A stretch of DNA of 14,416 nucleotides, from assembly GCA_016840855.1 (NCBI GenBank), contig JAEORO010000072.1, forward strand, positions 1 to 14,416, given 5' to 3'. How positions within the stretch are numbered: the first letter of the stretch is position 1; each line of letters opens with the position of its first letter. Shown piece by piece: positions 1-14,416 of this stretch. The DNA comes from Candidatus Thorarchaeota archaeon. Its GTDB lineage: Archaea; Asgardarchaeota; Thorarchaeia; Thorarchaeales; Thorarchaeaceae. A program made the translations under genes and the position numbers. Under the pieces are notes generated by a model that was given only the letters and a program-made list of their open reading frames with translations, ran no database searches and was not told the DNA's origin.

Positions 1-733
1 AATCATGGGAATTGCCTAGTTTTATTCCACTCATATTACTGTGGATGACTTCATTGTGAGTTATATTATTCTTAGAAGAGTCACGTAAACGAATACCATC
101 AAATGCAGACCCACTCACAAAATTGACTGTTATTGAACAGTTACTCGTATAGTCAGCAAGAATACCATATCCGTTCACATTATGAATTGTGTTGTTTGAA
201 AACTCACAATGGTTTGTGCCTAGAGAATACAGACCAACGGAGTTGTCTCCAATGGTTGTCTGAATTGTGTTATTTGTAATTATGACATTATCTGACTCTG
301 TTACCAATACACCGTAACTATCTGATTCCAAAACTGTGTTGTTCCAAACATTTGCATTTACGACTTCCTGTAAAAGAACTCCTGGTGAACCTCCAACTAA
401 AAGACAGCCCCGGATTTCAAAGAACTTAGTAGTATTTTCTATCTGAATTGCAGGGATGCCTGCTGTTGTGATATTCAATCTCTCAATAATGTAGGGATCA
501 ATTGCAGAACCATTACCGTCCCATGAGTTTAGAGATGCCTGGTCTTCAAAATCAGTATCATTTGAGATATGAATTGGAATGTTCTCTGTATACCCTGATT
601 GACCTGAGACAAATGCACGAATTCTTGTTTGGTCTTTCATACCCTTTGAGCTGCTAATGCAATAACTTGTCATCGTCAATGGACACAAAATAATCACAAT
701 AATGCATGCTAGAATCATTGTTTTCCATTTCAT
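1..733 (-). CDS. Secreted right-handed beta-helix (NosD/CASH-type) cell-surface protein, 3'-truncated by the window edge
   Basis: Not in the ORF track; read manually. ATG at 733-731 directly after GGAG, open to position 1. Translation: MKWKTMILACIIVIILCPLTMTS (signal peptide)...PIHISNDTDF...WDGNGSAIDPYIIERLNIT...NANVWNNTV...GVLVTESDNVIITNNTI...GILADYTSNCSITVNFV...GIRLRDSSKNNITHNEV. These are G-I-x-L..S-x-N-x-I-x-x-N beta-helix repeats. Confidence 0.88.
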   Translation of the reverse strand, partial: MKWKTMILACIIVIILCPLTMTSYCISSSKGMKDQTRIRAFVSGQSGYTENIPIHISNDTDFEDQASLNSWDGNGSAIDPYIIERLNITTAGIPAIQIENTTKFFEIRGCLLVGGSPGVLLQEVVNANVWNNTVLESDSYGVLVTESDNVIITNNTIQTTIGDNSVGLYSLGTNHCEFSNNTIHNVNGYGILADYTSNCSITVNFVSGSAFDGIRLRDSSKNNITHNEVIHSNMSGIKLGNSHD

Positions 734-772
734 CTCCAATCTGCTCTCCTTGACTCCCTGCTCTCTTTGTTT

Positions 773-2620
773 TCAGGTTTCGCTAGTGCTTTTCTTTTTG
801 AGAAACATCACTATAATTACAACAATTGCTACGCCTGCAATCCCCACTCCAGCCAATACTAGAACCATAACGTCTCCATCAGGAGGTATGGTCGGTGTTG
901 TCGGTGTGGTTGAAGTCGTTACATGTTGAATTGTAAATAACACCGAAGTTGATTCAGATGATATTCCTTCATCTGATGAAGCAACAACTTTGATGAGATA
1001 GGTATCACCATCATCAAGTTGAGAGATATCCCACTGATAGCTATTCCCAGTTAGTCCAGAGGTTAAATCGTACCAACTATAACCTCCAGTTGATGAATAC
1101 TCTATCGAATAACTCACACTCCAACCCCACGAGTCAATAGATGCACTCCATTCAATCATGATACTTGTGTCAAATGGACCTGAACTATTGGGTGAAGTGA
1201 TTACAAAATCTGACAAAGCATGAGCAATCAAGATGAAATCGCCATCTGATTCATCAGACACAACCAAGCTCTCTGAACATTCAGCAACCACCCGTATCCG
1301 ATAATGTGGTGTTGCCAATTCTGAACTTACGTCCCACTCGTAGTTGGTAGTAGTAAGATTTCCGACTATTTTCTCCCAATCTGCTCCTGAGTTATGTGAG
1401 AAATAGACAGAGTAATTGACTGTATGCCCCTCTGAATCATAACATGGACTCCACTGTATGACAACTGACTCTTTTACTTCTTCACCACCATTCGGATATA
1501 ATACTGTTAGAGGAGTAATGTAGTGGAACACTGGTGGTACTGCGGGGTATGTCAATGGAAATGGATCATCGTTCAATGCAGGTCCTTCTAATTGATATGG
1601 AATATCTACAATCAGGTCAAAATCATCGTCAGGAGTTGTCCAATCACTCCAGTAATTATACAGAACATTTACAGAAACCGCATCATATGCTTGAGAGCTT
1701 CCTCCAACATTGTTATCGATGAACGAATTCCATTTTATGGTATTGTTGCCCGAGGTCGCCTCTATATAGAATGCGTGTTCTGCAGAGTTGCGTATCGTGT
1801 TATTCAGAATTTCATTTAGATGTGCATTGTGAGAGAGATGGATGCCACAGGTATTTGGGTTCAAATCTAGAGGATCAAAGATACGGTTGAAAGCGACTTC
1901 GTTTGAATTTGAATGGTTGGATATCCAAATTGCATTATCATTGCCATACAGTGCATTTCCAATGATACTACTATTATTTGTGTTCTCTAACCAAACTCCT
2001 AGCTCGTCATCATAAACCGTGTTGTTAACTATATCAACATACATCGACCAGTTTGCCCATATGCCATTGTATGTGTTTTGATTAATCTCATTATAGAGGA
2101 CGCTTATATTTGCGGAAGAATTTATCCTGATTCCACTCTCGGATGAATCCTCCACTACATTATTTGTGACATTAATTGATTGACACCCTTTGTCTAGAAA
2201 TATCCCGTGTCGATTATTCACAGCAATATTAGCATGTACAACGCCATTCTTTGCGTTGCGTATATAGATTGCATCCAGCGACCGAGAGATGCTATCAAGA
2301 TAGTTATTTTGAATTATAAAATAAGCCTCTGTGTTTTCAATCACTATCAACTCGAAATTAGCATCAGTAATACTATATCCTTCAATCCGGTATGGGGTAT
2401 TTGCATCTCCTGTCCCAGGAAATCCATAGGAGCTGAAATCACTGTCACTCGAGATGAAGATTGGTCCTCTACTTGTATACGAGGTTTGAAATCCAACACC
2501 TGTTTCTACAGCTTGCATAGAATAGCTTCCATTTTGGAAATACATGTTCACTTCCAAAATTGTGCAATACAATGATGTAGATAATAGAAGAATCAAACTA
2601 AACCACATGTACTTTCTCAA
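773..2620 (-). CDS. Membrane-anchored cell-surface protein: NosD/CASH beta-helix, two Ig/Fn3-like domains, Thr/Pro linker and C-terminal TM anchor
   Basis: 615 aa, TTG start. N-terminal signal peptide; GTGDANTPYRIE motif; repeats GIFLDKGCQSINVTNNVV / GIRINSSANISVLYNEI / GVWLENTNNSSIIGNAL; NosD-type C-cap NYWSDW...DIPY; two repeats of the type 'PNGGE...IQWS...DSEG..V.YSVYFS..SG..W..I...LT...Y.WD.S......Y.I.V.A'; TTSTTPTTPT linker; hydrophobic helix followed by KKK. Confidence 0.9.
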   Translation of the reverse strand: MRKYMWFSLILLLSTSLYCTILEVNMYFQNGSYSMQAVETGVGFQTSYTSRGPIFISSDSDFSSYGFPGTGDANTPYRIEGYSITDANFELIVIENTEAYFIIQNNYLDSISRSLDAIYIRNAKNGVVHANIAVNNRHGIFLDKGCQSINVTNNVVEDSSESGIRINSSANISVLYNEINQNTYNGIWANWSMYVDIVNNTVYDDELGVWLENTNNSSIIGNALYGNDNAIWISNHSNSNEVAFNRIFDPLDLNPNTCGIHLSHNAHLNEILNNTIRNSAEHAFYIEATSGNNTIKWNSFIDNNVGGSSQAYDAVSVNVLYNYWSDWTTPDDDFDLIVDIPYQLEGPALNDDPFPLTYPAVPPVFHYITPLTVLYPNGGEEVKESVVIQWSPCYDSEGHTVNYSVYFSHNSGADWEKIVGNLTTTNYEWDVSSELATPHYRIRVVAECSESLVVSDESDGDFILIAHALSDFVITSPNSSGPFDTSIMIEWSASIDSWGWSVSYSIEYSSTGGYSWYDLTSGLTGNSYQWDISQLDDGDTYLIKVVASSDEGISSESTSVLFTIQHVTTSTTPTTPTIPPDGDVMVLVLAGVGIAGVAIVVIIVMFLKKKSTSET

Positions 2621-2665
2621 ATCTCTTCTCCCCGGAACTAGTACAATATATACAATACCCCATTG

Positions 2666-2680
2666 AATTTTTAAACTTTA
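2666..2680 (-). promoter_or_regulatory. Putative BRE/TATA box for the surface-protein genes
   Basis: Minus strand reads TAAAGTTTAAAAATT, about 45-60 nt upstream of the TTG at 2620, in a divergent intergenic region. Confidence 0.45.
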
Positions 2681-2754
2681 ACCAACCTTGAGAAATCATT
2701 TAGAAGAACTAACCACTTCGAGAATTATGTAAAAGGTACCAAACCCTTTCTCGA

Positions 2755-3096
2755 ATGAGCTACCGAAACCACTATATTACACCCAATTATTCCGCTGGCT
2801 CAATCTTCGATATCTTCGATTACACTTTGGGACGTAGAACTTCAATGACCTCTGATTGCCCTGATGGACTATGTAAGCAAAAAATCCAGGCTGTCGACCA
2901 TGCAATTGGACACTATAAGCATGAGTGGTCGGTTCTTTTGAATTTAACAAATGATAGTAGAGATGTTGAGCATGCTCTTCGTTTCTGTCAAATGTTTAAG
3001 CTAGAATCAAAGGTCAAGATTGAACCTGATGGATATGTTGTACTTGTCAAAAATGAATTATTTCAAATCCCCAGAAACAAATTTCAATATCCCTAG
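2755..3096 (+). CDS. Hypothetical protein, 113 aa
   Basis: ATG-initiated ORF filling the gap between two clear genes. AT-rich TTATGTAAAA lies about 25 nt upstream. Contains CPDGLC and a C-terminal beta-alpha-beta-beta pattern. No confident family. Confidence 0.6.
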   Translation: MSYRNHYITPNYSAGSIFDIFDYTLGRRTSMTSDCPDGLCKQKIQAVDHAIGHYKHEWSVLLNLTNDSRDVEHALRFCQMFKLESKVKIEPDGYVVLVKNELFQIPRNKFQYP

Positions 3097-3116
3097 TGCA
3101 ACTACTCATTATCATA

Positions 3117-3128
3117 CGAACCTTAAAA
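3117..3128 (+). promoter_or_regulatory. Putative BRE + TATA box (leaderless transcript) for the longin/GTPase cluster
   Basis: CGAA-CC-TTAAAA ending 20 nt before ATG 3148. There is no Shine-Dalgarno motif before that ATG. Confidence 0.45.
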
Positions 3129-3147
3129 CGATAAAGAACCCCTTTCA

Positions 3148-4443
3148 ATGGGAGGCAGGTCCGGTTTGCAAGGCCAAAACATACAAGCCATCCTAATCAT
3201 GGAACGTGGCGGCATTCCTTTATTCTTCATGAGCCTTGACCCTAGAGCGCAGGACCTTGACCCTATGCTTGTGTCAGGATTCTTCACTGCAATCCAGACT
3301 TTTTCAAAAGAGGTTGTAGACCGGAGTAGTTCGAGATTTCAGGTTGATTATGGTGCTCGTCTTTTCACAGTTCTTGCTGGTAGTCTAACTGATCTTGTTG
3401 CGGTCAGTATGGGTGAATGTGATGAAGAGGTTATACTTACTCTAACTTCACTTCTTGAGGAGTTTGAAACTATTTGGATAAAAGACATGACCCGTGAGGA
3501 GATGGACACACTCGACATTAACACTGAGTTCACTGATTTCAGAGAAGGTATTCTTCAGAATCTCTCATTCAAACAAATTTTGGGAGGTTGGATTCCATTC
3601 TTTGTCGGAACTTCTTCATCCTCCAGTAAAATGCAAGAGAGTATTGTTGTTCCATTCATTGATGGAAGTCGAAATCTAGACGAGATTATCCTTGAGAGTG
3701 GTCTGAATCGTGAAGATGTTACAATGGAAATCACTCGTCTGTGGGCTCTTGGAGCTCTTCAATTTCGTAGTATTTTAGCTGCGAGTGATGTGGCTGTATC
3801 AACATCGAAACTTGATAGACTTCTTCAAACGTCGTCGCCACAGAGAGCAGAACTGGCTAAGACCAATCCAGAAGTCCTTGGAGTTATTCCCCGGATGTCA
3901 ACACTTTTTGATGGGCGACGAACCGTAGGTGCAATCACAAGGTTTCTCACAGAACAATACTCCGAACGTACATTGATGCAAGCCTTTGATTTTCTTCTGG
4001 AGAGCAAAGCAATCGATGTCTTGTCTCCTGAAAAACGGAGAATCCTATTGACCAAAGAAGCGATGGAAATTGCTATCAAAGTAGCAGAAACTGTGTATTC
4101 CGAAATAAAAGCGTTCGAATATCTTGAAACCTCATTGGCCAAGGTTGCTGTTCCTGAAGTGGTTGGAGAGATTCACCTGACTAATGGTAAATGGGAGATA
4201 ACCTATGGATCTCGTCTTCACGAGGGACTTGATCCTCGAAGATTGATGGAACTCTATGCTGACTGGGTAAAATTACTAGCCCAGTTTCTAAGTGCTCTCG
4301 AGAGATCGAAAATTCATACATATGCAGATGCGTTGACTGATGCTTACTCCTCCTATCTTCTAAAACGGTATACTGCTGATGATCTTCGAGGATTCGAAGA
4401 AATCTCCTACTGGTTGGAGATGAATTGTGTGAGGACGTGGTGA
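3148..4443 (+). CDS. Longin-domain protein with two winged-helix domains (NPRL2/NPR2-like architecture) and a helical C-terminal domain
   Basis: aa ~12-140 show the Asgard-type longin pattern (IQAILIMERGGIPLFF...DPMLVSGFFTAIQTFSKEV, three strands, then helix ...LLEEFETIW). aa ~165-207 (PFIDGSRNLDEI...LWALGALQF) and aa ~250-292 (LFDGRRTVGAI...FLLESKAIDV) are two related wHTH units. Confidence 0.85.
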   Translation: MGGRSGLQGQNIQAILIMERGGIPLFFMSLDPRAQDLDPMLVSGFFTAIQTFSKEVVDRSSSRFQVDYGARLFTVLAGSLTDLVAVSMGECDEEVILTLTSLLEEFETIWIKDMTREEMDTLDINTEFTDFREGILQNLSFKQILGGWIPFFVGTSSSSSKMQESIVVPFIDGSRNLDEIILESGLNREDVTMEITRLWALGALQFRSILAASDVAVSTSKLDRLLQTSSPQRAELAKTNPEVLGVIPRMSTLFDGRRTVGAITRFLTEQYSERTLMQAFDFLLESKAIDVLSPEKRRILLTKEAMEIAIKVAETVYSEIKAFEYLETSLAKVAVPEVVGEIHLTNGKWEITYGSRLHEGLDPRRLMELYADWVKLLAQFLSALERSKIHTYADALTDAYSSYLLKRYTADDLRGFEEISYWLEMNCVRTW

Positions 4444-4447
4444 TAAT

Positions 4448-4777
4448 TTGACTGATTCTGAAAGACCAATTCGCCAACTTGCAGAAATACTAAGTAGACG
4501 AGGCCAGACAATTTATGGAAGACAGACGATTGTAGAGTTGTGTGCAAGATCTGGTGTTTCTCTTCTGAATATACACGACGTAGGAGATATTGACTCAGAT
4601 GAATCACTGCAGAATTTTCTTGTTCAATATTCAAAACTTAGCCCTGCAGCTAAATTGACTATTCTGATTTTATCAAAACAACACGGTGTTATATTACCAG
4701 AAGAACTGCTTGGTAAAAAGAAAGGTCTTCGAGACCGCTTGGAGTCGCTTCAGGAATATTTACCGTGGTCCCCATAA
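4448..4777 (+). CDS. Small alpha-helical hypothetical protein, 109 aa, probably co-transcribed with the longin gene
   Basis: TTG start 4 nt after the upstream TGA. Amphipathic helices (LAEILSRRGQTIYGRQTIVELCARSG; LQNFLVQYSKLSPAAKLTILILSKQHGVILPEEL). Confidence 0.8.
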   Translation: MTDSERPIRQLAEILSRRGQTIYGRQTIVELCARSGVSLLNIHDVGDIDSDESLQNFLVQYSKLSPAAKLTILILSKQHGVILPEELLGKKKGLRDRLESLQEYLPWSP

Positions 4778-4841
4778 TTGTGCCATAATCTTCAGAAAGA
4801 TTGAACTACTATCTAGCTCACTCCATAAGTGGTTATGTCGA

Positions 4842-5354
4842 ATGAGTCCTTCATACTTGTACAAAATCGTGACAGTTGGTTCGTCAGCTGTTGGAAAGAC
4901 CTCCATTATCATTCGATATACCACTGGTAAATTTCGGGAGTATTATGCTCCGACTCTTGGTGCAGATTTTTCAATCAAGAGTTTGGATGTTCGAGACAAT
5001 AAAGTCAAGTTACAGATATGGGACTTGGGTTCTCAGGATTTCTTGGGACATGTTCGTGCTGGTTATTATCATGGAGCTCGCGGAGTCATCTATATGTTCG
5101 ATGTGACTCGACCTGAGAGTCTTGAGGAATTATGGGCATGGAAGAAAGAAGTTGACTCTCAGTTGAAAGGTGCAAAGGTCCTGGTTGTTGGGAATAAAAC
5201 AGATCTCGATAAGGAAAGACGAATTTCTAAAGAAGAAGGTGAAGCGTTCGCAAAGAAATTCCTCGCTGATTATATGGAAACCTCTGTAAAACTAAACAAG
5301 GGTGTGGATGATACATTCACTGTCATGGCAAAGACACTCATGGCTAATGTATAA
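4842..5354 (+). CDS. Rab-like small GTPase (Ras superfamily), 170 aa
   Basis: G1 GSSAVGKT, G2/RabF1-like PTLGADF, RabF2 KLQIWD, G3 DLGSQ, RabF4-like YYHGA, G4 NKTD, G5 ETSVK. No C-terminal Cys. Start reassigned from 4686 to ATG 4842, which avoids overlap with the upstream gene and places the start 7 aa before beta1. Confidence 0.96.
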   Translation: MSPSYLYKIVTVGSSAVGKTSIIIRYTTGKFREYYAPTLGADFSIKSLDVRDNKVKLQIWDLGSQDFLGHVRAGYYHGARGVIYMFDVTRPESLEELWAWKKEVDSQLKGAKVLVVGNKTDLDKERRISKEEGEAFAKKFLADYMETSVKLNKGVDDTFTVMAKTLMANV

Positions 5355-5373
5355 TTCTAGAGTGAAAAAGAAA

Positions 5374-6042
5374 ATGAACCGAAAAGTACCTGCATTCATC
5401 TTGATAATCTTGGTTGGTGTTGGTGTTCTGACCTACTTCCTATTTTTCACTGGAACAATCTCTTCTACTGAACCTGAACTGGAATTTCCTATCCTTGAAA
5501 CAGTAAATATTGAACGAATTGCTGCGTATCGGACGCCTGATTGGGGCGAGCCTAGTGTTTTCCATAATGGGATAGACCTGGTTATCTCAGATAATGTCAC
5601 AATACTCTCTCCAGCAAATGGAACAGCTATAGGGGTTTCAGAGAATGTCAATCCATATGCAGGAAATGTGCTATTTGATATAACAATCAGGATTAATTTT
5701 GCTTGGGAAGTTCATCTGATTCTAGAACCAGGCTTTCAGGATGAGTATAATAATTCTCTACAGTCCAATAATATTCTAGTTTCAGTCAATGATGTCCTCA
5801 AAGTTGGTGACATTGTCGCTACTTTGTTCTATAGTGAGAGTTACCCTCATCTACATTATATGCTGATGCACCTTGGTTCAGATGTGTGCGCCTACAACTA
5901 CTCCTCCCAAGCGGCGCGCGACACTTTTGATGAGATTGCTCTTCGTTCCAGTAGTGTGATTTGTTATCCTCTATCTATTCAAAGTGATGGACATGAATCC
6001 ATAATGGCTGTATTTAGAGCAGAGGAGGTCATTTCCTTCTAA
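5374..6042 (+). CDS. Membrane-anchored M23-family (LytM-like) zinc metallopeptidase
   Basis: N-terminal TM/signal anchor (AFILIILVGVGVLTYFLFF), HxxxD motif FHNGIDL, ILSPANGTAIG, VSVNDVLKVGDIVA and HxH motif PHLHY. Start reassigned to ATG 5374 (GTG 5362 is also possible). The 3' end overlaps the convergent gene by 14 nt. Confidence 0.82.
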   Translation: MNRKVPAFILIILVGVGVLTYFLFFTGTISSTEPELEFPILETVNIERIAAYRTPDWGEPSVFHNGIDLVISDNVTILSPANGTAIGVSENVNPYAGNVLFDITIRINFAWEVHLILEPGFQDEYNNSLQSNNILVSVNDVLKVGDIVATLFYSESYPHLHYMLMHLGSDVCAYNYSSQAARDTFDEIALRSSSVICYPLSIQSDGHESIMAVFRAEEVISF

Positions 6043-7021
6043 TATATATGGCAATCACTAAAATGACTGCAATCCCTACTCCACCACCGACAAGAAGTAT
6101 CTCAAATGGGAACTTTAGATTTTCTTCAGGTGTTGTAGATGGTGTATATGGCCATTCGGTGATATTACAGACTGTTGGACTAGATTCAATTAACCATCGA
6201 GATATAGTGAGCATGAAGGGCCACTCCGAATCTGGGTCATCATATCTATCGTAATATTCAGTACCATCACGATCACCATCCTCTTCGTATTCGAAGTGTG
6301 GACTAGAAATGAACACTGTTCCCTCTCCATAATATGAAGCAACCATAGCTGGTAAGCCTACATGAGTATAGTTTGCAATGAAAATCAATTCTTGTCCCTC
6401 AGCTGGAAGGATGTATCTTCCCGTTTCAAATAGTACAGATAGGTTGGAAGGCATTTCTGATAGATCTGGTCCTACACAAGCTCTATTTATTGAAACATTT
6501 GTCATTTCCAAAGGTTCCATTTCTGTTATCTCGTATGATGTTCCTTCTATGAGAGCGAGATTAAATTCTGTATATGATCCCTCAAAATATGAATATCTAA
6601 CAGCCATTGCGGCACTCCCTCTCACGCCAATATATGAACCACCTGCTGCAACCCACTCGCGAATTGCTTGAAGACCGTCAGGAGTTAGCCTACTTTCCAG
6701 TGTGGGACCAAGTCCTTCAGGGATTGCAAAGAGTTCACATGACCAAAGTGATCCATTGATAATATCCGTGGAATTGAAAACATTCACAGTCGCATTCATC
6801 CATTCGAACATACTGATTAACGCTGTCCGACTTGCTTCTGACCTGTAATATCCTTCGTAAATCCCCACTCTTATTCCGGTCAGGTCAATTCCATTTTCTG
6901 TCGTTGAATGAGCTGCCCTTAATGTGGGTGGTGGATTGGCACTAGAAGTGATATTTGGCACAGAATTTACAAAGAGAACAAACAAAATAACTATCAACTG
7001 AAGGAACCTATTACTCCTCAT
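6029..7021 (-). CDS. Secreted, C-terminally membrane-anchored BPL-N / class I glutamine amidotransferase-like fold protein
   Basis: Signal peptide MRSNRFLQLIVILFVLFV from ATG 7021 (the ORF track extends to 7093). Motifs: RVGIYEG, FAIPEG, GLQAIREWVAAGGSYIGVRGSA, PAMVASYYGEGTVFISSPHFE. Pro/Thr linker, C-terminal TM helix and RRK. Confidence 0.85.
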   Translation of the reverse strand: MRSNRFLQLIVILFVLFVNSVPNITSSANPPPTLRAAHSTTENGIDLTGIRVGIYEGYYRSEASRTALISMFEWMNATVNVFNSTDIINGSLWSCELFAIPEGLGPTLESRLTPDGLQAIREWVAAGGSYIGVRGSAAMAVRYSYFEGSYTEFNLALIEGTSYEITEMEPLEMTNVSINRACVGPDLSEMPSNLSVLFETGRYILPAEGQELIFIANYTHVGLPAMVASYYGEGTVFISSPHFEYEEDGDRDGTEYYDRYDDPDSEWPFMLTISRWLIESSPTVCNITEWPYTPSTTPEENLKFPFEILLVGGGVGIAVILVIAIYIRRK

Positions 7022-7244
7022 TCTTTCCCATCCTGAAATTTTTCGATGCAAAATAGTAATCACTATATAGAATAGGATTAGTGCTTGGCGCAATTATTGC
7101 ATCGTCAGAATGAGTTACAGTTCGAGTTTTATGAAATGGATTGAATCGAAGTGGTCTGAATATAAATCGCTGAATCGAGCAATCGTGCAAGAATTGTACC
7201 CCAAGGATAATAATACACTAGAAATCTACCACATATGAGGGAAA

Positions 7245-9086
7245 ATGAAGCTAATCAACTCGTCTTCCGTTAAGAAGGGAATCATCCTAGTTGGTGTCCT
7301 AATTACACTTGTTGGTTTGACATTGCATCTTTCAGTACCTGGAACAACAAGAAGTGGATATCCAATGAATGTTCCACCAATGGATGTCGCTGTTGAGAAT
7401 CTCTCTATTCCAAATTCTATTGGGTATGGATTTGGAATTGAACTAATAGACATTACACAAATCGGTTCAAATGAGTCCTCTGCATATCTTCTCACAGCTG
7501 ACCAATACAATGACTATCAGTCAGGAATTCCATTAAACGAAACGAGTGCACTCATTAGTCTGGAAAATGGTGGCAGAGACTCCTTTGAAACCATCCTGAC
7601 TGAAGACCTCAATATCTATTTAGTATTTACAAATGAGAAAAATGATACAATCTTTTGGCAATACTACTACTATCTCCTTCCAGCCTCTTACTATCCTACT
7701 TTCACTCTTGCTTTTTCAGGTTCCTTCATCACAATCCTTGGATTTGCTTGGTACTTTTCTGGCTGGAAGAGATGGTTTCTTGTTGCTCTAGGTATTCAGT
7801 CTATATTATTCTTAGTAAGGGTCTTTACCCTCTCAACATATAGTTTCAACTTACCTAGTGTCTTTTGGGACTTGATACACATTGAACTCTATAATGACTA
7901 CCAATTTTTCTATCTCTCTTGGATTCCAAGACTATGGGAAGGTGCTTGGGCATACTCCTCTGAATTGGCCGGTTATTTGTACCCTCCACTTTGGATCTAT
8001 ACTGTTGGTCTATTTGGTTCAACACCATCATGGCTTCCAGGACTTGTCCTTTTCGCCTTCAATGCTGCGACTGGCATTTTGGTTTACAAAACCGTCTTCA
8101 GAATCACGAATGATGAAGTTAGAGCGACATTTGCATTGATGTTCTATATGCTGAACCCTCTCACTCTATTCTATGGGGCATTTATGTGGCTGAATCCAAC
8201 ACCCTACGTCTTCTTCACTATGTTGTCTTTTTATCTGGTGTTGATTGAAAAAGAGGAGTTCTCAATTGCTTCACTCGCTATAGCAACTCTATACAAGCAA
8301 CTGGCTGTTGTGTTCTTTCCAATTTTGGTTATTTTACTTGTTAAACTGAAGACGAATCTTTCACTCAAGAATAAGTTTGTGTTATTCCTAAAGCACACAA
8401 CAGTTTATTCAGGAATCATTGGTTTGGTTTCATTGCCATTTCTCATCGTAAGTCCTGAAGCTTATCTCAACCAGATGATCCTTTCGAATACTGGTAGCTA
8501 TTGGCGTCTTGTTACATTTACTCCTGCACCCTCGATACCCGTTCATGCTAATTCGTTCTTTCTGTGGCTCAATTTTCCAAGATGGTTTACTGACATTATA
8601 GCGGTCTTGATTATCAACTATGTTTTCTTGATATTATGCGGAATCCTTGTGTATGGTGGATATGCTCTCTACAAATCTCGGTATGAAAACATTGTTGAGA
8701 AAGAAAAGATTGCTGACCTTTTCATGAAAGCCATCTTTTGGAGTTTCATTGTAGTAATCAGTGTCCAGATGTTCTATCCTCGTGGTTCATACAAATTCTA
8801 CCTACTTGCACTCACTCCATTCGCTGCATTGCTCTTTGATTACAAGAACCTAGATTTGAGTATGAAAACAGAATTTCAGTTTAGCAAACATCACATCTTT
8901 CTACTACTGATGACTTGGGCTGTCTTCTTGTGCTACAGATTTGTGTATTTCTGGTTACTGGGATTATGGGTTGTATTCTACCTTGTATTAACAGGAGAGT
9001 TATCTCGAATCAAGAATGGTATATTCAGATTCTTTATCGGAGGTGGCACTGACACTACCGAACTAGAGGACATCTATTCTGAGTAA
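7245..9086 (+). CDS. GT-C fold integral membrane glycosyltransferase (GT87/DUF2029-like) with an extra N-terminal extracytoplasmic beta domain
   Basis: Many TM helices; GT-C first-loop motifs YNDYQFFY and YLYPPLW; YMLNPL; ATLYKQ; SLPFL. An N-terminal TM / beta-rich domain / TM module (AYLLTADQYNDY, NIYLVFTN) precedes the transferase core. Confidence 0.8.
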   Translation: MKLINSSSVKKGIILVGVLITLVGLTLHLSVPGTTRSGYPMNVPPMDVAVENLSIPNSIGYGFGIELIDITQIGSNESSAYLLTADQYNDYQSGIPLNETSALISLENGGRDSFETILTEDLNIYLVFTNEKNDTIFWQYYYYLLPASYYPTFTLAFSGSFITILGFAWYFSGWKRWFLVALGIQSILFLVRVFTLSTYSFNLPSVFWDLIHIELYNDYQFFYLSWIPRLWEGAWAYSSELAGYLYPPLWIYTVGLFGSTPSWLPGLVLFAFNAATGILVYKTVFRITNDEVRATFALMFYMLNPLTLFYGAFMWLNPTPYVFFTMLSFYLVLIEKEEFSIASLAIATLYKQLAVVFFPILVILLVKLKTNLSLKNKFVLFLKHTTVYSGIIGLVSLPFLIVSPEAYLNQMILSNTGSYWRLVTFTPAPSIPVHANSFFLWLNFPRWFTDIIAVLIINYVFLILCGILVYGGYALYKSRYENIVEKEKIADLFMKAIFWSFIVVISVQMFYPRGSYKFYLLALTPFAALLFDYKNLDLSMKTEFQFSKHHIFLLLMTWAVFLCYRFVYFWLLGLWVVFYLVLTGELSRIKNGIFRFFIGGGTDTTELEDIYSE

Positions 9087-9200
9087 TAGCTCAAGCAATT
9101 GAATAATTCTAGAGTTTGTAGTGTATCCTTTCCGAATATGTTCGTAGAAGACTCAGAAAGCCACAAATCCTATTCAATAGATTGAATTTGATTCTATGAT

Positions 9201-10061
9201 TCACTCGTAGTCATTGAACGAGGGTTCATCTTCTATAAATTCACTCGGTATTCCAAGAGAATCGAAAAATTTGCGCACCGCAATGCAAGCAAATTTCTCC
9301 GTTGAGTAATGGGTTGCAGCAATCACGTTAATTCCATGTTTTTGGCATATCTCATGAAATCTAAAAGACGGTTCATAGCTCGGGTTTTTCCTCGTCACTC
9401 CTGTTATGTATGTCCTGACTTCAGTTTCTATGAGTTCTTCTGCAATCTCTGGATAGTTCCCTCCTCCTGCCACAGCAGCAACCATCTGATTTGATATATT
9501 TGAAGAACCATATTCCCAAGTCTTCAGTTTGTGGCCCACAACATTCTCAACATGCTTAGAAAATTCCGACAATGATTTGTACTTAGTTCCACCAATGATG
9601 CCAACCATCACGCCAAAATAATCGAAGAATTCTCGCTCGATTTTTATGTTTAGAGCACGAGCGAGTGATATTGATGTACTGTAGGGGCCATTACGATCGA
9701 GAGGGACATGTATTGCATAGTGTGAAATAGCTCTCTCCCTCAACTCCCTAACATAATTGACAGGTATACTCCTGAATGGAAAGCCTTCTGCATTTGTATC
9801 CCAAATCAAAGGATGATGGGTAAAGAGGAGAATATTATTTTCTCCGGATTCCAAAATTTGGTCAAGTACACGCTCGCTTGGAAAGACTGCAGTATAGACC
9901 TTCTCTATCTCTTCAGAATTATCTAATATGAGCCCCATTCGTGTTCCTTTGAAACTCTCAGTGACGTAGTCCTCGATATCAGAGAAATCCCATTCACCTT
10001 CATTGAGTTTGTCTAGCTCAAACTCCTTGTCCAGACTCTGATAGACCAACTTTGCTTTCAT
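9201..10061 (-). CDS. NIF3/DUF34 family dinuclear metal-centre protein
   Basis: Motifs LLFTHHP, YAIHVPLD, VAGGG, TYITG and ATHYSTEK. GGAGAGG lies upstream of the ATG. Confidence 0.92.
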   Translation of the reverse strand: MKAKLVYQSLDKEFELDKLNEGEWDFSDIEDYVTESFKGTRMGLILDNSEEIEKVYTAVFPSERVLDQILESGENNILLFTHHPLIWDTNAEGFPFRSIPVNYVRELRERAISHYAIHVPLDRNGPYSTSISLARALNIKIEREFFDYFGVMVGIIGGTKYKSLSEFSKHVENVVGHKLKTWEYGSSNISNQMVAAVAGGGNYPEIAEELIETEVRTYITGVTRKNPSYEPSFRFHEICQKHGINVIAATHYSTEKFACIAVRKFFDSLGIPSEFIEDEPSFNDYE

Positions 10062-10131
10062 TATTTTGCCTCTCCAAGACCGTCCTGATTTGGTCTTTTT
10101 AGTTGCTATTGTATCTTCTGTTGTTTGGGAA

Positions 10132-10174
10132 GAATCTATGGCAACTTACCTAAAAGGTGAGTTAACATAGACTC
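10132..10174. repeat. 43-bp imperfect inverted repeat (hairpin)
   Basis: GAATCTATG-GC-AACTTACC-TAAAA-GGTGAGTT-AA-CATAGACTC. Confidence 0.7.
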
Positions 10175-10212
10175 GTCATAGTCAAAGCGCTCCAAGGAAA
10201 CCTAGCCATGTG

Positions 10213-10500
10213 CTACTCTGAGTCTGGAATCATCTCAGGATTTATTGCCCAGCAACGTTTTCCTAAGAACTCTGCTGATACAATAAGTCCTCTGTCTTCC
10301 ATATTCCCCAGATGTTCTCTGAACTCTTGACAAGTGATCACAACACCTTTCGTCACCATCAAGAACTTCTCGTACAAGGTGGCTTCAAAATCGATTATTG
10401 AATGACCAAAGGAGAGTAATATGGCATCCTCAATCTGAGGGGGCACTGTGCTAAGCACAACCTGTTCACCGTTAGGCGTTTCTACAATGCGTGCGTTCAA
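10213..10500 (-). CDS. Small hypothetical protein, probable winged-helix fold
   Basis: TTG start with AGGTG Shine-Dalgarno (10511-10507) and a TATA box upstream. C-terminal helix + wing pattern EFREHLGNMEDRGLIVSAEFLGKRCWAI. Confidence 0.78.
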   Translation of the reverse strand: MNARIVETPNGEQVVLSTVPPQIEDAILLSFGHSIIDFEATLYEKFLMVTKGVVITCQEFREHLGNMEDRGLIVSAEFLGKRCWAINPEMIPDSE

Positions 10501-10532
10501 TTATAACACCTAAGAAGACCTAACGATAATTC

Positions 10533-10541
10533 TTTATATAA
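10533..10541 (-). promoter_or_regulatory. Putative TATA box of the small wHTH gene
   Basis: TTATATAAA on the minus strand, 33-41 nt upstream of TTG 10500. Confidence 0.55.
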
Positions 10542-10689
10542 TGACCATGAAACATACTTGAATAGTGAGATACGAATCGACTCTCATAAGGCACCAAATT
10601 CGGAGATATGCTTTATCAGAGTTCATAATAGTTGGAAATCAGCTTATATCTCAATTACTAGCTCATTGCTCCAAAATGACTTGAAAAGC

Positions 10690-11685
10690 TCAAAGTTTCG
10701 GAACGATTTGGTCTTTCAGTATACTAATTGTGTCTAACCCATTCTTCCGAAGATCCCCAACCATAGGAAGACCCAGAATGATGACATCTGCCAGATTCTT
10801 GTATTTGGAGATTTTCTCAACAGCTGTTTTTATTGTGCCTGAGATATACTTTGTAAGCATAACTTCTAGGACCTTTGGCTTTAGCTCATCAGTTATCTCT
10901 TCGAACAGCCAGTGTTGATTCAAAAGCTCCCTCTTCTTCTTTTCAAAATCATCGGTATCTTTCCCAATTACCGATGTACAAATGTAAATCGACCATTTCA
11001 GTTCATTATAGTCACGGCCAACTTTTTCACAAGCGACTCTTACGCGATTCTTTTTCTCTGCGAAATCTTCAGGTGTTTCAGAATCATAATTCAGGCCGTC
11101 AGCATAACGTGCAATAATTTCCTCCATCATCGGTGTTTTTAGCTTTTGATTTCCAACCCAGATGGGTACACGGGGCTTCTGTACCGGTTTCGGTAGGAAC
11201 ATTGTTTCCTTTATGTCATAATACTCTCCCTCAAAGCTAGGTCTTTCTTCTGTCCAGAGGAGATTGATAATCTGGATAGCCTCTCTTAGTTGGCTAATTC
11301 TTGTTTTCGTGGAAGGAAATGGGTAGCCATATGCTTCATACTCTGATTTCTTCCATCCAGCTCCAATACCAAATTCTATCCTTCCATTCGATGCATTATC
11401 CAAAGTTGATACAATCTTGGCTAGTTGTGCGGGATTTCTATACGATTGGCAGGTAACTATTGTTCCTAATCGAATGCGTTTTGTCTGCGGAACCAATAAT
11501 GCAAGAAGTGTCCATGCATCGTAGGCTTGTTTCTCTGCACTCTCAGGATTTCCAAAGAAGTGATCCGAAACTGTGAAACTGTATAAGTTGGCATCTTCAG
11601 CAGCCTTGGCAAGGGTCACTATGTCTTCGTAGGTATACCCCATTTGAGGCTCAATTTGGATTCCAATCTTCAAACTACCACACAC
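10690..11685 (-). CDS. LLM-class (luciferase-like) flavin/F420-dependent oxidoreductase
   Basis: Motifs GIQIEPQMG, VSDHFF, DAWTLLALL, IRLGTIVTCQSYRNPAQLAK, GRIEFGIGAGW...EYEAYGYPFP, PKPVQKPRVPIWVG. The true start may be TTG 11673, which has AGGTG upstream. Confidence 0.95.
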   Translation of the reverse strand: MCGSLKIGIQIEPQMGYTYEDIVTLAKAAEDANLYSFTVSDHFFGNPESAEKQAYDAWTLLALLVPQTKRIRLGTIVTCQSYRNPAQLAKIVSTLDNASNGRIEFGIGAGWKKSEYEAYGYPFPSTKTRISQLREAIQIINLLWTEERPSFEGEYYDIKETMFLPKPVQKPRVPIWVGNQKLKTPMMEEIIARYADGLNYDSETPEDFAEKKNRVRVACEKVGRDYNELKWSIYICTSVIGKDTDDFEKKKRELLNQHWLFEEITDELKPKVLEVMLTKYISGTIKTAVEKISKYKNLADVIILGLPMVGDLRKNGLDTISILKDQIVPKL

Positions 11686-11763
11686 CTAATGATTAGACTG
11701 CCATCGCGCGTGTAATAACTTGTTATATCTACGTAACAAGCACGTAGGGTGAGATTGCTGAAC

Positions 11764-12642
11764 TCAGCTCTTGCGAAATCTCTTCCTATGTTTTCTCACG
11801 CCTTCTGGCCAGTCTTCAATCGGTTGGCTTAGAGTAGTTGTAAATTCGATTTTGTCAATTGGAAAATCTGTCAGTGATTTGCACTCAAAAAGAGGCGTGA
11901 CATCGAGGGATATTAGCTCGTTGTCGTCTAGTTTCAGAAACTCCAGTTTTGTGCAGTTCTTTAAAGGAGAGAGCTCGACCTCTCTGAGACCCATTCCATC
12001 AATGGTTAGTATTTTCAAATCCCTGCACTCTGATAGGGGGCTCAAGTCGATTTCTGAAGTTTTGTTTATCCCAATATTTAAGGCCTCTAGTTTGGTGCAT
12101 GAAGCGAGCGGGGTCAGGTCTATGGATTCAAGGTCATTATCTGTAAGGTCTAAATACTCTAGATTTGGGCAGGATGCTAGAGGGGTGAGATTAATCGTTT
12201 CTAGATGGTTCATATAGAGGATTAACTCTTTCAGTTTTGCGCTCCCCGCTAAGGGTGATAGGTCGATTGTCTTGAGTTCATTTAGACCAAGATTGATTCT
12301 AGTAAGTTTGTGAAGGTTGGGGATATCTTCCAAATGGAACTCGGTAAGACGTTGATGTTCTGCTTCTAAGACGGTTCGACCACGAGTTGCAGTCAGCTCT
12401 TTTTTCTTTGCTGATGTGTTTTGTTTGTCTTTGAAAAGATGGTACTCGTATGCAAGGTATCCAACTAAAAGCATCATTGCTGGTGAACCACCGATGAAGC
12501 TGATTGCAGTTAAAAACAACCTATCCAAAAATGGAGTGCCGAGAAAACCTAGAATGGTCCATGCGAGGAAACTTATGATGGAACCTGAAATTAGTCCAAG
12601 GATTACTATCTGGTCCCTAAATTTCATCGGAACTACTTGCAC
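11764..12642 (-). CDS. Leucine-rich repeat protein with an N-terminal two-helix membrane anchor
   Basis: Two hydrophobic helices (aa ~12-35 and ~42-66), then six 24-aa LRRs with consensus xxLxxLxLxxNxLxxIDLSPLxxC. Start is GTG 12642 or ATG 12627. Confidence 0.92.
   Translation of the reverse strand: MQVVPMKFRDQIVILGLISGSIISFLAWTILGFLGTPFLDRLFLTAISFIGGSPAMMLLVGYLAYEYHLFKDKQNTSAKKKELTATRGRTVLEAEHQRLTEFHLEDIPNLHKLTRINLGLNELKTIDLSPLAGSAKLKELILYMNHLETINLTPLASCPNLEYLDLTDNDLESIDLTPLASCTKLEALNIGINKTSEIDLSPLSECRDLKILTIDGMGLREVELSPLKNCTKLEFLKLDDNELISLDVTPLFECKSLTDFPIDKIEFTTTLSQPIEDWPEGVRKHRKRFRKS
11881..12312 (-). repeat. Six coding 72-nt (24-aa) LRR units
   Basis: HKLTRINLGLNELKTIDLSPLAGS / AKLKELILYMNHLETINLTPLASC / PNLEYLDLTDNDLESIDLTPLASC / TKLEALNIGINKTSEIDLSPLSEC / RDLKILTIDGMGLREVELSPLKNC / TKLEFLKLDDNELISLDVTPLFEC. 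Confidence 0.9.
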
Positions 12643-12705
12643 GCTCCCAATTATGGTGCTCGTGAAAGCCTATCTTTCTTGTTCTCCTAAGTGATATCTC
12701 AAAAA

Positions 12706-12753
12706 GATTTTGCCAGCCGAATCCTATTTATGATGGATTTTTCCAGCAAAGTC
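12706..12753. promoter_or_regulatory. Pair of 18-bp pseudo-palindromic repeats flanking a TATA-like element (candidate operator)
   Basis: GATTTTGCCAGCCGAATC (12706-12723) and GATTTTTCCAGCAAAGTC (12736-12753), with TATTTATGA between them. Confidence 0.5.
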
Positions 12754-12795
12754 TTGCATTCGACAATTACCGAATTAGCCCTTGTGGCTAAAGAT

Positions 12796-12801
12796 GGAGG
12801 A
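12796..12801 (+). promoter_or_regulatory. Shine-Dalgarno sequence
   Basis: GGAGGA 8 nt before TTG 12810. Confidence 0.75.
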
Positions 12802-12809
12802 TTAGTCAT

Positions 12810-14327
12810 TTGGTAGAGTACAACAAGGTCACTGACGATGTGGTCAAGAAACTCATCGCTGTATGTGGTGAGAAATATGTCACCACTAGTGAACCACTTC
12901 GTCACAGCTATATGGCTCGAGGGATTATGGGGCTTGAGGCAGTCGTTCCAGAGGTCATTGTGAGACCTGCAAGTGCTGAGGAAGTGTCAAAGATTCTCAT
13001 CATTGCAAACGAAAACCTAAGCCCAGTAACTCCCGCAGCCGGAGGCCTCAGTGGAGGTTTCGCGTTACCAGCGATTGAGCCTGGTGGTATCTACATGGAC
13101 ATGACTCGGATGGATAATATGGAGATAGACACGGAGAATAGAGTCATGATTGTAGAGCCGGGTGTCAGGTCTGGCGATGCATGGAGAATTTTCAAGACCA
13201 AGTATCCCGACTGGGCTCCGCCAATTCCTGATGGTGCACCCCCAGCGGCTACTGTCCTTGGGGATGCTATTGAGCGAGGATTCTCGCTCGTGACCGGTGT
13301 ATACGGTCCACAGGCAGACATGATCATGGGTATGGAGATAGTTCTCCCGACCGGTGAGATCTTTCATACTGGTTCTTGGGCACTACCTGGTGCAAAGCCT
13401 TTCTATCGCTGGGGAGTTGGTCCAAATCCTGATGGGCTGTTTCTGGGGTCACAGGGCTCTATGGGTATCATAACAAAATGCGCTATCAAGATGGTGCCAC
13501 ATCCGCACTACAAGACAGTAGTTGCGTATGGTGGAGAAACTTGGGATGACATCGTCAAGCCAGCTTGGGAGATCTCCAAACATGAGATGGGTATTGGTGA
13601 ACGCACTGTTATGGTACAAGGAGGTAACTACGAACTTGTCATGACACGCTGGCCCAAAGAGAATGTCCCAATCGACTATGATTTCTACAAGAAAATCGGT
13701 GTGGACAAGAAGTGGATGAACTACGAATGCTGGGCATGGTCTCAGGAGGAGCTTGACGAAACACTGAATGGCATTGACAAGATCTACAAGGACTACGAGG
13801 TCAGGGAGAAGCGTACCACTCCAAAACAAGAGTTACATCCAAAGCAGGTCGCATCCCGCCTTAAAAAACCCAACAAGATTGCCATCCCTTACTCACTCTG
13901 GCAAGCCGGATTCTTGTTCATAACTTGGTACTGTCCTTGGCTTGAGAGCAGCAGGATGATGGAAGAGTACTGTGCAGCGATGGCTGACTATGGCTTCCCT
14001 GAAACTATGTGGGTAGCATCCATCGATCACGCAAGGCAAGCCATCGTTATGCCAATTCTCTGCTTTGACTGGACAGAGCCTGGCATCATGGAAAAGATTC
14101 GGGAGTTTAATCTTGAAACTACCAAGAGTTTCCTGAAGAAAGGTTGGCTCAATTATAGGCCTGATCCATTTGTCCATGCTCCTCAGACCTTCAGTCAAGC
14201 AAAAGAATACTACAAGATGCTGGTCAAATTCCGAAAGGTTTTGGACCCGAACTTGATATTACATCCAGGTCGTCTCGCAATCCCATGGGAGAGCGTTACG
14301 GACCTACCCAACCCCGTAAAGTCCTGA
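12810..14327 (+). CDS. FAD-binding oxidoreductase, VAO/PCMH (FAD_binding_4, GlcD-like) superfamily
   Basis: Motifs PEVIVRPASAEEVSKILIIAN, GGIYMDMTRMD, IVEPGV, ATVLGDAIERG, GMEIVLPTGEIFHTGS, GPNPDGLFLGSQGSMGIITK and C-terminal LDPNLILHPGRL. Confidence 0.95.
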   Translation: MVEYNKVTDDVVKKLIAVCGEKYVTTSEPLRHSYMARGIMGLEAVVPEVIVRPASAEEVSKILIIANENLSPVTPAAGGLSGGFALPAIEPGGIYMDMTRMDNMEIDTENRVMIVEPGVRSGDAWRIFKTKYPDWAPPIPDGAPPAATVLGDAIERGFSLVTGVYGPQADMIMGMEIVLPTGEIFHTGSWALPGAKPFYRWGVGPNPDGLFLGSQGSMGIITKCAIKMVPHPHYKTVVAYGGETWDDIVKPAWEISKHEMGIGERTVMVQGGNYELVMTRWPKENVPIDYDFYKKIGVDKKWMNYECWAWSQEELDETLNGIDKIYKDYEVREKRTTPKQELHPKQVASRLKKPNKIAIPYSLWQAGFLFITWYCPWLESSRMMEEYCAAMADYGFPETMWVASIDHARQAIVMPILCFDWTEPGIMEKIREFNLETTKSFLKKGWLNYRPDPFVHAPQTFSQAKEYYKMLVKFRKVLDPNLILHPGRLAIPWESVTDLPNPVKS

Positions 14328-14398
14328 AACCAAGGTGTGAAAAATGTTACAAAACATAACCACTATATATCGATATGATACAAGGAGGAACGATTGAG

Positions 14399-14416
14399 AT
14401 GACAAGTCTAGAAGAT
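14399..14416 (+). CDS. 5' end of the next gene (MTSLED...), product unknown
   Basis: GGAGGA at 14384-14389 followed by ATG at 14399, open to the window end. Only 6 codons are visible. Confidence 0.55.

What the first reader, a model, noticed from the sequence alone, without database searches (positions are those of the whole stretch)
3589..4023. Winged-helix region aligns without gaps to human NPRL2 (recalled sequence)
aa 168-226 VPFIDGSRNLDEIILESGLNREDVTMEITRLWALGALQFRSILAASDVAVSTSKLDRLL aligns to my recollection of human NPRL2 [59 protein letters not shown]. By hand count there are 19/59 identities and no gaps. The match extends past the generic wHTH into SIL..S.V...T.K...L. The upstream WIPFF parallels NPRL2 DVPVF, and a second wHTH follows, as in NPRL2. 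With the N-terminal longin, the domain order matches NPRL2/NPRL3. Caveat: the comparison is from memory, and IDGxR wHTH units are common in prokaryotes.
Basis: partly seen in the sequence, partly recalled or inferred. Interest (0 to 1): 0.8.

Follow-up and report, generated by a model that had tools for sequence, protein, structure and literature searches.

The report
Archaeal NPRL2-like protein with own GTPase
This Thorarchaeota (Asgard archaeon) gene really is a distant relative of NPRL2, a eukaryotic nutrient-signalling protein; the family is already in print, but here it sits in a conserved three-gene set with its own Rab-like GTPase, a pair that can be tested at the bench.

Summary
Family profiles raise this to E 4.7e-7 and then 5.3e-10. 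The better alignment runs from the end of the longin domain through both winged helices. A confident model (pLDDT 90.6) gives only GATOR1/SEAC NPRL2/NPRL3-sized chains as Foldseek ranks 1-13, with near full-length alignments.

It is not new. Liu et al. (bioRxiv 10.1101/2020.10.19.343400) already describe a longin + NPRL2-specific-domain family in most Thor MAGs.

Beyond the finding:
- The gene forms a conserved trio with a 109-aa "tail" ORF and a Rab-like GTPase.
- The tail is fused to the protein in the paralogue.
- The trio was duplicated as a unit.

My four literature searches found no paper describing this trio. This scan's earlier notes report it on other genomes.

The most likely role is regulator of that GTPase, with GAP favoured. 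Catalytic-residue equivalence was not testable here, and Pfam NPR2/NPR3 thresholds are not met.

The parts
3148..4443 (+). NPRL2/NPRL3-like gene, 431 aa plus stop. The start at ATG 3148 keeps longin strand beta1.
   Evidence: ORF and translation. Homologues begin upstream of the IQAILIME strand. The model has pLDDT 90.6.
3169..3570 (+). Longin domain, residues 8-141 (b1 12-19, b2 24-29, a1 39-56, b3-b5 63-87, a2 93-110, a3 129-138). Carries a G22-x-P24 loop and R71.
   Evidence: Secondary structure. VIA-align Z 12.2 (TRAPP subunit 2j3t_D), 11.5 (Sec22b) and 10.9 (MglB) over residues 8-141. G22 in 46 of 50, P24 in 48 of 50, R71 in 29 of 50 family members.
3571..3612 (+). Linker, residues 142-155, with the conserved W148-x-P150 (WIPFF).
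   Evidence: W148 in 44 of 50 and P150 in 47 of 50 members. Aligned to NPRL2 'VPVF'.
3613..3804 (+). First winged helix, residues 156-219.
   Evidence: alignments; H177-184, H188-200, E204-207, E215-218. Sub-threshold Pfam HTH_NPRL3 match at E 0.064.
3805..4023 (+). Second winged helix, residues 220-292.
   Evidence: The alignment extends to NPRL2 residue 329. Model elements H231-285 and E255-259, E289-291.
4024..4440 (+). Family-specific C-terminal helical domain, residues 293-431. No sequence counterpart was found in NPRL2.
   Evidence: helices 294-428, pLDDT above 90. No PDB hit with E below 1 in this range. W373 in 48 of 50 and E424 in 46 of 50 members.
4448..4777 (+). 109-aa ORF with a TTG start. 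It is the detachable tail of the NPRL2-like protein, because it is fused to the C-terminus in the paralogue clade.
   Evidence: 37% identity to residues 445-527 of the 528-aa paralogue. Present next to or fused with the gene in 42 of 43 loci, fused in 14. No Pfam or PDB relative.
4842..5354 (+). Dedicated Rab-like small GTPase, 170 aa plus stop, starting at MSPSYLYK. Switch II reads DLGSQ instead of DxxGQ, and there is no C-terminal Cys.
   Evidence: Pfam Ras E 7.1e-45. Best PDB hits are Rab8A at 5e-34 and Thorarchaeota Rab 7ezb at 2e-31. Motifs in alignment A4. Found downstream on the same strand in 36 of 43 loci.

Best explanation
ORF 3148-4443 encodes a Thorarchaeota member of the already described Asgard 'NPRL2-like' family. 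It is a true but distant homologue of the NPRL2/NPRL3 subunits of eukaryotic GATOR1. Its parts, in order, are an N-terminal longin domain, a W-x-P linker, two winged helices homologous in sequence to those of NPRL2, and a family-specific helical C-terminal domain. It works as one unit with two co-transcribed partners. The first is a 109-aa tail protein, which is fused to it in the paralogue. The second is a private Rab-like GTPase. Shown here: the homology, the domain order, the conserved trio, and the duplication of the trio as a unit. Inferred: the protein, probably as a dimer through its longin and winged-helix lobes as in NPRL2-NPRL3, binds the co-encoded GTPase on its acidic longin platform and sets its nucleotide state. 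I favour GTPase activation (about 0.4). Nucleotide exchange or GTP-state-dependent scaffolding is the main alternative (about 0.3). The winged helices would serve protein-protein contacts, not DNA binding.
For: Homology: NPRL2 is the top PDB hit for the single sequence (E 0.017), for the 20-sequence profile (4.7e-7) and for the 50-sequence profile (5.3e-10, profile 87-286 vs NPRL2 123-329). Yeast Npr2 is next at 0.011. Foldseek ranks 1-13 of 350,542 chains are all GATOR1/SEAC chains (E 2.9e-7 to 1.2e-4, 337-503 columns). The longin fold is confirmed. [quoted passage not shown] This fits the source names of the homologues. Functional link to the GTPase: across 43 loci, the tail is adjacent or fused in 42. 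The GTPase lies downstream on the same strand in 36, and within 300 nt in 31. Flanking genes are conserved only in close relatives. The same genome carries a second cassette with a fused tail and a 59%-identical GTPase. The NPRL-like tree and the GTPase tree split into the same two clades, and 5 genomes hold both clades (record titles; own genome). Toward a GAP role: G22-x-P24 sits in the loop before beta2 (46 and 48 of 50), where the GAP-type longins carry their GP motif (section 2.4 of PMC12290439). R71 is invariant in 15 of 15 Thor sequences of both clades. The longin has net charge -14 and the GTPase has pI 9.1. Tran et al. infer that Thor Rabs need GAPs or GEFs (passages of PMC10933270).
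Against: Pfam NPR2, NPR3 and HTH_NPRL3 models do not reach threshold. NPR2 matched 1 of 20 members at E 0.23, and HTH_NPRL3 matched 9 of 20 with a best E of 0.0012. NPR2 and NPR3 found nothing in the genome at E up to 10. The longin is not detectably NPRL2-like by sequence. By rigid-body alignment it resembles TRAPP, SNARE and MglB longins, and no GATOR1 chain is among the 50 rows shown. Global TM-scores to NPRL chains are low, 0.22-0.28, so the domain arrangement differs or is flexible. R71 is present in only 29 of 50 members of the wider family, with Q in 9. Its equivalence to NPRL2 Arg78 was not tested. The motif is G-x-P, not GP. The partner is Rab-like, not a Rag GTPase. No DEPDC5/Iml1 match was found in a genome that is 92% complete. 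Four loci with at least 1.6 kb of downstream sequence have no GTPase. TRAPP-type longins, the best rigid-body matches, are GEF subunits.
Confidence: 0.8

Rival explanations
1. The homology is as stated above, but the protein is a guanine-nucleotide exchange factor or a GTP-state-specific scaffold or effector for the neighbouring Rab-like GTPase, not a GAP. This is the more common job of longin domains (TRAPP, Mon1-Ccz1, DENN).
For: The best rigid-body matches of the longin are TRAPP subunits (Z 12.2, 12.1, 11.7). The candidate arginine R71 is not conserved across the wider family, 29 of 50. The GTPase has an altered switch II, DLGSQ, with Ser where Ras has Gly60. This may change its intrinsic cycle.
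Against: The closest full-length relatives are the GAP subunits NPRL2/NPRL3. MglB, a roadblock GAP, matches nearly as well, Z 10.9. The G-x-P loop lies where GAP-type longins have their GP motif.
Confidence: 0.3
2. The protein is a GTPase-controlled transcription regulator. The longin would sense the GTPase and the two winged helices would bind DNA, as archaeal TrmB/MarR-type wHTH proteins do. The NPRL2 likeness would then reflect shared ancestry of the fold only.
For: MarR is the best non-NPRL hit (E 0.046). Some distant family members carry sub-threshold TrmB or HTH_47 matches (P0191, P0166, P0185). One neighbouring ESM Atlas cluster has TrmB on 52% of its members.
Against: The winged helices are acidic or neutral. 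wH1 has net charge -4, with a family median of -3 and a positive charge in only 4 of 50. wH2 has +1, with a median of -1. The NPRL2 match is about eight orders of magnitude better than MarR. In GATOR1 these domains make protein contacts (established knowledge, recalled).
Confidence: 0.07
3. The likeness to NPRL2 is a chance or convergent match of a common prokaryotic IDGxR winged helix (PqqD-like) that happens to follow a generic longin.
For: 4 of 20 members give sub-threshold PqqD matches, with a best E of 0.0012. That equals the best HTH_NPRL3 value. The longin alone shows no specific NPRL2 signal.
Against: No PqqD-type chain appears among the 48 PDB sequences with E up to 10, while NPRL2 scores 5.3e-10 over 200 profile positions spanning two domains. 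Foldseek puts 13 GATOR1/SEAC chains ahead of everything else with two independent models.
Confidence: 0.04

Closest known systems
Asgard 'NPRL2-like' protein family of Liu et al. (bioRxiv 10.1101/2020.10.19.343400; published in Nature 2021, the latter recalled)
   Same: Longin domain plus an NPRL2-specific C-terminal domain. [quoted passage not shown] The window's protein and its homologues carry Thorarchaeota, Lokiarchaeota or Promethearchaeota source names.
   Different: The passages I read describe no gene neighbourhood for this family. Figure 5c and the supplementary tables could not be seen.
Human NPRL2 / yeast Npr2 and NPRL3/Npr3, the longin subunits of GATOR1/SEACIT, the GAP for RagA/Gtr1 (PDB 6CES, 7T3A-C, 8FW5, 8ADL, 9O5A, 9O5D, 9V0J, 9H4Q)
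   Same: The domain order is longin, then linker, then two winged helices. Sequence homology from the last longin helix through both winged helices is E 5.3e-10. These are the top structural matches. The protein is associated with a small GTPase.
   Different: Pfam thresholds are not met. There is an extra roughly 140-aa helical domain plus a detachable tail. The partner GTPase is Rab-like, not Rag. No DEPDC5/Iml1 was detected. Arg78 equivalence is unproven. The two archaeal paralogues each have their own GTPase.
FLCN/SMCR8-type GAP longins and their Asgard look-alikes (Traffic 2025, PMC12290439)
   Same: A conserved Gly/Pro loop lies just before beta2 of the longin, and there is a conserved arginine in the longin domain within Thor.
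   Different: Those proteins pair a longin with a DENN domain, not with winged helices. Here the motif is G-x-P, and the arginine is not family-wide.
MglB-MglA (bacterial roadblock GAP with a Ras-like GTPase)
   Same: A roadblock/longin-fold regulator is encoded beside its own small GTPase. Structural match Z 10.9.
   Different: MglB is a single roadblock domain without winged helices, and its helix topology differs from a longin's.

Membership tests
NPRL2/NPRL3 (GATOR1/SEACIT longin subunits) | N-terminal longin domain | tested here: met
   Model strands and helices in longin order. Z 12.2-9.7 to longin/roadblock domains over residues 8-141.
NPRL2/NPRL3 (GATOR1/SEACIT longin subunits) | C-lobe of tandem winged helices after the longin, homologous in sequence | tested here: met
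   Profile A2 vs human NPRL2: E 5.3e-10, profile 87-286 vs chain 123-329. Yeast Npr2 E 0.011. Foldseek ranks 1-13.
NPRL2/NPRL3 (GATOR1/SEACIT longin subunits) | Reaches the curated thresholds of Pfam NPR2 (PF06218) or NPR3 (PF03666) | tested here: not met
   No match for the protein at E up to 1. NPR2 matched 1 of 20 members at E 0.23. There was no genome match at E up to 10.
NPRL2/NPRL3 (GATOR1/SEACIT longin subunits) | Catalytic arginine finger (NPRL2 Arg78 / Npr2 Arg84) with the neighbouring Asn | tested here: inconclusive
   The longin is not alignable to NPRL2 by sequence, and no residue-level structural alignment was available. The candidate R71 is present in 15 of 15 Thor sequences but in only 29 of 50 of the wider family.
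NPRL2/NPRL3 (GATOR1/SEACIT longin subunits) | GP motif before beta2 of the longin (present in NPRL2, absent in NPRL3, per PMC12290439) | tested here: inconclusive
   G22 in 46 of 50 and P24 in 48 of 50, at the end of the beta1-beta2 loop. They are separated by one residue, so the motif is G-x-P.
NPRL2/NPRL3 (GATOR1/SEACIT longin subunits) | Heterodimer of two paralogues bound to DEPDC5/Iml1 | tested here: inconclusive
   Two paralogues exist in this genome. IML1 (PF12257) gave no match in a genome that is 92% complete. Binding could not be tested.
NPRL2/NPRL3 (GATOR1/SEACIT longin subunits) | Acts on a Rag-family GTPase | tested here: not met
   The co-encoded GTPase is Ras/Rab-type: Pfam Ras 7.1e-45 vs Gtr1_RagA 3.3e-4, which is below cut-off. 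Its best PDB hits are Rab8A and other Rabs. Activity itself was not tested.
Asgard NPRL2-like family (Liu et al.) | Longin plus NPRL2-specific C-terminal domain, in Thor and some Loki genomes | tested here: met
   for the architecture. Source names. The definition comes from passages read. asCOG profiles were not available for a formal assignment.
PqqD / RRE-type winged helix | Reaches the Pfam PqqD (PF05402) threshold | tested here: not met
   4 of 20 members matched below threshold, with a best E of 0.0012. The window's protein gave no match.

The most novel reading that the evidence does not exclude
The trio is a pre-eukaryotic, minimal GATOR1-type switch. On this reading, an NPRL2/NPRL3-like longin/winged-helix protein, completed by its detachable tail, is the dedicated GAP of a Rab-like GTPase with a non-canonical DLGSQ switch II. 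The two paralogous cassettes found in single Thorarchaeota genomes supply the two halves of an NPRL2-NPRL3-like heterodimer. Heterodimeric longin GAPs, and their pairing with a private GTPase, would then predate eukaryotes and predate the specialisation on Rag GTPases.
Probability: 0.2. Interest if true: 0.7.

Novelty: already known. Interest (0 to 1): 0.35.

Why it matters
NPRL2/NPRL3 form the catalytic core of GATOR1, the brake on mTORC1. Their presence in Asgard archaea bears on how eukaryotic nutrient signalling and longin-type GTPase regulators arose. That presence is already published, so the finding as written adds a confirmed instance, not a discovery.

The practical value lies in the context. 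Tran et al. (PMC10933270, passages) state that Asgard GTPase genes are generally not in operons with longin or roadblock genes. As a result, regulators cannot be matched to GTPases from genome layout. Here a GAP-family relative, its tail and one specific Rab-like GTPase are kept together and were duplicated together. That gives a ready-matched set for binding, GAP/GEF and structural experiments.

Tried and rejected
- A longin-only profile of 15 sequences against the PDB found only a chance MxiA match at E 0.7. No sequence link between the longin and NPRL2 could be shown.
- VIA-align on the whole model was filled by single longin/roadblock domains over residues 8-141. No GATOR1 chain was among the 50 rows shown. 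This leaves the winged-helix part untested by that aligner.
- A profile search of 1.84 billion representatives found 151 proteins at E up to 0.001. I scanned 42 of the 150 listed with Pfam, choosing the distant and long ones. None of the 42 matched NPR2 or NPR3, so no eukaryotic NPRL2 was retrieved that way. This is as expected: 42 bits is near the threshold for a library of that size.
- ESM Atlas gave only archaeal hypothetical clusters.
- The tail ORF has no Pfam or PDB relative.
- The Gtr1_RagA Pfam model gave only weak matches to generic small GTPases in the genome. Its control also rings in E. coli and M. jannaschii, so it says nothing about Rag GTPases.
- I could not locate NPRL2 Arg78 within the longin secondary structure from the papers held. 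Shen et al. 2019 (PMC6393612) is not held.

Full report
**What is there.** The window (GC about 0.40) carries, on the + strand, a 431-aa ORF at 3148-4443. Four bases later comes a 109-aa TTG-start ORF (4448-4777). After a 64-nt spacer comes a 170-aa small GTPase (4842-5354). Its real start is MSPSYLYK, not the overlapping GTG at 4686, because that N-terminus is conserved in 20 aligned orthologues. The finding's coordinates 3589-4023 are residues 148-292 of the first ORF. The homologues' source names place the organism in Thorarchaeota.

**Checking the observation.** phmmer of the ORF against all PDB sequences ranks human NPRL2 first (E 0.017; query 85-237 vs chain 118-266).
- A profile of 20 homologues (A1) raises NPRL2 to E 4.7e-7 and brings in yeast Npr2 at 0.039.
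- A profile of 50 homologues down to 14-25% identity (A2) gives E 5.3e-10 and 41.8 bits. It spans profile 87-286 vs NPRL2 123-329: the last longin helix, the W-x-P linker (aligned to NPRL2 VPVF) and both winged helices.
- In that search Npr2 scores 0.011 and the next unrelated protein, a MarR, scores 0.046.
- No PqqD-like chain is among the 48 sequences listed at E up to 10.

**Structure.**
It reached pLDDT 75.
- The second used the full ORF and A2 and reached pLDDT 90.6 and pTM 0.87. It shows a canonical longin (residues 12-138), two winged helices (about 156-218 and 231-291) and a helical C-terminal domain (294-428).
- Foldseek against 350,542 PDB chains gave the same picture with both models. 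Ranks 1-13 are chains of GATOR1/SEAC entries only: E 2.9e-7 to 1.2e-4 and 337-503 alignment columns with the good model, and E 2.4e-5 to 2.3e-3 with the first.
- 8adl_S is Npr2 and 8fw5_B is NPRL2. I take the other chains to be NPRL2 or NPRL3 from their lengths (362-461 residues), because the tool gives only entry titles.
- Single-domain longin/roadblock proteins begin at rank 14 (E 7e-4).
- Global TM-scores are low (0.22-0.28), so the relative placement of domains differs.
- Rigid-body VIA-align sees only the longin (residues 8-141). It ranks TRAPP subunits, Sec22b, an Asgard roadblock protein and MglB at Z 12.2-9.7, and shows no GATOR1 chain in its 50 rows.
- A longin-only profile finds nothing in the PDB.
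- The NPRL2-specific signal therefore lies in the linker and the tandem winged helices, together with the overall domain order. It does not lie in the longin.

**Results against family membership.** Pfam gives only a sub-threshold HTH_NPRL3 match (E 0.064). Among 20 members, 9 match HTH_NPRL3 and 4 match PqqD (both with a best E of 0.0012), and 1 matches NPR2 at 0.23. The NPR2, NPR3 and IML1 models find nothing in the whole genome at E up to 10 (92% complete). The protein is a remote homologue, not a member of the Pfam NPR2 family.

**Already known.**
- Liu et al. [quoted passage not shown] - 'NPRL2-like longin domain' is a standard category in the asCOG-based annotation of eukaryotic signature proteins (PMC9834061, one passage).
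- The Traffic 2025 paper (PMC12290439; passages and section 2.4) discusses GP-motif/arginine-finger longins in Asgard archaea.

**Context found here.**
- *Second cassette.* The genome holds a second cassette on another contig: a 528-aa paralogue (41% identity) whose C-terminal 83 residues are 37% identical to the window's 109-aa ORF. It is followed by a GTPase that is 59% identical to the window's. The small ORF is thus a detachable tail of the NPRL2-like protein.
- *Synteny.* I examined 43 loci: L002 plus L005-L046 of the one-genome-per-species collection. Before counting I left out the window itself (L001), two weak longin-only hits (L003, L004) and four partial or weak loci (L047-L050). The tail is adjacent or fused in 42; the one miss ends at a contig edge. 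It is fused in 14. A GTPase homologue lies downstream on the same strand in 36, and within 300 nt in 31. Of the 7 loci without a GTPase, 3 have 1,250 nt or less of downstream sequence and 4 have at least 1.6 kb.
- *Flanks.* Flanking genes are conserved only among close relatives.
- *Trees.* Maximum-likelihood trees of the NPRL-like proteins (40 rows, split supported 100/100) and of the GTPases (35 rows; quick tree only, SH-aLRT 100) split into the same two sets of loci. Five genomes carry both types (titles). The trio was duplicated as a unit and each regulator kept its own GTPase.
- *In print?* My four literature searches found no paper describing this neighbourhood. Figure 5c and the supplements of Liu et al. 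could not be seen. Earlier notes of this scan report the same trio in other Thorarchaeota genomes. They are unchecked AI notes that agree with what I derived here.

**Mechanism.** Shown: the homology to the GAP subunits, and the tight, co-diverging linkage to a Rab-like GTPase. The rest is inferred.
- For a GAP role:
  - The G22-x-P24 loop (46 and 48 of 50) lies just before beta2, where NPRL2, FLCN, SMCR8 and C9orf72 carry a GP motif next to the arginine finger.
  - R71 is invariant in 15 Thor sequences of both clades.
  - The longin is strongly acidic (net -14) and the GTPase is basic (pI 9.1).
- Against a GAP role:
  - R71 is present in only 29 of 50 members of the wider family, and I could not establish whether it corresponds to Arg78.
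  - The best rigid-body longin matches are GEF subunits.
- The GTPase itself is unusual. Its switch II is D61-L-G-S-Q65, with Ser at the position of Ras Gly60. The Gly63 and Gln65 columns are invariant in 20 of 20 orthologues, and the Ser64 column is at least 90% conserved.
- The winged helices are acidic to neutral (wH1 is positive in only 4 of 50 members). This argues against a DNA-binding role.
- I put a dedicated regulator of the neighbouring GTPase at about 0.75. Within that, GAP is about 0.4 and GEF or scaffold about 0.3.

**Verdict.** The family is already known. Interest is moderate, because of the matched regulator-tail-GTPase set.

Noticed in passing
window 5022-5036 (GTPase residues 61-65): Switch II of the Rab-like GTPase reads DLGSQ instead of the canonical DxxGQ. 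Gly is shifted one position and Ser occupies the place of Ras Gly60. G63 and Q65 are invariant, and S64 is at least 90% conserved, in 20 orthologues of both paralogue clades. The protein also lacks C-terminal prenylation cysteines.
   Followed up: partly
window 3148-3198 vs 3199: The public gene call for this protein (P0002, 414 aa) starts at M18 and cuts off longin strand beta1 (residues 12-19). Homologues keep the IQAILIME strand. The full 431-aa ORF folded far better (pLDDT 90.6 vs 75.1), although a deeper alignment was also used.
   Followed up: partly
L002 (own genome, contig C183) 1455-3632: A second, paralogous cassette lies in the same genome: a 528-aa NPRL2-like protein with a fused tail, followed after 75 nt by a 171-aa Rab-like GTPase.
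   Followed up: yes
L047 3965-4596: In one MAG only residues 7-56 of the NPRL2-like protein remain. They abut a GTPase match that starts at residue 5, and the two matches overlap by 7 nt.
   Followed up: no
L011, L014, L017, L018 (about 1.4 kb) and L020 (about 3.5 kb): In five loci, extra DNA lies between the tail ORF and the GTPase, so the trio is interrupted there. The content of the insert was not examined.
   Followed up: no
window 5302-6042 (+): A 246-aa ORF with a sub-threshold M23 peptidase match and an N-terminal hydrophobic stretch overlaps the 3' end of the GTPase gene by 53 nt. It is conserved in only 1 of the related loci.
   Followed up: partly
window 2-739 and 773-2620 (-): Two adjacent beta-helix (NosD-like) surface proteins. 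The complete one has fibronectin-III domains and a C-terminal membrane anchor.
   Followed up: no
window 13001-14000: GC rises to 0.50 inside the FAD-binding oxidase gene (12810-14327), against 0.38-0.43 elsewhere in the window.
   Followed up: no
window 11764-12642 (-): A leucine-rich-repeat protein with N-terminal transmembrane segments (Pfam LRR_8, E 2.5e-13). This is another eukaryote-like repeat family near the locus.
   Followed up: no
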